Origin: an uncultured Bacteroidota bacterium
Lineage (GTDB): Bacteria; Bacteroidota; Bacteroidia; Bacteroidales; SZUA-534
DNA: 64,000 nucleotides
Assembly: GCA_946404125.1 (NCBI GenBank)
Contig: CAMJCK010000002.1
Span: 39,710-103,709, forward strand
Direction: 5' to 3'
The position numbers and the translations under genes were made by a program. The notes under the pieces are model-generated. The model saw nothing but the letters and a program-made list of their open reading frames with translations, was not told the DNA's origin and made no database searches. Within the stretch, counting starts at the first letter, position 1. Each line of letters begins with the position of its first letter. Positions 1-64,000 of the stretch are shown piece after piece.

Positions 1-195
1 GGAGTTGGCGCGGCATTCCGTTTCGCATTAGGAGAGATAAAGCACCCTAATAAGATGGTGCAGAAGATGGGGTTGACGGGGTTCTTTTGGAGAAAAATGT
101 CCATTAAAAACTTCATTACTTATGTGCACTTTTTTGTAATGCTATCTATATTCACTATAGAAATTCTATTTAGACGCATTTTTCATTTAAACTAA
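1..195 (+). CDS. 3' end of an unidentified CDS entering from the left edge (last ~64 codons, hydrophobic C-terminus)
   Basis: Frame +1 is open from base 1 to TAA at 193-195 (..[27 protein letters not shown]). It is absent from the ORF track because there is no start codon in the window. No motif recognised. Confidence 0.3.
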
Positions 196-200
196 CAACT

Positions 201-779
201 ATGTCCCCCGCCACACGCACACATTATACAAAACCGTCGCTTCTCACCCGAATTGGGCAGTTGCTGGCAACATTTTTTTCGTTGAGTCACATTAAATGGT
301 TAATTTCATTAACGGCTTATTATTTAATCAACTACGTTCGTGGACGGCGAAAAATGAAAGTCGGCAAACACACAAATATCCACCCTACAGCTATGATTCG
401 CGAAGGCGAATTTGTTACAATTGGTGATAATTGCCTTATCAACCACAATGCATTGATACAGGCTGGAAAAACTACCAATGGCTCAATAACAATCGGCAAT
501 TATGTGCATACTGGCGCCAATGTTATGATGATTGCTTTCAATCACGGATTTTACACAAAGGATGTGCCGACTAAGGAACAGGACTATGTTGAAGCGCCAA
601 TAGTTATTGGCGATGATGTCTGGATTGGCGGCGGTGCGATAATTCTGGCTGGCGTAACAGTAGGTAAAGGTGCGATAATAGCCGCGGGCGCCGTAGTAAA
701 CCGCGATGTTCCCGAATATGCCATTGTGGGTGGAGTACCCGCAAAAGTGTTAAAATACAGAACCGATGAGAAAGGATAA
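201..779 (+). CDS. Hexapeptide-repeat (left-handed beta-helix) sugar O-acetyltransferase
   Basis: ATG at 201. Classic hexapeptide repeats: [16 protein letters not shown] and [50 protein letters not shown]. Overlaps the next gene by 14 nt. Confidence 0.85.
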
Positions 780-1938
780 AATCCTGTTATTATATGCCGA
801 TGCCACACAAACCTTGCCTGTAGCCCGTTCGCTGCACAAAAAAGGCTTTTTTTTGGCGGGAGTTTATGCTTCTCGGCTCAGTTACGGCTATCCGTCACGA
901 TTCATTAGCAAAAGGTTTCTTTTTGCAGATGTAGAGAACTCGCAAGCGTATTATCAGTTTGTCAGGCAGATACTTGAAAAAGAAAAATACGTTGCGGTTA
1001 TCCCGATGAACGACGATGCCGCCGTTATGCTTAGCAAATACTCGACCGAACTGCGTCAGTTCACCGCATTCGTGATGCCCGATTACAAGACATTTTCAAG
1101 GGCGTACGACAAGCATTCTCTTATGCGGCTTTGTCAGGAGAAGGGCTATCCGCACCCGCGAACGACAACTGTTGAAGATGGCCATATAGAACAAATAGAC
1201 GCTGATTCTTTGCAGTTCCCGTTACTGATAAAGCCGAATCTAACAAGCGGCGGCAGAGGTATGACGCTGATTAACAGCAAAGAAGAATTATTTGAGTTGT
1301 TTCCTGGCATATATGAAAAACACGGCAGTTGTCATTTGCAAACATTTATTCCGTCAGGTGGCAGTCAGGTAAAAATTCAGTTGTATGTAAATGAAAAGCA
1401 AGAACTTGTCCAATCTTCTGTAATTAAAAAGATTCGTTGGTACCCCGAAAATGGTGGTAGCAGTTGCTGCAACACTTCGGATGAGAATGATAAGATTGTT
1501 GGCATTTGTTATCAAATATTGAAAGATATTGGCTGGGTTGGTTTTGCCGATTTCGACACAATTGAGGACCCGCGTACAGGCGAGTTGCTGATAATGGAAA
1601 TCAATCCGCGGTTGCCAGCGTGCGTCAAAACACCTTTCGCCGCAGGAATCGATTGGGCGGATATAATAGTGAGTGAATATTTGGGTAATCCGCATAAGTG
1701 TTACCAATCAAGCAAGAACGTTTATCTGCGGCATTTGGGTTTTGAAACATTGTGGTTTTTCTACAGCAAAAGCCGTTTCAAAACAACCCCCAATTGGTTT
1801 AAATTCATTGGTCGCGACATTTTTTATCAAGATATCAGTTGTTTTTCGGACCCGTTGCCGTTCTTTTTCGGCACATTCGGGAATGTCATAAAACAACTTT
1901 CACCAAAATTCAGAAAAACAAAATCTGGCACACGATAG
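766..1938 (+). CDS. ATP-grasp domain protein (carboxylate-amine ligase-like)
   Basis: 390 aa. [19 protein letters not shown] (glycine-rich loop region) and [11 protein letters not shown] (E-x-N Mg/ATP motif), as in ATP-grasp enzymes. Polysaccharide-cluster context. Confidence 0.75.
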
Positions 1939-1942
1939 CGTT

Positions 1943-2791
1943 ATGAACATTCTAACCTTTGACATCGAAGAGTGGTTTCATATCCTTGATTTTGAGGAGA
2001 CTCGCAACGAGGAGCAGTGGCGGACATACGAAGTTCGCATTTATGAGAATGTAGAGCGGCTTTTCCGCATACTTGAAGACACAAATTCGCGCGCCACTTT
2101 TTTTGTGGTGGGCTGGATAGCAAAGAATTACCCCGATTTAGTTCGTCGGATAGCCGAGAAGTATCAGATTGGCAGCCACACAATGAACCACCAACTCATT
2201 TGGGAGCAGACGCCGGCTGAGTTCCGCGAGGATGTGGAGTCGAGCGTGAAGTTTCTCGAAGATTTGACGGGCAAGAAGGTAACATCGTTCCGGGTGCCGG
2301 GCTTCTCAATCCGCGAGAGCGAGGGGTGGGCGTTCGAGACGCTTGCGGAGTTGGGCATCACCACCGATTGCTCTGTTTTCCCCGCCCATCACGGCCACGG
2401 TGGAATGCCAACCTACAGCCGCCCCGTGCCGAGCATTATCAGTCGTAACGGCATCACAATCAAAGAGTTTCCTATCACGACAAAAATCGTGGCCGGTCGC
2501 CATATCATTTTCACGGGCGGCGGTTATTTCCGGCTGTTTCCTTATCCGCTCATCAAGCGGTGGAGTAGCGGTCAGGAATATCTGATGTCGTACATTCATC
2601 CCCGCGATTTAGATGCCGGGCAGCCATTTCTCAGCGGTCTGCCGCTCAAGCGCAAGTTTAAGTCGTATGTTGGGTTGAAGGGGGCAGAAGCCAAGTTACG
2701 TCATTGGCTCACCGATTTTTCGTTCACCGATGTCGCCACTGCCGAGCAGCAAATCGATTGGTCGCAAGCACCGGTGGTAAAGTTGGACTGA
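1943..2791 (+). CDS. Polysaccharide deacetylase, NodB fold (DUF3473-type as found in EPS loci)
   Basis: N-terminus MNILTFDIEEWFH, plus ATFFVVGW and the H-x-x-x-H motif GSHTMNH. Confidence 0.8.
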   Translation: MNILTFDIEEWFHILDFEETRNEEQWRTYEVRIYENVERLFRILEDTNSRATFFVVGWIAKNYPDLVRRIAEKYQIGSHTMNHQLIWEQTPAEFREDVESSVKFLEDLTGKKVTSFRVPGFSIRESEGWAFETLAELGITTDCSVFPAHHGHGGMPTYSRPVPSIISRNGITIKEFPITTKIVAGRHIIFTGGGYFRLFPYPLIKRWSSGQEYLMSYIHPRDLDAGQPFLSGLPLKRKFKSYVGLKGAEAKLRHWLTDFSFTDVATAEQQIDWSQAPVVKLD

Positions 2792-2808
2792 ATCACCCGT
2801 TCACCATC

Positions 2809-2822
2809 CCGATGGCCATCGG
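2809..2822. repeat. GC palindrome CCGATGGCCATCGG, a member of the CCCGATNGCNATCGGG family
   Basis: Perfect 14-nt palindrome 18 nt after the deacetylase stop. Related copies at 28139-28156, 58062-58079 and 58710-58725. Confidence 0.8.
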
Positions 2823-2846
2823 AACACCAATTACCAACCCCTGTCC

Positions 2847-2874
2847 GTAGTCTGTTGTCTGTAGTCTGTAGTCC
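2847..2874. repeat. 4 x 7-nt tandem word array (GTAGTCT/GTTGTCT/GTAGTCT/GTAGTCC)
   Basis: Read directly from the sequence. Intergenic, downstream of the palindrome. Confidence 0.85.
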
Positions 2875-2995
2875 CAACTCTCGCCTTTTCATCCTATATA
2901 TAATAGGTGTAAATCCCCGAAAAGCCCTTTTTCGTGCTTGCCTTTAAAAATTTTGTTTTTCTTTGCGCCGATTTTCAAACCATAAGGAGATTTCT

Positions 2996-5329
2996 ATGCA
3001 AAAGAACCTTGTAATTGTCGAGTCACCTGCCAAGGCCAAGACTATCGAGAAGTTTTTGGGAAAAGATTATATGGTCACATCGAGTTACGGACACATCCGC
3101 GATTTGGCCAAGAAAGGCTTCGGCATCGACATTGAGCATCAGTACAAACCTGAATACGAGATTTCGCCAGACAAGAAAAAACTTGTCGCCGATTTGAAAA
3201 AAGCCGCCAAAGACGCTGAAACCGTATGGCTCGCGTCCGATGAGGACCGTGAGGGAGAAGCCATCGCTTGGCACTTGTTCGAAGTGTTGGGGCTGAAGGA
3301 TAAAACAACCAAACGAATTGTCTTTCACGAGATTACCAAAACGGCCATTCTGCACGCCATCGAGAATCCGCGCGGCATCGACATCAATCTTGTCAACGCC
3401 CAGCAGGCGCGCCGCGTGCTCGACCGCTTGGTCGGCTTCGAATTGTCGCCCGTTCTTTGGAAGAAGGTTAAGCCGTCGCTGTCGGCAGGCCGTGTGCAGT
3501 CGGTGGCTGTCCGCCTGATTGTTGAGCGCGAGCGCGAGATTATGGACTTCAAGCCCGAATCGTCGTTCCGCGTTTTGGGCCAGTTCAACCACCCGACGCT
3601 CAAACTTGCAACCGACCTGAAAGCCGAACTCAACCATAAGTTCGTCAGCAAATCGGAAACCGAGAAATTTCTTGACGCTTGCAAATCAGCAACTTTCAGC
3701 GTTGTCGACATCAGCCAGAAACCAGCCAAACGCACACCAGCGCCGCCGTTCACCACTTCGACGCTGCAGCAGGAGGCCAGCCGCAAGTTCGGCTTTTCGG
3801 TTTCGCAGACAATGTCGCTCGCGCAGCGCCTGTACGAGGCAGGAAAAATCACCTATATGCGTACCGACTCGGTCAACCTGTCTGACGCCGCTGTTAAGGC
3901 AGCTTCGGAAGAGATTACCGAGCAGTTTGGCGCTGAATATCTGAAAGTTCGCCATTACAAAACGCAGACCAAGGGCGCGCAGGAGGCTCACGAGGCCATC
4001 CGCCCCACATATCTCGACAAGCCGACCATCACGGGCAACGCCAACGAGAAGAAACTCTATGAACTCATTTGGAAGCGCACCATCGCGTCGCTTATGGCCG
4101 ATGCCGAAATGGAGCGCACAACCATTAACTTGAACATTTCCAATTCGAAACATCAGTTTGTCGCTCAAGGCGAAGTCATCAAGTTCGACGGATTCCTGAA
4201 GGTTTACATCGAATCGACCGACGACGAGGACGACGAGCAGGGAAAAGCCATCCTGCCGAAACTTGCGGTCGGACAGGCGCTCGATTACAACAACATAACA
4301 GCCAGCCAGCGCTTCTCGCAGCACCAGCCGCGCTACACCGAGGCCACTTTGGTGCGCAAGTTGGAAGAGTTGGGCATTGGCCGTCCATCTACTTATGCGC
4401 CAACCATTTCCACCATCCAGAACCGCGAGTATGTGGTTAAGGAAGACCGCCCAGGCACGGAGCGCAAATACGAGGTGCTGACGCTGAAGTCAGACAAAAT
4501 CAAAGCCGAAACCAAGACCGAGAACTACGGCGTTGAGAAGGGCAAACTCTTCCCAACCGACATTGGTATGATTGTCAACGACTATTTGGTTGAGTGCTTC
4601 CCATCGATTTTGGACTACAACTTCACAGCCGAGGTTGAGAAGGAATTCGACGATATTGCCGAAGGTAAAATGGTGTGGTACAAAATGATAGACGAATTCT
4701 ACCATCCGTTCCACGACACTATAAACCGCGCTCTCGAGGTTACGGGGCGCAAAAATGGCGAGCGCGTTTTGGGCGTTCATCCCGAAAGTGGCAAGCCAGT
4801 GATTGTCAAGATTGGACGCTACGGTCCAATGGCGCAGATTGGCGACGGCGAGAACGACGAGAAGCCGCAGTTCGCATCGCTTCGCCGCGACCAGCACATC
4901 GAGACCATCACTCTTGAGGAAGTGCTCGACCTGTTCAAACTGCCGCGCCAAATTGGTGAGTTTGAGGGCAAAACAGTTACTGTGGCCATCGGCCGTTTCG
5001 GTCCGTACGTGCGCCACAACAACTCGTTCTACTCGCTCAAGCGCAATGTCGACGACCCTTACACCGTCACGCTCGAGCGCGCCATCGAACTCATCAACGA
5101 GAAACGCGAGGCCGAAAAGAACAAGGTGATTAACATTTTCGAAGGCAAAGACGGTCAGATTCAGGTACTTAACGGATTCTACGGACCTTACATCGCTTTC
5201 GACGGCAAAAACTACCGCATTGCCAAAGGCACCGACGCCAAAGCATTGACGGTGACTGATTGTGAGGAAATTATCAAGAATAGTGTCGACAAGCCAGCCA
5301 AAAAGCGCGTCACCAAAAAAGCGAAATGA
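2996..5329 (+). CDS. topA: DNA topoisomerase I
   Basis: ATG at 2996 is preferred over the TTG at 2963. Toprim N-terminus LVIVESPAKAKTIEKFLG, DEDREGEAIAWH, catalytic-Tyr region ITYMRTDS, and C-terminal GRFGPY/GFYGPY repeats. Confidence 0.97.
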   Translation: MQKNLVIVESPAKAKTIEKFLGKDYMVTSSYGHIRDLAKKGFGIDIEHQYKPEYEISPDKKKLVADLKKAAKDAETVWLASDEDREGEAIAWHLFEVLGLKDKTTKRIVFHEITKTAILHAIENPRGIDINLVNAQQARRVLDRLVGFELSPVLWKKVKPSLSAGRVQSVAVRLIVEREREIMDFKPESSFRVLGQFNHPTLKLATDLKAELNHKFVSKSETEKFLDACKSATFSVVDISQKPAKRTPAPPFTTSTLQQEASRKFGFSVSQTMSLAQRLYEAGKITYMRTDSVNLSDAAVKAASEEITEQFGAEYLKVRHYKTQTKGAQEAHEAIRPTYLDKPTITGNANEKKLYELIWKRTIASLMADAEMERTTINLNISNSKHQFVAQGEVIKFDGFLKVYIESTDDEDDEQGKAILPKLAVGQALDYNNITASQRFSQHQPRYTEATLVRKLEELGIGRPSTYAPTISTIQNREYVVKEDRPGTERKYEVLTLKSDKIKAETKTENYGVEKGKLFPTDIGMIVNDYLVECFPSILDYNFTAEVEKEFDDIAEGKMVWYKMIDEFYHPFHDTINRALEVTGRKNGERVLGVHPESGKPVIVKIGRYGPMAQIGDGENDEKPQFASLRRDQHIETITLEEVLDLFKLPRQIGEFEGKTVTVAIGRFGPYVRHNNSFYSLKRNVDDPYTVTLERAIELINEKREAEKNKVINIFEGKDGQIQVLNGFYGPYIAFDGKNYRIAKGTDAKALTVTDCEEIIKNSVDKPAKKRVTKKAK

Positions 5330-6477
5330 TTCTCGAAAGCGACATAGCGCAGTATTTCGACACCCGCCGACCTGACAATTTGAAGCAGTTCAGCACGTTG
5401 GAAGGTTTTTTGGGCAGCCAACTTTACAGCGAGCCCGACTTGCAAAAGTCTGTCGACGTGCAAGTTGCAATCATCGGCATCGACGAGACGCGCAACGCCT
5501 ATCCAATGCCGTACGCTGCCAAAGCCGACAATGTGCGCTATTGGCTCTATCAGTTGGCGGCCTTTAACAATCTGAAAATCACCGACTTCGGCAACCTGAT
5601 TTTGGGCAACAACGCAGCCGACACCTATTCGGCCGTCAGTTACATAACCGAGTCGCTCGTCAGCGGCGGGGTTATACCTATATATATAGGTGGCTCTCAC
5701 GATTTGACTCTGCCGATAGTCGAGGGGCTTTGGCGCGCCAAGGGCAAGATTGAAATTGGGCTCATCGATTCGTGTTTCGACATTGCCGACAGCCTGAACG
5801 CCACTTCACGGTCGTATCTTCTTGACATTCTGCGGAAATTCACCAGCAGCGTAAAGTGCAACGTCATCGGCAGCCAGGTCTACTTCACATCGCAGAGCCA
5901 GTCCGATTTGCTTGACGAGTATGGGGTGGATAAATACCGATTGGGCGCTGTCCGTCAGAATATCAATAGTTTAGAGCCCGTCTTGCGCGACTGTGATTTT
6001 GTCTCGTTCGACGCCAGTGCGGTGCGTCAGGCCGATATGCCAGCCGCTCATCAGCCGAGTCCGAATGGTCTTTACACTGAGGAAGCCTGTCAGTTGGCCA
6101 ATTTCGCGGGTATCAGCGACCGTTCGAAAACCTTCGGCATTTTCGGTATCGTTTCGCACAATACGCCTTTGGATATATCGGCGCACCTGACCGCCCAAAT
6201 AATTTGGCATTATATATATGGTGTGTCGCAGCGTGAGAATGACTATCCGGCGTGCGATTTCAGCCGTTACAAAAAGATTTTTGTCAAGTTGGAGGCCCCG
6301 AATACCAGCCTTGTTTTCTATCAAAACCCCCAAAACAACCGTTTTTGGATGGAAATGGCTCAAAAAAACAATGCGGGCAGTGTGGTGGTTTCCTGCTCCA
6401 AAGCCGATTATATGGCGTTGGTTAATAACGAAATACCGGAGCGAATCAAGAAAACTTTTGTGCGATACGGCATCTGA
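5326..6477 (+). CDS. Arginase/formiminoglutamase-fold (ureohydrolase family) protein with atypical metal-site motifs
   Basis: ATGA overlap with the topA stop. IYIGGSHDLTLP, GLIDSCFDIAD and VSFDASAVRQADMP line up by eye with the family motifs GGDHS / DAHxD / SxDxDxxDP. Confidence 0.65.
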   Translation: MILESDIAQYFDTRRPDNLKQFSTLEGFLGSQLYSEPDLQKSVDVQVAIIGIDETRNAYPMPYAAKADNVRYWLYQLAAFNNLKITDFGNLILGNNAADTYSAVSYITESLVSGGVIPIYIGGSHDLTLPIVEGLWRAKGKIEIGLIDSCFDIADSLNATSRSYLLDILRKFTSSVKCNVIGSQVYFTSQSQSDLLDEYGVDKYRLGAVRQNINSLEPVLRDCDFVSFDASAVRQADMPAAHQPSPNGLYTEEACQLANFAGISDRSKTFGIFGIVSHNTPLDISAHLTAQIIWHYIYGVSQRENDYPACDFSRYKKIFVKLEAPNTSLVFYQNPQNNRFWMEMAQKNNAGSVVVSCSKADYMALVNNEIPERIKKTFVRYGI

Positions 6478-6582
6478 AAAAGGTCGTTTGTGTAAATATT
6501 AACAGCAAATTGTTAGCATCGGCATTGTTTGTAAATTTTTTATTTATTTTTAGGCCCATTCTACAGAGTAGTGAATGATTTT

Positions 6583-7536
6583 ATGAATTGTCGACGTCTA
6601 ATGACGATAGTGCTGGTTGCACTTGCTTTTACTGGGAAGGCGCAGACCGAGAATTTTTCCAGCTTGAGTATGTTCAACTATATGTACTATAACCCGGGTT
6701 ACGCGGGCGACGGCAACGAGATAGAGGCGAGAGCATTGGTGAGGAGCCAGTGGATGGGTTTTGAGGGCGCTCCCCAAACTCAAACGTTCAGCATCGATGC
6801 TCCGTTTAAGTTGTTTGGCATAAGAAATGGCGCAGGTTTGACGATTATTAACGATGAAATCGGAAATTTTCAAAACATTGGTTTGAATTTTTCGTATGCG
6901 TACAGACGTCAAATGTTGCAAGGTGAAGTTGGATTTGGCGCAGGCTTGGGAATGACTAATCAGTCGTTCAAGGGGCAGTGGATTTTCCCTGACGGAAATC
7001 AAAACGACCCCTGGGTGCCGCAAAACACCGATGACAAGCCAATGTTCTTTGATATGAATTTGGGATTCTACTATAGTTCCGAGAATGTGTATTTGAGTTG
7101 CTCGATGCGCAATTTGCTGCAGTCGCAAATCAAATACTCATCGTCAACGACGGGAGCGGAGGTGAAACCTTCGTATTGTGCACGTCAGTTGTTTATGGGG
7201 GCGGGGTATGAGTATCAGCTGGCAAATCCGCTGTTTACGGTTAAACCAAACCTTTTCATTGCAACCGATTTCGCTACAACATCCTTCCAGTTGGCCGGAA
7301 TACTGACTTATAGCGAGAAATTCTACGGAGGTGTGGCCTACAAACCGATTGACGCGTTAACATTTCTGGCCGGAATGTCGCTGCCATCGGGCATTGAAGT
7401 TGCAGTTTCGTATGATTTAACCACGAGCAGTATAATAAATTACAGCAATGGCTCGTTTGAGTTTATGGTAGGTTATTCGTTTAGCTTAGACCGGAATAAG
7501 GACAATCGAAAATATAAGAGCGTCCGATTCCTATAA
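6583..7536 (+). CDS. porP: Type IX secretion system membrane protein PorP/SprF
   Basis: ATG at 6583 gives the signal peptide MNCRRLMTIVLVALAFTGKAQ. YYNPGYAG and SQWMGFEGAPQT are typical of PorP/SprF. Lies immediately upstream of gldK. Confidence 0.85.
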   Translation: MNCRRLMTIVLVALAFTGKAQTENFSSLSMFNYMYYNPGYAGDGNEIEARALVRSQWMGFEGAPQTQTFSIDAPFKLFGIRNGAGLTIINDEIGNFQNIGLNFSYAYRRQMLQGEVGFGAGLGMTNQSFKGQWIFPDGNQNDPWVPQNTDDKPMFFDMNLGFYYSSENVYLSCSMRNLLQSQIKYSSSTTGAEVKPSYCARQLFMGAGYEYQLANPLFTVKPNLFIATDFATTSFQLAGILTYSEKFYGGVAYKPIDALTFLAGMSLPSGIEVAVSYDLTTSSIINYSNGSFEFMVGYSFSLDRNKDNRKYKSVRFL

Positions 7537-7598
7537 AATTTTGGATATTATTATTTTTTTATTGAATTTTAAAGTGTGAAAACAAATACAATTGGGAT

Positions 7599-8978
7599 AT
7601 GAAAAAGTTAGCTTATTTGAGCGCTGTATTGCTCATTATTTCAGGCTGTGGCTCAGGTGGTAGCGGCGAGTTGACTGGTGTTCAAAACAGAAATGCGAAC
7701 TACAGTGCGCCGCCGTTCGGTATGGTTTTGGTGAAAAAAGGCAGCTACCGTATGGGGCCGAGCGACCAGGATGTGCCTTGGGCTACTACAGCACAATCGA
7801 AAACCGTTTCGATTCCGGCGTTCTGGATGGACGAAACCGAAATCACTAATAACGAATATCGTCAATTTGTTTATTGGGTACGAGACTCTTTGGCTTACAG
7901 ATTATTAGGTGAGCAGATTGATGCGTACTTTATCTCTGAAGACCAATATGGTGAGCCGATTGATCCGCCGTATATCAACTGGGATGAGCCTATCAACTGG
8001 GCAGGCGAAGAGGAGAAGACAATTCTCGAGGAGTTGTATTATCCTGAGCACGAGCGTTTCTATCGCCGTCGCGATATTGACACACGCAAACTGGTGTACG
8101 ATTATTTCTGGATCGACTATCAGCAAGCTGCGCAAAAGTTCACTTTCGAGAACGAAACCCGCCGTCACTATAACTATAAAACGGGTCAGTACGATGGCGA
8201 AATCTACAACTTGGAAGGCAAGCGAGTTCCAATCAAAGACCGTTCGTCGTTCATTATGCACGATAAAGTGAATGTTTATCCCGACACTTTGTGTTGGATT
8301 GGCGACTTCTCGTATTCGTACAACGAGCCGATGACAAATATGTATTTCTGGGCACCACAATATGATAATTATCCAGTTGTGGGCGTTACCTGGAAACAAG
8401 CTACGGCATTCAGCATCTGGAGAACCCAATTGTTGAACAATTTCCTTGCACGAGAAGGCCAACCTTTCGAGCAGGATTATAGACTTCCGATGGAAGGTGA
8501 GTGGGAATATGCAGCCCGTGGCGGCAACGATTTGGCCGTGTATCCTTGGGGCGGTCCTTACACTCGTAACGACAAGGGTTGCTTCCTGGCCAACTTCAAG
8601 CCTTTGCGAGGCGACTACTTGGACGATGGCGGTATGTACACTGTTGAGGTGGCCATCTACGAACCCAACGATTTCGGTTTGTATGATATGGCCGGCAACG
8701 TGGCCGAGTGGACAAGCTCTGCTTTTGACGAGAGCAGCTACACATTTACTCACGACCTGAGTCCTGATTATAAATACAACGCACTGCCGGATGACTTGGC
8801 TGTTATGAAGAGAAAAGTAGTCCGTGGCGGTTCTTGGAAAGACATTGCATACTTTTTGCAGAATGGTTCGAGAACATACGAGTATCAGGATTCTGCCAAA
8901 TCTTATATCGGTTTCCGTTGTGTAAGAACTTATATGGGACCTGATGAGACTGGTGCAAAATCAAATGTTTATCAATAA
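7599..8978 (+). CDS. gldK: Gliding motility / T9SS lipoprotein GldK (PorK)
   Basis: Lipobox LLIISGC followed by GGSGELTGV. SUMF1/FGE-type domain (VVRGGSWKD, GFRCVR). Followed by gldLMN. Confidence 0.93.
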   Translation: MKKLAYLSAVLLIISGCGSGGSGELTGVQNRNANYSAPPFGMVLVKKGSYRMGPSDQDVPWATTAQSKTVSIPAFWMDETEITNNEYRQFVYWVRDSLAYRLLGEQIDAYFISEDQYGEPIDPPYINWDEPINWAGEEEKTILEELYYPEHERFYRRRDIDTRKLVYDYFWIDYQQAAQKFTFENETRRHYNYKTGQYDGEIYNLEGKRVPIKDRSSFIMHDKVNVYPDTLCWIGDFSYSYNEPMTNMYFWAPQYDNYPVVGVTWKQATAFSIWRTQLLNNFLAREGQPFEQDYRLPMEGEWEYAARGGNDLAVYPWGGPYTRNDKGCFLANFKPLRGDYLDDGGMYTVEVAIYEPNDFGLYDMAGNVAEWTSSAFDESSYTFTHDLSPDYKYNALPDDLAVMKRKVVRGGSWKDIAYFLQNGSRTYEYQDSAKSYIGFRCVRTYMGPDETGAKSNVYQ

Positions 8979-9017
8979 GAAACTTAAAAGAAGTATTTAA
9001 TCAATTAAAATAGAACT

Positions 9018-10061
9018 ATGAGTATTGCCGAATTAACCCAAAGTAGGGGGTACAAAAACTTCATGAAGTATGTGTATGGATGGGGTGCATCAGTCGTGCT
9101 TGTTGGTGCGTTGTTTAAAATCCAGCACTATCCGGGCGCATCAATAATGTTGATCGTCGGCCTTTTGACTGAGGCCTTAATCTTCTTCTTCTCTGCATTT
9201 GAGCCATTGGCAGAAGAATTGGATTGGACATTGGTATTCCCTCAGTTGGCGGGTTTGGAAGATGACGATGACGCTCCTGCGGCCGTCAAGCCAAGTCGCA
9301 AGTTCGATAGGGTTCAGGACCCTGCCGAGATTGTAGCGAATGCCGGTGGCGGAGTTCGTGGTGTGAGTGCTGCTCCTGTTGAAGGCGGCGCGCCGGTTAG
9401 CGGTGGAGTTGTTTATGCAGGAGGAAGCGGTTCGGCTTTAGCCAAGTTTGACGAAATGATTGAGAAGGCCGAAATCACTCCTGGAATGTTTGAGAAATTA
9501 GGCAAAGGTTTGGCAAATCTTAACAAGACTATCGACCAAATGGGTGCCACAGTTGACGCCAGTGTTGCAACTCAAGATTTTGTAACAAAGGTGAAGGCCG
9601 CTTCTGACTCGGTTGCCGGTTTGGGCGACGCTTACAAGAAATCGACAGAAGCTTTGTCAGCATCGGTTGGTGTTCTGTCTGAGTCATATACAAATTCGGC
9701 ACAAGCCTTTAACGAGGCCAACGGCCAGGTTGCTGAGGCTTACTCGCAGTTTGCGAACAAACTCGTTGGCGAGCTTAATTCGGTTGGCGATTTGGGTTCG
9801 GAGTACGTACAGAAACTGGGCGGTCTGAACAAAAATTTGTCAGCACTCAATTCAGTTTATGAGTTGCAACTCGAGAATATGAACAAGCAGGTTGAGTCTT
9901 CGAAAGAATATGTGAACGACTTCGGCAGTATGCTTGACAATATGAATCAGACAGTTGAGAATACAAAGAAACTTAATCAAGGTGTTCAACTTTTGGAGCA
10001 GAATGTCGCCGCTTTGAACAACGTTTACGGCAATATGCTTTCATCGCTGAATATTAAGTAA
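9018..10061 (+). CDS. gldL: Gliding motility / T9SS protein GldL (PorL)
   Basis: N-terminus KNFMKYVYGWGASVVLVGALFKIQHYPGASIMLIVGLLTEALIFFFSAFEP (two TM helices, GldL signature). Coiled C-terminal half. Confidence 0.92.
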   Translation: MSIAELTQSRGYKNFMKYVYGWGASVVLVGALFKIQHYPGASIMLIVGLLTEALIFFFSAFEPLAEELDWTLVFPQLAGLEDDDDAPAAVKPSRKFDRVQDPAEIVANAGGGVRGVSAAPVEGGAPVSGGVVYAGGSGSALAKFDEMIEKAEITPGMFEKLGKGLANLNKTIDQMGATVDASVATQDFVTKVKAASDSVAGLGDAYKKSTEALSASVGVLSESYTNSAQAFNEANGQVAEAYSQFANKLVGELNSVGDLGSEYVQKLGGLNKNLSALNSVYELQLENMNKQVESSKEYVNDFGSMLDNMNQTVENTKKLNQGVQLLEQNVAALNNVYGNMLSSLNIK

Positions 10062-10080
10062 TTAAAGAATAGGAGAAGCT

Positions 10081-11691
10081 ATGGGTCACGGCAAGGAAAC
10101 GCCTAGGCAACAAATGATTGGCTTGATGTACTTGTTCTTAACTTGTATGTTGGCTTTGAACGTGTCAAAAGACGTATTGGATTCTTTTGTGCTTGTGAGT
10201 GAGAGTTTGGGAAAAACTGTAAAGAACTACGAGACCAAAAACCAAAAGGTCTATGATGAGTTTGAAAAGCAGCTGACAATCAATGAGAACAAAGTTAGAC
10301 CTTGGAAAGACAAAGCCGATGGCTTTAAGGAGTTAACTGACAGCCTTTGCAATCTTATTGAGAACTATAAAAAAGGATTCCTGACTTTGGCAGAAAACAG
10401 CAATGTTGAGAATGTAATCAAGGGTGATAGGTATGTCATTGATTCGATGAACTCAAAAGATAATATTGACTTTGGTGGTCAGTATTTTATTTTGGAAGGG
10501 CGCGGCGAAATTCTTAAAGGCAAATTAAATGAATACCGAGATGCCGCATTGGCATTGATTCCGGAAAGTGAAATAAGTATTATTGACGGAATAAAAGGCA
10601 CACTGAACACTGATAGCCATACTGATAAGGAAGGAGCTATTCATACTTGGGAAGCTCGCACCTTTGAGCACATTCCGGCAGTGGCAGATATTGTTATGCT
10701 GGACAAGTTGAAAACCGATATCAAGAATATTGAGACTGATGTAATCAACTATCTGTTTAAGCAAATTAGCGCGGGCGACTTCAAATTCAACGCGTTGTCG
10801 GCTACAGTTATTCCGAATTCAAACTATGTGATGAGGGGCAACGAATACACCGCAACCGTTTTCTTGGCGGCTTTCGACTCAACTCAGGCTCCTGAAATTC
10901 TTGTTGGTTCATACAAAAAGAACGGACCGGAGAATTACGAGATGGTTGGAGCTTACGAGACTTTGACAGTAACACGTGGAAAAGGAGTGTATAAGAAAGT
11001 GGCTTCATCGCTTGGAGAGCGTAAATGGGGCGGTTTGATTCGCATTACACGTCCTGACGGCACAGTGTCGAGTTATCCGTTTGAGGAGTCATACCAAGTG
11101 GCTGAGCCGAGTCTGGTTATTTCACCGACAAAGATGAACGTGTTCTACTATGGTGTTGAGAACCCTGTTGCCATATCAGTTCCGGGCATTCCGGCTGACA
11201 AAATCAAGGTTAGCATTCCCGATGGTGGAGCCACAATTAAGAAAGTTGGCAGTAGCTATGAGGTTAAGCCTACCAAACGTAGCGGTACAGTGAGTGTGGC
11301 GGTTGCCGCTGAAATCGACGGCAAACCCAAAAATATGGGAAGTATGCTGTTCCGTATCAAAACCATTCCTGAGCCAAAAGCAAAGGTGATGGGTTACAGT
11401 AGCGGCAACATTGAGAAGACAATTTTGAGCGCTGCGTCTGGTGTTCAAGCCGATTTGGAGGATTTTGTATTCGATTTGAAATTTAAAATCACCAAGTATA
11501 CCGTTACAACCACTGTCAGTGGCGGTATGACAAAAGAAATCAAAAAGACAGGCGGAACCTTTGACAATGAGGTAAAAACATTGCTTAAGGGTTTGAAAGC
11601 AAATTCAAAACTTATTATTGAGGATATTGAGGCGGTGGGACCGGATGGAGTTCCAAGAGCGCTGTCACCTATAGTATTCAAGGTTAAATAA
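10081..11691 (+). CDS. gldM: Gliding motility / T9SS protein GldM (PorM)
   Basis: N-terminus GKETPRQQMIGLMYLFLTCMLALNVSKDVLDSF is the GldM signature. 536 aa. Confidence 0.93.
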   Translation: MGHGKETPRQQMIGLMYLFLTCMLALNVSKDVLDSFVLVSESLGKTVKNYETKNQKVYDEFEKQLTINENKVRPWKDKADGFKELTDSLCNLIENYKKGFLTLAENSNVENVIKGDRYVIDSMNSKDNIDFGGQYFILEGRGEILKGKLNEYRDAALALIPESEISIIDGIKGTLNTDSHTDKEGAIHTWEARTFEHIPAVADIVMLDKLKTDIKNIETDVINYLFKQISAGDFKFNALSATVIPNSNYVMRGNEYTATVFLAAFDSTQAPEILVGSYKKNGPENYEMVGAYETLTVTRGKGVYKKVASSLGERKWGGLIRITRPDGTVSSYPFEESYQVAEPSLVISPTKMNVFYYGVENPVAISVPGIPADKIKVSIPDGGATIKKVGSSYEVKPTKRSGTVSVAVAAEIDGKPKNMGSMLFRIKTIPEPKAKVMGYSSGNIEKTILSAASGVQADLEDFVFDLKFKITKYTVTTTVSGGMTKEIKKTGGTFDNEVKTLLKGLKANSKLIIEDIEAVGPDGVPRALSPIVFKVK

Positions 11692-11703
11692 AAACGAATT
11701 AGT

Positions 11704-12552
11704 ATGAAAAAGTTATTTTTAGTGCCGGTTTTGTTGCTGGGTATGTTCTTGGGGAACAATACAGTAGCACAGGTTGTCTTGGATGATATATATGCACCAG
11801 ACCACGTTCCAAACAGGAAACCAATTCCATACGCATATTTGCGCGAGGCCGATGCGATGTATAAGAAGCGTGTTTGGCGAGTTATTGATTTGCGTGAGAA
11901 GATTAATTTGAATCTTTATTACCCGACGTCTCCAATCAAAGACAGAATGAGTTTGATTGACTTGTTGCTGAATGGCATCGCCAATGAAGGTATTACTGCT
12001 TATAACACTGACGATGACCGTTTTACTCAGCCGATGAGTCGTACGCAAATTGATAATGTTTTTGATGCCGTTGAAAAATCGCAGAATTACACTGATGAGA
12101 ATGGTGACGAGCAGACGGTTATGATTAAAGGTGAAATTACAAGTAGCGAGGTGAAGCAGTATTGGTTGAAAGAAGATTGGTTCTTCGACCGTAAGCATTC
12201 CACCATGAATGTCCGTATTCTCGGTATCTGCCCAATCCGTTTCTATGTAAAAGATGGTGATGAAGGTGAGGATGCAGAAATGCGTAAGACTATGGCTTTC
12301 TGGATTTATTTCCCAGAGGTTCGTCGTATTTTAGCTGACCACGAGGTGTTCAACAACAATAACGATGCAGAGCGTCGCACCTTCGATGACATCTTCTTTA
12401 AACGCTATTTCAATAGTTTCATTGTGAAGGTTTCGAATGTGTACGATGACCGTAGCATTCAGGACTACTCACTTGGAATCCAGTCGTTGCTCGAAGCAGA
12501 AGCTTTGAAGAAACAGATTACTGATTACGAGCAAGATTTGTGGGAATACTAA
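11704..12552 (+). CDS. gldN: Gliding motility / T9SS protein GldN (PorN)
   Basis: Signal peptide, then YAYLREADAMYKKRVWRVIDLREKIN, typical of GldN. Last gene of the K-L-M-N block. Confidence 0.92.
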   Translation: MKKLFLVPVLLLGMFLGNNTVAQVVLDDIYAPDHVPNRKPIPYAYLREADAMYKKRVWRVIDLREKINLNLYYPTSPIKDRMSLIDLLLNGIANEGITAYNTDDDRFTQPMSRTQIDNVFDAVEKSQNYTDENGDEQTVMIKGEITSSEVKQYWLKEDWFFDRKHSTMNVRILGICPIRFYVKDGDEGEDAEMRKTMAFWIYFPEVRRILADHEVFNNNNDAERRTFDDIFFKRYFNSFIVKVSNVYDDRSIQDYSLGIQSLLEAEALKKQITDYEQDLWEY

Positions 12553-12577
12553 TTCGTATTATTCATAGTAAATGAAG

Positions 12578-12605
12578 AGGGCAATCGAGAGATTGCCCTT
12601 TTTTG
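12578..12605 (+). terminator. Intrinsic terminator after gldN
   Basis: Stem AGGGCAATC / GATTGCCCT, loop GAGA, then TTTTTTGTTTT. Confidence 0.75.
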
Positions 12606-12660
12606 TTTTGTATGCGTTGCATTATTATGTTGTCTCTGACAACTTGGTGGCGCACAATAC

Positions 12661-13893
12661 TTATGTTGTTTCACACGATGTGCTGTCGGTTGCAGCTGAA
12701 TTATCAGATTCTTCAAAATCGTCGTTAGCGGCATTTTCCGACGGATAAAGAATATCAAGTATGCGGTTGATTCCCACGCCGTTGCGGTTGTTGTTCCGCA
12801 GAATGACAATGGTGGCGCTGTCTTGCGGAATCCGCACCAGCGATGTCTTGAAACCGTGCCACCAGCCGCTGTGGAAGTAAATTGGAATCTCGCTGTTGCC
12901 AAACTTGCCTATACGCCAGCCGTAGCCGTAGTTTGAACGCGCCTTGGGGCGCTTGCCCATCGGCTGAAAGGCCAGTTGCAGCGTGTCGGGATTGATGATT
13001 TCCCCCGAATAGAGCCCTTGGTCCCAGCGAAACAGGTCGGCGGTGGTGGAATAGATGCCTTTGTCGCCCAGGAAATGGTCGAGATAGTTGTCGTCGGCAG
13101 GCGTGCGGCCACGAGCGTATCCGGTGGCGCGCGGCGGGTAACTGACGCTTTTCATTGCGCGGTAGGCGAATGTATGCGTCATCCCCAATGGCTTGAAAAT
13201 GTTTTCTTCCAGATAGTTCTCGAATTTCAACCCCGAAACGGCTTCAACCACTGCAGCCAATACGGCATAGCCAGTATTGCTGTACTGGAAGCGGCGGTTT
13301 GGCAAATAATAACGCCCGGCGTTGGCTTCAATCAGTTCGGACACAATCTGTTGGTTGCTGAAATATGGGTCGTCGAGCATCTTCTTCCGGTCGCACAGAT
13401 AGTGGTAGTTTGGCAAACCTGAGCGGTGCACCAGCAGCTGGTGGATGGTGATGTCGGGATAAGGAAAGCCCGGCAGGTATTTGGCGGCACTGTCGGTCAG
13501 ACGCAGGCGGCCGCGCTCGTAGAGTTGCAGAATGGCCACGGCTGTGAACTGTTTCGAGACAGACGCCAGCTGAAACGCTGTGCTGTCGGTAATCGGCTCT
13601 TTCGTGCGGATGTTGGCCAATCCACAGCAGCGCCCATATAAAATGCTGTCTTTCTGCCCAACAAGCACCGCGCCGCTGAAATTGCCGTTTTGGCAGAGCT
13701 TGCCAATCAGTGTATCGATGGATGCAATCTGCTCATCGGTATAAGTGAACTTTGTGGCTATCTGCGGCTGCTCAACAACGGCCGTTTCCGTCGTTTCCGC
13801 GCGGTTCTGCCGGCATTCAATGTGGCACACAACCACCATTGCCGCCGCTGCCGCAAGCATCGGCCAAACTTGTTTTATGCAGTTTTTAATCAT
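12661..13893 (-). CDS. Serine hydrolase, beta-lactamase/transpeptidase (class C-like) family
   Basis: ATG at 13893 (13914 is TTG). S-x-x-K motif SVSKQF and Y-x-N motif YSNTGY. Confidence 0.85.
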   Translation of the reverse strand: MIKNCIKQVWPMLAAAAAMVVVCHIECRQNRAETTETAVVEQPQIATKFTYTDEQIASIDTLIGKLCQNGNFSGAVLVGQKDSILYGRCCGLANIRTKEPITDSTAFQLASVSKQFTAVAILQLYERGRLRLTDSAAKYLPGFPYPDITIHQLLVHRSGLPNYHYLCDRKKMLDDPYFSNQQIVSELIEANAGRYYLPNRRFQYSNTGYAVLAAVVEAVSGLKFENYLEENIFKPLGMTHTFAYRAMKSVSYPPRATGYARGRTPADDNYLDHFLGDKGIYSTTADLFRWDQGLYSGEIINPDTLQLAFQPMGKRPKARSNYGYGWRIGKFGNSEIPIYFHSGWWHGFKTSLVRIPQDSATIVILRNNNRNGVGINRILDILYPSENAANDDFEESDNSAATDSTSCETT

Positions 13894-13949
13894 CGCTTTG
13901 CGTTGTGGTTGCAAAGATAAGTTTCTGACCGATTTAATTAGAAAGGTTT

Positions 13950-13963
13950 TTGGTGAATCGTTT
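13950..13963. repeat. Dispersed intergenic word TTGGTGAATCGTTT
   Basis: Exact 14-mer also found at 38520-38533. Its reverse-complement word (CGATTCACC) occurs at 58164-58172. Confidence 0.7.
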
Positions 13964-14072
13964 TTCGCGAAAATGGCTGAAACATCGCTCTGCAGAACAA
14001 TTGGTTCGTGTTTTCAGTTGGCGTTTGTGTTTAGGTTTTCGATTTTCCGTTTGCGTTTGCGTTAATCATTTG

Positions 14073-14080
14073 TATCTTGC
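14073..14080 (+). promoter_or_regulatory. Candidate -7 promoter box TATCTTGC
   Basis: Partial match to the Bacteroidota TAnnTTTG box. The same octamer occurs upstream of prmA, fur and rsmA. 20 nt upstream of the GTG at 14101. Confidence 0.45.
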
Positions 14081-14100
14081 AACAACAAAATCACACTATT

Positions 14101-14901
14101 GTGACAAAGCACAGATTCATAATTCTTGCGGCATTGCTGATTGTGGCGGCTTCAGCGGGCGCACAGGACGGCAATTTTGAAGCAATGGCCAACGCTTCGG
14201 TTATGCAGAGCGGACTTTGGTCGGTGAACAACAACCAGGCGGGATTGGCTGACTTGCAACGTTTTGCCGTCGGCATCAACTATCAGAACCGCTTCCAATT
14301 GGCCGAGACAAGCACCAAATCGGCGGCTGCCGCCATTCATACCCGGACGGGCAATTTTGCCTTGAGTTTCAATAGGTTCGGCTATTCACAATATTCCGAA
14401 AATAGCTTCGGCTTGGCCTACGCGCGCACGTTTGGCGAGTGGGTGTCGGCCGGCCTGCAGTTCGACTATCTCAACATCAACCAACCGTCGGCTTACGGCA
14501 AAAACGGCGTTTTTCTGTTTGAAGTGGGCTTGATTGCCAAACCCATTACCAACCTGCAGATTGGCGCCCACATCTACAACCCCACAAAGGCCAAAATGGC
14601 TGAATATGAAGACGAACGCGTCAACACATCGTTCCGGTTGGGCGCGAGCTATTTCTTCTCTGACATTGTACAGCTTGCCGCCGAAGTTGAAAAGACAATG
14701 CAGACCGGCTTGCGCTATAAGGTTGGTCTTGAATATCAGATAATCAGCAATTTATACTTGCGTACAGGCTTCCGTTCAAAGCCCAATGAGTTCTGCTTTG
14801 GCGCGGGCTACACCTTCAAAGGCTTGACGTTCGACTTCGCATTCTCGACGCACCAGTACCTGCCAATGTCAACACAAGTTTCATTAAAATACTCATTATG
14901 A
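14101..14901 (+). CDS. Small outer-membrane beta-barrel protein (tentatively PorV/PorQ/FadL-like)
   Basis: GTG at 14101 gives the signal peptide MTKHRFIILAALLIVAASAGAQ (the ORF-track TTG at 14077 overlaps the promoter box). Alternating beta-strand pattern. NNNQAGLADL resembles the NPAGL motif of that family. Confidence 0.6.
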   Translation: MTKHRFIILAALLIVAASAGAQDGNFEAMANASVMQSGLWSVNNNQAGLADLQRFAVGINYQNRFQLAETSTKSAAAAIHTRTGNFALSFNRFGYSQYSENSFGLAYARTFGEWVSAGLQFDYLNINQPSAYGKNGVFLFEVGLIAKPITNLQIGAHIYNPTKAKMAEYEDERVNTSFRLGASYFFSDIVQLAAEVEKTMQTGLRYKVGLEYQIISNLYLRTGFRSKPNEFCFGAGYTFKGLTFDFAFSTHQYLPMSTQVSLKYSL

Positions 14902-15767
14902 GCGCGTTGTTTGAATTTTGGCCTTTCGTCGGGAAAGTGTTGCTGACCACCCTTTTCCAACTGCTCTCGATTTTCGGGGTGTTCTTTGTTTTCGGACTGA
15001 TACTCTATATGTTAGCGCGATACACGCGGCGGCTTTTCGTCAACATTTTGGGCGAAAAATCCGACATCTACTTCACCGGTTGGATAGGCACGCCGGTGCA
15101 CGAGTTGGGGCACGCCCTGCTCTGCATCCCGTTTCTGCACCGAATCACTGAAATAAAACTCTACTCGCCCAACGGCGAAGACGGCACTTTGGGCTACGTC
15201 AACCACGCCTACAACCCGCGCAACCCGTGGGCGCAAATCGGAAATTTCTTCATCGCTTTGGGGCCGATTCTGTTCGGTTCGCTGATTATCTATCTGTTAG
15301 TCAGGTTTTTGCTGCCGAATAATCAGGCGCTGCTGACCGCACTTCACGGCTCGCCGGCAAGTTTCACATCGCTGTCGGGATTTATGTCGCTGATGGTGAG
15401 TGTTTTCGCTTCGTCGTCCGATATGATTTACGCGCTTTTCACCGGCGGCCACCTGCACCAATGGCAGTTTTGGGTGTTTCTCTACCTTGCCATTTGCATT
15501 TCGGCGCATATGGAATTGAGCCCGCCCGACCTTAAAGGCTTGGGGTCGGGGCTGCTCGCAATCATTATCATTCTACTGATAGTCAATATTATATTGATTC
15601 TTTTGAATGTCGATGCAATGGTGATTGGCACGGCTGTGGGCCGATGGACAAGTCTCGCAACCGGAATTTTCACGTTGGCAGTCGCCATTTCGGCAATGAC
15701 CTGCCTTGCGAGTCTCATCATTCTGAATATCATATCATTGATAATCAATAAGAAAATCTTTATTTGA
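14898..15767 (+). CDS. Polytopic membrane protein with a single HExxH zincin motif (HELGH)
   Basis: ATGA overlap with the upstream gene. Multiple hydrophobic segments. GTPVHELGHALLCIPFLH. Reminiscent of DUF3267 / M50-like membrane metalloproteases. Confidence 0.65.
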   Translation: MSALFEFWPFVGKVLLTTLFQLLSIFGVFFVFGLILYMLARYTRRLFVNILGEKSDIYFTGWIGTPVHELGHALLCIPFLHRITEIKLYSPNGEDGTLGYVNHAYNPRNPWAQIGNFFIALGPILFGSLIIYLLVRFLLPNNQALLTALHGSPASFTSLSGFMSLMVSVFASSSDMIYALFTGGHLHQWQFWVFLYLAICISAHMELSPPDLKGLGSGLLAIIIILLIVNIILILLNVDAMVIGTAVGRWTSLATGIFTLAVAISAMTCLASLIILNIISLIINKKIFI

Positions 15768-17842
15768 TGCTTCGGTTTGTTCTTATATCGATGTTTCTTC
15801 TAGCAGCTGTTGGGCTTTATGCCCAAACCGATGGCGACGGGCGGCAGACGGTTGAGACTTTGATGGAAAATCTGTCGGAAGAACTTGAAGAAGATGCTGA
15901 TATTGAGCAGATTGCCGAAGATTTGGAATATTTCTTGCAAAACCCCATCAACCTGAATACGGCCACGGCCGAAGACCTTGCCAAGCTGCATTTTCTGAAC
16001 GAGTTTCAGATTGCAAGCCTTACCGACTATGTGCGGCGCAATGGTCCAATGCTCACTCTCTACGAGTTGGCGATGGTTGACGGCTTCGACCAAACCGATA
16101 TTTTCCGCCTTCTGCCGTTTGTCAGGGTGGCCGATGCGGGCGACGAATCGAAATTCAGCCTGAAACGTGCCGTCAAGTATGGGCGCAACGAACTTTTCAG
16201 CCGTGTGTCGCTCGTTGGCGAAGAGCAGGATGGCTTTGCCGATGTGCCTGATTCAGTGCGTATTGCCGAGCCCGAAAAACACTATCCGGGCAACCGCGCG
16301 AAGATTTTCAGCCGCTACTCGTTCAACTTCAACCGCCAACTGATGGCCGGCATCACGGCCGAAAAAGACCCGGGCGAACAGTTTTTCCGCGGGCATCAGC
16401 GCCACGGCTTCGATTTCTATTCGGCCTACGCCGCCATTCACGGCATTGGCCACGTCGAGACGCTGATTGTGGGCGATTTTCAGGCGAAATTCGGTCAGGG
16501 ATTGGTTGCTTGGTCGGGAATGTCGACGGGCAAATCGGCCTTTGTGATGGACATCCGCAAAAAGGGCGCGGGCATCCGCAAATACTCATCGGCCGACGAG
16601 AACCTTTTCTACCGCGGTGTGGCCACCACGCTCAAATTCGGACAATTCCGGGCCACTGTTTTCGGCTCGCACAAGAAGATTGACGCCACACTCGCAAGTC
16701 AGGACACGGCCGCGTCGGAAGAAGCCGGATTCACATCGTTCGGCACCGTTGGGCTGCACGCCACACCAAAGCAGATTGAGAAGGAAGATGTTGTGACCGA
16801 GAGCGTTTGGGGCGCCAACATCAACTTCAACCGCAACAATCTGCGAATCGGGGCAACCGGGTTGGGCTATCAGTACGACAAGGCTTTTGTGAAACGCGAG
16901 ACACCGCTCTACAAGTTCGATTTCGACGGCCGTAAAAATCTGAATGTCAGCATTGACGCGCAATATTCGTTTAGCGCGCTCTATTTGTTTGGCGAGTACG
17001 CGATGTCGGCCAACGGTGGGCGCGCAGCGGTTGTTGGCTCGCTGATGAGCCTTGCGCCGGGACTTCGGGCATCGGTGCTCTACCGCAACTACAGCCGTGA
17101 TTATCAGGCACAATACGCAGGCGGTTTTGCCGAAGGCGGAAAGACGCAGAACGAAGAAGGATTCTTTTTCGGCATCGAAGCAACGCCCATAAAACGTTGG
17201 AAATTATCGGCTTACTACGACATCTATCGCTTCCCGTGGATAAAATACGGACTGAACGCACCGTCGCGCGGCAACGATTTTCTGGCGCAAGCCGAATTTG
17301 CAGCAAACCGCTCAACATCAATGATTTGGAAGGTAAAATACGAAACCACGCAGACGCAAGGCTCTACTGAAGACGGCAAAATCCAACCGCTGGCCGACCT
17401 CTCGCGGTGGACCGTGCGCTACCACCTGAACTACGCCATAAATCAGCGCTGGCAACTGAAAAGCCGCATCGAACTGTCGGGCTACAAAAACGGCAACGCC
17501 GACACCGAAACCGGCTGCCTGCTCTATCAGGATGTAGCCTGCTCGCCGTTCCGTTTCCCACTGAATCTGGCGGTGCGCTACGCCATTTTCGAAACCACCT
17601 ATAACTCACGCATCTACGCCTACGAGAGCGACGTGCTCTACGCCTACTCAATACCGATGGTGTACGGCCGCGGCACCCGCACCTACCTGCTTGCATCGTG
17701 GTCGCCCGCCAAAAACCTGACCGTTTGGGCAAAGGCGTCGCGCACCTGGTACGCCGACAAGCAAACAATCGGCACATCGCCCAATATGATTGACGCCAAC
17801 CACCGCACTGAATTCAAATTTCAGGTAAGGTGGAAGTTTTAG
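15767..17842 (+). CDS. Helix-hairpin-helix (ComEA-like) domain fused to a large outer-membrane beta-barrel
   Basis: TGATG overlap with the upstream gene. Signal peptide MLRFVLISMFLLAAVGLYAQ. An acidic segment, then INLNTATAEDLAKLHFLNEFQIASLTDYVRRNG (HhH). About 550 aa of beta-rich sequence ending FKFQVRWKF. Confidence 0.75.
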   Translation: MLRFVLISMFLLAAVGLYAQTDGDGRQTVETLMENLSEELEEDADIEQIAEDLEYFLQNPINLNTATAEDLAKLHFLNEFQIASLTDYVRRNGPMLTLYELAMVDGFDQTDIFRLLPFVRVADAGDESKFSLKRAVKYGRNELFSRVSLVGEEQDGFADVPDSVRIAEPEKHYPGNRAKIFSRYSFNFNRQLMAGITAEKDPGEQFFRGHQRHGFDFYSAYAAIHGIGHVETLIVGDFQAKFGQGLVAWSGMSTGKSAFVMDIRKKGAGIRKYSSADENLFYRGVATTLKFGQFRATVFGSHKKIDATLASQDTAASEEAGFTSFGTVGLHATPKQIEKEDVVTESVWGANINFNRNNLRIGATGLGYQYDKAFVKRETPLYKFDFDGRKNLNVSIDAQYSFSALYLFGEYAMSANGGRAAVVGSLMSLAPGLRASVLYRNYSRDYQAQYAGGFAEGGKTQNEEGFFFGIEATPIKRWKLSAYYDIYRFPWIKYGLNAPSRGNDFLAQAEFAANRSTSMIWKVKYETTQTQGSTEDGKIQPLADLSRWTVRYHLNYAINQRWQLKSRIELSGYKNGNADTETGCLLYQDVACSPFRFPLNLAVRYAIFETTYNSRIYAYESDVLYAYSIPMVYGRGTRTYLLASWSPAKNLTVWAKASRTWYADKQTIGTSPNMIDANHRTEFKFQVRWKF

Positions 17843-17843
17843 T

Positions 17844-18311
17844 TTACTCCAAAATCTTCACCGCCATCGATTTTAGCTGCTGCCAGCCGGCCTGGTCGGT
17901 TAGGCGCACCATAAAGTGATAGTCGCCAGGGTCGATGTCGGCCGGAATATCGATGTTGATGGTTGCTGTGTATGACTGTTGCCCTTGCGGAATCTCAAAA
18001 TCGCTGTTGAAAACCCACGGATTCACTGGCTTTTTCTCTGCCTCAATGTCGCATTCGGCCGCCGATGTGCTGTGAGTGTGGTGGTCGAAGTTGTTGTGAA
18101 CCTCAATGTTATAACTGCCCAACTCCACATTGTCGGAAAACTGATAGTGGAAAGCAATCACGCCGCTGCGTTTAAACTGCTGACAATCAACGGGGCAAGT
18201 CTGCTCGCCATCGGCAGTGATTTCGGGCAACGCCATATCCTCCGTTTTATCGGAACTGCTGCACGCACAGAGTGCGCACAGCAGAAGCGATGAAAAAATG
18301 CTTTTTTTCAT
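17844..18311 (-). CDS. Lipoprotein, DUF4625-like, His-rich
   Basis: Lipobox LCALCAC. HNNFDHHTHS. Shares the IDIPADxxxGxYH motif with the upstream paralog. Confidence 0.65.
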   Translation of the reverse strand: MKKSIFSSLLLCALCACSSSDKTEDMALPEITADGEQTCPVDCQQFKRSGVIAFHYQFSDNVELGSYNIEVHNNFDHHTHSTSAAECDIEAEKKPVNPWVFNSDFEIPQGQQSYTATINIDIPADIDPGDYHFMVRLTDQAGWQQLKSMAVKILE

Positions 18312-18314
18312 ACT

Positions 18315-18779
18315 TTAATCGTTATGTGAATGTTCGTGTTCGTCGTCATCATCATCGTCATCCTCAACAATTTCGATGTGACATTCGGCCGTCGTTTGCT
18401 GGCCTTCCTTGTCGGTAACCGTGAAGTGAAGATGATACTCACCAAGCGGCGCATCGGCTGGAATATCGATGTGCTCGTGAAACTCTATATTCTTGACACC
18501 TATGTATTTGCCATCGGTAAACGATTTCTCGATTTCGAAACCGCTGCCTTCCTCCTGATGAATTTCGATGTCGATTCGGCTGATTAATCCTTCGGCCAAA
18601 ACATCGGCTTCAAGGTGCAAATCGTGCCCCGGATGGGTGTGGCGGCTGTTGTCGTGCCCCACTTCGGTGAGCGTAATTGTCGGTTTTTCAGGTGTTTCGT
18701 CGTCTTTGTTGCACGATGCAAATACAAATGTCATAGCTGCGAGAGCCGCGATAAGGCTCATATTAAATATCTTTTTCAT
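18315..18779 (-). CDS. Lipoprotein, DUF4625-like, with an Asp7-EHEHSHND C-terminal tail
   Basis: Lipobox FVFASC. PTITLTEVGHDNSRHTHPGHDLHLEADV and IDIPADAPLGEYHLHF. The tail is VEDDDDDDDEHEHSHND. Confidence 0.72.
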   Translation of the reverse strand: MKKIFNMSLIAALAAMTFVFASCNKDDETPEKPTITLTEVGHDNSRHTHPGHDLHLEADVLAEGLISRIDIEIHQEEGSGFEIEKSFTDGKYIGVKNIEFHEHIDIPADAPLGEYHLHFTVTDKEGQQTTAECHIEIVEDDDDDDDEHEHSHND

Positions 18780-18853
18780 TATTGTAAATCTTTATTTATT
18801 AAACATTTAAATCGTTTTTGTTTTTCGTTTTTAGTTAGTGTTTGTGTTAACGT

Positions 18854-20935
18854 TTAAAACTCCCATCCCGCCATAATCGAAAAATTCCGGCCAGCCTCCG
18901 GCACATCAATAAGCCGGTAATAACTGGTGTGGTCATAATAGCGCTTATTCAGCAGATTATCAGCGTGAAGCGACAGACTAATGCTGCTTTCCGCAAAGCG
19001 AAATCTGTGGCTTGCCGACAGACTTAGCGTCCAATAGCCGTCAGTTGGTTTTTCTGGCGGCACTATATTGTCCTGTTTCCCAACTATATGCACGTTCAGC
19101 CCGACAGAACCCTCGCCGTGCCGCTTGTGGCTGTACTTGAGCCCCGCATCGGCCGACCACGGCGTTGAGAACGGCAGCGTGTAGCCTTTTTTCGCGCCCG
19201 ACAGCTGTTCGGCATACAGATACTCGCCTTTCAGTTCGGCATCAATGTGCCGCGTTATTTTGCAAGTGGTCTGACACTCAACACCATAGCGCAAGACTTC
19301 GGCCTGCGTGTAATGGTACAGTTGCAGCCCTTCCTCGTATAACGACGTGGGGTTCAGATAGATATAGTTCGGGAAATAATTCACGTACGGCTCAATCTGA
19401 ATGCTGGCCACCTTGTTTGCCCAATAGGCGCTCACGTCAAGTTGGTACGACACTTCGGGGTTGAGTTCGGCATTGCCGCGCTCGTAGCGGAAAATGTGAT
19501 AGTTGATGCCGTCGGCGCCCAACTCTTTCGGAATCGGTATGCGGAAGCTCTTGCCCACATTGGCTTTCAGCACCCAATCGGTAGCCTCGTAACTTGCCCC
19601 AACCGACCACGTCAGATTATTGAAAGTCAGGTCGGTATCGGCAGAGCGCTGCTTAAAAACCGAATCGGCGCCAACGGGCGTTTTGTACCAGTCGTCGTAA
19701 CTATGAATGTGCGTCTGCGCGAAATCGTAGCGCAAACCGGCATTAAGTTTCAGTTTGTCAGTCGGTTGCCACTTGTCAAGAAGATAGGCGCCGTAGCTCC
19801 CGGTTTCGAAATCCGGAATAATGAATCCCCAGCCTGTTCGTCTATTATGCTGATATTCAGTATTGATGCCAGCGTTTAGATTGTGCTCCGCCAGCGCCAT
19901 TTTCAGCCCGATGTTGGCCGTATAGGTGCTTTTGTCGAAATGACGCTCCATTGGGCCGTCGGGTTTCGGCATATAGCCGTGCGACACCGGTTCCGAGCAC
20001 TCCTCGCGCCTGTTGTTCTGATAGGCAAGCGACACATCAACCGACAAAACACTATTTCGCCAACTGCTGTGACTCAATACTTTAAGATGGTTTACCCATT
20101 GATACGGCAAGTCAATGTCGCGCCGCGAACGGTCGTAATCGATGTCCGACAACCGCACCTCAAGTCCGTGGGCGTTGGCAAAAAATCCGCTTTTTGCGTA
20201 TGTGTCCGACACGCGCAGGTCGGTGTGAAAATTGTATCCGGCATAACCGAGCATCAAACTTCCATCGCGCTCAAGCCCGGCCGTATTGCGTAACCGCTGG
20301 TCTTTCAGCTTGATGTAGTACGAGTAGTACTGAATGCTGTCGGTGGGCACGCGGTAGTCGCCATAGTTGATAATGGTAACGTTGGCGCGGCAGAAAAGCT
20401 TTCCGGCACGCAGTCCTAACTTGGCCGAGGCGCCCAATTGTCCGTTGTTGCTCCGCCCGAACAACTGCACCGCTCCGCTCAAACTATCGGTTGGTATGTG
20501 ATTGGTATATAAGCATATAACACCGCCAATGGCATCGCTGCCATAGAGCAGAGCCGCCGGGCCTTTTATCACCTCAACGCGGTCGATGGCAAACTGGTCA
20601 ATCTCCAGACCGTGGTCATCGCCCCACTGCTGACCTTCGTGTTTTATCCCGTCTTCGGTCACAGCCATACGGTTAAAGCCAAGGCCGCGGATTGTCGGTT
20701 TCGACTGCCCCGAGCCAATGCTCATCGCCTTCACACCCGGAATGCCTTGCAGCGTCTGCATCAGGCTGCCCGAGAAATTCTGCTGAAGATAGTCACGGCT
20801 CACCTGAATCGATGATAGCGTGGTATGCGTCTGTACGGTGCGCACGACGTGGTCCGTAATGGTAACTTCCTCAATATCAATCACCGTGTCGGTCATTGCA
20901 CACAGCAACGCCGCAGCAGCAAGAAAATGTGTCAT
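18854..20935 (-). CDS. TonB-dependent receptor
   Basis: ATG at 20935 (21004 is TTG). Plug motifs GIPGVKAMSIGSGQSKPTIRGLGFNRMAVTEDG and RVEVIKGPAALLYGSDAIGGVI. C-terminus NFSIMAGWEF. Confidence 0.92.
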   Translation of the reverse strand: MTHFLAAAALLCAMTDTVIDIEEVTITDHVVRTVQTHTTLSSIQVSRDYLQQNFSGSLMQTLQGIPGVKAMSIGSGQSKPTIRGLGFNRMAVTEDGIKHEGQQWGDDHGLEIDQFAIDRVEVIKGPAALLYGSDAIGGVICLYTNHIPTDSLSGAVQLFGRSNNGQLGASAKLGLRAGKLFCRANVTIINYGDYRVPTDSIQYYSYYIKLKDQRLRNTAGLERDGSLMLGYAGYNFHTDLRVSDTYAKSGFFANAHGLEVRLSDIDYDRSRRDIDLPYQWVNHLKVLSHSSWRNSVLSVDVSLAYQNNRREECSEPVSHGYMPKPDGPMERHFDKSTYTANIGLKMALAEHNLNAGINTEYQHNRRTGWGFIIPDFETGSYGAYLLDKWQPTDKLKLNAGLRYDFAQTHIHSYDDWYKTPVGADSVFKQRSADTDLTFNNLTWSVGASYEATDWVLKANVGKSFRIPIPKELGADGINYHIFRYERGNAELNPEVSYQLDVSAYWANKVASIQIEPYVNYFPNYIYLNPTSLYEEGLQLYHYTQAEVLRYGVECQTTCKITRHIDAELKGEYLYAEQLSGAKKGYTLPFSTPWSADAGLKYSHKRHGEGSVGLNVHIVGKQDNIVPPEKPTDGYWTLSLSASHRFRFAESSISLSLHADNLLNKRYYDHTSYYRLIDVPEAGRNFSIMAGWEF

Positions 20936-20973
20936 AAATCGATTATTTGATTTAAACAAACTGATTATCAGTT
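20936..20973. promoter_or_regulatory. Two adjacent AT-rich palindromes, candidate Fur/Zur-type operator
   Basis: AACTGATTATCAGTT (20959-20973) is a perfect 7-1-7 palindrome; read on the - strand it contains TGATAATCA. AAATCGATTATTTGATTT (20936-20953) is an imperfect palindrome abutting the receptor ATG. Confidence 0.4.
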
Positions 20974-21037
20974 CGATAAATATGCAGCAAACGAGAGCCT
21001 GCAATTCGGGCCAATAAAAAAATAGCGGGATGTTTGT

Positions 21038-21379
21038 TTAAATCGTAGGAGGGGCGCGTCCGCGAATGTGCCCGTATCTGTTGCAAGGAATGAGGCTGCA
21101 CTCTGCGGTTTGGATGTATCTTGTTAATAATAAGAGTGATGCAATGGTAATCGACAGCGCCATTGCGAAAGGCAACTGGCACAGTTGGCAAATAAGGCAA
21201 TTGCTATCGGCCAGTTGAAATTCAATCAAGTGCCCCGAATGGCAAGAGTGGTGTGCGCACTGTTCGCACTCATAATCAGCGTGATACACCAGCTCGTGCG
21301 TGTGAACCGCCAGCACGGCAACGCGTGTCAGAAAAACTGCAAGCAGGAGCAGGGCCGATATGTTTCTACGCTGTTTCAT
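21038..21379 (-). CDS. Small Cys/His-rich membrane-anchored protein, first gene of the TonB operon
   Basis: N-terminal hydrophobic anchor, then HTHELVYHADYECEQCAHHSCHSGH and CLICQLCQLPF, then a second hydrophobic segment. Similar in style to the small CxxC proteins found next to metal TonB receptors. Confidence 0.5.
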   Translation of the reverse strand: MKQRRNISALLLLAVFLTRVAVLAVHTHELVYHADYECEQCAHHSCHSGHLIEFQLADSNCLICQLCQLPFAMALSITIASLLLLTRYIQTAECSLIPCNRYGHIRGRAPPTI

Positions 21380-21387
21380 TTGCGGGG

Positions 21388-21395
21388 CAAATATA
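21388..21395 (-). promoter_or_regulatory. Candidate -7 box TATATTTG
   Basis: Exact TAnnTTTG match 8 nt upstream of the ATG at 21379. Confidence 0.35.
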
Positions 21396-21404
21396 TGGCG
21401 ATTT

Positions 21405-23750
21405 TCAAATTCTCACACCCATAATCACCACATCGTCGGTTTGGTTGCTGACGGGGCCGCGCCACTCCTCAAACACGACATTCAATATTTTTTTCTGCTC
21501 GGCCATTGGTTGCTCGTGGATTTCGAGCAGCAAATCGCGCAAGCGGCGGCTCATAAATTTTTTGCCTGTCTCAGCGCCGAACTGGTCCTGAAATCCGTCG
21601 GAGAAGGTGTAGATGCAATCGCCGCGCTGAATGTCGATGGTGGTGCAGGTGAACGGGTCGAGGCACTCGTGGATGCCGACTGGCATACGGTCGGCTTTGA
21701 GCGTCTGAACCTCGTTGCCGCGAATGAGCACAAGCGGATTGTTGGCTCCGGCATACGACAGTTTCATCAGTTTTTCGTTCACAACGTATGCCGCCACATC
21801 CATACCGTCGCGGCTGCGGTCGCTGGTGTCGACTTGCGCTGTGGGGTGCTCGGCATCGTGCAGGGCGGTATGGACATCGGACCGCTGGCGCAGGTTGGTG
21901 ATTATGGCCTCGCGCAGGTGATTAAGAATCACATCCGGGCTAACGTTCTGTTCCACAATATAATTCAAATTGGCCATACCGAGCACGCTCATAAATCCTC
22001 CAGGCACGCCGTGGCCCGTGCAGTCGGCCACAATGCTGACTTTGTTGTCGCCAAACTGGCCCACCCAGTAGTAATCGCCGCTGACCACGTTGCGTGGTTT
22101 GTAAAGCACAAAGTAATCGGGGAAAATGCTGGCGATTGTCTTCGACGGCGTGAGCAGCGAGCGCTGTATGCGGCGGGCGTAGTTGATGCTGTCGTGAATC
22201 TCCTCGCTCTGCTCTTTGATTTTTTCGGCTTGCGTCTGAATCTCCTCATTCTGCGCTATAATCTCGTCGTTTTGTGCAAGAATCTCATCGTTCTGCGCCT
22301 GAATCTCCTCAGCCTGTTCGGCCAGAATGGCGTTCTTCTCGGCAAGCTCGGCATTGGCTTTGTGCTTGATATGCAGCACTCTGGCAATGTAGAATATCAG
22401 CAGCACGAACAGCCCCAAGCCGCCAATAAGCGAGATGTTGACAATGCGCATCCGTCGGCGCTCGGCGGCGTGCAGTTTGGCATCGTTCTCGCGCTTCATC
22501 TCCTCAATCATCCGCGTGCGCTCAACCTCGGCGTTTTTTATTGAGTTGAGGGCGTTCTCGTTCACTTGCTCCGACTTGTATTGGTCGTATTTTTCATAGT
22601 GGGCCAGAGCGTTTTTGTAGTCCTCAAGGAGCAGATAGACTTCGTAAAGACGCCGGTGATAGGTTTTCTTGTCGGCAGCCGGGCTGTCATCGTCAAAAAA
22701 CTTCTCCAGTTTCAGCAATATTGCCAGCGCGTCATCGTATCTGTGAAAAAACACAAGATAGTCGGCGTAAGTGTACCGGTCGAGGAGGTAGCTGAAAGGG
22801 TCGCCCACCTTCAGATTATAGTTGCCCACTTTCTTAATGTATATGTAGCAGCTGTCGGCGTAAACGCTTTTGCCCGTGTAGTTCGCCAATTGAATGTAAG
22901 CCTTGGCAAGGTCGGTGTATGCCCAATATTTTATTGTGATAAAATTCTCATTGTCAGTATTTTTTGTTTCGAACAGATAAATCGATTTTTTCAGATTCTC
23001 GATGGCGCTGGTTATCAGGGTGTCCGATTTTTTCGAGAGCAGCTGGCCAATACAACGGTAGTATGTGGCCATATCCAGGGTGTCGTTCATAAGAGTGGCG
23101 AACGCCAAGGCCTTCTGGTAGTTTTCTTCGGCGTTGGCATACAGTTTCATATGTGTGTACACATCGCCTAAATCCTTGTATGTCTGACAAATGCCTGCCG
23201 TATCTTGCAGTGTGATGTAGATGTTGAGCGCCCGGTTGAAATAGAGAAAAATGCTGTCGGGTACGTTCAAATCCTCATAGCAGAGTCCCGCACCAAGGCA
23301 GGCTTGCGCAACGTATTTGTTTTTTGAGGTGTCGTTGTACACGTGCATCGCCTTCAGAGTGTAATCCAGCGCATCGCGCGCGTCGTCTTTTATGTAATAT
23401 GCGTAGCCGAGTTCGTAGTAATCGCAGGAAATCAGCTCTGAATCAGTTGGTTGGCAGTATTCCAGCGAGAGCGCGGCATATTTCATTATGGTGTCGATGT
23501 TGTCGGAGGCAATTGCCATCCTGCAGTACTCCTTTGCTTTTTCAATGTCGGGCTCGCGTTTTTTTATCACAACGAGCTTATTGTTGAGATTGGGCTGCTC
23601 TGTTTCGGCAAGATTGGCGGTGTCAAGGTCTTCGCTCTGACTATAAGCAATTTGCGACAGCATAAACAAAACCGCTGCTGCAAAAAAAACTGTAAACCGC
23701 GACAGTGTGTGCCGTGTGGTTTTGCCACAATTGTTTTCAAAATTGCTCAT
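21405..23750 (-). CDS. TPR-repeat / TM / coiled-coil / PP2C (SpoIIE-family) protein phosphatase, paralog 1
   Basis: ATG at 23750 (23774 is TTG). Signal peptide or anchor, about 400 aa of TPR-like repeats, TM IVNISLIGGLGLFVLLIFYIA, a heptad coil, then the SpoIIE/PP2C domain (SGDYYWVGQF, ADCTGHGVPGGFMS, SDGFQDQF, TDDVVIMGVRI). Confidence 0.88.
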   Translation of the reverse strand: MSNFENNCGKTTRHTLSRFTVFFAAAVLFMLSQIAYSQSEDLDTANLAETEQPNLNNKLVVIKKREPDIEKAKEYCRMAIASDNIDTIMKYAALSLEYCQPTDSELISCDYYELGYAYYIKDDARDALDYTLKAMHVYNDTSKNKYVAQACLGAGLCYEDLNVPDSIFLYFNRALNIYITLQDTAGICQTYKDLGDVYTHMKLYANAEENYQKALAFATLMNDTLDMATYYRCIGQLLSKKSDTLITSAIENLKKSIYLFETKNTDNENFITIKYWAYTDLAKAYIQLANYTGKSVYADSCYIYIKKVGNYNLKVGDPFSYLLDRYTYADYLVFFHRYDDALAILLKLEKFFDDDSPAADKKTYHRRLYEVYLLLEDYKNALAHYEKYDQYKSEQVNENALNSIKNAEVERTRMIEEMKRENDAKLHAAERRRMRIVNISLIGGLGLFVLLIFYIARVLHIKHKANAELAEKNAILAEQAEEIQAQNDEILAQNDEIIAQNEEIQTQAEKIKEQSEEIHDSINYARRIQRSLLTPSKTIASIFPDYFVLYKPRNVVSGDYYWVGQFGDNKVSIVADCTGHGVPGGFMSVLGMANLNYIVEQNVSPDVILNHLREAIITNLRQRSDVHTALHDAEHPTAQVDTSDRSRDGMDVAAYVVNEKLMKLSYAGANNPLVLIRGNEVQTLKADRMPVGIHECLDPFTCTTIDIQRGDCIYTFSDGFQDQFGAETGKKFMSRRLRDLLLEIHEQPMAEQKKILNVVFEEWRGPVSNQTDDVVIMGVRI
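22236..22319. repeat. 4 x 21-nt tandem repeat encoding heptads (NDEILAQ/NDEIIAQ/NEEIQTQ...)
   Basis: Units at 22236-22256, 22257-22277, 22278-22298 and 22299-22319 all share xxGAATCTCxTCxxxCTGxxC. Confidence 0.8.
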
Positions 23751-23811
23751 ATCAAATTGGTTTTCAACCGTCAATATTTCTATTGGCTACTTCCTGCGCA
23801 CAGGAGTAATA

Positions 23812-23819
23812 CAAATTTA
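23812..23819 (-). promoter_or_regulatory. Candidate -7 box TAAATTTG
   Basis: Exact TAnnTTTG match upstream of paralog 1. Confidence 0.4.
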
Positions 23820-23891
23820 TGTAATTTCAATTAAAAAATATACGCAAGGTTGAAAAAGTTGGGATTCGGGCTTTGGTTTGCGTTTTTTCAA

Positions 23892-26108
23892 TCAAATCCT
23901 CACGCCCATAATCACCACGTCGTCGGTTTGGTTTTCGGCCGGACCGCGCCACTCCTTGAAGATAAGGTTCAGCAATTCGCGTTGCTCGTCCATTGTGCGG
24001 TTGTGGATTTCGAGAAGCAGGTCGAGCAGGCGGCCTTTTTGGAATTTTATGGATGTCTCGTAGTTGAACTGGTCTTGGAAACCGTCGGAATAGGTGTAGA
24101 GGCAGTCGCCTTTGCGCAGCTCCATTGTAACGGTCTTGAACGGCCTCATATCTATGGCGATACCTACCGGCATACGGTCGGGTTTGATGACCTGCACCTT
24201 GTTGTCGCGGATGAGCACCAACGGAGTGTTGGCCCCGGCAAACGAGAGCGTCATCGTTTTTTCGTTCACCACATAAACCGCCGCATCCATACCATCAAGC
24301 ACTTGGGCAGTCAGTTTCTCGGGCGTTTCCTCGCTTTGGCGGAGGTTATGCGTTATCGCTTCGCGCAGCTTGTTGAGGATGGCGTCGGGGGTAATGTCCT
24401 GGCTTACAATATAATTTAGGTTCGTCATTCCCAGCACGCTCATAAATCCGCCCGGCACGCCGTGGCCTGTGCAGTCGGCAATAATGCAAACTTTGTTGTC
24501 GCCAAACTGGCCAACCCAGTAGAAGTCGCCGCTCACCACGTTGCACGGTTTGTAGAGCAGAAAATAGTCGGGGAAGACTTTGCCGATGGCCTCTTCGGGT
24601 GTGAGCAGGGCCCGCTGGATTCGCCGCGCGTAGTTGATGCTGGCGCGAATCTCTTTGCTCTGCTGCTCAATGTGGTCGCGCTGTGTCTCAATCTCCTCTT
24701 TTTGCTCAATAAGGAGTGTGTTTTTTTGAGTGAGCTCCGCGTTTGCTTTCTTCTTGAATTTCAGTACTCTGGAGATGTAGAACACCAATAGCGAAATCAA
24801 GAACAATCCGCCGATGAGCGAGAAAATGGCGATTTGCATCTGCCGCTTTTCGGCGTTATGGATTTGCATATCTTTCTCGCGCTCAACCTTTTCAATCGTC
24901 ACGGCCTGCTGCGTTTTGGCATCCGAAAGAGCGGCCATTGTGCTGTCGTTCAGGTTTTTCCACCCATACTCGCGTTGCTTTTCCGAATGTTCGTAGGCCC
25001 GTTTGTAGTCGCCGAGCAGAAGGCAAACCTCCTTGAAACGGCGGTGATAGTCCTCGTAAGCCGCTGGCGCCGTCTCATCGTTGAAGCTGTTCCCCAGGCT
25101 CGTCATAAAGATTCTCGCCTCGTCGTACCGCTTGTAAAAAATCATATAATCGACATAGACGTAGTAGAACTTGCGGAATTCGGCTGTCGGGGCGTTTTTG
25201 ATGAAATATTTCTCGGCTTTCTGATGATAGTTGTAGCTGCTGTCGGCATATTCAGTCTTGCCGGTTTTTTGCGCAAGTTTGATGTAAATTGATGAAAATA
25301 TGCGATATACGTAGAACCGTGTGTACGAGTCGTCGGCCTCGAAAATGCCGGCGGCTTTTTTAAGGTAACCGGTTGCGGTCAGCATTTCTCTGACCGAGCT
25401 ATTCTCTTGCTCGTCAACCGATTGCGCGAGCAGAAACAGGTCGTAGCCGTATTCGTGGCTGCTTTTCCGCAGCGAGTCAATTCCGAGAGTTCTTTTGAAA
25501 TAGTCCTCCGCCTCTTTGAACAGTTTTTTGTTGAGGTATATTTCGCCCAAATGACGATAGCAGTCAACCAAGAGAATCGTGTCATTAATCTTCTTGCTGA
25601 TATCCAACGCTTTATCCATATAATGTGTCGCGCTGTCGATGTCATTCAAATCATCGAAAACGAGCGCCAGCCGCTGATATGTTTTTGCCATCATCTTTGA
25701 ATCGTCGAGCTTCGACGAATATTTGATGGATTTCTGATGGAAAAGCAGTGCGTTTTTGAACTCCTCGTCTTTGTGGTACGATTCGGCTATAGCATAATAA
25801 TTGTTTGCAAATAACGAATAATCAGTGTATTGGCAGTATTCCAGCGAGAGCAGCGCGTATTTTTGAATGGTGTCAGAAATCTCGGCAGCCATTGCTATCT
25901 CGCAGAAATACTTGGCTTTAACGCTATCAGGGCTGTCAGGCTTGATGAACGACAGAAGACTGTCGATTTTTGTTTGGTGCGGATCGACGTAAACCTCTGG
26001 TTTTATTGCCAAATTATCTTCTTGGGAATAAGCGATTTGTGGCCGTGCGAGCAATGCCGCAGCCAATAAAACAATAAGGTTTATCGATGTTAGGTAGCCC
26101 CCCCTCAT
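23892..26108 (-). CDS. TPR-repeat / TM / coiled-coil / PP2C (SpoIIE-family) protein phosphatase, paralog 2
   Basis: Same architecture as paralog 1. The catalytic half is near-identical (SGDFYWVGQFGDNKVCIIADCTGHGVPGGFMSVLGM...TDDVVIMGVRI). Confidence 0.88.
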   Translation of the reverse strand: MRGGYLTSINLIVLLAAALLARPQIAYSQEDNLAIKPEVYVDPHQTKIDSLLSFIKPDSPDSVKAKYFCEIAMAAEISDTIQKYALLSLEYCQYTDYSLFANNYYAIAESYHKDEEFKNALLFHQKSIKYSSKLDDSKMMAKTYQRLALVFDDLNDIDSATHYMDKALDISKKINDTILLVDCYRHLGEIYLNKKLFKEAEDYFKRTLGIDSLRKSSHEYGYDLFLLAQSVDEQENSSVREMLTATGYLKKAAGIFEADDSYTRFYVYRIFSSIYIKLAQKTGKTEYADSSYNYHQKAEKYFIKNAPTAEFRKFYYVYVDYMIFYKRYDEARIFMTSLGNSFNDETAPAAYEDYHRRFKEVCLLLGDYKRAYEHSEKQREYGWKNLNDSTMAALSDAKTQQAVTIEKVEREKDMQIHNAEKRQMQIAIFSLIGGLFLISLLVFYISRVLKFKKKANAELTQKNTLLIEQKEEIETQRDHIEQQSKEIRASINYARRIQRALLTPEEAIGKVFPDYFLLYKPCNVVSGDFYWVGQFGDNKVCIIADCTGHGVPGGFMSVLGMTNLNYIVSQDITPDAILNKLREAITHNLRQSEETPEKLTAQVLDGMDAAVYVVNEKTMTLSFAGANTPLVLIRDNKVQVIKPDRMPVGIAIDMRPFKTVTMELRKGDCLYTYSDGFQDQFNYETSIKFQKGRLLDLLLEIHNRTMDEQRELLNLIFKEWRGPAENQTDDVVIMGVRI

Positions 26109-26116
26109 AATTGTGG

Positions 26117-26138
26117 CCTAAAAATAAACATTTTTAGG
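26117..26138. other. AT-rich perfect hairpin CCTAAAAAT-AAAC-ATTTTTAGG
   Basis: 9-bp stem. Lies between the ispG stop and the paralog-2 ATG, 9 nt from that ATG. Confidence 0.6.
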
Positions 26139-26218
26139 TATGTGGCAACCTAATCTTCAACCTTTTGTTTAACCAATCAAAATGGTAGGTTTTTGCTGGA
26201 TTTCGGACCGCCAAACTC

Positions 26219-28117
26219 TCAGTTTTTTTGGTCTTCCTCAATCATTTTCAGCAGTTCTTGCGGCGCCACAGCCTCGTCAACCCCACGTTTCACAAGCGTT
26301 TTGCCTTTGTACAGGTTCACCTTGCCGGGACCAGCGCCCACGTAGCCGTAATCGGCATCGGCCATCTCGCCGGGGCCGTTCACAATGCAGCCCATCACGG
26401 CGATTTTCAGGCCGGTCAGGTGCGCTGTGGCTTTCTTCACTTCGGCAAGTCCCTTCTCAATATTGTAGAGAGTGCGGCCGCACGATGGGCACGAGATGTA
26501 CTCGGTGCGGGTGTAGCGGGCGCGCGCCGATTGCAGAATGGCGAAAGCCGTGTCGGTAACCGTTTTGACGTTGATGCGCGCGAAATTGCTCAGCCACAGG
26601 CCGTTGGCCATTCCATCAATGAAGAACAAACCATTGTCAGCCGCGGCTTTCAGCTGAAACTGCGCCACATCGGGTTCCTTGTAGATGCTGCTCACCACAA
26701 CCGGCAGGTTTACGCCGTTGGCAATCAGTCTGTTGAAGATTGCACGCTGCTCGGCGGCTTGGTTCACGCACATTGAGCACGCAATGAGCACAACGGTCGG
26801 GTCCGATTTCAGCACCGCCATTGCTTCGGGCGTCAGTGTGCCGAGGCTCACCATCACCCAGTTGCGCTTGTCCGACTTGTATTTGGCTGATAAATAAGTG
26901 TTTAATCCATAGAGAGGCTCAAAATTGCTGTCTTTTATCCAGACTTTGTAGTCGATTAATAGCGAAATATTTTTAGTCTTGAAGTCTGGTAAATCCATTT
27001 CGGGTGCGCCAAAATACAGAACATCAGGCGATTGCTTGCCGCCAGTGATGGTCATTGTATTCAGGTCGAAAGTGATGTCGAGCGATTTGAGCGTTTCCAT
27101 CGAAAGGTCGGGCAAATCGCAGATTACCAGCGGCTTGGTGTTGTCGAATGATGGATTTAGACTAGTGTCACGCTTGCTGAAACAGAACGGGTCGAAAGCC
27201 AGCGGTTCGTTGTAGTTGATTTTCACGTTCTTGTTTGGGCCGGCAAAGTAGTCGGCAAGCATCTGTGCGGGTGGTATTTCGCTGGCCGGACTGCCGGTGA
27301 GCGACACGCGGATAGTGTCGCCAATGCCGTCGGCAAGCAGCGTACCAATGCCCACAGCCGATTTAATGATTCCGTCGGTTCCGGCACCTGCTTCGGTCAC
27401 GCCCAAATGGATTGGAAAATTCATCTTTTCAGCGGCCATTTGCTTGACAAGCAAGCGGTAAGCCTGCACCATAACCACTGTGTTGCTCGATTTGAGCGAA
27501 ACGGCAACATTCTGAAAGTCATATTTTTGGCAAACGCGCAAGAATTCCATCGTTGCTTCAACCATTCCGGCCGGGGTATCGCCGTAGCGTGACATTATGC
27601 GGTCCGACAGCGAGCCGTGGTTAGTGCCTATGCGCAGTGCGGTGCCGTGTTCCTTGCAGATATTCAGCAGCTTAAGCAGTCGTGCGTCGAGTTTTTCCAG
27701 TTCAGCTTGGTATTCTTCGTCGGTGAATTCAAGCGTGGTGAAAGTGGCGCGTTTCTCAAGATAGTTGCCGGGGTTAATACGCACTTTGTCAACAAATTGC
27801 GCGGCAATATCGGCCAACTGCGCATTGAAGTGCACATCGGCCACAATGGGTTTTGTGTAGCCTTTCGCCACCAGTTCGTTTTTAATATCGCGCAAGGCGT
27901 AGGCGTCTTTCTCATCAATAGCCGTAAAACGCACCAATTCGGCGCCCGCATCAAAAATCTCAATTGCCTGGCGCACAGATGCTTCCACATCGTGAGTTGG
28001 TGTGTTGGCCATCGACTGCACACGAACGGGGTTTGCGCCGCCCATTTGAAGGTTGCCTATTGTAATTTCGTGAGTTTCAAAGCGTTTGTCGGTAAACGAC
28101 GAGTTGACAAGGTCCAT
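26219..28117 (-). CDS. ispG: 4-hydroxy-3-methylbut-2-en-1-yl diphosphate synthase (long form with an inserted domain)
   Basis: GGANPVRVQSMANTPTHDVEASVRQ and the C-terminal 4Fe-4S region YISCPSCGRT...GCIVNGPGEM. Confidence 0.96.
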   Translation of the reverse strand: MDLVNSSFTDKRFETHEITIGNLQMGGANPVRVQSMANTPTHDVEASVRQAIEIFDAGAELVRFTAIDEKDAYALRDIKNELVAKGYTKPIVADVHFNAQLADIAAQFVDKVRINPGNYLEKRATFTTLEFTDEEYQAELEKLDARLLKLLNICKEHGTALRIGTNHGSLSDRIMSRYGDTPAGMVEATMEFLRVCQKYDFQNVAVSLKSSNTVVMVQAYRLLVKQMAAEKMNFPIHLGVTEAGAGTDGIIKSAVGIGTLLADGIGDTIRVSLTGSPASEIPPAQMLADYFAGPNKNVKINYNEPLAFDPFCFSKRDTSLNPSFDNTKPLVICDLPDLSMETLKSLDITFDLNTMTITGGKQSPDVLYFGAPEMDLPDFKTKNISLLIDYKVWIKDSNFEPLYGLNTYLSAKYKSDKRNWVMVSLGTLTPEAMAVLKSDPTVVLIACSMCVNQAAEQRAIFNRLIANGVNLPVVVSSIYKEPDVAQFQLKAAADNGLFFIDGMANGLWLSNFARINVKTVTDTAFAILQSARARYTRTEYISCPSCGRTLYNIEKGLAEVKKATAHLTGLKIAVMGCIVNGPGEMADADYGYVGAGPGKVNLYKGKTLVKRGVDEAVAPQELLKMIEEDQKN

Positions 28118-28138
28118 TTTTTCTGTTGTTTAATCGGT

Positions 28139-28156
28139 GTCCCGACAGCTATCGGG
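28139..28156. repeat. Palindrome TCCCGACAGCTATCGGGA (CCCGATNGCNATCGGG family)
   Basis: 18 nt with one central mismatch. Intergenic between ribE and ispG. Confidence 0.8.
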
Positions 28157-28187
28157 AGGTGAATTTTTAATCGGTCGCACGTGTTGT

Positions 28188-28215
28188 GTAGAGACGTTGC
28201 GCGCAACGTCTCTAC
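28188..28215 (-). terminator. Perfect 12-bp hairpin GTAGAGACGTTG-CGCG-CAACGTCTCTAC overlapping the ribE stop codon by one base (28215)
   Basis: Read directly. The GTAGAGACG arm is shared with the hairpin at the topB stop. Confidence 0.65.
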
Positions 28216-28823
28216 TATTCCTGCGACAGTTTTGTAATCTGCGCAATGTACTTCCCAATAATGTCAAATTCCAGATTGACAACGGTTCCTTCCTTGATTG
28301 TGTGGAAGTTAGTGTTGTCGAAGGTGTAGGGAATTATGCAGACTTGGAACGAATTGCGCGTTGGGCGGCAGACGGTCAGGCTCACGCCGTTGACGGTTAC
28401 AGAGCCCTTATCCACAGTTAGATAGCCGCGCTTGGCCATCTCTTTGTCGAAATCGTACTCGAAGGTGAAAACGTGGCTTCCTTCGGCGTCTTCAACTTTT
28501 GTGCAGCGTGCCGTTTTGTCAACGTGGCCTTGCACAATGTGGCCGTCCAATCGGCCGTTCATCAGCATCGAGCGCTCAACATTCACCTTGTCGCCAACCT
28601 TCAGCAGCCCCAGATTCGAGCAGTCGAGCGTCTCTTTCATCGCCGTTACGGTGTAGGTTCCGTCCTTGATGCGAACCACCGTCAGGCAGACGCCGTTGTG
28701 CGCCACGCTCTGGTCGATTTTCAACTCGTTGACAAACGAGCATTTCAGCGTGAAATGCAGATTTTCCTGGTCTTTCTCAATGCCGACAACTTCGGCAAAC
28801 TCTTCAACAATTCCTGAAAACAT
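28215..28823 (-). CDS. ribE: Riboflavin synthase
   Basis: ATG at 28823 gives MFSGIVEEFAEVV, the canonical N-terminus. Internal duplication (second-half NGVSLTV vs first-half NGVCLTV). 202 aa. Confidence 0.93.
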   Translation of the reverse strand: MFSGIVEEFAEVVGIEKDQENLHFTLKCSFVNELKIDQSVAHNGVCLTVVRIKDGTYTVTAMKETLDCSNLGLLKVGDKVNVERSMLMNGRLDGHIVQGHVDKTARCTKVEDAEGSHVFTFEYDFDKEMAKRGYLTVDKGSVTVNGVSLTVCRPTRNSFQVCIIPYTFDNTNFHTIKEGTVVNLEFDIIGKYIAQITKLSQE

Positions 28824-28898
28824 AGTTCGATGTTTAATTTCAACAACAAAATTTAGCGCCGGTCCACATTGGTTAACCAACTGACTGGCAATAAGATT

Positions 28899-28928
28899 AA
28901 CGTTGCGCGGAACTTGCGGTCCCGGCAA
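28899..28928 (-). terminator. Stem-loop CGTTGC...GCAACG downstream of the small membrane ORF
   Basis: CGTTGCGCGGAACTTGCGGTCCCGGCAACG forms an imperfect nested hairpin. Confidence 0.4.
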
Positions 28929-28955
28929 CGGAAATAATGGCGCAATTTATTAAAA

Positions 28956-29198
28956 TTAGGCTTGCGGGCGAAGGGTGTCGTTAATTTGGTTGACACCTTT
29001 CTGTCCGGTTGTGCTCATCTCGCTTCCGCGATAAATCAAGCCGTCTTTTATTATGCCGATAATGGCCCACGACATCAGCAGGCACCACGGCAGAGGGTCG
29101 GTGCGGCCGACTTCGACATAGCAATTCACAACACCGACAATGCTGCCAATCAAGGCCATAACATCAAGAATGACCAACGTAATAAAAACACCTTTCAT
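28956..29198 (-). CDS. Small (80 aa) two-TM membrane protein, hypothetical
   Basis: ATG at 29198. Hydrophobic segments GVFITLVILDVMALIGSIVGVV and LPWCLLMSWAIIGIIK. A mirror ORF exists on the + strand. Confidence 0.4.
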   Translation of the reverse strand: MKGVFITLVILDVMALIGSIVGVVNCYVEVGRTDPLPWCLLMSWAIIGIIKDGLIYRGSEMSTTGQKGVNQINDTLRPQA

Positions 29199-29336
29199 CT
29201 TTTTAATTCTTTTGGGGTTATTATTCAACAAATATAACTAAAGAGCTGAATAATTGATAAATCCGAGGCGAAAAATGTGAGGTTTTTGTGTGCGAAATTT
29301 GTGAATAAACCATTCTTGAATACCCTTATTCTTTTG

Positions 29337-29344
29337 TAGATTTG
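29337..29344 (+). promoter_or_regulatory. Candidate -7 box TAGATTTG upstream of purL
   Basis: Exact TAnnTTTG match, 40 nt before the ATG at 29385. Confidence 0.45.
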
Positions 29345-29384
29345 CACTTTGATTTTGAAACCGTAATTTTTAAAACGAATTTTG

Positions 29385-32300
29385 ATGGTTACCTTCTTTA
29401 AAACACCTGAAAACAAAGTGATTGCAGTGCAGACGACTGCCGAAATCGCAGCCGCCGACATTGAGAAACTGAACTGGCTTTTCGGCCGTTCGGAGTGCCT
29501 GGGACAGAAAGCGCCCGCCGGCTCGTTTGTGGGCCCGCGCAAGGAGATGATTACCCCGTGGAGCACCAACGCCGTCGAGATTACTCAAAATATGGGTATC
29601 AGCGGCATTGTCCGCATTGAGGAGTTCGAGGCGCAGAGTGCCGACAAAAAGCACTTCGACCCAATGCTCAAATCGTTCTATAACCAATTGGACCAAAGCA
29701 TTTTCACTGTCGATATCAAGCCGCAGCCCATTGTCCACATAACCGATATCAGGGCCTACAATAAAAAAGAAGGCTTGGCACTTAAAGAAGAGGAAATCAA
29801 CTATTTGGAAGGCCTTGCAAAGAAACTCGGTCGTCCGCTTACCGACAGCGAGGTGTTTGGATTCTCGCAGGTGAACTCGGAGCACTGCCGCCACAAAATC
29901 TTTGGCGGACAGTTTATTATCGATGGCGAGGAGAAGAAGGAAACGCTCTTCGGCCTGATTAAAAAGACTACAAAAACCAACCCGAACAACGTGGTTTCGG
30001 CCTACAAAGACAACTGCGCGTTTATGCAGGGACACACTCTGGAGCAGTTTGCACCGGCCGCGCAGGAGAAATCGGATTTCTTTGAAGTGACTGATTACGA
30101 GTCGGTTTACTCGCTGAAAGCCGAAACTCACAACTTCCCCACAACAGTGGAGCCGTTCAATGGTGCCGCAACTGGTTCGGGCGGCGAAATCCGCGACCGT
30201 ATGGGAGGCGGCAAGGGCAGTATGCCGATTGCCGGAACGGCCGTTTATATGACTTCGTATCCGCGCCTTGACGGCGGACGTGAGTGGGAGAAGGCCACCG
30301 AGCCGCGTCCTTGGCTCTATCAGACGCCGGAGCAGATTCTTATCAAGGCGTCGAACGGCGCGAGCGACTTCGGCAACAAGTTCGGACAGCCGCTTATCTG
30401 CGGAAGTTTGCTCACAATGGAGCACTTCGAGCAATACAAGAAATTCGGTTTCGACAAGGTGATAATGATGGCCGGCGGCGTGGGCTACGCCAAAAAGAAG
30501 GACTGCCTGAAGGCCGACCCCGAGCCGGGCGACAAAGTGGTGATTCTGGGCGGCGACAACTACCGTATTGGAATGGGCGGCGGCGCAGTGTCGTCGGTTG
30601 CCACGGGCGAGTACAACAACTCGATTGAGTTGAACGCCGTACAGCGTTCGAACCCCGAAATGCAGCGCCGCGTTTACAACGCAATCCGCGCCCTGAGCGA
30701 GCAGTCGGACAACCCGATTGTCTCTATCCACGACCACGGCGCAGGCGGCCACCTGAACTGCCTTTCGGAGTTGGTGGAGGCCACAGGTGGCGTTATCGAC
30801 ATTCGCAAACTGCCTATCGGCGACCCGACATTGTCTGACAAGGAGATTGTGGGCAACGAGAGTCAGGAGCGTATGGGTTTGGTGCTGAAAGACAAGGATA
30901 TAGACCACCTGAAGAAGATTGCCGACCGCGAGCGCGCGCCAATGTACGTTGTGGGCGAGGCCACAGGCGATATGCAGTTTCGATTCACCGACAAGCAAAC
31001 CAACGAAGACCCTATCAATCTGCAACTTGCCGATATGTTTGGCAATCCGCCGCGCACCATAATGAACGACAAAACCGTCAAAGAGCAATATGCCGATTTG
31101 AAATACGACACCGCAAAAGTGGCCGATTATCTGGAGCAAGTGCTTCAACTTGAGTCGGTTGCGTGCAAAGACTGGCTCACCAACAAGGTCGACCGCTCGG
31201 TGACCGGAAAGGTTGCAATGCAGCAGTGCGCCGGCCCGCTTCACCTGCCGCTCAACGACTGCGGCGTGGTAGCGCTTGATTATCAAGGCAAATACGGTGT
31301 TGCCACTTCGGTTGGTCACGCACCGCTTTGCGCGATGATTAATCCTGCCAAAGGTTCACGGATGGCTGTGGCCGAAGCACTTACAAATATTGTCTGGGCG
31401 CCGATTCAGGACAAACTGAAAGGCATTTCGTTGAGCGCCAACTGGATGTGGCCGTGCTTCAATCCGGGCGAGGACGCAAGACTCTATAAGGCTGTTGAGG
31501 CTTTGAGCGACTTCTGTATCAAGTTGGGAATCAACGTTCCAACAGGTAAGGACTCGCTCTCAATGACGCAGAAATATCCGAACGGCGACAAGGTTCTGTC
31601 GCCCGGAACGGTGATTGTTTCGGCCGTTGGCGAGACCACCGATATCCGCAAGGCTGTGTCGCCCGTGCTGCACAACGTGAAGTCGGAACTGATTTATATC
31701 GATTTGTCGAAAGACGCCTTGAAACTTGGCGGTTCGGCGTTTGCACAGATAATCAACGGCGTGGGTGCCGATTGTCCCGACGTTACTGATACTGAATATT
31801 TTGCAAAGGCGTTCAACGCTGTTCAAGGCTTGATTGAAGGCGGTCTGGTGATTGCCGGACACGATGTTTCGGCCGGCGGTCTGGTTACCACATTGCTCGA
31901 AATGGCCTTCTCGAACGACGAAGCAGGTCTGAATATCAATCTTGCCGACTTTGGCGAGAGCGACCCTGTGAAACTGTTGTTTGCTGAAAATCCGGCACTT
32001 GTGCTGCAGGTTGCCGCCGACGGCAAAGCCGCTGATGCACTCAAAAAGGCGGGCGTGGCATTCAAGACTATTGGCACGCTGGGCACTGCCGGCAAACTCG
32101 ACATTGCCGCAGGCGCAAACAGTTACTCATTCGATATCAAAAAGTTGCGCGACACTTGGTTCCGCACTTCGTATCTGCTCGACTGCGACCAAACTCAAAA
32201 CGGCCTGGCACTCGAGCGCTTCAACAACTACAAGAACCACGCCCACAAGTTCGATTTCAAAGCCTTCGACGGCTCGGCAAAATCGCTTGGTATCGACCTG

Positions 32301-33074
32301 AAACGCCGTACAAAGAGCGGCATTAAGGCTGCCATAATCCGCGAGAAGGGCAACCAATGCGACCGCGAGGTGGCCTATATGCTCTACACCGCCGGCTTCG
32401 ATGTGAAAGACGTTCATATGACCGACCTTGTGAGCGGCCGCGAGACGCTTGAGGATGTGAATATGATAATCTTCGTCGGCGGATTCTCGAATTCCGACGT
32501 TCTGGGTTCGGCAAAAGGCTGGGCCGGCGCGTTCCTTTACAACGAGAAGGCCAAAAAGGCGCTTGAGAACTTCTACGCCCGCCCCGACACGCTGAGTATG
32601 GGTATCTGCAACGGCTGTCAGGTGATGGTTGAACTCGGACTTATCAATCCCACCGACACTGAGAAGCCGCGGATGCTGCACAACAAGTCGCACAAGTTCG
32701 AATCGGGCTTTGTTGACGTTGTTATCGAGCCGAACAACAGCGTGTTCTTCAAGAATATGGCAGGAATGAGACTTGGTGTTTGGGTGGCTCACGGCGAAGG
32801 CCAATTCAGTTTCCCATACAGCGAGGACAAATACAACATTCCTGTTAAATACGCTTACGGCACCTATCCTGCCAACCCGAACGGCTCGGCGTTCAACGCT
32901 GCCGGCATTTGCTCGGCCGACGGCCGCCACGTGGCAATGATGCCGCACCCCGAGCGCGCCCTGTTCCCGTGGCAGTGGCCGCACTACCCCGAGGGCCGCA
33001 GACAAGACGATTTGTCGCCGTGGGCAATCGCTCTGCGGAATGCTTACGAGTGGGTGAAGGCGAAGAAAGGGTAA
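29385..33074 (+). CDS. purL: Phosphoribosylformylglycinamidine synthase, single-chain large form
   Basis: About 1230 aa. FGAM synthase motifs (SEHCRHKIF, ETHNFPTTVEPFNGAATGSGGEIRD) and a C-terminal glutamine amidotransferase domain (GICNGCQ, HPER). Confidence 0.97.
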   Translation: MVTFFKTPENKVIAVQTTAEIAAADIEKLNWLFGRSECLGQKAPAGSFVGPRKEMITPWSTNAVEITQNMGISGIVRIEEFEAQSADKKHFDPMLKSFYNQLDQSIFTVDIKPQPIVHITDIRAYNKKEGLALKEEEINYLEGLAKKLGRPLTDSEVFGFSQVNSEHCRHKIFGGQFIIDGEEKKETLFGLIKKTTKTNPNNVVSAYKDNCAFMQGHTLEQFAPAAQEKSDFFEVTDYESVYSLKAETHNFPTTVEPFNGAATGSGGEIRDRMGGGKGSMPIAGTAVYMTSYPRLDGGREWEKATEPRPWLYQTPEQILIKASNGASDFGNKFGQPLICGSLLTMEHFEQYKKFGFDKVIMMAGGVGYAKKKDCLKADPEPGDKVVILGGDNYRIGMGGGAVSSVATGEYNNSIELNAVQRSNPEMQRRVYNAIRALSEQSDNPIVSIHDHGAGGHLNCLSELVEATGGVIDIRKLPIGDPTLSDKEIVGNESQERMGLVLKDKDIDHLKKIADRERAPMYVVGEATGDMQFRFTDKQTNEDPINLQLADMFGNPPRTIMNDKTVKEQYADLKYDTAKVADYLEQVLQLESVACKDWLTNKVDRSVTGKVAMQQCAGPLHLPLNDCGVVALDYQGKYGVATSVGHAPLCAMINPAKGSRMAVAEALTNIVWAPIQDKLKGISLSANWMWPCFNPGEDARLYKAVEALSDFCIKLGINVPTGKDSLSMTQKYPNGDKVLSPGTVIVSAVGETTDIRKAVSPVLHNVKSELIYIDLSKDALKLGGSAFAQIINGVGADCPDVTDTEYFAKAFNAVQGLIEGGLVIAGHDVSAGGLVTTLLEMAFSNDEAGLNINLADFGESDPVKLLFAENPALVLQVAADGKAADALKKAGVAFKTIGTLGTAGKLDIAAGANSYSFDIKKLRDTWFRTSYLLDCDQTQNGLALERFNNYKNHAHKFDFKAFDGSAKSLGIDLKRRTKSGIKAAIIREKGNQCDREVAYMLYTAGFDVKDVHMTDLVSGRETLEDVNMIIFVGGFSNSDVLGSAKGWAGAFLYNEKAKKALENFYARPDTLSMGICNGCQVMVELGLINPTDTEKPRMLHNKSHKFESGFVDVVIEPNNSVFFKNMAGMRLGVWVAHGEGQFSFPYSEDKYNIPVKYAYGTYPANPNGSAFNAAGICSADGRHVAMMPHPERALFPWQWPHYPEGRRQDDLSPWAIALRNAYEWVKAKKG

Positions 33075-33077
33075 GAA

Positions 33078-33106
33078 GTTTAGAGTTTAGAAGTTTAGCG
33101 CTTCGC
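33078..33106. repeat. GTTTAG word array ending in GTTTAGCGCTTCGC
   Basis: GTTTAGA-GTTTAGAA-GTTTAGCGCTTCGC begins 4 nt after the purL stop. The same element occurs at 38537-38578 and 58649-58670. Confidence 0.8.
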
Positions 33107-33112
33107 GATAAG

Positions 33113-33150
33113 AAAAAAATCCCGTTCGAGTTTCGGACGGGATTTTTTTC
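33113..33150 (+). terminator. Intrinsic (bidirectional-looking) terminator after purL
   Basis: A-tract, stem ATCCCGTTCG / CGGACGGGAT (with a G-U pair), then TTTTTTT. Confidence 0.8.
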
Positions 33151-33256
33151 AGCGACGATGAAAAAATCCGCAGGCAACCTCTAAAAGATTAACTGCGGAT
33201 TTTAAAATTTTAACGAACATCTACAGAACGTTGTTTCAACCTTTTAACCACATCTT

Positions 33257-33709
33257 CTATTGGTATTGCGATTTTACTCCAACATATAATGGCAGCTTCA
33301 TAACCTCCGGACTCTTTTTTTGATTAGCATTGAAAATGTACAAACAACAACCACCAACACCACCTTTTTCACCGCGGTAAAACCAATCTTTTTCGTCAGA
33401 AAAGAATTTTATTTTATTACCTATGACACCTACGAACCCCATTTTTGCCCCGGCAAGATTAAAATCATTAGTGTCTATGCTAAAAATAAAGCTTAAATAC
33501 CTTGCTTCATAGTCATTAAGCGTTGCAAGGGTATCTACTCCCATTTGGTCTAAATGATTCAACAACTCAACCGGTATTTCCTCAAAAATTCGCACTTGTC
33601 GTTCTTTGATTGTTTGTGCCGTACTGCCATTTGAATTGTTTTGGGCATAGCCGGTTGCGCAAATTACGGCAAGCGCAATGGTCAGAATGGTTGTTTGTGT
33701 GTTCATCAT
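33257..33709 (-). CDS. Hypothetical secreted protein (150 aa) in a low-GC islet
   Basis: ATG at 33709 gives the signal peptide MMNTQTTILTIALAVICATGYAQ. No motif recognised. Local GC is about 32-37% in the two 60-nt lines I counted. Confidence 0.55.
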   Translation of the reverse strand: MMNTQTTILTIALAVICATGYAQNNSNGSTAQTIKERQVRIFEEIPVELLNHLDQMGVDTLATLNDYEARYLSFIFSIDTNDFNLAGAKMGFVGVIGNKIKFFSDEKDWFYRGEKGGVGGCCLYIFNANQKKSPEVMKLPLYVGVKSQYQ

Positions 33710-34008
33710 AAAACTTTTTTTGCTGTTTGTAATATGGGCGCAAGATAGAAAAAACTGAACCCCGAAAACAGTTTTATTCACATTCACTTCGGCTGAAGAT
33801 TAGGCGCAGAGCGATTTCTGCGAAAGCACTATGAGCGCAGACATATTTTTTAATGCTATTCGCCGCTATTCGCCAATTTATTATTCATCAAATTATTTGA
33901 TGCAAAATCGCGCATTTAATAAAACCTATTGTTGAAAACTTCCGTTTAACGACACATAAAGAAAAGATAGATAGTTTTTTTCATAAGGTTTGAGTTAGTT
34001 AGTAAAAG

Positions 34009-34043
34009 GGCCTCCGAATAACATCCGGAGGCCTTTTACTTTT
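34009..34043 (+). terminator. Orphan intrinsic terminator with no annotated upstream + strand gene
   Basis: Stem GGCCTCCG / CGGAGGCC, 9-nt loop, then TTTTACTTTT. Confidence 0.6.
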
Positions 34044-34138
34044 GTGCCGACCATCGCCAATCTGACGCATTGCTGGAGCTTTTTTTCAGCGGTGTGCGTT
34101 TTTTATCGCTCTTGAAGGTTGAGGTTTCAACTATTTTA

Positions 34139-34146
34139 TAAATTTG
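34139..34146 (+). promoter_or_regulatory. Candidate -7 box TAAATTTG upstream of the DUF3276 gene
   Basis: Exact TAnnTTTG match, 37 nt before the ATG at 34184. Confidence 0.45.
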
Positions 34147-34183
34147 AGACGACGAATTTTAATACACACTAATATCATTTGTG

Positions 34184-34534
34184 ATGGGAGATTTTGAGAA
34201 GAACGATTTCAAGAGGGATTCTGATACAGTATTTTCGAAAGTTGTGAAAGCGGGCAAGCGCACCTATTTTTTCGATGTAAAAACAACCCGCCAGAACGAG
34301 CATTATATTACTGTAACTGAGAGCAAAAAGATTTTTGAGGACAACGGCGGCGCCCATTTTGAGAAACACAAGATTTTCTTGTACAAAGAAGATTTTGAGA
34401 AGTTTATGGACGCGTTCGACGAGGTTCTCGACTATGTTGACGAGCGCAACGGCGAGGCTCCGGCTAAAGACAAAGACCCAGAGCTGGATGCAGACAAGTT
34501 CACCAGCGTTGATTACGACGATCTTGATGAATAA
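34184..34534 (+). CDS. PUR-alpha-like nucleic-acid-binding protein (DUF3276 family)
   Basis: KRTYFFDVKTTRQNEHYITVTESKK...HKIFLYKEDFEKF is the DUF3276/PUR repeat signature. Acidic C-terminus. Confidence 0.78.
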   Translation: MGDFEKNDFKRDSDTVFSKVVKAGKRTYFFDVKTTRQNEHYITVTESKKIFEDNGGAHFEKHKIFLYKEDFEKFMDAFDEVLDYVDERNGEAPAKDKDPELDADKFTSVDYDDLDE

Positions 34535-34557
34535 AACGCAGTCTTAGTAAAGGATTC

Positions 34558-34637
34558 GCCCCAACGGGGCAGAAGTACATAGCCCAAGGCATCGCCTTGG
34601 GTGGAATGCGCAATCATTGGAAACGCCCTGCAAGGGC
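34558..34637. repeat. Cluster of three short GC hairpins (Bacteroidales-type structured intergenic element)
   Basis: GCCCC-AAC-GGGGC (34558-34570), CCCAAGGC-ATC-GCCTTGGG (34583-34601) and GCCCT-GCA-AGGGC (34625-34637), between convergent genes. Confidence 0.6.
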
Positions 34638-34770
34638 AAAAGTCATTTTTGGTTTTGCTTTCATTCGTCCTTACAGGGTCAAAAACACATACATCACCTT
34701 CATAACTAAGGTGTTAGTTTGGGTTATACGAGTTGCCCTTTCAAGGCGAGGCATAATTGTATAAATGATT

Positions 34771-35574
34771 TTAGAACGGCAGCTCGTTGGGGTCGGTTTC
34801 GTCAGTTCCGAGCTCGTCAAGGTCGTTAAAATCAATTTCGTTGGTGTCCTGCTCCTCTTTCAGCTTGCTGGTGACAAACTCGTCTATCTCATCGAATGTC
34901 AGTGTTTTGACATTGGTAATCAGAAAGTCGGTTTTCAGGAAATTGCCATAGAGGTTGCACTCCTCAACTGCGTCGAGCAATGTCTGGTGGCACGGAACGT
35001 CTAACGGAATGAGCACCGTTAGGGCAGCGTATTTGCCTTGAAATTCAATATTTTCGATGGTCGAGCGGTTGTTTTTAAGAGCCGTGTCAAATTCCGATTG
35101 TATTACGTGCTGCTGGTAGGGCGCAAACTCTTCGACATTGTTGCCCACAAGCGCCACAAAGTAGCGCAGCATCTTGCCGCGGCCGCCCAAACCGGTCGAG
35201 ACAAACACCTGCCGCTCGTTGAGCAGGTTGCCTTCAATCAGCATCTTGCTCTCCTGCAGAGCCATCACAGCCCACTCGTGCTGCCGGTTCGACTTGTCTT
35301 TCGAGTACTCCTCAAGGATGCGGAAGGCGCGCGGATCGTCGATGCTGGCAAGCAGAATCATCCGGTCGCGCAACTGCTCATCGGTGAGTTCGGGAGCCAT
35401 CAAATCCTCAACATCTTTGAGCTCAGCCGAGTTATCGCGCCTGATTTTCTTCGAGTGTTTGAAGTATTCCATCTGCAAATCGATGTCGATAGGCTCATCA
35501 ACAACATTGAAGCTGCTGTCGCCCGAGGCCAGATTCGAGAGTTCCTTAAATAAGTTAAACAAGTTGCTGTTCAT
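34771..35574 (-). CDS. Hypothetical cytoplasmic protein, acidic C-terminus
   Basis: 267-aa ORF with an ATG start and coding-like composition. No motif recognised. Confidence 0.6.
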   Translation of the reverse strand: MNSNLFNLFKELSNLASGDSSFNVVDEPIDIDLQMEYFKHSKKIRRDNSAELKDVEDLMAPELTDEQLRDRMILLASIDDPRAFRILEEYSKDKSNRQHEWAVMALQESKMLIEGNLLNERQVFVSTGLGGRGKMLRYFVALVGNNVEEFAPYQQHVIQSEFDTALKNNRSTIENIEFQGKYAALTVLIPLDVPCHQTLLDAVEECNLYGNFLKTDFLITNVKTLTFDEIDEFVTSKLKEEQDTNEIDFNDLDELGTDETDPNELPF

Positions 35575-35664
35575 CCGTCGATTTTTAGATTACAAAGTTG
35601 CATAAAAATTAGCTACCGAATACAGTGCCCATATTTTTTTGCGCGGCAACGTGGCCAAAATATG

Positions 35665-35672
35665 TATTTTTG
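35665..35672 (+). promoter_or_regulatory. Candidate -7 box TATTTTTG
   Basis: Exact TAnnTTTG match, 16 nt before the ATG at 35689. Confidence 0.45.
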
Positions 35673-35688
35673 GTAAAATTTTAAACTG

Positions 35689-37797
35689 ATGGTACCTATC
35701 GATGTCAGAATTTCGAAGCACTACAAGGCGAGTGCGCTGATTATTTTTGTGTTGGCCGTGGTGGCCATAACCGCAATGCTGCCGCGTCAGCGCCAGTTCA
35801 AATACGAGCTTCAGAAGGGCAAGGTGTGGCAGTATGAGGATTTGTACGCGCCTTTCGACTTTGTTGTGCTCAAGACCAACGCCGAAATCAAGGAGGAGCG
35901 CGACAACATCCACAAAAACGCAAAGCCTTATTTCACAGTTATTTCAACGGTTTATCCGGAGCAGCGCGTTAAGTTTGAGCAGGAGTTCGACCGTCGGTTT
36001 GCATCGGCAATGGACGTTGTGCGCAGCAGGTTTCCCGACCTTTCGGTTGACGGCGACACCATTAAGTCGCGGCTGCGCAATTTTGCTCTCGCAGCGTTGG
36101 AATCGGTTTATTCCAAGGGAGTTACAAACTATACCGAGGTGCTTGACAAAGACAATGGTCAGGGGGCGGTGGTGCTTGTTGAGAATAAGGTGGGGCGCAC
36201 GGTTCCCGCAGCTGAGGTTTTTACCACTCACTCGGCGCAAAAATATGTGAGTGAGCTGATTACAATGAAGTTCAACGCCAATCAGGTGTTGTTCACGGCT
36301 GTTGAATATCTGAACATCTACGATTTCATCAAACCAAACATTGAATATGATAAAACGCTGACAACCAAGGCTCGGCAGGCGCTTGAGGAGCAGCTGTCGG
36401 AGTCGCGCGGAATGGTGCAGGCGGGGCAGTTGATTATTGCCCACAACGAGCCAATGAACGACCAGAACCTGCGGGTTCTGCGGTCGCTGCGGCGCGAGTT
36501 CCAGAGCGCGGGCGTTGCGTCGGGGCTGGTGTCGTGGACGCTGGTTGGCCAGATTCTGGTAGTGGCCATACTGCTGGCTCTGCTGTTTGTGTTTGTGATT
36601 TTGAACCGTCCGCGCATCTACTCGCACACGCGCCACCTCTTTTTTGTGGTGGGGCTTGTGGTGGTGATGGTTGGAATGATGTGCGTGTCGATACGGCTTC
36701 AGCTGGGGCACGCCTATCTGCTGCCGTTCGCCATTCTGCCAATCATTCTGCGCACTTTCTACGACGGCCATCTGGCATTCATCGCGCACATTATCACCTC
36801 CATTTTGTGCGGTCTGCTCATATCGAGCGGCTACGAATTCATTATGCTTCAGGCCGTTGCCGGGATGGTGGCCATTTTCTGTCTCTCGAAGATTGCCAAA
36901 CGCCGCCAGCTTTTCACGGCAGTGCTGATGGTAACAGCTTCGTATATAATCACTTACACAGGTATGTCGCTTTTGCAGGAAGGGCGGTTGGCCAACATCG
37001 GGCTTAGACCGTATATGTGGTTTATAATCAATGGCTTGTTCCTGTTTGTAAGCTATCCGCTGATATTCTTCTTCGAGCGTCTGTTCGGTTTGGTTTCCGA
37101 TGTGACGCTGCTGGAGTTGTCGGACACCAACCATCCGCTGCTGCGCGAACTGGCCGAGAAGGCGCCGGGCACGTTCCAGCACGTGATGCAGGTGGCCAAT
37201 CTGGCCGAAGACGCCATCCGAAACATCGGTGGCAACCCGCTGCTGGCCCGCGTGGGCGCGCTCTATCACGACATCGGCAAAACAGCTATGCCACAGTTTT
37301 TTATTGAGAACCAGGTGGGAGCGAGCCCGCACAACACGCTAAGCAACGAGGCGAGCGCCGATATAATCATCAGCCACGTTAAGCACGGCGAGGCGTTGGC
37401 CAAAAGCTACAAGCTGCCGCCGCGCGTTATCGATTTCATCACCACTCACCACGGAACCGATGTGGTGCGCTATTTCTATAATAATGAGGTAAATACCAAC
37501 GGTGCCGACAATGTGGATGTGGCAAAATACACCTATCCCGGTCCGTCGCCGGTGACGAAAGAAACGGCCGTGGTGATGCTCGCCGACTCGGTTGAGGCCG
37601 CCTCGCGCACCATCAAAGACTACTCGCCCGAGGTGATTAGCGCTTTGGTTGAGGAGATTGTGGACGACAAAATTGAACACGGCCAAATGAACCACGCCGA
37701 ACTGACTTTCCGCGACATTGAAACTGTGAAAATGTTTTTCAAACAGAAGTTGCAGAACATTTACCACACGCGGATTGAGTATCCGAAGAACATATGA
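35689..37797 (+). CDS. 7TM-receptor HD/HDIG phosphohydrolase (PgpH/YqfF-like, possible c-di-AMP phosphodiesterase)
   Basis: N-terminal extracytoplasmic domain, a 7-TM block, then an HD domain (HVMQVANLAE, LYHDIGK, HHG). Confidence 0.88.
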   Translation: MVPIDVRISKHYKASALIIFVLAVVAITAMLPRQRQFKYELQKGKVWQYEDLYAPFDFVVLKTNAEIKEERDNIHKNAKPYFTVISTVYPEQRVKFEQEFDRRFASAMDVVRSRFPDLSVDGDTIKSRLRNFALAALESVYSKGVTNYTEVLDKDNGQGAVVLVENKVGRTVPAAEVFTTHSAQKYVSELITMKFNANQVLFTAVEYLNIYDFIKPNIEYDKTLTTKARQALEEQLSESRGMVQAGQLIIAHNEPMNDQNLRVLRSLRREFQSAGVASGLVSWTLVGQILVVAILLALLFVFVILNRPRIYSHTRHLFFVVGLVVVMVGMMCVSIRLQLGHAYLLPFAILPIILRTFYDGHLAFIAHIITSILCGLLISSGYEFIMLQAVAGMVAIFCLSKIAKRRQLFTAVLMVTASYIITYTGMSLLQEGRLANIGLRPYMWFIINGLFLFVSYPLIFFFERLFGLVSDVTLLELSDTNHPLLRELAEKAPGTFQHVMQVANLAEDAIRNIGGNPLLARVGALYHDIGKTAMPQFFIENQVGASPHNTLSNEASADIIISHVKHGEALAKSYKLPPRVIDFITTHHGTDVVRYFYNNEVNTNGADNVDVAKYTYPGPSPVTKETAVVMLADSVEAASRTIKDYSPEVISALVEEIVDDKIEHGQMNHAELTFRDIETVKMFFKQKLQNIYHTRIEYPKNI

Positions 37798-37815
37798 CGC
37801 TTATTTTTTTGATTT

Positions 37816-38496
37816 TCAATGCTTATCGTCGTACACGCGCTGCCCAAAGATTGACGAACCCACGCGCACCAATGTTGAGCCGTGGGCGATGGCCAGTTGG
37901 TAGTCGCCCGACATTCCCATTGAGAGTTCCTTAAACTCGTCAGAACCAGCAAAATAGTCGGTTTTGAGAGTGTCGAAAATCTGCTTCAGATTGGCGAACT
38001 CGCGGTTGGTCTGCTCGGTGTTGTCGGTCAGGCTGCCGATGCCCATAACACCGCAGATGCGCACGTTCTGCAATGTCCGAAACTCGTCTGACTCAAGCAG
38101 TTGGCGGGCTTCGTCGAGCGTCAGGCCGAACTTTGTCTCTTCGGTGGCAATGTGGAATTGCAGCAGGCAGCGCACCACCACGCCGTGTTTGGCGGCTTCC
38201 TTGTTGATTTCGACCAGCAGTTTCAGACTGTCAACGCTGTGTATCAGGCTGATATAACTGATGATATATTTTATTTTGTTGGTCTGCAGGTGACCGATGA
38301 AGTGCCATTCAATGTCCTTCGGCAGGTCTTCGTGCTTCTGCTTGAGTTCCTGCGCGTGGCTCTCGCCAAAAATGCGCTGCCCAGCGTTGTAGGCTTCCAG
38401 AATGTCTTCTTCAGGCTTTGTCTTCGACACCGCCACAAGCCGCACCCCAGCAGGCAGCGTCGATTTTATACGGTTCAGATTTTCAGATATGCTCAT
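37816..38496 (-). CDS. yggS: YggS-family pyridoxal-phosphate homeostasis protein
   Basis: VRLVAVSKTKP (PLP lysine), HFIGHLQTNK and SMGMSGDY. Confidence 0.92.
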   Translation of the reverse strand: MSISENLNRIKSTLPAGVRLVAVSKTKPEEDILEAYNAGQRIFGESHAQELKQKHEDLPKDIEWHFIGHLQTNKIKYIISYISLIHSVDSLKLLVEINKEAAKHGVVVRCLLQFHIATEETKFGLTLDEARQLLESDEFRTLQNVRICGVMGIGSLTDNTEQTNREFANLKQIFDTLKTDYFAGSDEFKELSMGMSGDYQLAIAHGSTLVRVGSSIFGQRVYDDKH

Positions 38497-38503
38497 AGTT
38501 GTT

Positions 38504-38736
38504 TAATCGTTTAATTGGTGAATCGTTTATAGTTTAGCGCTTCGCTGTTGAGAAGGTTTAGCGCTTCGCTGTTTAGTTAAATTTTCTAAACTCTCTCAAC
38601 CTTCTGAACTTAAAACTTACAACTTAAACTTGTTTAATCGTTTAATTGGTTGTTTAAAGTTTTGCGTATCGCTGTTTAGTCTCAACTTTCTCAACATTCT
38701 CAACTTCTTATCCCAACTTAAAACTTAAAACTCAAA
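38504..38736. repeat. Tandem ~131-nt intergenic element (2 copies) built from dispersed words
   Basis: Exact 21-mer TTGTTTAATCGTTTAATTGGT at 38504-38524 and 38635-38655. GTTTAGCGCTTCGCTGTT at 38537-38554 and 38561-38578. Internal hairpins GTTTAG/CTAAAC (38576-38596) and AGAAGGTT/AACCTTCT (38557-38564 vs 38603-38610). Confidence 0.85.
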
Positions 38737-39984
38737 TCACTTTCTCGTCTGTCCTTCGCCCGTCACGAGCCACTTGTACGAGTTGAGTTCGCGCAAGGCC
38801 ATTGGGCCGCGGGCGTGCAGTTTCTGTGTTGAGATACCGATTTCGGCACCCAGACCGAACTGCGCGCCGTCGGTGAAGGCCGTCGGGGCGTTCACGTAAA
38901 CCACAGCAGCGTCAACTGCCTTGCGGAACAAATCGGCATTTGCCTGATTGTCAGTTACAATGCACTCGCTGTGGCGCGAACTGTAGCGGGCAATGTGAGC
39001 CAGCGCTTCGTCAATCGAGCCAACGGTTTTGACAGCCATTTTATAATCCATAAACTCGGTGCCAAACGATTGGTCGTCAGCGTGTTGCAGAAGCGCAGCA
39101 GGATATTTTCCGTCCAATGCGGCATAGGCCTGCTCGTCGGCATAGACAATGACGTTTTTGGTGGCGCAATCGGCAATCAGCGCGGACAGGTCGGCCAGGC
39201 GTTTCTGATTGATAATCACGCAGTCCAAGGCATTGCAGACGCTTACGCGGCGTGTTTTGGCGTTGAAGATTATTCGTTTTCCCCACTCAAGGTTGCCGAA
39301 CTCGTCGAAATAGGTGTGGCAGATGCCAGCGCCAGTCTCGATGACGGGCACAATGGAATTTTGGCGCACAAAATCGATGAGCCGCTTGCTGCCGCGCGGA
39401 ATTATCAAATCAACATAGTCTGTGGCCTTCAGCAGTTGCTCGGTTTCGGCGTGACCTGCGGGCAAGAGCGCAATGCAGTTCTCATCAACACCGTGGCGGC
39501 GCAGCACTTCCTTGATGATGCCAACACCCACAACGTTCGAGTCGTAGGCGTCGGAACCGCCCTTCAAGATGCAGGCGTTGCCCGATTTCAGACAGAGCGA
39601 GAAGACGTCGTAGGTGACGTTCGGGCGCGCTTCGTAAATCATTCCAATAACACCGATTGGCACGGTTACCTTTTTGAGTTTCAGTCCGTTGGGCAGTTCG
39701 CGCTCTTCAAGCGTGCGGCCAACAGGATAAGGTAGCGACGCCACGTTGCGCATATCGCCCGCAATGTCGGCAATGCGCTGCTCGGTGAGTTGCAGACGGT
39801 CGTAAACGGGGTTGGCCTTGTCCATTCGGGCCAAATCCTTGTTATTGGCGGCCAGAATCTCGCCAGTGCGCGCCACAATGGCGTCGGCCACGTCGCGCAA
39901 AATATCGTTAATCTTCTCTTCGGTCAGGAAAACCATACCGCGGCTCGCCTGCCGGACTTTCTCAAATAACTCTGTGCAATCCAT
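38737..39984 (-). CDS. proA: Glutamate-5-semialdehyde dehydrogenase
   Basis: 415 aa. [14 protein letters not shown] and the catalytic-Cys region VSVCNALDC. Confidence 0.96.
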
Positions 39985-40112
39985 AACTTAAACGCAAACT
40001 AAAATCTAAAATGCGGACACTAGCGCTGAGCGCCAATGCTAGCGAAAACTGAAGTGCAAACTTAAATGATTTTCAATCGTTCACGCATTCAATTATTCAA
40101 TAAATCAATCTT

Positions 40113-41192
40113 TCAATTCAAAACCAGGTAGTCGTAGTGCACAAACGGGCGGCTCTGTTTTTTGCCCATACACTCGGCCACGGTCTGCGAGTCGTACATT
40201 GCCCGACCAATGCCAAGTTCCTGACCGTCAGGTCCGTAGATGCCAACAATATCGCCTTTTTCGAAAGAGCCCTCAACGCCAGTTATGCCGATGAAGAGCA
40301 GGCTGGTTGCCTTTTCACCCGTCAAGGCTTCCATTGCACCCTGATTGACAGTTACATAACCTTTGGCAAACGACTGCGAGTGCGCCAGCCATTTTTTCAC
40401 GTTTGTGGTTTTGTTGTGCGGCACAAAGTGGGTGAAATCCTTCAGGCGGTTGTTCACAATGTCGAGCAGCACATTGTCGCGGGTGCCGTTGGCAATGAAC
40501 ACGTTGATGCCCTCGCCGGCTATTTTTGCGGCAATGGAGCATTTGGTGAGCATTCCGCCACGGCCGAAACCCGATTTTGTGGGGGCTATGTACTTCTGCA
40601 GCGATGCGAATCCGGTGTCGATGGTGCGAATCAGCTTTGAGCCGGGCTGGTCGGGCGCGCCAGTGAACACGCCGTCGATGTTCGAGAGGATGAACAACGA
40701 GTCGCAGTTCATCATTGAGGCCATCAGGCCCGACAGCTCGTCGTTGTCGGTGAACATAAGCTCCGTTACCGATATTGTATCGTTCTCATTCACAATCGGA
40801 ATCACGTGGTTTTCAAGCATCGTGGTGATGCAGTTTTTCATATTCAGGTAGTGGCGGCGGTCGCCAAAATTCTCTTTTGTAGTGAGCACTTGCGCGCACT
40901 GAAGTCCTTTGCTGCTAAACAGTTGCGTGTATAACGACATCAGTTTCACCTGTCCCACGGCGGCCCAAAGCTGCTTGGCGGCCACAAGGTCGGTTTTCTT
41001 CGACACGGCCACCTCGCCGCGTCCGGCCGCAACCGCACCCGACGACACCACAATCACCTCAGTGCCAGTCTTTTGCAGCGAGGCAATCTGTTCCACAAGA
41101 TTTGTGATTCGCGCCACATTGAGCGAGCCGTCGGCTTGCGCCAGCACATTGCTGCCAATCTTTATGGCAATACGTTTGAATTTATTCTGCAT
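40113..41192 (-). CDS. proB: Glutamate 5-kinase (with a PUA domain)
   Basis: ATG at 41192 gives MQNKFKRIAIKIGSNVL. The ORF-track extension upstream is out-of-frame read-through of the neighbouring gene's tail. Confidence 0.95.
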   Translation of the reverse strand: MQNKFKRIAIKIGSNVLAQADGSLNVARITNLVEQIASLQKTGTEVIVVSSGAVAAGRGEVAVSKKTDLVAAKQLWAAVGQVKLMSLYTQLFSSKGLQCAQVLTTKENFGDRRHYLNMKNCITTMLENHVIPIVNENDTISVTELMFTDNDELSGLMASMMNCDSLFILSNIDGVFTGAPDQPGSKLIRTIDTGFASLQKYIAPTKSGFGRGGMLTKCSIAAKIAGEGINVFIANGTRDNVLLDIVNNRLKDFTHFVPHNKTTNVKKWLAHSQSFAKGYVTVNQGAMEALTGEKATSLLFIGITGVEGSFEKGDIVGIYGPDGQELGIGRAMYDSQTVAECMGKKQSRPFVHYDYLVLN

Positions 41193-44100
41193 CTTCTGTA
41201 TCTGTTTCGTTTTCAGTTTGTTCGTTTTCCGCATTCTCATCACCCTCATTCTGACCTTCGGTTTCACCTTCAGGCCCATTTTCATCATCAAACTCCATAA
41301 CGTTGCCGTCCTCGTCAACAATCTGGTCGTCTTCTTCAACCTCAAATCCTTGCAGGTGCTTGATGAAGTCGTTTTTCTTCTTGTTTTCGGCCATCATAAA
41401 CATATACGACGCCTGCCCGCGCTGTGCCGGCATCTTGCGGTCGCTGCCCTTGATGGAGTGGACAATATCGTTGAACTCCTTGTCGGAACTCAAAACCTGC
41501 ATAAATCCGCGCTTGTAGGTGAAGAAGTACCACAATTCAGGAGTGATTTCGAGGTAGAGGGTGAGGCCGTCGCCACTGCGCTTGCGCTCAACTTCGAGGG
41601 TGCCTTTCACCTTCTTGTTTATCTGCGCGCCGCAAAGGTTGGCAATGCCCAGCTCACCGGTGCTCTGCCAGCAGTTCACCTTCTTGTTCCAAACCATACG
41701 CAGCTCCGAGAACATAAACGTGGTGTTCAGCTCGGGCGGAATCACGTTAAGTGTGCCGAAAATGCGCTGTTCGTTCAACATCTTTTTGGCCGGCGCCGAA
41801 CCTAAAATCGACCGCACACCACGTGTGTAAGTATCGCTTATCAGACTTGCGGGTTGCAGTCCTTCAATCGCTTTCAGTGTGTCGGCAATCCGTTTCATCG
41901 CGGCAGCGGGAATAAAGAAGTCGAGTGTCGAAATCATATCGAGCGTGTAGCGGTCGTCGTCGATTTTGTAAACGGTTGAGCCCTTGTTCACCATCTTGAT
42001 TCGTCCGAGGTTGGCCACAAGATTGATGTCGCCGTCGGAGTTGATGGTGCAGCCGTCCTTCTTGATACACAGGTAGTTGTCCAAGCTGTCGGGTTGAGCC
42101 ATACGCTCTTTGGTGCTGATTTCGTAAACATTGGTTTTGCTGTTGTAGTGCAGGAATCCTGTTGCGGTGGCCACTGGCACGTTGCTGTAGAGCTTGCGCG
42201 GAGTGAGGAACGCGGGGTAGATGTGCACCGAATCGGTGGCCATCATTCCGCCCGAAACCAGGAACTCGTCGCCGTGGCTCATCGGCTGCTCATCAAGCGG
42301 GATGAAGACGTCCTGCGGGTCAATTTCGCCGTTGAATTTAATCCAGCTTTCGCCGATTGAGCAACCGTGGTGCATCTTGGTCGAGCCAATGTAGCGCAGC
42401 AGCGGTTTGCGGGCCTCCATCTTCACCTGGCCCTGGTAGCTGAAGTGTGGCGACAGGCTGAAATCCTCCTCAAACCTGATTTTGCCCGAGCCATAGGATT
42501 GTCCGGTGGAGTCAACAGCAATCGGGTCGAAGCTGATGTACTCAACCGTGCCGTCCGACTCGGTGTAGGTGTAGTCGCCGTGGCCGTAATACTGCTTGCG
42601 CGACAAGACGTCAACCGTCACATCTTTGAACTTGTGGTACTGGTTCTCGGTGTCGGCCACCAGCTTGGCGCCTTTCAGGGTTTTCATCTTGGCCATTGGC
42701 TGGATGGTCACCTCGCCGTCGGCTGTGAAGATGTTGGCATCGGCTACAGCCAGAAGTTCAACCTGGTGTGCCGATATAATGCTGGTTTTCAGGTCATAAT
42801 CGGCCACTGGCGATACCCAGTTGAGTGAGTCCTGCCCTTTGTGAACCGACAGGAACAGAGAGCCCTTGGTTGCCGTTTTGGCGGCCTCCGGCTCAATGCG
42901 CGACACGCGGCCGCTGGCAAACATCTGCGTGGCTCCGGCCGATGTGAACTGCATTTTCTTCTCCACCATCTTCCAGGCAAACTGCTCTATCCAAGCCGCA
43001 TAGAGGTTCTCGGGGAAGTCGATGCGGCCATTGCCAAGGTTCGACTTGAACGATGCCAGCTTGGTCGTCATATCCACATCAACCTTGACATTCTCGGTGC
43101 TGATGGCCAGCTTGTCCGACAGATTCGAGCCAATCTCAAACTTGGCGTTGTTGCTGCTGAAAGTCGTCTGCTTAAACTCGAACCGCGACGATGTCAGACG
43201 GCCGTCGTACAAATCGACAATGCCGCGTCCGTCCATCGATCTCGAGTGGTAGTTGAGTATGCCGCTGAAAGCCACCTCACCGCCGAACATACGCAAAGGC
43301 TGGCCAAGGTCTTTCATCACAAGGATGTCTTTGTACGGCTCCCAGTGCACGTAAACCTTGGTGCCCAACACATCGGTGTGAACGCCCTTCTGCTCGGCAA
43401 TGTTCAGCGCGGTTGTCACGCCGTTGGTCGAGTCGGGGAAGAAGACAAAGTCGTTCGACATCATTCGCGCGTCGGAGAAATCCAACTCGCCATTTCCTCG
43501 CAAACCCATATTACTCAACCAGATACTGTTGTGGAACGTGCCCTTGCCTCGGTAGGCCGGATAGCCGTTGTTTGGCGTCTGCTCGACAAAACCGAGCGAG
43601 TTATCCTCCTGAAGTACAAGCCCTTGCTTGATAATCGGGAATATGTCGGCAGAGTGCAGCTCGCCCTCGAACTTCATACCCTCGGTTGCAAAGGTGTTCA
43701 AACTGTCGATGGTGTACGGATAAATTTGGAAATAGAACGTGTCGCGCGGGTACTTGCCGTCCTGAATGTCCGGGTCGTCGTAGTAAACGTAAGAGTCTTT
43801 CTCACTGGCAAATATGGGGTATTGCTTAAGGTTTTTCCGCCCCGATTTGTTGTCGGGCTCGTCGATTTTCAGCTTGCCGGTAATGTTCTCGATGGTGCTC
43901 TGCACCTCGGAGAGCAATTGCAAACCCTGCTCGTCAATGCCCGCTTTCACCCTGATATTCAGCGAGTCAACCTGCGACAGCTCCACCATAAAATCGTTGT
44001 AGTTGAAACTGAAGTTGCTGCCGTGGAAGGTGAACAAACCGGCATCGATGCGGCCGCCGAAGTCGAAGCACAAATCCTTCTTGACCAGAATCTCCTCGTT

Positions 44101-45861
44101 TTTCGGATAGAAAATCACGTTCTGCCGCTCGCTCACGTTCACCTTTGGCACGCCTTGAATGGCAAGGTCCATATTGCGCAGGTTCAACACCGCGTTGGTT
44201 GCGCCCGACACGGTTTGCGACTCGAAACGGATAAGGTCGTAGTCGATTTTCTCGACAATGCAATCCAAGTAACGGTACATTTTGGGCTTGATACGGCAAA
44301 GGTCGGTGCGTGTGTCATAATCCACTATTCCTTTGTACGTCAGGCCGATAAGCAATCGTTTTGTAACCACAAGGCTCATATGGATGTGGCGCGAGAACTC
44401 CTCGGCTGTGAAGGGCGCGTCGCCATATTTCCGAGCAAAGCTGCGCAGCATCAGGTAGGGGTGCACATCTTCGAGCCCCTGGTCCTCGTAGTACCGCTCC
44501 GAGCTGAAGTAATTCTCCGACTCGAACGTGGCCGTACTGATGCTACTGCCCAGAATATTAGTGAAATAGATGTTGCGGTCGTTCATTGTCCAGCTCAGCA
44601 GACCGAAGTTCATCTCCATATTGTGATACGAGTCGTAGTAGGGGCTCCGCGACAGGTTTTCGGGGTTGTTGTCGCGGATGAGGCTTATCTCGCGCTTGTT
44701 GTTGGCATATTTGAACTGAAGGCCCGGATGGTAGATGGAGTCGCTGCCGATGGCGATGTTGATTTTGGCGTTGGCCGATGTGATGGCGTCTTTCCTGATG
44801 CCAAAATATTCCGACGACACCTTCATAAACAGCTGTTTTTTAAGCAGCGTGTCGCCCTTCTCGTTCACATACTCCACATCGCGGAAGATTGAAAGCCTGG
44901 CGGGCTCGGCCACAGTGCCTGTTCCGGCCACCTTGCCGCCCATAATGGTGAATCCGCCAACATAGTTGATGTCGGTGAAAAGGTCCTCAATATCAAAGGT
45001 TTTCTCGTCGGAACGGAATTGCGGATACGATGTATTGCCCGATTTTGTTGTCTCCGTAACCTTGTCGGTGAGGGTGCCTTCAAGCGGATAGCCGAAATAT
45101 CCTAAATGATAGAAAATCACGTTTTTAATTGAGTACGACGACTTGTTGAGCAGAATGTTGTACGACTCAATTTCGGCCCACGACGAATCGCGCGAGATGC
45201 CTGCCTTGTCCCAATAAACTGTGGCCTGACCGCCTTTCCATCGGTTCGATATTGGGTTGTAGATGCCCTTTGTGTCGTAAATCACAATGCTGTCTTTGCG
45301 CACTATACACTTGAGGTCCAGGCTGTTAAAGTAGTAGCATACGGTATCGTTGATTTTGTTAATCTCAAAGCGGCTGTTACTGCTGACCCACCTCATTCCA
45401 CCCGACACGTAGATGGCTTTGTCGCGCAGCATATAAATGATACTCACCACATACTTATCTATATCGTTGAGTTTCATTGTCTTATCGTACAATATTGTGT
45501 TCAGGCCCTCACACCACTCCTTGTAGTTGCCCTGCTGCGTCATCTCATTTTCGCAAAACACCAATAAGGCATTGATATAGTTGAAGATATGCGGAAAATT
45601 CCGGGCACGGCGAGAAATCATCTGATTCGCGAGCTCATAAATTTTCTGTTGCTGCTCCTCGGTAAAAGCACCGCCGTGCCAGTAAGGCGCGAACTCCTTG
45701 AGCAGCAGCTTGCCGCTCTCGTAGTTGGCATCCGATTTCGCAAAAAGCGCTTTCAGCTCATCCATAAACACGTATGGGTCGGGCGTGAACATTTTTGTCT
45801 GCGAAAAGGCCGTGCCAACCATTACCGCGAAAAACCCGATGACGAGTAGTATCTTTTTCAT
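41182..45861 (-). CDS. Large (1559 aa) secreted protein of unknown function with a polyacidic C-terminal tail
   Basis: Signal peptide MKKILLVIGFFAVMVGTAFSQ. Uninterrupted 4.7-kb ORF. Last ~55 aa are D/E/N/G/T-rich. Overlaps the proB start by 11 nt. Confidence 0.8.
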   Translation of the reverse strand: MKKILLVIGFFAVMVGTAFSQTKMFTPDPYVFMDELKALFAKSDANYESGKLLLKEFAPYWHGGAFTEEQQQKIYELANQMISRRARNFPHIFNYINALLVFCENEMTQQGNYKEWCEGLNTILYDKTMKLNDIDKYVVSIIYMLRDKAIYVSGGMRWVSSNSRFEINKINDTVCYYFNSLDLKCIVRKDSIVIYDTKGIYNPISNRWKGGQATVYWDKAGISRDSSWAEIESYNILLNKSSYSIKNVIFYHLGYFGYPLEGTLTDKVTETTKSGNTSYPQFRSDEKTFDIEDLFTDINYVGGFTIMGGKVAGTGTVAEPARLSIFRDVEYVNEKGDTLLKKQLFMKVSSEYFGIRKDAITSANAKINIAIGSDSIYHPGLQFKYANNKREISLIRDNNPENLSRSPYYDSYHNMEMNFGLLSWTMNDRNIYFTNILGSSISTATFESENYFSSERYYEDQGLEDVHPYLMLRSFARKYGDAPFTAEEFSRHIHMSLVVTKRLLIGLTYKGIVDYDTRTDLCRIKPKMYRYLDCIVEKIDYDLIRFESQTVSGATNAVLNLRNMDLAIQGVPKVNVSERQNVIFYPKNEEILVKKDLCFDFGGRIDAGLFTFHGSNFSFNYNDFMVELSQVDSLNIRVKAGIDEQGLQLLSEVQSTIENITGKLKIDEPDNKSGRKNLKQYPIFASEKDSYVYYDDPDIQDGKYPRDTFYFQIYPYTIDSLNTFATEGMKFEGELHSADIFPIIKQGLVLQEDNSLGFVEQTPNNGYPAYRGKGTFHNSIWLSNMGLRGNGELDFSDARMMSNDFVFFPDSTNGVTTALNIAEQKGVHTDVLGTKVYVHWEPYKDILVMKDLGQPLRMFGGEVAFSGILNYHSRSMDGRGIVDLYDGRLTSSRFEFKQTTFSSNNAKFEIGSNLSDKLAISTENVKVDVDMTTKLASFKSNLGNGRIDFPENLYAAWIEQFAWKMVEKKMQFTSAGATQMFASGRVSRIEPEAAKTATKGSLFLSVHKGQDSLNWVSPVADYDLKTSIISAHQVELLAVADANIFTADGEVTIQPMAKMKTLKGAKLVADTENQYHKFKDVTVDVLSRKQYYGHGDYTYTESDGTVEYISFDPIAVDSTGQSYGSGKIRFEEDFSLSPHFSYQGQVKMEARKPLLRYIGSTKMHHGCSIGESWIKFNGEIDPQDVFIPLDEQPMSHGDEFLVSGGMMATDSVHIYPAFLTPRKLYSNVPVATATGFLHYNSKTNVYEISTKERMAQPDSLDNYLCIKKDGCTINSDGDINLVANLGRIKMVNKGSTVYKIDDDRYTLDMISTLDFFIPAAAMKRIADTLKAIEGLQPASLISDTYTRGVRSILGSAPAKKMLNEQRIFGTLNVIPPELNTTFMFSELRMVWNKKVNCWQSTGELGIANLCGAQINKKVKGTLEVERKRSGDGLTLYLEITPELWYFFTYKRGFMQVLSSDKEFNDIVHSIKGSDRKMPAQRGQASYMFMMAENKKKNDFIKHLQGFEVEEDDQIVDEDGNVMEFDDENGPEGETEGQNEGDENAENEQTENETDTEDAE

Positions 45862-45879
45862 TATCTGCGTGTTGGTGAT

Positions 45880-46713
45880 TTACAATTTGATGAATTTTGC
45901 CGATGTCCAGTCGTTCTGCTCAATCTTGCCCACAAAACCGAGCCCTACCGATTGGGCTTTTTCTTTGAGAACATCAAGGTCGGCCGAATAGAATCCGCTC
46001 AGACACAGTATTCCGCCGGCATTCAGGGCCGCTGAGTATGTGGGCATCTGGTCGAGCAGAATATTGCGGTTGATGTTGGCCAGAATCACGTCGAAGTGGC
46101 CGCTTATGGCCTCCACTCCGCCCTCAATAACAGTTATTTGAGTGCCGTTGCTGGCGGCGTTCTCCTGCGCGTTCTCAACCGACCAATGGTCAATATCGAT
46201 AGCCGTAACGCTCTGAGCTCCAAGTTTTTTTGCGGCAATGGCCAATACTCCGGTTCCGCAACCCATATCGAGCACTGTTTTATCCTTCAGGTCAATGTCG
46301 AACATCTGCTGAATCATCAGTGTGGTTGTGGCGTGGTGACCAGTGCCGAAAGCCATCTTCGGCTCGATGATGATGTCGAGCGAGCAAGATGCGTCGGGTT
46401 CGTGAAACGGCGCGCGGATGCGGCATTTTCCGGCAACGGTTATCGGCGTGAAACTTTTCTCCCACTCGGCGTTCCAGTCTTTGTCGGGCACTGGCTTGCT
46501 TTCAATTTTGAGCGACTCAAAAATACCCTCCACAGGCTCTATTGCCGCCTGGGTGGCCGCAGCGTCGAAACTGGCGGTAAGAATGTAAGCCGACAAGCCA
46601 TTGGGCGTCTCCATAAAACTGTCGTAGCCAATTTCTGCCAGCAGCGCGGTCAGAATCTCTCGGTTATCGGGCGTGGCCGGGCTGAAAATCAGTTGAGTTT
46701 CAGTGTATTGCAT
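45880..46713 (-). CDS. prmA: Ribosomal protein L11 methyltransferase
   Basis: SAM-binding motif VLDMGCGTGVLAIAA and ANINRNILL. Confidence 0.93.
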   Translation of the reverse strand: MQYTETQLIFSPATPDNREILTALLAEIGYDSFMETPNGLSAYILTASFDAAATQAAIEPVEGIFESLKIESKPVPDKDWNAEWEKSFTPITVAGKCRIRAPFHEPDASCSLDIIIEPKMAFGTGHHATTTLMIQQMFDIDLKDKTVLDMGCGTGVLAIAAKKLGAQSVTAIDIDHWSVENAQENAASNGTQITVIEGGVEAISGHFDVILANINRNILLDQMPTYSAALNAGGILCLSGFYSADLDVLKEKAQSVGLGFVGKIEQNDWTSAKFIKL

Positions 46714-46728
46714 TGTGTTTAATTTTTC

Positions 46729-46736
46729 GCAAGATA
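46729..46736 (-). promoter_or_regulatory. Candidate -7 box TATCTTGC upstream of prmA
   Basis: Same octamer as at 14073, 58198 and 58795. 15 nt before the ATG. Confidence 0.45.
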
Positions 46737-46851
46737 ATAAATTACATTGTTGTCTGCCAAAATATATTTATCACTGCTTCAATGACCGCCACAACGCTCT
46801 TTTTGTTTCATTTCCGACTGATTTAAACGGCATTTAATCGGACGAGCTGAA

Positions 46852-46882
46852 AACAAAAAAAAGAGCCGCACAAGGCGGCTCT
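46852..46882 (-). terminator. Intrinsic terminator after the BI-1 family gene
   Basis: Stem AGAGCCGC / GCGGCTCT followed on the - strand by TTTTTTTT. Confidence 0.8.
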
Positions 46883-46904
46883 CAATTATGCTTTGTTTGT
46901 TTTT

Positions 46905-47663
46905 TTATTTCCGGTTTGCAACGATGGCCAGCAGACGCAGAATCTCAATATAGAGCCAGATGAGCGTCACCATAAGGCCGAAAGCTCCATACCACTCAAA
47001 AAATGCCGGAAGACCAGCCTCTGCGCCCTTCTCAATAAAATCGAAATCCAAAATCAGGTTGAGCGCCGCAACAGCCACAACCACAAGGCTGATGATTAGC
47101 CCCAAGCTGCCGCCGCCGAACATAAACGACATATTCACGCCAAACAAACCGACGATGAACGTAACAAAATAGGCTAGCGCAATGCCAATGGTGGCAGTCA
47201 GAATAATGGCGCGGAAACGCTGTGTGGCTCTAATCACGCGCGTTTTGAACAGAAACAGCATAGCAAACATAACGCTGAAGGTGAGCAGCACGGCGCGCAT
47301 CACCAAGCCGGTGTACATCAGCTCGAAATAAGCTGACAGCGAGCCCACGCAAAGGCCCTCGCACACGGCATAAATAGGCGAGAGGAACGGCGCCCACTCT
47401 TTCTTGAACGAGATGACAATGGCCAGAATGAAACCGGCAATGCTGCCGCCAATCATCCACCCCTGAACCGGAACGGCGCCGGTTTCAGCGGCTGTCATAA
47501 TCTTGCTCCAGGTGAATGTGGCTCCAAGAATGACAAGCGCAAGCAGCAGAGCCACTTTGTTCACCGCGCCCTGAACGGTCATTGCGCGGTCGGTGGCGAG
47601 TGAGGCATAACGGTTGATGATGCCCTCGCCAAGTGTCGGATTTGATGTTTTGTCGAAATTCAT
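46905..47663 (-). CDS. Bax inhibitor-1/YccA family membrane protein
   Basis: 252 aa, about 7 TM segments. The N-terminus SNPTLGEGIINRYASL...AMTVQGAVNKVALLL is typical of the COG4760/BI-1-like family. Confidence 0.8.
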   Translation of the reverse strand: MNFDKTSNPTLGEGIINRYASLATDRAMTVQGAVNKVALLLALVILGATFTWSKIMTAAETGAVPVQGWMIGGSIAGFILAIVISFKKEWAPFLSPIYAVCEGLCVGSLSAYFELMYTGLVMRAVLLTFSVMFAMLFLFKTRVIRATQRFRAIILTATIGIALAYFVTFIVGLFGVNMSFMFGGGSLGLIISLVVVAVAALNLILDFDFIEKGAEAGLPAFFEWYGAFGLMVTLIWLYIEILRLLAIVANRK

Positions 47664-47806
47664 ATCACAGATGTTTTAAGATTTTCAGGCCGAAGTTACG
47701 ACAAATTTTATACCAAAGCCCCGCCAGCCGTTTCCACTGAAATTTTGGCAGAAAACCGCCTCTCAATTTTTTGTTTTTTTCTTTTCCGCTTTCGCGAAGA
47801 TGCGCT

Positions 47807-48487
47807 CTATGCAAGCTCCTCAACAATTTGTCGGCCAATGCTTTTGGCGAAATCCGTTTCGGCGTCGGCAAGGTTTTCCGCCGTGCGTTTCAGTTTGCCG
47901 GTGCTGTCTGGCGATTTTTCGGCAATGGTGCGGATTGTGGCCAGGAGCGGTTGCGCTGTTTCGGTCAAGCCGCGACGGGCAATGTTGCCGATGTTGGCTG
48001 TGAACCATTCCGTGAGCTCCGCAGCGTTGGCTGATTGGCGCGACACCGCCCACCCAACAGCGTGGATTGCCGCAACTGTCTGCCATCTGTCGCCGCCGCA
48101 AAGGGTGTCGAAGAAGGCTGTGTCGGCAATTTTGCTTACAATGTTCTGTGCAAAGTTCTCGGCCATATCAATGTTTGTTATCGAATTGAATATAAGCGCA
48201 AAATCATCACTGGTCAGTTGTTTGGCGTCAAAAAGCATCGATGCCAGGATGCGCGCCTCGCGAATGTTGAGCTGGCAGAGTCGGCGGGCGAGAGCGTGGT
48301 TGGTGCCGGCTTCGGCCGCAATGCGTCGCAGGTCGGGTAGGGGCACGCCGTAGTTCATAAGCCCGCGCACGCCCGACTTGGCCATCAGGCTGGCCACGGT
48401 TCCGTTTTGCAGCATCACAGCTTTTTGCATAATCTGCTTAAGCTCCGTGTCGTCAGTATGTTGCAAGTGTGTTGGTAGTCCGAACAT
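47807..48487 (-). CDS. DNA alkylation repair protein (AlkD-like HEAT-repeat family)
   Basis: NYGVPLPDLRRIAAEAGTNHALARRLCQLNIREARILASMLFD matches the family's conserved core. Confidence 0.72.
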   Translation of the reverse strand: MFGLPTHLQHTDDTELKQIMQKAVMLQNGTVASLMAKSGVRGLMNYGVPLPDLRRIAAEAGTNHALARRLCQLNIREARILASMLFDAKQLTSDDFALIFNSITNIDMAENFAQNIVSKIADTAFFDTLCGGDRWQTVAAIHAVGWAVSRQSANAAELTEWFTANIGNIARRGLTETAQPLLATIRTIAEKSPDSTGKLKRTAENLADAETDFAKSIGRQIVEELA

Positions 48488-48498
48488 CGTTTTTTTGG

Positions 48499-48506
48499 CA
48501 AAGATA
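48499..48506 (-). promoter_or_regulatory. Candidate -7 box TATCTTTG
   Basis: Exact TAnnTTTG match, 11 nt before the ATG at 48487. Confidence 0.45.
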
Positions 48507-48573
48507 AAAGCATTTGGTTTACGCGAGTCAAGGTGCAGCGCTAGTTGAATGGCGTAGTGCGTTTAATACCCAA

Positions 48574-48607
48574 CAAAAAAGGCCTGCCAACCGGCAAGCC
48601 TTTTTTA
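48574..48607 (-). terminator. Intrinsic (bidirectional-looking) terminator after infB
   Basis: A-tract, stem AGGCCTGCC / GGCAAGCCT (one mismatch), loop AACC, then a T-tract. Confidence 0.8.
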
Positions 48608-48626
48608 CTATCTAATCAACTGATTA

Positions 48627-51470
48627 TTACAGCGTTCTCTTAACCTCAGTCTCCTCGTAAACCTCAATCACATCGCCAACCTTAATATCGTTGTACTTGT
48701 CGATATTCAAGCCGCACTCCATACCGGTGAGTACCTCTTTGGCGTCGTCTTTGAAGCGTTTGAGTGAGCCGAGTTCGCCAGTGTAAACCACAATACCGTC
48801 GCGGATGACGCGCACCTTCGATGTGCGTTTAACCTTACCGTCGCGGACAAAGCAGCCTGCAACCGAACCAACCTTCGAAATCTTGAACACCTCGCGAATC
48901 TCAACCGTACCGATAACCTCCTCTTTGATTTCAGGCGAAAGCATACCTTCCATAGCATCTTTCACCTCGTTGATGGCATCGTAGATGATTGAGTACAAGC
49001 GGATATCCACCTGCTCTCGCTCGGCCAGCTTGCGGGCGTCCATCGACGGGCGCACCTGGAATCCGACGATGATTGCATCGGAAGCGGCGGCCAGCGTAAC
49101 ATCCGACTCTGAAATCTGACCAACGGCCTTGTGAATGACGTTGACCTGAATTTCGGGTGTCGAGAGTTTGATGAGCGAATCCTGCAGAGCCTCTGCCGAA
49201 CCGTCCACGTCGGCCTTGACAATGATGTTGAGCTCGTGGAAGTCGCCAATTGCCTTGCGGCGGCCAACCTCGGCCAGTGTAAGGTGCTTCTGGGTGCGCA
49301 AGCCCTGCTCGCGCTGCAACTGCATACGGCGGTTGGCAATGTCGCGAGCCTCTTTGTCGCTGCTCACAACATTGAATTTGTCGCCCGCCTGCGGTGCGCC
49401 GTTCAAGCCAAGAATCAATGCCGGTGTCGAAGGACCTGCCGCGTCAATTTTGCCGCTGCGCTCGTTGTACATTGCCTTCACGTGGCCTGTGAAACTGCCG
49501 GCAAGCACAATGTCGCCAACCTTCAGCGTACCGTTCTGCACAAGCACTGTGGTCACATAGCCGCGGCCTTTGTCAAGTGCCGATTCAATTACAGTTCCCG
49601 AAGCCAGCTTGTTCGGATTTGCCTTCAAATCAAGCAGTTCGGCCTCAAGCAGAACCTTATCGAGCAGCTCGGCAACGTTGATGCCCTTTTTGGCCGAGAT
49701 GTCCTGCGACTGATATTTGCCGCCCCACTCCTCAACCAAAAGGTTCATATTGGCCAAAGCCTCTTTTATCTTGTCGGGGTTTGCACCCGGTTTGTCTATC
49801 TTGTTGATTGCAAACACAATTGGAACACCAGCCGCTTGCGCGTGGTTGATGGCCTCAATGGTCTGAGGCATAATGCTGTCGTCAGCTGCAATCACAATAA
49901 TCACAATATCAGTGATTTGAGCACCACGGGCACGCATCGCGGTAAACGCCTCGTGGCCCGGAGTATCAAGGAAGGTGATGGTTTTGCCGTTTTTCAGCAC
50001 CACGCTGTAGGCGCCAATGTGCTGGGTTATGCCGCCGGCCTCGCCAGCAATCACGTTGGCGTTGCGGATGTGGTCGAGCAGCGATGTCTTACCGTGGTCA
50101 ACGTGGCCCATCACAGTGATGATTGGCGGACGCGGAACCAAATCCTCCTCGTTGTCCTCCTCATCGGTGATGGCCTCGAGCAGGTCGGCGCTCACAAACT
50201 GCATCTTGTAACCGAACTCATCGGCAACCAAGGCCATTGTCTCGGCGTCAAGTCGCTGGTTGATAGATACAAACAGACCCAGATTCATACAGGTTGAGAT
50301 TACCTCGGTCACCGAAACGTTCATCATTGTGGCCAGCTCGTTAACCGACACAAACTCGGTGACTTTCAGCACCATCTTTTCTGCTTCCTGGCGCTCAATC
50401 TCCTCCGCCGATTTCTGCCTTACATCCTCGCGTTTCTCGCGACGGTGAACGCTGGTTTTGCTCTTGCCCTTCGGGGCTTGCAGACGTGCCAGAGTGTCTT
50501 TAATCTGCTTCTGCACATCTTCCTCATTCACTTCCTTTTTCAGGAATTTTGATGCGCCTTTCGGGCCTTTTCCGCCCTTGCCGCCCTTGCCGCTGTCAGT
50601 CGGCATACCAACATCGACGCGGTCTTTCTGTATGCGTTTGCGTTTTTTCTTCTTGCCAAACTCGTCGCCGCCTGAATGTTTGCGGTCGTCGAGGTCGATT
50701 TTGCCAACCACATTGGGCCCCTGCAGCTTCTCAACCTTTGTGTTGATGAACTCAGGCTCAACACGTTGCGGACGGTCGTCGTGCTGCTTGTTGCTGTTGT
50801 TGCGAGCTTCGGCCTGCTGCTGGATGAGCTTCTTCGATTGAGCCTCGCGCTCCTTGCGGTCGCGCATCTTCTCCTCTTTCGACTTCTTGGCCGGACGAGT
50901 CTTGGTGTTGAGCTGGTCGAGCTCGATTTTGCCAAGTATTTTCACGTCCTTCACCGGCTCCACCTTTGTTTTGATGAGCTCCGGCTCTGGCTGTTTCGGT
51001 TTCGGCTTGGGTTGCGCCTCTTTCGGGCTAGCCGAAACAACAGGCTGACTCTTCGGCGCCGGAGCCGGAGTTGGTTCGGGTTTCTTGGCTGGTTTCTTGT
51101 TCAAGTCGATTTTGCCAACCACATTGGGGCCTTGCAACTTCTCGACCTTAGTGTCAACAAACTCCACATTGGCCGGCTCCGGCTCTTTTTTGGCCGGTTC
51201 AGCCTGCGGCTCCGAGAATTCGTCGGTTGCGTAAATCGATTCCTTCTTTGCCCGCATAGCGTTCAGCTCAATCTTCTCCGACGCCTCTTTCACCTTGATG
51301 TCGCCGCTGTATTCCTTTTGCAGAATCTGGAACACATCGAACTCAATTTTGGTATTCGGACCGTCGTCGGCCGAGATGCCTTTTTTGTGCAGAAATTCGA
51401 GCACAGTGTTGACGCCTACGCCAAAGTCGCGTGCTATTTTACTTAATCTCAGTGGTTTGTATTCTGTCAT
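48627..51470 (-). CDS. infB: Translation initiation factor IF-2
   Basis: G-domain motifs [19 protein letters not shown] and NKID. Long low-complexity N-terminus. Confidence 0.97.
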
Positions 51471-51534
51471 TTGCTTCTTTAGAGTTCGTTATTTTTATCT
51501 GAATGACTGTCTTATTGTTGGTTGCAACGGCTAT

Positions 51535-52758
51535 TTATTCAAATTCGGCTTTCAGAATTTTCAGCACGTCGTTGATTGTATTCTCCTCAAGGTCAGTACG
51601 ATGAACAAGCTCGGCAGCCGGAATCTCGAGAACGCTCTTTGCTGTGTCGCAGCCAATGGCTTTGAGAGCGTCGAGCACCCAGCCGTCGATTTCGTCTGCA
51701 AATTCCTCAAGGTCAACATCTTCCTCGTCAACCGACTCACGGTAAACATCAATCTCATAACCAGTCAGTTGGCTGGCAAGTTTAATGTTGGTACCACCCT
51801 TGCCGATGGCCAGCGACACCTGGTCGGGCTCAAGGTAAACGTCGGCTTTCTTGGCCTCCTCGTTAATCTTAATCTGCGACACTTTGGCTGGGCTCAAAGC
51901 GCGCGAAATGTAGAGCGAAAGGTTGTTGGTGTAGTTGATTACATCGATGTTCTCGTTGCGCAGCTCGCGGACAATGCCGTGGATGCGGGCGCCCTTCATA
52001 CCAACGCAGGCTCCAACCGGGTCAATGCGCTCGTCGTACGACTCAACGGCCACTTTGGCACGCTCGCCCGGGATGCGCTTGATATTCTTGATGGTTATGA
52101 GTCCGTCAAAAATCTCGGGAACCTCAAGCTCGAACAGTCTTTCGAGGAACAGCGGGCTTGTGCGCGAAAGAATTACCAGCGGGGTTGAGTTGCGCATCTC
52201 CACGCGGACAACCACTCCGCGGACGCTGTCGCCCTTGCGGAAGAAATCGCTCGGAATCTGCTCTGTCTTAGGCATAATCAACTCGTTGCCCTCGTCATCG
52301 ATAATCATCATCTCCTTCTTCCAAACCTGATAAACCTCACCGGTCACAATCTCGCCGATGCGGTCTTTGTATTTGGCGTAGAGCTGGTCCTTTTCGAGTT
52401 CCATAATGCGGGTGGTCAGGTTCTGGCGAAGCGTCAGGATTGAGCGGCGGCCGAAATCCTTCATCTGCACCTCGTCCGACACTTCCTCGCCAACCTCATA
52501 ATCCTCATCGATTTTCTTTGCCTCGGTGAGCGAAATCTCCTTGTTGGGGTCTTTCAGGTCGGCATCCTCAACCACCTCGCGGTTGCGCCAAATCTCAAAG
52601 TCGCCCTTGTCGATGTTGATGATGATGTCGAAGTTCTCATCGGTGCCGTACTGCTTTACCAATGTGCTGCGGAATACGTCTTCCAAAACCCTCATCATTG
52701 TGGGGCGGTCGATGTTTTTCAGTTCCTTAAACTCTGAAAATGTGTCGGTTAGATTCAT
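51535..52758 (-). CDS. nusA: Transcription termination/antitermination factor NusA
   Basis: S1 and KH domains (GACVGMKGARI, AIGKGGTNI). Sits between rimP and infB. Confidence 0.97.
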   Translation of the reverse strand: MNLTDTFSEFKELKNIDRPTMMRVLEDVFRSTLVKQYGTDENFDIIINIDKGDFEIWRNREVVEDADLKDPNKEISLTEAKKIDEDYEVGEEVSDEVQMKDFGRRSILTLRQNLTTRIMELEKDQLYAKYKDRIGEIVTGEVYQVWKKEMMIIDDEGNELIMPKTEQIPSDFFRKGDSVRGVVVRVEMRNSTPLVILSRTSPLFLERLFELEVPEIFDGLITIKNIKRIPGERAKVAVESYDERIDPVGACVGMKGARIHGIVRELRNENIDVINYTNNLSLYISRALSPAKVSQIKINEEAKKADVYLEPDQVSLAIGKGGTNIKLASQLTGYEIDVYRESVDEEDVDLEEFADEIDGWVLDALKAIGCDTAKSVLEIPAAELVHRTDLEENTINDVLKILKAEFE

Positions 52759-52782
52759 ATTTTCTCTTTTTATCTGTTTATG

Positions 52783-53247
52783 TTAAAAAATTATTGTTTC
52801 CTTGACTGATTTAATCTCGGCGAATGCGTAAGGCTCTGTTTTAGTAACCTTTACGGGACGTTTTGCGCCTTCGGGCTTCTCTTTGGTCTCATATTCGAGC
52901 AGAATGCCCTCAGCGTTGGCCTCGCGCAGAATGCCGTTGAGTTTGATTCCGCTGTTGAGCAGAACCTCAACCGTTCCGTTCAAGATTTTGGTGTACTGCT
53001 GCAGCACTTTGAGCGGCTGCCCCACGCCAGGCGACGATACTTCGAGCGCGAAATCCTCCACCTCACGGTCGAGTTGCGACTCAATGTATTGGCTCATCTC
53101 CACGCAAGTGTCAACCGAAATGCCTTCGGGCGAGTCGAGCGTTACGGTGATATTGTTCTGCGTATCTACCTTAACCTCAACCAAAAACAGGTCGGTGTCG
53201 GCAATGCGGCTCTGAACAATCTCTTCAATCTGCTTTTTGTCTATCAT
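52783..53247 (-). CDS. rimP: Ribosome maturation factor RimP
   Basis: 154 aa. LEVSSPG motif. Conserved rimP-nusA-infB order. Confidence 0.92.
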   Translation of the reverse strand: MIDKKQIEEIVQSRIADTDLFLVEVKVDTQNNITVTLDSPEGISVDTCVEMSQYIESQLDREVEDFALEVSSPGVGQPLKVLQQYTKILNGTVEVLLNSGIKLNGILREANAEGILLEYETKEKPEGAKRPVKVTKTEPYAFAEIKSVKETIIF

Positions 53248-53254
53248 AGTTTAT

Positions 53255-53286
53255 TGTAATAAAACAGGGGACTTACTTGCCCCCTG
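53255..53286 (-). promoter_or_regulatory. Leader hairpin plus U-tract between the promoter box and the rimP ATG (candidate attenuator)
   Basis: On the - strand: CAGGGG-(10 nt)-CCCCTG, then TTTTATT, 7 nt before the ATG. Confidence 0.45.
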
Positions 53287-53310
53287 AATCAATTCTCCAC
53301 TAAAACGCTG

Positions 53311-53318
53311 CAAATATA
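53311..53318 (-). promoter_or_regulatory. Candidate -7 box TATATTTG for the rimP-nusA-infB operon
   Basis: Exact TAnnTTTG match. Confidence 0.45.
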
Positions 53319-53362
53319 GGCATTTATATTATATGTGCAATAGAAAATTTGCGCAATCCCGT

Positions 53363-53386
53363 AGAGACGCAATGCATTGCGTCCCT
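53363..53386 (-). terminator. Hairpin with an 18-nt perfect palindrome GACGCAATGCATTGCGTC overlapping the topB TAG stop
   Basis: Read directly. The arm GTAGAGACG is shared with the hairpin at 28188-28215. Confidence 0.6.
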
Positions 53387-55373
53387 ATCTGTAATACCCA
53401 TCCACCGCGCTGAATGCCGGCGTTAACGACGCCTGATTCCGCACCATTTTAACGCTGTCGGTGAGTTTGCGGACAAAGGCCTCGAGTTTGGCCAGATATT
53501 CCTGCTCGCCGATTTCGCCGTTGGCAACCATTGTCAGGCCCTTTTCCCAACTTGCTGTCAGTTCGGCGTTTAGCAGCGGGCGGATTGACGCATCGACAAC
53601 CTCATACACAATCTCGCCCAACTTGGCGGGGGTTACAATCTGCGTCTTTTTGTTCAGGTTCAGATAATCGATATTCACCAACTTTTTCAAAATCTCGGCT
53701 CGGGTGGCGCTTGTGCCGATTCCGCTTCCCTTGATTTGCGCCCGAAGTTCTTCGTCTTCAATCAGTTGGCCAGCGTTTTCCATTGCCAGAATGAGCGAGC
53801 CCGAATTGTAGCGTTTCGGCGGCGACGTCTCGCCCTCTTTCAACTCGTATCCAGCCACAGGCAGCACCGAGCCTTTCTTGAGTTTGCTCACAAGTTCAAA
53901 CTGATTGGTGTCGAGCACCTCGTCCTGCTGCTTGTCGTCATCGGGTTTTGGTGTGTCACCCATAACGGTCAGGTAGCCAGGCAAAGTCAGAATTTTGAAG
54001 TTGGCGAAGAAATGCTCGGTGCCAACCGTCAACTCAATGCTGACCTTGCTGTATTCGGCAGGCGGAAAAAATATCGCCAGAAAGCGGCGGACAATGCGGT
54101 CGTAAACGCCGCGGGCCGTTTCAGAACAGCCGTCGAGCGCCTGAAAGCCTTGCCCTGTAGGGATTATGGCATAGTGGTCGGTAATCTGCTTATCGTCGGT
54201 GTAGCGGCTCTTGCCAATGGTGGCGTAGAGCCCGTGCTGCTTCACCTGTTTTGTAATTTCCAGATATTCAGGGCGGGTGGCCAGTCCGTGCAGATTCTTT
54301 GTTATTTCCTTAGCCACTGCCGACGACAGCACGCGTGCGTCGGTACGCGGATAGGTCACCAACTTCTTCTCGTACAGGTCCTGCACTATCTGCAAAGTCT
54401 CGTCGGGACTCACTTTGAAGAGTTTCGAGCATTCGTTCTGCAACTCGGCAAGGTTGAAGAGCAGCGGCGGGTTTTTCTTCTCCTTTTTCTTATCGATGTT
54501 GACAATAACAGCCTCGCTGCCAGACTGTTGCATCATTGAAATGCACTGCTCGGCGTCTTCGCGGCGGCGGAATCCGTTTTCCTTATATAATAGTGGCGAC
54601 TCAAAGTATTTTGAGCCCTCAACAGCGCGCCATTCACCTGAAAACGAGTCGGTTTCGCTTAAAGCGAAGTTGCCCATAATGCGGTAGAACGGCGTCTTGA
54701 CAAAGGCTCTGATTTCGCGCTCGCGGCGCACCACCATTCCCAGAACGCAGGTCATCACGCGGCCAACCGATATGGCGCCAATCTTGTCGAGATTCAAGAA
54801 ACGGCGCACGGTGTAGCCGTATTTCAAAGTGAGTATGCGACTGAAATTGATACCCATCAGATAATCTTCTTTGGCGCGCAGATAGGCCGCATCGGAAAGG
54901 CTGTTGTACTCGGTGAGCGGTTTTGCCTCGCGTATTCCGCGCAAGATTTCCTCTTCGGTTTGCGAGTCAATCCACACGCGGCGGCGCTGCTTGTCGGCGG
55001 GCACCTTGGCCATTTGGTCAACAAGGCGGTAAATGTACTCACCCTCGCGGCCCGAGTCGGTGCAGACATAAATGCAATCGACATCGGCGCGGTTGAGCAA
55101 CCCGCTCACAATCCCGAACTGCTTGCTGACGTTGGGAATCACCTCGTAAAGAAAACTCTGCGGCAGAAACGGCAACGTGCTCTCGTCCCAGCGTTTCAGC
55201 GTGGGGTCGTAGGCATCGGGGTAACTCATCGTCACCAGGTGGCCAACGCACCAAGTCACAATGCTTCGGTCGCCCTCAAGATAGCCGTCGCCGCGCGACA
55301 TACTTTCTTTGAGCGCCTTTGCAAACTCTTGAGCCACACTCGGTTTCTCTGCAATATATAGGTTTTTGCCCAT
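53385..55373 (-). CDS. topB: DNA topoisomerase III
   Basis: ATG at 55373 gives MGKNLYIAEKPSVAQEFAKAL (Toprim). TDSGREGE, and the catalytic-Tyr region LVTYPRTDA. Confidence 0.93.
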   Translation of the reverse strand: MGKNLYIAEKPSVAQEFAKALKESMSRGDGYLEGDRSIVTWCVGHLVTMSYPDAYDPTLKRWDESTLPFLPQSFLYEVIPNVSKQFGIVSGLLNRADVDCIYVCTDSGREGEYIYRLVDQMAKVPADKQRRRVWIDSQTEEEILRGIREAKPLTEYNSLSDAAYLRAKEDYLMGINFSRILTLKYGYTVRRFLNLDKIGAISVGRVMTCVLGMVVRREREIRAFVKTPFYRIMGNFALSETDSFSGEWRAVEGSKYFESPLLYKENGFRRREDAEQCISMMQQSGSEAVIVNIDKKKEKKNPPLLFNLAELQNECSKLFKVSPDETLQIVQDLYEKKLVTYPRTDARVLSSAVAKEITKNLHGLATRPEYLEITKQVKQHGLYATIGKSRYTDDKQITDHYAIIPTGQGFQALDGCSETARGVYDRIVRRFLAIFFPPAEYSKVSIELTVGTEHFFANFKILTLPGYLTVMGDTPKPDDDKQQDEVLDTNQFELVSKLKKGSVLPVAGYELKEGETSPPKRYNSGSLILAMENAGQLIEDEELRAQIKGSGIGTSATRAEILKKLVNIDYLNLNKKTQIVTPAKLGEIVYEVVDASIRPLLNAELTASWEKGLTMVANGEIGEQEYLAKLEAFVRKLTDSVKMVRNQASLTPAFSAVDGYYR

Positions 55374-55497
55374 TCTTCCGGCCTTGTTTGATTGCGTCGG
55401 CAATTGTAGGAAAATGATTCGACGAATGAAACGATTGTTGAAAAGTCGGGAGAAAAGTATGCTGTTATTGATTTTTGAACTCATACCAATATTTTAA

Positions 55498-55505
55498 TAG
55501 TTTTG
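55498..55505 (+). promoter_or_regulatory. Candidate -7 box TAGTTTTG upstream of mutS2
   Basis: Exact TAnnTTTG match, 16 nt before the ATG at 55522. Confidence 0.45.
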
Positions 55506-55521
55506 CCGAAAATGATTTGTG

Positions 55522-58008
55522 ATGATTTATCCTGATAATTTTGAGCAAAAGATTGATTTCGTGCGGGTTCGCGAGGCGGTGAAAGGGTGTTGCTTGGGCG
55601 AAGTGGGCCGGTGGCTGACCGACAAAATGCGGTTTATGCCAAAGGCCGCCGACGTGCGCAACCGCCTTGCCGAAGTTTCGGAATTTATGCAACTACTTCA
55701 GAGTCAGGTTGATTTCCCGACCGACTACTTCTTCGACCTTCGGCCGCTTTTCGACAAGATGCGCGTTGAGGGCTCGTTTGCCGAAGCAGAGGAAATTTTC
55801 AATCTATATCGCTCATTATCAACAGTAAAGGCTATCACTCGTTTTTTTGCGAAAGAGGAGAACACGGAGCGTTATCCGTCGTTGAGCGCCATTGCCGCCA
55901 ACGTGGTGGTGCACACTTTCGTGACAGACAGCATTGAGCACATTATGAGCCGTCAGGGGCAGATTCGCGACAGCGCGTCGCCCGAACTTGCTGCCATTCG
56001 CCGCGAATTGGCTGAAAAACAAGGCGCTGCGTCGAAACTCATTCGCCGCATTATTGCCGATGCGCAGCAGGAAGGTTGGGTTGAACCCGACGCCACGCTT
56101 GCCGTCCGCGACGGGCGGTTGGTCATTCCCATTGCCGCTTCGCAAAAGCGCCGCATTATGGGCATTATCCACGACGAGTCGGCAACCGGCAAGACCTGCT
56201 ATGTGGAGCCCGCGCCAGTGGTGGAAATCAACAATTCGCTGCTTGAACTTGAGTCGGCCGAACGCCGCGAGATTATCCGCATTCTGCGAACCCTGACCGA
56301 CAATCTGCGCTCCTACACCGATGACCTTGACGATGCGCTTATGTTCTTGGGAATCACCGATTTCATCCGCGCCAAAGCCCGCTACGCGCTGCAAATTGGG
56401 GCCGCCGTGCCACACTTGTCCGACAAGCCGCTAATCGATTGGCGCGATGCCCGCCACCCGATACTTCAGGAGGCTTTTCGCGAAGCCGGGCGCACGCTCG
56501 TGCCGCTCAATATCGCACTCGACGAGGCAAGCCGAATCTTGGTTATAAGCGGACCTAATGCAGGCGGAAAATCGGTCTGCCTGAAAACCGTCGGACTGCT
56601 GCAATATATGCTGCAATGCGGCCTGCCGGTGCCAATGGAGCCGACCAGCCACGCAGGAATCTTCACCAATCTGTTTATCGATATTGGTGATGAGCAAAGT
56701 ATTGATAATGACTTGAGTACATATAGTTCGCATCTGCTGAATATGAAGCATTTCGTGCGCAACGCCGACGGCCGCACGCTGATTCTGATTGACGAGTTCG
56801 GCACCGGAACCGAGCCGATGCTTGGCGGCGCCATTGCCGAAGCCATTCTCGACCGGCTCAATCAGGCGAAGGTTTTCGGCGTGATAACCACCCACTACAC
56901 CAACCTAAAGCATTTTGCCGCCGGACACGACGGAATTGTCAATGGCGCAATGCTTTACGACACAAACCGGATGGAGCCGATGTTTGTGATGGAGATGGGC
57001 AAGCCGGGCAGCAGTTTCGCCTTCGAGATTGCCTATAAGATTGGTCTGCCGCAAGATGTGATTGACGACGCCCGCAGCAAGGTTGGCGAGGAGCACCTGA
57101 ATTTCGACAAGCACCTTCGCGAAATTGCCCGCGATAAGTACTATTGGGAGCGTAAACGCGAGAATATCCGCAAGATAGAGCGACGACTTGAGGAGATGAT
57201 GGAGACCGAAAAACGCGAACTCGACGAGACGAAACGTTTCCGCAAAGAGTTGATGACAAAATCGAAAGACGACGCTAAACGCCTATTGGCCGATTCCAAC
57301 AGGCTGATTGAAAATACGATACGTCAGATTCGCGAGTCGCAGGCCGAAAAGGAGAAAACCAAGCAGGCCCGCCAGCAGTTCGACGAGGCGCGTCGGGCAG
57401 TGGAGCAGACCAGCGATGACGAGGAGCGTATCTTGCAGAAAATCAAAAAACTGAAGGAGCGCGAGAACCGCGTCCGCACGTCGAAATCGAAGCAAGACGC
57501 ACAACTGAGGGCCGCCGATGTGGTGGAGGAGCGTCAGCGCGATTTCACCATTGGAATGCCAGTGCGCATTGAGGGGCAGACAACCGTGGGCGAGATTATG
57601 GAACTGAACGGGAAGAACGCCGTGGTGGCTTTCGATAACCTATATATGAATGTGGAAATCAGCCGTTTGCAGCACCTGACCGACGACGAGAAAAAGAAAC
57701 TTCGCAAGAGCGTGCGTCAGGGCAGTCTGCAGCAATCTTACGAGTTGAACCAGCGCCGGCTGTCGTTCAAGCCCGGACTCGATGTGCGCGGAATGCGTGC
57801 CGAAGAGGCCGTGAGCCGCGTGGCTGCTTTCATTGACGAGGCCGTGATGGTGGGCGTTTTTGAGGTGAAAATCTTGCACGGCAAGGGCAACGGCATTCTG
57901 CGCAATGTGGTGCGCGAGTACCTGCAAACCGTCGATGTGGTGACTAGCATCCGCGACGAGCACGTCGATTTCGGCGGCGCGGGAATTACGGTGGTGGAGT
58001 TGGGGTGA
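55522..58008 (+). CDS. mutS2: Endonuclease MutS2 (with a C-terminal Smr domain)
   Basis: Walker A GPNAGGKS, DEFGTGTEP, and the Smr region LDVRGMRAEEA...ILHGKGNGILR. Confidence 0.95.
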   Translation: MIYPDNFEQKIDFVRVREAVKGCCLGEVGRWLTDKMRFMPKAADVRNRLAEVSEFMQLLQSQVDFPTDYFFDLRPLFDKMRVEGSFAEAEEIFNLYRSLSTVKAITRFFAKEENTERYPSLSAIAANVVVHTFVTDSIEHIMSRQGQIRDSASPELAAIRRELAEKQGAASKLIRRIIADAQQEGWVEPDATLAVRDGRLVIPIAASQKRRIMGIIHDESATGKTCYVEPAPVVEINNSLLELESAERREIIRILRTLTDNLRSYTDDLDDALMFLGITDFIRAKARYALQIGAAVPHLSDKPLIDWRDARHPILQEAFREAGRTLVPLNIALDEASRILVISGPNAGGKSVCLKTVGLLQYMLQCGLPVPMEPTSHAGIFTNLFIDIGDEQSIDNDLSTYSSHLLNMKHFVRNADGRTLILIDEFGTGTEPMLGGAIAEAILDRLNQAKVFGVITTHYTNLKHFAAGHDGIVNGAMLYDTNRMEPMFVMEMGKPGSSFAFEIAYKIGLPQDVIDDARSKVGEEHLNFDKHLREIARDKYYWERKRENIRKIERRLEEMMETEKRELDETKRFRKELMTKSKDDAKRLLADSNRLIENTIRQIRESQAEKEKTKQARQQFDEARRAVEQTSDDEERILQKIKKLKERENRVRTSKSKQDAQLRAADVVEERQRDFTIGMPVRIEGQTTVGEIMELNGKNAVVAFDNLYMNVEISRLQHLTDDEKKKLRKSVRQGSLQQSYELNQRRLSFKPGLDVRGMRAEEAVSRVAAFIDEAVMVGVFEVKILHGKGNGILRNVVREYLQTVDVVTSIRDEHVDFGGAGITVVELG

Positions 58009-58010
58009 TT

Positions 58011-58058
58011 GAATGAGTGAAGGATTGAATGAGTGAATGAGTGAATGAGTGAATGAGT
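58011..58058. repeat. 8-nt tandem word array (GAATGAGT; 4 perfect consecutive units plus variants)
   Basis: Starts 3 nt after the mutS2 stop. Perfect units run from 58027 to 58058. Confidence 0.9.
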
Positions 58059-58061
58059 GAA

Positions 58062-58079
58062 GTCCCGATAGCTATCGGG
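58062..58079. repeat. Perfect 18-nt palindrome TCCCGATAGCTATCGGGA
   Basis: Read directly. Family members at 2809, 28139 and 58710. Confidence 0.9.
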
Positions 58080-58156
58080 ATGAAGGATTGAAGGAGATAG
58101 TGAAAGGAATAGTAGGTTGATTTCTATGCTGTTGAGTTACTCAACTTTTAAAAATT

Positions 58157-58190
58157 CAATTCACCGATTCACCAGTTAACCAATTCACCA
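58157..58190. repeat. Inverted word array (ATTCACC-type), the partner arm of 58011-58058
   Basis: Its reverse complement TGGTGAAT/TGGTTAAC/TGGTGAAT/CGGTGAAT has 8-nt periodicity and matches GAGTGAAT at 6 of 8 positions in most units. Confidence 0.6.
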
Positions 58191-58197
58191 AAATTTC

Positions 58198-58205
58198 TAT
58201 CTTGC
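58198..58205 (+). promoter_or_regulatory. Candidate -7 box TATCTTGC upstream of the Fur-family gene
   Basis: 12 nt before the ATG at 58218. Confidence 0.45.
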
Positions 58206-58217
58206 CGAAAAAAACAA

Positions 58218-58646
58218 ATGAGCACCATTGAGATACAGTCGTTGTTTGCGGAGCACGGAATCAAAGATACCGGCAACCGTCTGCTGATAGCGCGGGCTCT
58301 GCACGAGTCGGGACAGCCGCTGTCGCTGCTTGAACTTGAGGCGATTCTTGGAACTATCGACAAATCAACCATTCTGCGCACGCTCAATCTTTTCCGCGAG
58401 TCGCATTTGGTGCACGTCATTGAGAGTGGCGACGGCTGCACGCGCTACGAAATCTGCCAGAGCCACCACCACGATGACGATGAGGACGAAGACGCTCACC
58501 TGCACTTTTTCTGCGAATCGTGTCACCAAACAATCTGCTTGAGCGATAATCATATACCGCAAATCGAATTGCCCGACGGCTACATTGCCCGCTCGGCCAA
58601 TTTCCTTGTAAAAGGCCTTTGCCCGAAGTGCGCGAAAAGGGGCTAA
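58218..58646 (+). CDS. Fur-family metalloregulator (Zur/Fur-like) with a His/Asp/Glu-rich insertion
   Basis: Winged-helix N-terminal domain (TGNRLLIARALHESGQPLSLLELEAIL...STILRTLNLF). HHHDDDEDEDAHLHFFCESC and a C-terminal CPKC. Confidence 0.85.
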   Translation: MSTIEIQSLFAEHGIKDTGNRLLIARALHESGQPLSLLELEAILGTIDKSTILRTLNLFRESHLVHVIESGDGCTRYEICQSHHHDDDEDEDAHLHFFCESCHQTICLSDNHIPQIELPDGYIARSANFLVKGLCPKCAKRG

Positions 58647-58648
58647 AA

Positions 58649-58781
58649 GTTTAGTCGCTTCGCTGTTGAGATAGTTGAGAAGGTTTAGTTTAAGGTTTAA
58701 CAGGTTTATCCCGATAGCTATCGGGGGCTTCGCTGTTTAACAAGTTTAAATTTCTAAATCCTAATTCCTAAATCCTAAATT
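58649..58781. repeat. Composite intergenic element: GTTTAG/TTGAGAAGG words, a CCCGATAGCTATCGGG palindrome, then an inverted CTAAAT word array
   Basis: GTTTAGTCGCTTCGCTGTTGAG (58649-58670). GTTGAGAAGGTTTAG (58674-58688), identical to 38552-38566. Palindrome at 58710-58725. 4 x 7 nt CTAAATC/CTAATTC (58754-58781). Confidence 0.85.
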
Positions 58782-58794
58782 TTAAATAAAAACC

Positions 58795-58802
58795 TATCTT
58801 GC
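58795..58802 (+). promoter_or_regulatory. Candidate -7 box TATCTTGC upstream of rsmA
   Basis: 19 nt before the ATG at 58822. Confidence 0.45.
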
Positions 58803-58821
58803 AACCGCAAAAAAATCAGCG

Positions 58822-59601
58822 ATGCAGAAGGTCAGGGCAAAAAAGAATTTAGGTCAGCATTTCCTTACCAATCAGACTATTGCGGCACGGATAGCCAATG
58901 GGTTCACCCCGTCGGCACCGAACGTGATTCTCGAAATCGGGCCGGGAATGGGCATACTCACACGGCACCTGCTCAGCCGTCCCGGGGCCGACGTGCGGGT
59001 GGTTGAAATCGACCACGAATCGGTGTGCTACCTGATGGCTGAAATGCCCGAACTCAACGGCCGCATTATCGAGGGCGATTTCTTGAAACTCGACCTTCCG
59101 GCGCTTTTCGGAAAGCCCATTTCGGTGGCCGGAAATTTCCCCTACAATATTTCGAGCCAGATTCTGTTTAAGATTTTAGAAAACCGCCAGATGATTCCCC
59201 AAATGGTGGGAATGTTCCAGAAAGAGGTGGCCGAGCGCGTGGCGTCGAAGCCGGGCTCGAAGGTTTACGGCATTTTGAGCGTGCTGCTGCAGGCCTATTA
59301 CAATATCGATTATCTGTTCACCGTCAACGAGTGCGAGTTCGACCCGCCCCCGAAGGTCAAGTCGGGCGTTATCAGGCTGACACGCAACTCGGTAGAGCAC
59401 CTGCCGTGCAACGAGGAACTGTTCACGAAAGTGGTGAAAACCAGTTTCAACCAGCGGCGCAAAACTCTCTCGAACAGCCTGAAGCCAATCCTGCAGGACC
59501 GCCGTTGCGACCAGCCGGTCTTCCGACAACGGCCCGAGCAACTGAGTGTTAGCGAGTTCGTGGAACTGACGAACATTATTGACGGACTTTTAAAAGATTG
59601 A
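58822..59601 (+). CDS. rsmA: 16S rRNA (adenine1518/1519-N6)-dimethyltransferase
   Basis: KKNLGQHFL N-terminus, EIGPGMGILT SAM motif and GNFPYNISS. Confidence 0.95.
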   Translation: MQKVRAKKNLGQHFLTNQTIAARIANGFTPSAPNVILEIGPGMGILTRHLLSRPGADVRVVEIDHESVCYLMAEMPELNGRIIEGDFLKLDLPALFGKPISVAGNFPYNISSQILFKILENRQMIPQMVGMFQKEVAERVASKPGSKVYGILSVLLQAYYNIDYLFTVNECEFDPPPKVKSGVIRLTRNSVEHLPCNEELFTKVVKTSFNQRRKTLSNSLKPILQDRRCDQPVFRQRPEQLSVSEFVELTNIIDGLLKD

Positions 59602-59605
59602 AATT

Positions 59606-60961
59606 ATGCGTTTTGAGTTAAATAAAGAATTTGTTGAGGAACTGCAGCTTGCCATTCAAGAGCGCAGTGACGAGTCGATAAAATCGATGGTGGCGGAACT
59701 TCACCCCGCCGATGTTGCCGAGATTTTAGGCGAACTTGAACCCGACGACGCCCACTACCTTTTCAATTTGCTGCCGTCGGAACTCACCGCCGACGCCATT
59801 ATCGAACTTGAGGAAGACGACCGCGAGGAACTGCTCGAGGACCTGTCAGGTCAGGAAATCGCCCACGCCGTCATCGACCATATGGATTCCGACGATGCCG
59901 CCGATATCATCTCGGAACTTCCTGAGGATAAGCAAGATGAAGTTCTCTCGAACATCAGCGACATTGAGCAGGCCGGCGACATTGTCGACCTTCTGAAATA
60001 CGACCCCGACACCGCCGGCGGCCTTATGGCAACCGAGCTCATCAGCGTGAACGAGAATATGACCGTGCGCAACTGCGTTGAGGAAATCCGCAAGCAGGCA
60101 CCCGACGTGGGCGAATTCTTCTATGTGTATGTGACTGACGACCAAGGCGTTCTGAAAGGCGTTCTGCCATTGAAGAATCTGCTTTTGGCCAACGACAACC
60201 AGAAAGTCAAGAACATTGTCGAAGACATAATATCGGTGAAAACCGACGATGATTGCGAAGACGTCGCAAACATTATGCGGAAGTACGATATGGTGTCGAT
60301 GCCGGTTGTTGACAGCATCGGGCGGCTCAAGGGCCGAATCACCATCGATGACGTGGTGGATGTGATTAAGGATGAGGCCGATGAGGACTACCAGATAATG
60401 TCAGGTATCACCGGCGATGTGGATTCGAGCGACTCGGTGTTCAAGCTCACCAAAGCGCGCATTCCGTGGCTGCTGATTGGTATGGGCGGCGGCATTCTGA
60501 GCTCGATTGTGGTGAAAGGTTTCGACAGCCACATTGCCCTGCACCCCGTGATGGCCAGTTTCATCCCGATGATTGGCGCTATGGGCGGAAATGTAGCCAT
60601 ACAGTCATCGTCAATCATTGTTCAAGGCTTGGCTAACAATACTTTAGGTTTGGATTCAGCCGGAAAGAAAATCTTGAAGGAAGTGTTGGGCGCCTTGCTC
60701 AACGGCGCCATTGTGGCAACTTTGGCTTTCCTTTATAACATCTTCTTTGCCAGCGATTTCGCGTTGAGCATTGCGGTCAGTCTGTCGCTGATAACTGTGG
60801 TTTTGTTTGCCGCCATTGTGGGCACCGCGCTGCCGCTAGGCTTCAACCGCCTGAAGATTGACCCCGCCGTGGCCACCGGCCCGTTCATAACCACCATCAA
60901 CGATATTATGGGAATGGCCATCTACTTCCTGATAGGATGTTTGTGTTATTCAATGTTTTGA
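59606..60961 (+). CDS. mgtE: Magnesium transporter MgtE
   Basis: Acidic N-domain, tandem CBS domains, and a C-terminal TM domain with PFITTINDIMG. Confidence 0.95.
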   Translation: MRFELNKEFVEELQLAIQERSDESIKSMVAELHPADVAEILGELEPDDAHYLFNLLPSELTADAIIELEEDDREELLEDLSGQEIAHAVIDHMDSDDAADIISELPEDKQDEVLSNISDIEQAGDIVDLLKYDPDTAGGLMATELISVNENMTVRNCVEEIRKQAPDVGEFFYVYVTDDQGVLKGVLPLKNLLLANDNQKVKNIVEDIISVKTDDDCEDVANIMRKYDMVSMPVVDSIGRLKGRITIDDVVDVIKDEADEDYQIMSGITGDVDSSDSVFKLTKARIPWLLIGMGGGILSSIVVKGFDSHIALHPVMASFIPMIGAMGGNVAIQSSSIIVQGLANNTLGLDSAGKKILKEVLGALLNGAIVATLAFLYNIFFASDFALSIAVSLSLITVVLFAAIVGTALPLGFNRLKIDPAVATGPFITTINDIMGMAIYFLIGCLCYSMF

Positions 60962-60964
60962 TAT

Positions 60965-60992
60965 TTAGGAATTAGAGGTTAGAAATTAGAAT
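60965..60992. repeat. 4 x 7-nt tandem word array TTAGGAA/TTAGAGG/TTAGAAA/TTAGAAT
   Basis: Starts 4 nt after the mgtE stop. TTAG words are the reverse orientation of the CTAA words at 58754-58781. Confidence 0.85.
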
Positions 60993-61016
60993 TTCGAATA
61001 ATTCTGTTTCTGAACA

Positions 61017-61052
61017 TAAAAAATGCCGGCCCTAATGGTCGGCATTTCTATT
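61017..61052. terminator. Bidirectional intrinsic terminator between convergent mgtE and metY
   Basis: A-tract, stem AATGCCG / CGGCATT (61022-61028 / 61040-61046), then T-rich sequence. Confidence 0.75.
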
Positions 61053-61136
61053 TTATTTATTTCTAACCAAATAAATCCAAATTTACCTAATAAGAACTTT
61101 TGATTTCTATTTTGGATTCGTTTGGTTAGCGATTAA

Positions 61137-62423
61137 TTAAATCTTCGCAAAAGCCTGTTCCAAATCGGCAATAATGTCCTCAACATCCTCAATACCAACC
61201 GAGAAGCGGATAAGGTCGGGTTTGACGCCGGCTTCAAGCAGTTGCTCGTCAGTGAGTTGGCGGTGGGTGTGGCTTGCCGGGTGCAGAACGCAGGTGCGGG
61301 CGTCGGCCACGTGAGTTACAATGCAAGCCAGCTGCAGGCTGTCCATAAAGGTGATGGCCTTCTCGCGGCCGCCCTTAACGCCGAATGTTACCACGCCGCA
61401 CGACTGTCCGTTGGTGAACTGCTTCTGTGCCAACTCGTAGTACGGGCTCGACTTCAAACCTGAATAGTTAACCCAGGCCACTTTCGGGTTTTTCTCAAGA
61501 TATTCGGCCACGGCCTGAGCGTTGGCGCAGTGGCGCGGCACACGAACGTGCAGTGTCTCAAGTCCCAGATTGAGCAGGAATGCGTTCTGCGGCGACTGAA
61601 TCGAGCCAAGGTCGCGCATCAGCTGTGCAGTGGCTTTGGTGATGTAAGCGCCTTTGCCGAAAGCCTTGCTGTAAGCCAGTCCGTGGTACGACGGGTCGGG
61701 TTCGGTCAGGCCGGGGAACTTGTCGCGGTGGGCTTCCCAGTCGAAGTTGCCGCTATCGACAATGCAGCCGCCCACGTTGGTTGCGTGGCCGTCCATATAT
61801 TTAGTGGTGGCGTGAGTCACAATGTCGCAGCCGAACTCAAACGGACGGCAGTTGATTGGCGTCGGGAAAGTGTTGTCCACAATCAATGGAACGCCGTGCG
61901 AGTGAGCGATGCGGGCGAATTTCTCAATGTCGAGCACGCTCAAAACAGGATTGGCGATGGTCTCGCCGAACAGGCATTTGGTGTTCGGGCGGAAAGCCTT
62001 GCTGATTTCCTCTTCCGAAGCGTCGGGGTCAACAAATGTGCACTCGATGCCCAACTTCTTCATTGTCACGGCAAAAAGGTTGTATGTTCCACCGTAGATG
62101 GTCGATGATGACACAAAGTGGTCGCCTGCCTCGCACACGTTGAAAACAGCGTAGAAACTTGCCGCCTGACCCGACGATGTGAGCATTGCTGCCACACCGC
62201 CCTCAAGAGCGCATATTTTTGCCGCAACTGCGTCGTTTGTGGGGTTTTGCAGACGGGTGTAGAAGTAGCCCGATGCTTTCAGGTCGAACAAATCGGCCAT
62301 CTGCTCGGTGTTGTCATACTTGAAAGTTGTGCTCTGATAGATGGGCAGCACACGCGGCTCGCCCTTTTTCGGTTTCCATCCCTCTTGCACGCAGATGGTA
62401 CCCAGATTGTGTTTGTTACTCAT
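61137..62423 (-). CDS. metY: O-acetylhomoserine aminocarboxypropyltransferase / sulfhydrylase (PLP enzyme)
   Basis: 428 aa. PLP-lysine region HATTKYMDGH, NPTND and the PASHTHRQL C-terminal motif. Confidence 0.92.
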   Translation of the reverse strand: MSNKHNLGTICVQEGWKPKKGEPRVLPIYQSTTFKYDNTEQMADLFDLKASGYFYTRLQNPTNDAVAAKICALEGGVAAMLTSSGQAASFYAVFNVCEAGDHFVSSSTIYGGTYNLFAVTMKKLGIECTFVDPDASEEEISKAFRPNTKCLFGETIANPVLSVLDIEKFARIAHSHGVPLIVDNTFPTPINCRPFEFGCDIVTHATTKYMDGHATNVGGCIVDSGNFDWEAHRDKFPGLTEPDPSYHGLAYSKAFGKGAYITKATAQLMRDLGSIQSPQNAFLLNLGLETLHVRVPRHCANAQAVAEYLEKNPKVAWVNYSGLKSSPYYELAQKQFTNGQSCGVVTFGVKGGREKAITFMDSLQLACIVTHVADARTCVLHPASHTHRQLTDEQLLEAGVKPDLIRFSVGIEDVEDIIADLEQAFAKI

Positions 62424-62565
62424 TATGTTTCAATATTTTATAGTTAGATATATCTATCAATAATAGTGTTTGCTAAATTATTAAGGTTCGCCGATTGTCG
62501 GCACAACTTCATTAAAAATTTCGGTCTTGCGCCGATGGTGTCACCGCTCCGCGCCAAACAAGCGT

Positions 62566-63999
62566 TTATTGCTGAACATCAACACCTTGACCTTTGTAAC
62601 CCGTGCAATAGAAAACACCATAAGCCTCAACGCCGGCAATCTTCACACTATGGATTTTCTTAACATCGTCGAAATAAGGCACAATCAGGTGGAAAGGCGT
62701 GCTGCTGTTTAGCCGAGGCTTAACCAAAATGCCGTTTTTGCCAGTCAGTTGCTTGGAGTCAATCCCCACATAACCAAAATGATACGGCGGTTGGTTAATC
62801 ACCTGCGGACCGTAAATGGTGTCGTTGCTGTAGAAACTGAGTTTCGATGCTGTTTTGTAACCGTCGGTGGCAAAAACAAACGTACCCGGATTGGCGGCGT
62901 GGACCGAATCAACCTCGTGGGCAAGCTGTTCCGAGTCAAGCCCCAAATCGTAGCGCACATAGGCCGATTGCGGCGCCAGCACTATAAAATAGATGCACAC
63001 GGCGTAGAGTGCCGATGTCAATATCCAGTGCCACTTCTGCCAGCGCAGATTAAGAAACCGCGCCACCATAATAATACCAGTTATATATGTAGGTATCAGC
63101 CAGTTATATTTCACTTCACCAAATATCGACACCAAATAAACACCGATGAACGTGGGCAGGAAGAAGCTCAGCAGAAACCACATTTCGGGGTTGGTTTGGT
63201 TGGGCTTTGTAACAATGCGCCACATATATTTCCCGAACAGCCACCAAAGCCCGACAAACAGCACCGGCATCAGTATAATTATCTGTGAAAGAATGAATTG
63301 AAAAAGATTCTGCGGTGTGTCGCTGTCGAACGGCTCGGACCGGAGCACCGAGTCGAGGCGGAACGAGACGAAATCGTTCTGCGCGTTCCAGATGAGCACC
63401 GGCAGGGCCAGCAGAAGCATTGTCAGTATCGATATGTAGGGCCACGGCTTTGCAAGCAGATGGCGGTAACGGCCCGAGAAAAGAAGGAAAATAAGCAGAC
63501 CCGCGGGCAGACCGGCAGCCGGATATTTGCTGTCGAAAGCCAATCCCATAAAAAGTCCGGCATAAATCCAAAAACGGTTTTCGCCCTCAAAAATGGCGCG
63601 GTAGAGCGCCCAGACCGAGAGAGTCCAGAAGAGCGCCAAAACCACATCGGGGCAGTTCTGCAGCGAGAGCGATGTCACCATCATCGATGTGCAGAACATT
63701 ATCCAGGCCAGATACTTGCGGCCGCTGCGCAACACCCTCGACGCCAGCGCGAAAAAGGCCAGCTGCGTCAACAATGTTATCAGAAACGCCGCGAATTTGA
63801 CGGCGAACATATTATGTCCAAACGCCTTCATAAACAACCAGATAGTGTAGCCCACCAATGGCGGATGGTCGAAATACGAAAGCGAGAGATGGTCGGCGTA
63901 GTAGGCGAAGTACGATTCCTGCGGCGTCAAGCCGATAAACGGCATAAACGCTAACCGCAACACATTCAGGACGATAACTACTATCAGAGCCTTTTTCAT
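62566..63999 (-). CDS. Glycosyltransferase family 39 (ArnT/PMT-like) membrane protein
   Basis: Polytopic. The N-terminal loop motif YFDHPPLVGY is typical of GT39/ArnT-like enzymes. Confidence 0.82.
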   Translation of the reverse strand: MKKALIVVIVLNVLRLAFMPFIGLTPQESYFAYYADHLSLSYFDHPPLVGYTIWLFMKAFGHNMFAVKFAAFLITLLTQLAFFALASRVLRSGRKYLAWIMFCTSMMVTSLSLQNCPDVVLALFWTLSVWALYRAIFEGENRFWIYAGLFMGLAFDSKYPAAGLPAGLLIFLLFSGRYRHLLAKPWPYISILTMLLLALPVLIWNAQNDFVSFRLDSVLRSEPFDSDTPQNLFQFILSQIIILMPVLFVGLWWLFGKYMWRIVTKPNQTNPEMWFLLSFFLPTFIGVYLVSIFGEVKYNWLIPTYITGIIMVARFLNLRWQKWHWILTSALYAVCIYFIVLAPQSAYVRYDLGLDSEQLAHEVDSVHAANPGTFVFATDGYKTASKLSFYSNDTIYGPQVINQPPYHFGYVGIDSKQLTGKNGILVKPRLNSSTPFHLIVPYFDDVKKIHSVKIAGVEAYGVFYCTGYKGQGVDVQQ

Positions 64000-64000
64000 A

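Follow-up and report, generated by a model that had tools for sequence, protein, structure and literature searches.

A four-gene operon from a rumen Bacteroidales begins with a small protein dense in cysteine and histidine, which is followed by a TonB-dependent transporter and two lipoproteins. This raises the question of what the small protein does at the head of the operon and what the operon takes up. The locus was analysed in a 64-kb stretch of DNA, termed here the window (64,000 nucleotides). The four open reading frames are confirmed as real and form a self-contained unit on the minus strand, in the order leader ORF, TonB-dependent transporter, lipoprotein A and lipoprotein B. The initial annotation described a compact operon of this composition and saw in it a metal-capture system. 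The compact operon stands, and each of the motifs listed at that time (HTHELVYHADYECEQCAHHSCHSGH, CLICQLCQ, HDNSRHTHPGHDLH, HNNFDHHTHS, IDIPADxxxGxYH and the DDDDDDDEHEHSHND tail) is present in the translations. The interpretation was also largely right, except that the small protein appears to be a cis-acting regulator and not an acceptor. In our view the locus is fairly probably a self-contained, metal-repressed outer-membrane uptake operon under leader-peptide control.

The whole cassette is found again in many Bacteroidota with unrelated flanking sequences, in at least seven distinct contexts. In all seven contexts examined the leader adjoins the 5′ side of the transporter gene and is always gene one. 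It is likewise directly 5′ of the transporter in 49 non-redundant loci (80 Bacteroidota species), which, together with the window and two further loci, make up the full analysis set of 52 loci. A DUF4625 gene comes after the transporter in most loci of the synteny set. A candidate Bacteroidetes −7 promoter box, TAtaTTTG (21388–21395, minus strand), can be read 8 nt 5′ of the leader ATG, a position that would leave a very short 5′ UTR. The pattern TAnnTTTG is present 15–18 nt ahead of the leader ATG in the window and in four other loci that have different upstream genes (L001, L003, L006 and L007), and the box may act as a promoter.

The 113-residue leader ORF

The leader ORF (21038–21379, minus strand) encodes 113 aa and is placed by profile search and alignment in a Bacteroidota branch of DUF2946 that is CruR/CutF-like. 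The window leader itself has no match to PF11162 even at E = 1. Its relatives match this model over the full length, and one of them clears the Pfam threshold; membership in DUF2946 is therefore transitive, and it is only in this sense that the earlier suggestion of a DUF2946-like protein is borne out. Two members of DUF2946, CruR and CutF, are metal-sensing leader peptides by experiment, and the proposed link to a transition metal is much strengthened by this (PMC9426467; 10.1101/2022.11.11.516240).

The leader is conserved in 13 close homologs (51–90% identity) that have invariant His and Cys residues, and an exhaustive profile search extends the family to 467 representatives. HxH, CxxC, GH, a second CxxC and RAPP are invariant family-wide. 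In the window these correspond to H26-x-H28, C38-x-x-C41-x-H43-H44, G49-H50 and C61-x-x-C64, which make up a presumed metal-sensor region from H26 to C64 (21188–21304, minus strand) whose columns are invariant or nearly so in alignments A1 and A2. This pattern of residues suggests that the region binds metal. The RAPP ribosome-arrest motif, Arg108-Ala-Pro-Pro111 (21047–21058, minus strand), is two codons ahead of the stop. R[AG]PP is present near the C-terminus in 247 of 253 family members, as RAPP in 216 and RGPP in 31, and is placed 2–4 residues ahead of the stop codon. RAPP and RGPP are the strongest arrest cores known. The distance from the last CxxC to R[AG]PP is 43 residues in 213 of these 247 members, and the spacer sequence is not conserved. 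No other ORF of at least 40 aa in the six frames of the window ends in R[AG]PP. Structural modelling with AlphaFold2 predicts helices at residues 2–27 and 71–96, with low confidence in the Cys/His region, and hydrophobic segments are found at residues ~8–25 and ~66–86.

CruR is encoded by bp2923 (protein Bp2923) in the bp2923-bfrG-bp2921 operon of Bordetella pertussis, and like the window leader it is a short ORF at the head of its operon, with an export signal at the N-terminus and a CXXC motif (PMC9426467). Both have a fixed spacer between CXXC and RAPP, which is 45 residues in CruR (PMC9426467) and 43 here. RAPP is three residues from the end in CruR and two here, and both leaders adjoin a TonB-dependent transporter. 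Copper control by CruR requires CXXC, RAPP and their spacing, and is lost upon mutation of CXXC (PMC9426467); ribosome arrest by CruR has been seen in vitro (PMC12992588). The two differ in phylum, in that the window protein is below the Pfam model, and in the sensor, which is richer here, with two CxxC and five to six His. The partner genes differ as well: here they encode DUF4625 lipoproteins and a ZnuD-like transporter, whereas CruR is accompanied by a PepSY_TM protein. Since both leaders head import operons, the same logic is expected, i.e. expression on when the metal is scarce. This has been demonstrated for CruR, and by analogy would hold here.

CutF, of the cutFOG operon of Rhodobacter capsulatus, is like the window protein an exported leader of the DUF2946 type, in which a Cys motif for metal binding is combined with a proline-rich stalling motif at the C-terminus. 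However, the gene under CutF control encodes a copper-detoxifying multicopper oxidase, and the stall of CutF is induced by copper; the genes downstream are importers here, and an opposite response is therefore expected. CutF-like proteins have been catalogued in Bacteroidota, often with TonB-like neighbours downstream (10.1101/2022.11.11.516240; 10.1101/2025.02.05.636593), although none of these Bacteroidota members was studied individually in the CutF survey. ApdA, ApdP and SecM are also small exported proteins that regulate a downstream gene by means of a C-terminal RAPP/RGPP core (PMC10951233; PMC12992588). They differ in that they monitor Sec/YidC activity and are freed by the pulling force of translocation, whereas the release proposed here is by metal binding.

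A hairpin from leader stop to transporter start

Switches of this type are already known from CruR and CutF, and the Bacteroidota would be a new phylum for such control. What is new here is a hairpin that joins the leader stop region to the transporter start region. Its 5′ arm, GAUUUAAACAAAC (21032–21044, minus strand), overlaps the last two sense codons and the stop UAA (21040–21038). Its 3′ arm, GUUUGUUUAAAUC (20949–20961, minus strand), is at positions −26 to −14 from the transporter start codon, and the two arms are a perfect 13-bp complement.

Equivalent hairpins of unrelated sequence are found in about 50 species; between lineages the arm sequences change and the complementarity stays. 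The 3′ arm is mostly at −26 to −10 in the 29 loci that have strong duplexes. Over 49 loci the mean MFE z-score is −2.3, and the arm-to-arm duplex energy averages −10.6 kcal/mol compared with −6.5 for shuffled sequences; in intergenic regions of less than about 45 nt the duplex scoring windows overlap, which may inflate the scores. When a segment was slid along 48 loci as a positional control, its complementarity to the transporter start region peaked at one place only, where the segment begins −5 to 0 nt from the point at which the RAPP codons end; right behind RAPP the energy drops to a sharp minimum of −10.3 kcal/mol, compared with about −6.1 in the background. Roughly one locus in three shows a weak hairpin signal or none, and in some of these the start codon may be misassigned. 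In the window alone, the fold of the entire intergenic region does not exceed shuffled sequences in stability (z = −0.33).

The intergenic region is 102 nt in the window and 162 nt in CruR, and 31–60 nt in many relatives. Many orthologous regions measure no more than 31–57 nt and have a hairpin that reaches the start region, a layout that fits translational masking. CutF provides a precedent, as there the stalled ribosome melts a stem-loop that masks the ribosome-binding site (10.1101/2022.11.11.516240; 10.1101/2025.02.05.636593). CruR, in contrast, has a documented Rho-dependent terminator and no masking of the ribosome-binding site. The last third of the leader has more C than G (C 27–37%, G 12–22%) and might contain a Rho-utilisation site.

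A mechanism can be proposed in which transcription would begin just 5′ of the 113-codon leader ORF, whose product would consist of a hydrophobic N-terminal helix, the His/Cys sensor, the 43-residue spacer and RAPP two codons from the stop. When metal is scarce, the ribosome would arrest on RAPP and sit on the 5′ arm of the 13-bp hairpin; the 3′ arm would be freed, the transporter initiation region (−26 to −14) unmasked, and the transporter and two lipoproteins made. Sufficient metal would bind the sensor of the nascent chain just beyond the ribosome exit, and metal-driven folding would release the arrest, so that the ribosome terminates. The hairpin would then re-form and turn expression off, possibly with Rho-dependent termination in addition.

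The same data bear on whether the small protein might work in trans, as a stable two-helix protein of the inner membrane that serves as metal acceptor, chaperone or thiol-redox partner. Its two hydrophobic segments and dense Cys/His cluster would be in keeping with such a protein, but its best-conserved feature is an arrest motif placed 2–4 residues from the stop, the spacer is kept in length only, disorder is predicted for the Cys/His region, and the hairpin couples the leader stop codon to the start of the next gene. In addition, CruR is barely translated and is undetectable as a protein. A role in trans is therefore highly improbable, and of the two roles first put forward for the small protein that of regulator stands, as a cis-acting leader, whereas that of periplasmic or inner-membrane acceptor is very unlikely. 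Taken together, these features indicate that the 113-aa ORF is most likely a metal-sensing ribosome-arrest leader peptide and not a transport protein. We give equally little credence to the converse logic of CutF, whereby metal would induce the stall and excess metal would turn the operon on for a purpose other than acquisition. CutF combines a leader of this family with a stem-loop and its stalling is enhanced by copper, and the hairpin architecture here is closer to CutF than to CruR. Against this, the downstream genes encode a TonB-dependent importer and capture lipoproteins and not detoxification functions, induction of an importer under excess metal would be harmful, and CruR, itself the leader of an importer operon, follows the opposite logic.

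The transporter, the lipoproteins and the metal

The TonB-dependent transporter (18854–20935, minus strand; 693 aa) belongs to a ZnuD/haem-receptor-like clade, and its plug and beta-barrel pass Pfam thresholds. The ORF spans 18854–21004. The start codon is most likely the ATG at 20935 (MTHFLAAAA...), which is preferred because gene callers picked the same start on homologous contigs; the TTG at 21004 is an unlikely start. The nearest solved relative is ZnuD of Neisseria meningitidis (4rdr, E = 2e-21), and the plug residues D107-H108 align with Asp99-His100, which bind zinc in ZnuD (PMC4557270). Among 87 orthologs the plug pair is an invariant D/E-H, H108 and H283 are invariant, and H256, H319 and H669 are conserved in >90%. 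ZnuD and the window transporter have in common conserved candidate ligands of the His/Asp/Glu type, although the alignment does not establish equivalents of ZnuD Glu340 and His499, and the transporter scores 139 bits with the NCBIfam ZnuD model, for which the cut-off is 950. Control of ZnuD, by contrast, is by the Zur repressor, and ZnuD lacks both a lipoprotein partner and a leader peptide. We favour Zn2+ as the transported metal; copper has the experimental precedent for the regulator family. Among the neighbouring genes of the cassette, no conserved feature points to any one metal.

Lipoprotein A (18315–18779, minus strand; 154 aa; Pfam E = 7e-25) and lipoprotein B (17844–18311, minus strand; 155 aa; Pfam E = 2e-39) are both DUF4625 proteins, with 88 and 135 bits against a Pfam cut-off of 27, and the assignment made at the outset is confirmed. 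They had also been called paralogous. Both are indeed of one family, but the relationship is distant: BLASTP finds their final 37 residues to be 41% identical. In lipoprotein A the lipobox is FASC and its lipid-modified Cys is followed by KDDE; the protein also has the conserved His motifs LHLE, EIH, FHEH and YHLH and a poly-Asp/His tail. Orthologs in many genera repeat these motifs and the acidic tail. Acidic residues after the lipidated Cys are the Bacteroidetes lipoprotein export signal, and those of lipoprotein A suggest that it is surface-exposed. Lipoprotein B has the lipobox LCAC, a conserved His cluster (H72, H77, H78, H80 and H132; alignment A4) and 676 homologs. Its AlphaFold2 model (pLDDT 85) has an Ig-like beta-sandwich fold; no close solved structure was found for it, and a DUF4625 fold search gave generic Ig-like matches only.

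DUF4625 proteins have been proposed to be 'lids' of non-SusC TonB-dependent transporters, and the capture role first suggested for the two lipoproteins fits this proposal (10.1101/2023.03.17.533168). In Bacteroides thetaiotaomicron cofitness links BT1419, a DUF4625 protein, with the adjoining non-SusC transporter BT1420, and AlphaFold-Multimer contacts support a transporter/lid pair (10.1101/2023.03.17.533168). The likeness to the window is at the level of the Pfam family; no leader ORF is mentioned for BT1420-BT1419, and the window has two DUF4625 genes. The His clusters and acidic tails suggest that both lipoproteins bind metal. At the surface the pair might capture a divalent metal cation by means of the His clusters and the acidic/His tail, and act as a lid. 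An analogue of this role may be ZepA of Anabaena, a surface or extracellular protein with a His cluster (H-X2-9-H-F/Y-H) and a His/acidic tail, which is reported to be tied to zinc uptake by its genomic context (PMC10957091). ZepA has no detectable homology to DUF4625, differs in fold, is anchored by PEP-CTERM and is regulated by Zur.

Should the operon be a strict copy of the CruR system, it would import copper, sense Cu by CXXC and be controlled by Rho termination only, with the hairpin a polymerase pause site or incidental. CruR alone among the characterised leaders of this family heads a TonB-dependent transporter, and it is copper-specific and Rho-dependent; CXXC is a classic Cu(I) motif, and the excess of C over G in the last third of the leader resembles the Rho-utilisation region of cruR. 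OprC/NosA transporters are also TonB-dependent metal importers and in Proteobacteria often have a DUF2946 leader 5′ of the gene. The copper(I) site of OprC is built from Cys/Met ligands, for which there is no conserved counterpart, i.e. no conserved Cys or Met, in the 87 orthologs of the window transporter; the transporter is not OprC-like by profile either, with 64 bits against a cut-off of 472 (TIGR01778). The host is a strict anaerobe, as are many carriers (Prevotella, Phocaeicola and Paludibacteraceae), and little need for copper is known in such organisms. Furthermore, RAPP leader ORFs of Bacteroidota are tied to TonB-dependent receptors and not to known copper factors (PMC12992588). A copper importer of this kind is rather unlikely, but less so than the uptake of haem, a porphyrin or a metallophore by a haem-type receptor, with DUF4625 proteins as haemophore-like binders (cf. 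HmuY), which we consider improbable. Haem auxotrophy is found in many Bacteroidales, lipoprotein B has a weak, sub-threshold match to the haemolysis-linked Riean_0653 family, and the transporter has a FRIP...H...NPE stretch that resembles the FRAP/NPNL boxes. The haem/haemoglobin receptor models score close to ZnuD, with 136 bits for TIGR01785 and 134 for TIGR01786, but these scores are far under the cut-offs of 317–324 bits, and the 87 orthologs do not keep the His that lies between the FRAP-like and NPNL-like boxes. The operon is equally common in haem-prototrophic aerobes, e.g. Flavobacterium, Pedobacter and Chitinophaga. To date, the links made for regulator families of this kind are to metal ions and not to haem, and the poly-acidic/His tails suit the capture of free cations.

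The probable leader peptide and the cassette that it heads

The cassette comprises four minus-strand genes that run in the same direction: a leader ORF of 113 aa (21038–21379), a TonB-dependent transporter ORF (18854–21004), and the genes for lipoprotein A (154 aa, 18315–18779) and lipoprotein B (155 aa, 17844–18311). This is the order described in the initial annotation, and the ORF listing and translations recover all four genes and every motif quoted from them. On homologous contigs the transporter is called as a 693-aa protein that begins MTHFLAAAA, which corresponds to the ATG at 20935 in the window. With this start, the gap between leader and transporter is 102 nt. By transporter, the closest genomes are an uncultured Bacteroidetes MAG (98% identity) and a Salinivirgaceae MAG from yak reticulum (95%).

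The arrangement is phylogenetically widespread. Seven independent contexts show the leader immediately ahead of a transporter of about 695–717 aa, with one or two DUF4625 genes usually coming next and with different flanking genes in each. A scan of the transporter alignment against one genome per species yielded 80 loci, which cover Bacteroidales, Flavobacteriales, Sphingobacteriales, Cytophagales and Chitinophagales. DUF4625 is found downstream of the transporter in most of these, and 49 non-redundant loci of the scan have a same-strand ORF ending in R[AG]PP upstream of it. In the 52-locus set formed by these 49, the window and two loci fetched earlier, the leader is directly upstream of the transporter throughout. 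Twenty neighbouring genes scanned across species are mutually unrelated (peptidases, glycosidases, an ABC ATPase, RF-1 and others), and ZnuABC, Zur, Sco, PCuAC or a PepSY partner are not among these 20. As the genes outside the cassette are unrelated, the module consists of leader, transporter and DUF4625, in that order.

Whether the small protein is DUF2946-like, a question posed by the initial annotation, is answered through its relatives and not by a direct match. The window leader does not match Pfam PF11162 (DUF2946) even at E = 1, Pfam and NCBIfam scans give it no family match, and an NCBIfam scan of ten Bacteroidota leader ORFs produced no named family. However, 14 of 24 profile-linked relatives match PF11162 over its full length (positions about 5–117 of 117), and one of these, P0190, exceeds the threshold (24.9 vs 23.7 bits). 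Membership in DUF2946 is therefore transitive. A zinc-finger model, HVO_A0556 (E = 0.023 for the window leader, at best 9e-4 in 12 of 14 close homologs), was set aside as a resemblance of pattern only.

An exhaustive profile search gives 467 leader representatives of ~115 aa. Invariant columns of the family are H-x-H, C-x-x-C, G-H, a second C-x-x-C and a C-terminal R-A-P-P. All His and Cys residues are kept across 13 close homologs, and both C38-x-x-C41 and C61-x-x-C64 are invariant in the two leader alignments. The N-terminus reads MKQRRN and continues with hydrophobic residues 8–25 (hydropathy peak 2.56), where AlphaFold2 places a helix at residues 2–27; by hydropathy and model the leader fits the class of small proteins (<150 aa) that carry either an export signal or an N-in/C-out transmembrane segment at the N-terminus. 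The AlphaFold2 model is of low confidence (pLDDT 58.7) and is used solely to show that no fold is predicted for the isolated Cys/His region. This region is predicted to be disordered, as has been reported likewise for CruR of Bordetella pertussis (PMC9426467).

At the other end, R108-A-P-P111 is followed by two residues. As R[AG]PP, the motif is shared by 247 of the 253 family members (216 RAPP, 31 RGPP), with a tail of 2–4 residues in most; RAPP and RGPP are the strongest arrest cores. From C64 to R108 there are 43 residues, and 213 of the 247 motif-bearing members have precisely this spacing, although the spacer sequence is not conserved. A spacer that is fixed in length and not in sequence is what is expected of the ‘ruler’ of an arrest peptide. 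By hand count, the spacing is 45 residues in a Flavobacterium relative.

The DUF2946 family includes two characterized leader peptides, CruR and CutF of Rhodobacter capsulatus (PMC9426467; 10.1101/2022.11.11.516240). CruR heads a TonB-dependent transporter operon and senses copper by its CXXC motif; RAPP lies three residues from the end, and the 45-residue spacing is required (PMC9426467). In Proteobacteria the spacing is 45 residues, plus or minus 1–2 (PMC9426467). At the sequence level the window leader has what characterizes CruR and CutF, i.e. an N-terminal hydrophobic helix, CxxC, RAPP near the stop codon and fixed spacing. The spacing is 43 in the window leader and 45 in CruR, and RAPP is two and three residues from the end, respectively.

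Pairing between the leader stop codon and the transporter start

A hairpin joins the end of the leader to the start region of the transporter. Its 5′ arm, GAUUUAAACAAAC (21044–21032, minus strand), covers the final two codons, the stop and another six nt, and its 3′ arm, GUUUGUUUAAAUC (20961–20949, minus strand), is a perfect complement at positions -26 to -14 from the transporter ATG. The same architecture is found in other lineages with unrelated arm sequences, where the 5′ arms UGCUGUUUGAUUC, GUCUGUCUGAAUUAUUGGGA, UUUUGAAUGAGAUUAUU and UUUCUGAUUAAAAAAUAG have complementary 3′ arms. Over the 49 loci, with start codons set by a simple rule, minimum free energies have a mean z-score of -2.3, and the arm-to-arm duplex averages -10.6 kcal/mol vs -6.5 for shuffled sequences, where the scoring windows overlap at very short intergenic regions. 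When a 20-nt segment is slid along as a control, its complementarity to the start region reaches a sharp maximum where the segment starts at -5 to 0 nt relative to the last RAPP nucleotide (-10.3 kcal/mol vs a background of about -6.1). The 3′ arm is mostly at -26 to -10, and the signal is lacking in about a third of loci. It should be pointed out that the whole 211-nt region of the window folds no better than shuffles. The hairpin signal is one specific helix and its recurrence across species.

The best-supported reading of these features combines the logic of CruR, where the importer is on at low metal, with the device of CutF, where a stall opens a stem-loop that masks the ribosome-binding site of the next gene (10.1101/2022.11.11.516240; 10.1101/2025.02.05.636593). 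Arrest on RAPP would keep the transporter initiation region open. Assuming a ribosome footprint of the usual size, a ribosome stalled with Pro110 and Pro111 in the P and A sites, respectively, would cover the greater part of the 5′ arm. The 43-residue spacer would put the His/Cys sensor just beyond the exit tunnel; metal binding by the nascent sensor would release the arrest, and the hairpin would then close. We infer a metal-responsive arrest at RAPP that would control the downstream genes, and the support for it here is the conserved hairpin that links the stall site to the transporter start. Initiation led by a Shine-Dalgarno sequence is largely absent from Bacteroidota, and control through mRNA accessibility makes mechanistic sense in these bacteria.

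Rho-dependent termination, as in CruR, may account for control of the operon as well. The last third of the leader (21040–21180, minus strand) is C-rich and G-poor (C 27–37%, G 12–22%), like the Rho-utilisation region of cruR. The reading that combines CruR logic with a CutF-type stem-loop is nevertheless the one favoured by the analysis.

With respect to transcription initiation, a candidate -7 box of the Bacteroidetes type, TAnnTTTG, is found at 21388–21395 (minus strand), 15–18 nt ahead of the leader ATG. The box is at the same position in five loci (the window, L001, L003, L006 and L007) whose upstream genes are unrelated, and its closeness to the leader ATG in all five suggests that a dedicated promoter gives rise to a nearly leaderless mRNA with a very short 5′ UTR. 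A scan for sigma-70 promoters and intrinsic terminators found sites in numbers no higher than in shuffled sequence, and the sigma-70 model is not applicable to Bacteroidetes.

A 7-1-7 palindrome, AACTGATAATCAGTT, is found at 20959–20973 (minus strand) and overlaps the 3′ arm of the hairpin. Its core, CTGATAAT[CT]AG, is retained in the loci L001 and L006, but not in L003, and its GATAAT resembles a Fur-family half-site. Perhaps the palindrome is an operator through which transcription is regulated as a second layer, or it could simply be part of an inner stem.

Leaders of the RAPP/CutF-like type upstream of TonB-type genes, including those of Bacteroidota, have been catalogued in bulk (10.1101/2022.11.11.516240; 10.1101/2025.02.05.636593; PMC12992588). 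No individual study in Bacteroidota is known of such leaders or of DUF4625 ‘lids’. What is new is the CruR-type leader at the head of a transporter/DUF4625 module, the enriched leader sensor, the conserved hairpin from stop codon to start region in an importer operon, and possibly zinc as the sensed metal. As RAPP leaders before TonB-dependent receptors in Gram-negatives had been catalogued by 2022–2025, this represents an extension and refinement and not a new principle. The passage of trace metals across the outer membrane of gut and rumen Bacteroidota is poorly understood, and the operon bears on this question. Recognition of a CruR/CutF-type leader would give the module a concrete function, metal-repressed uptake, and would extend metal sensing by nascent chains to Bacteroidota.

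Transporter, lipoproteins and the candidate metal

The transporter has Plug and barrel domains by Pfam. Its best partial matches in NCBIfam are to ZnuD and haem-receptor subfamilies, all far under their cut-offs. The ZnuD model NF038289, covered in part only, gives 139 bits vs a cut-off of 950, the OprC/NosA copper model TIGR01778 gives 64 vs 472, and the haem/haemoglobin models TIGR01785 and TIGR01786 give 136 and 134 vs 317 and 324, respectively. The closest solved structure is that of the zinc transporter ZnuD (E = 2e-21), which has a high-affinity zinc site formed by Asp99, His100, Glu340 and His499, with Asp99-His100 in the plug (PMC4557270). This plug pair aligns with D107-H108 of the transporter; in 87 orthologs H108 is invariant, with D at position 107 in 81 of them and E in the other 6. 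As to the rest of the ZnuD site, His499 aligns with Asn478, the nearby His480 is not conserved among the 87 orthologs, and the Glu340 region is unaligned. H108 and H283 are the invariant His residues in this set, where three further His are >90% conserved and conservation of Cys or Met reaches 75% at no position.

Haem appears unlikely as a substrate. It is favoured by the general clade of the transporter alone, and both the haem-family scores and the diagnostic His fail; the transporter has a stretch like FRIP...NPE, but His480, which would be the diagnostic His of FRAP-NPNL, is not conserved in the 87 orthologs.

The assignment of the lipoproteins to DUF4625 (Pfam PF15418) is borne out for both, at 88.3 bits (E = 7e-25) for A and 135.4 bits (E = 2e-39) for B against a cut-off of 27. 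They had been described as paralogous; both do exceed the family threshold, but they are distant paralogs only. The lipobox reads FAS-C in A and LCA-C in B, where the Cys is invariant. Orthologs of the B type keep H72, H77, H78, H80, H132 and a Cys pair, and those of the A type, in many genera, have LHLE, EIH, FHEH and YH[LF]H motifs and a poly-acidic tail, sometimes with His. For monomeric B, AlphaFold2 predicts an Ig-like sandwich with confidence (pLDDT 85). PDB sequence searches with A and B found no relative, an exact-sequence look-up of B had no match, and Foldseek of the B model against the PDB gave only generic Ig-like sandwiches with TM-scores of no more than 0.54. The top Foldseek match is to a copper LPMO at an rmsd of 15.8 Å and is meaningless, and a sub-threshold match to Riean_0653, of a haemolysis-linked family, was dropped as too weak.

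In B. thetaiotaomicron, the DUF4625 protein BT1419 has been proposed as the ‘lid’ of the non-SusC transporter BT1420, based on AlphaFold-Multimer contacts and cofitness (10.1101/2023.03.17.533168). A literature search found no substrate data for BT1419/BT1420 or for zinc-responsive TonB-dependent receptors of Bacteroides.

Loci of the Prevotella type have a lipoprotein of 137–139 aa between the transporter and DUF4625-B, with an FHxH motif, a poly-Glu/Asp tail and no recorded Pfam match (L009 8502–8921; L011 8570–8989; L018 4881–5363; L019 5061–5570; L020 5076–5531, in the coordinates of each locus). Judged by these motifs, it is probably a divergent A-type DUF4625 protein.

Zinc is the leading candidate for the sensed metal, at slightly under even odds. 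In its favour are the ZnuD-like features of the transporter, conserved candidate ligands that are exclusively His, Asp and Glu, the Cys4/His sensor array with its weak zinc-finger resemblance, and the acidic, His-rich tails of the lipoproteins. The operon is also abundantly carried by strict anaerobes, and RAPP leader ORFs of Bacteroidota accompany TonB-dependent receptors and not known copper factors (PMC12992588). Copper comes after zinc, with perhaps one chance in three of being the metal, and is favoured by the fact that the sole characterized leader that heads a transporter operon is copper-specific. Any other metal appears less likely than either. With zinc as the preferred metal, a broader proposal can be made, although only tentatively. 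Bacteroidota leaders might sense zinc via a zinc-ribbon-like Cys4/His array (HxH, CxxCxHH, GH, CxxC) and unmask the start of a ZnuD-like transporter, and DUF4625 proteins might be a new family of lipoproteins that capture zinc at the surface, a family widespread among Bacteroidales of the gut and rumen that includes relatives of BT1419/BT1420. A leader of this kind would be the first zinc-responsive arrest peptide, and would fill a gap in that no riboswitch is known for Zn or Cu, according to the CruR paper (PMC9426467).

Adjacent genes and additional small reading frames

The remaining genes of the window are those of an ordinary Bacteroidota chromosome, and include GldM, IspG, PurL, IF-2, two topoisomerases and MutS2. 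Upstream of the leader, two tandem paralogs on the minus strand (21405–23774 and 23892–26108) encode proteins of 789 and 738 aa in which TPR repeats are combined with a SpoIIE/PP2C phosphatase domain; a Gln/Glu-rich repeat and a hydrophobic segment are seen by eye between the two. The first of these genes terminates 25 nt ahead of the leader ATG. The SpoIIE/TPR genes are missing from other contexts of the cassette, and thus are probably unrelated to it.

At the other end of the cassette, a convergent gene on the plus strand (15764–17842) encodes a 692-aa protein with a ComEA-like helix-hairpin-helix N-terminus (HHH_3) and a long C-terminal part that by eye resembles an outer-membrane beta-barrel. 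Its stop codon is 1 nt from that of lipoprotein B, with no sign of a terminator-like element in between. Long ORFs antisense to the SpoIIE and other genes (21360–22544 and 23850–24419, both plus strand, and others) overlap opposite-strand genes that have Pfam support, and are probably non-coding shadows.

Additional small ORFs are found in relatives of the cassette. In an uncultured Bacteroidales MAG (L023), tandem ORFs of the leader family (1715–2086 and 2351–2818), each ending with RAPP, are upstream of one transporter. A second small ORF is found in the interval between transporter and DUF4625 in ten relatives, among them Flavobacteriia, Bacteroidales and unclassified Bacteroidota MAGs. Its product is hydrophobic at the N-terminus, contains His and Cys, and carries RAPP or RGPP at the C-terminus; the window is without such an ORF. 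The positions are L051 5107–5445, L068 5054–5401, L069 5013–5384, L070 5125–5460, L075 5090–5446, L077 5088–5438, L079 5066–5416, L080 5094–5432, L081 5066–5407 and L082 5106–5435. These motifs suggest that the second ORF may be another arrest-peptide checkpoint inside the same operon.
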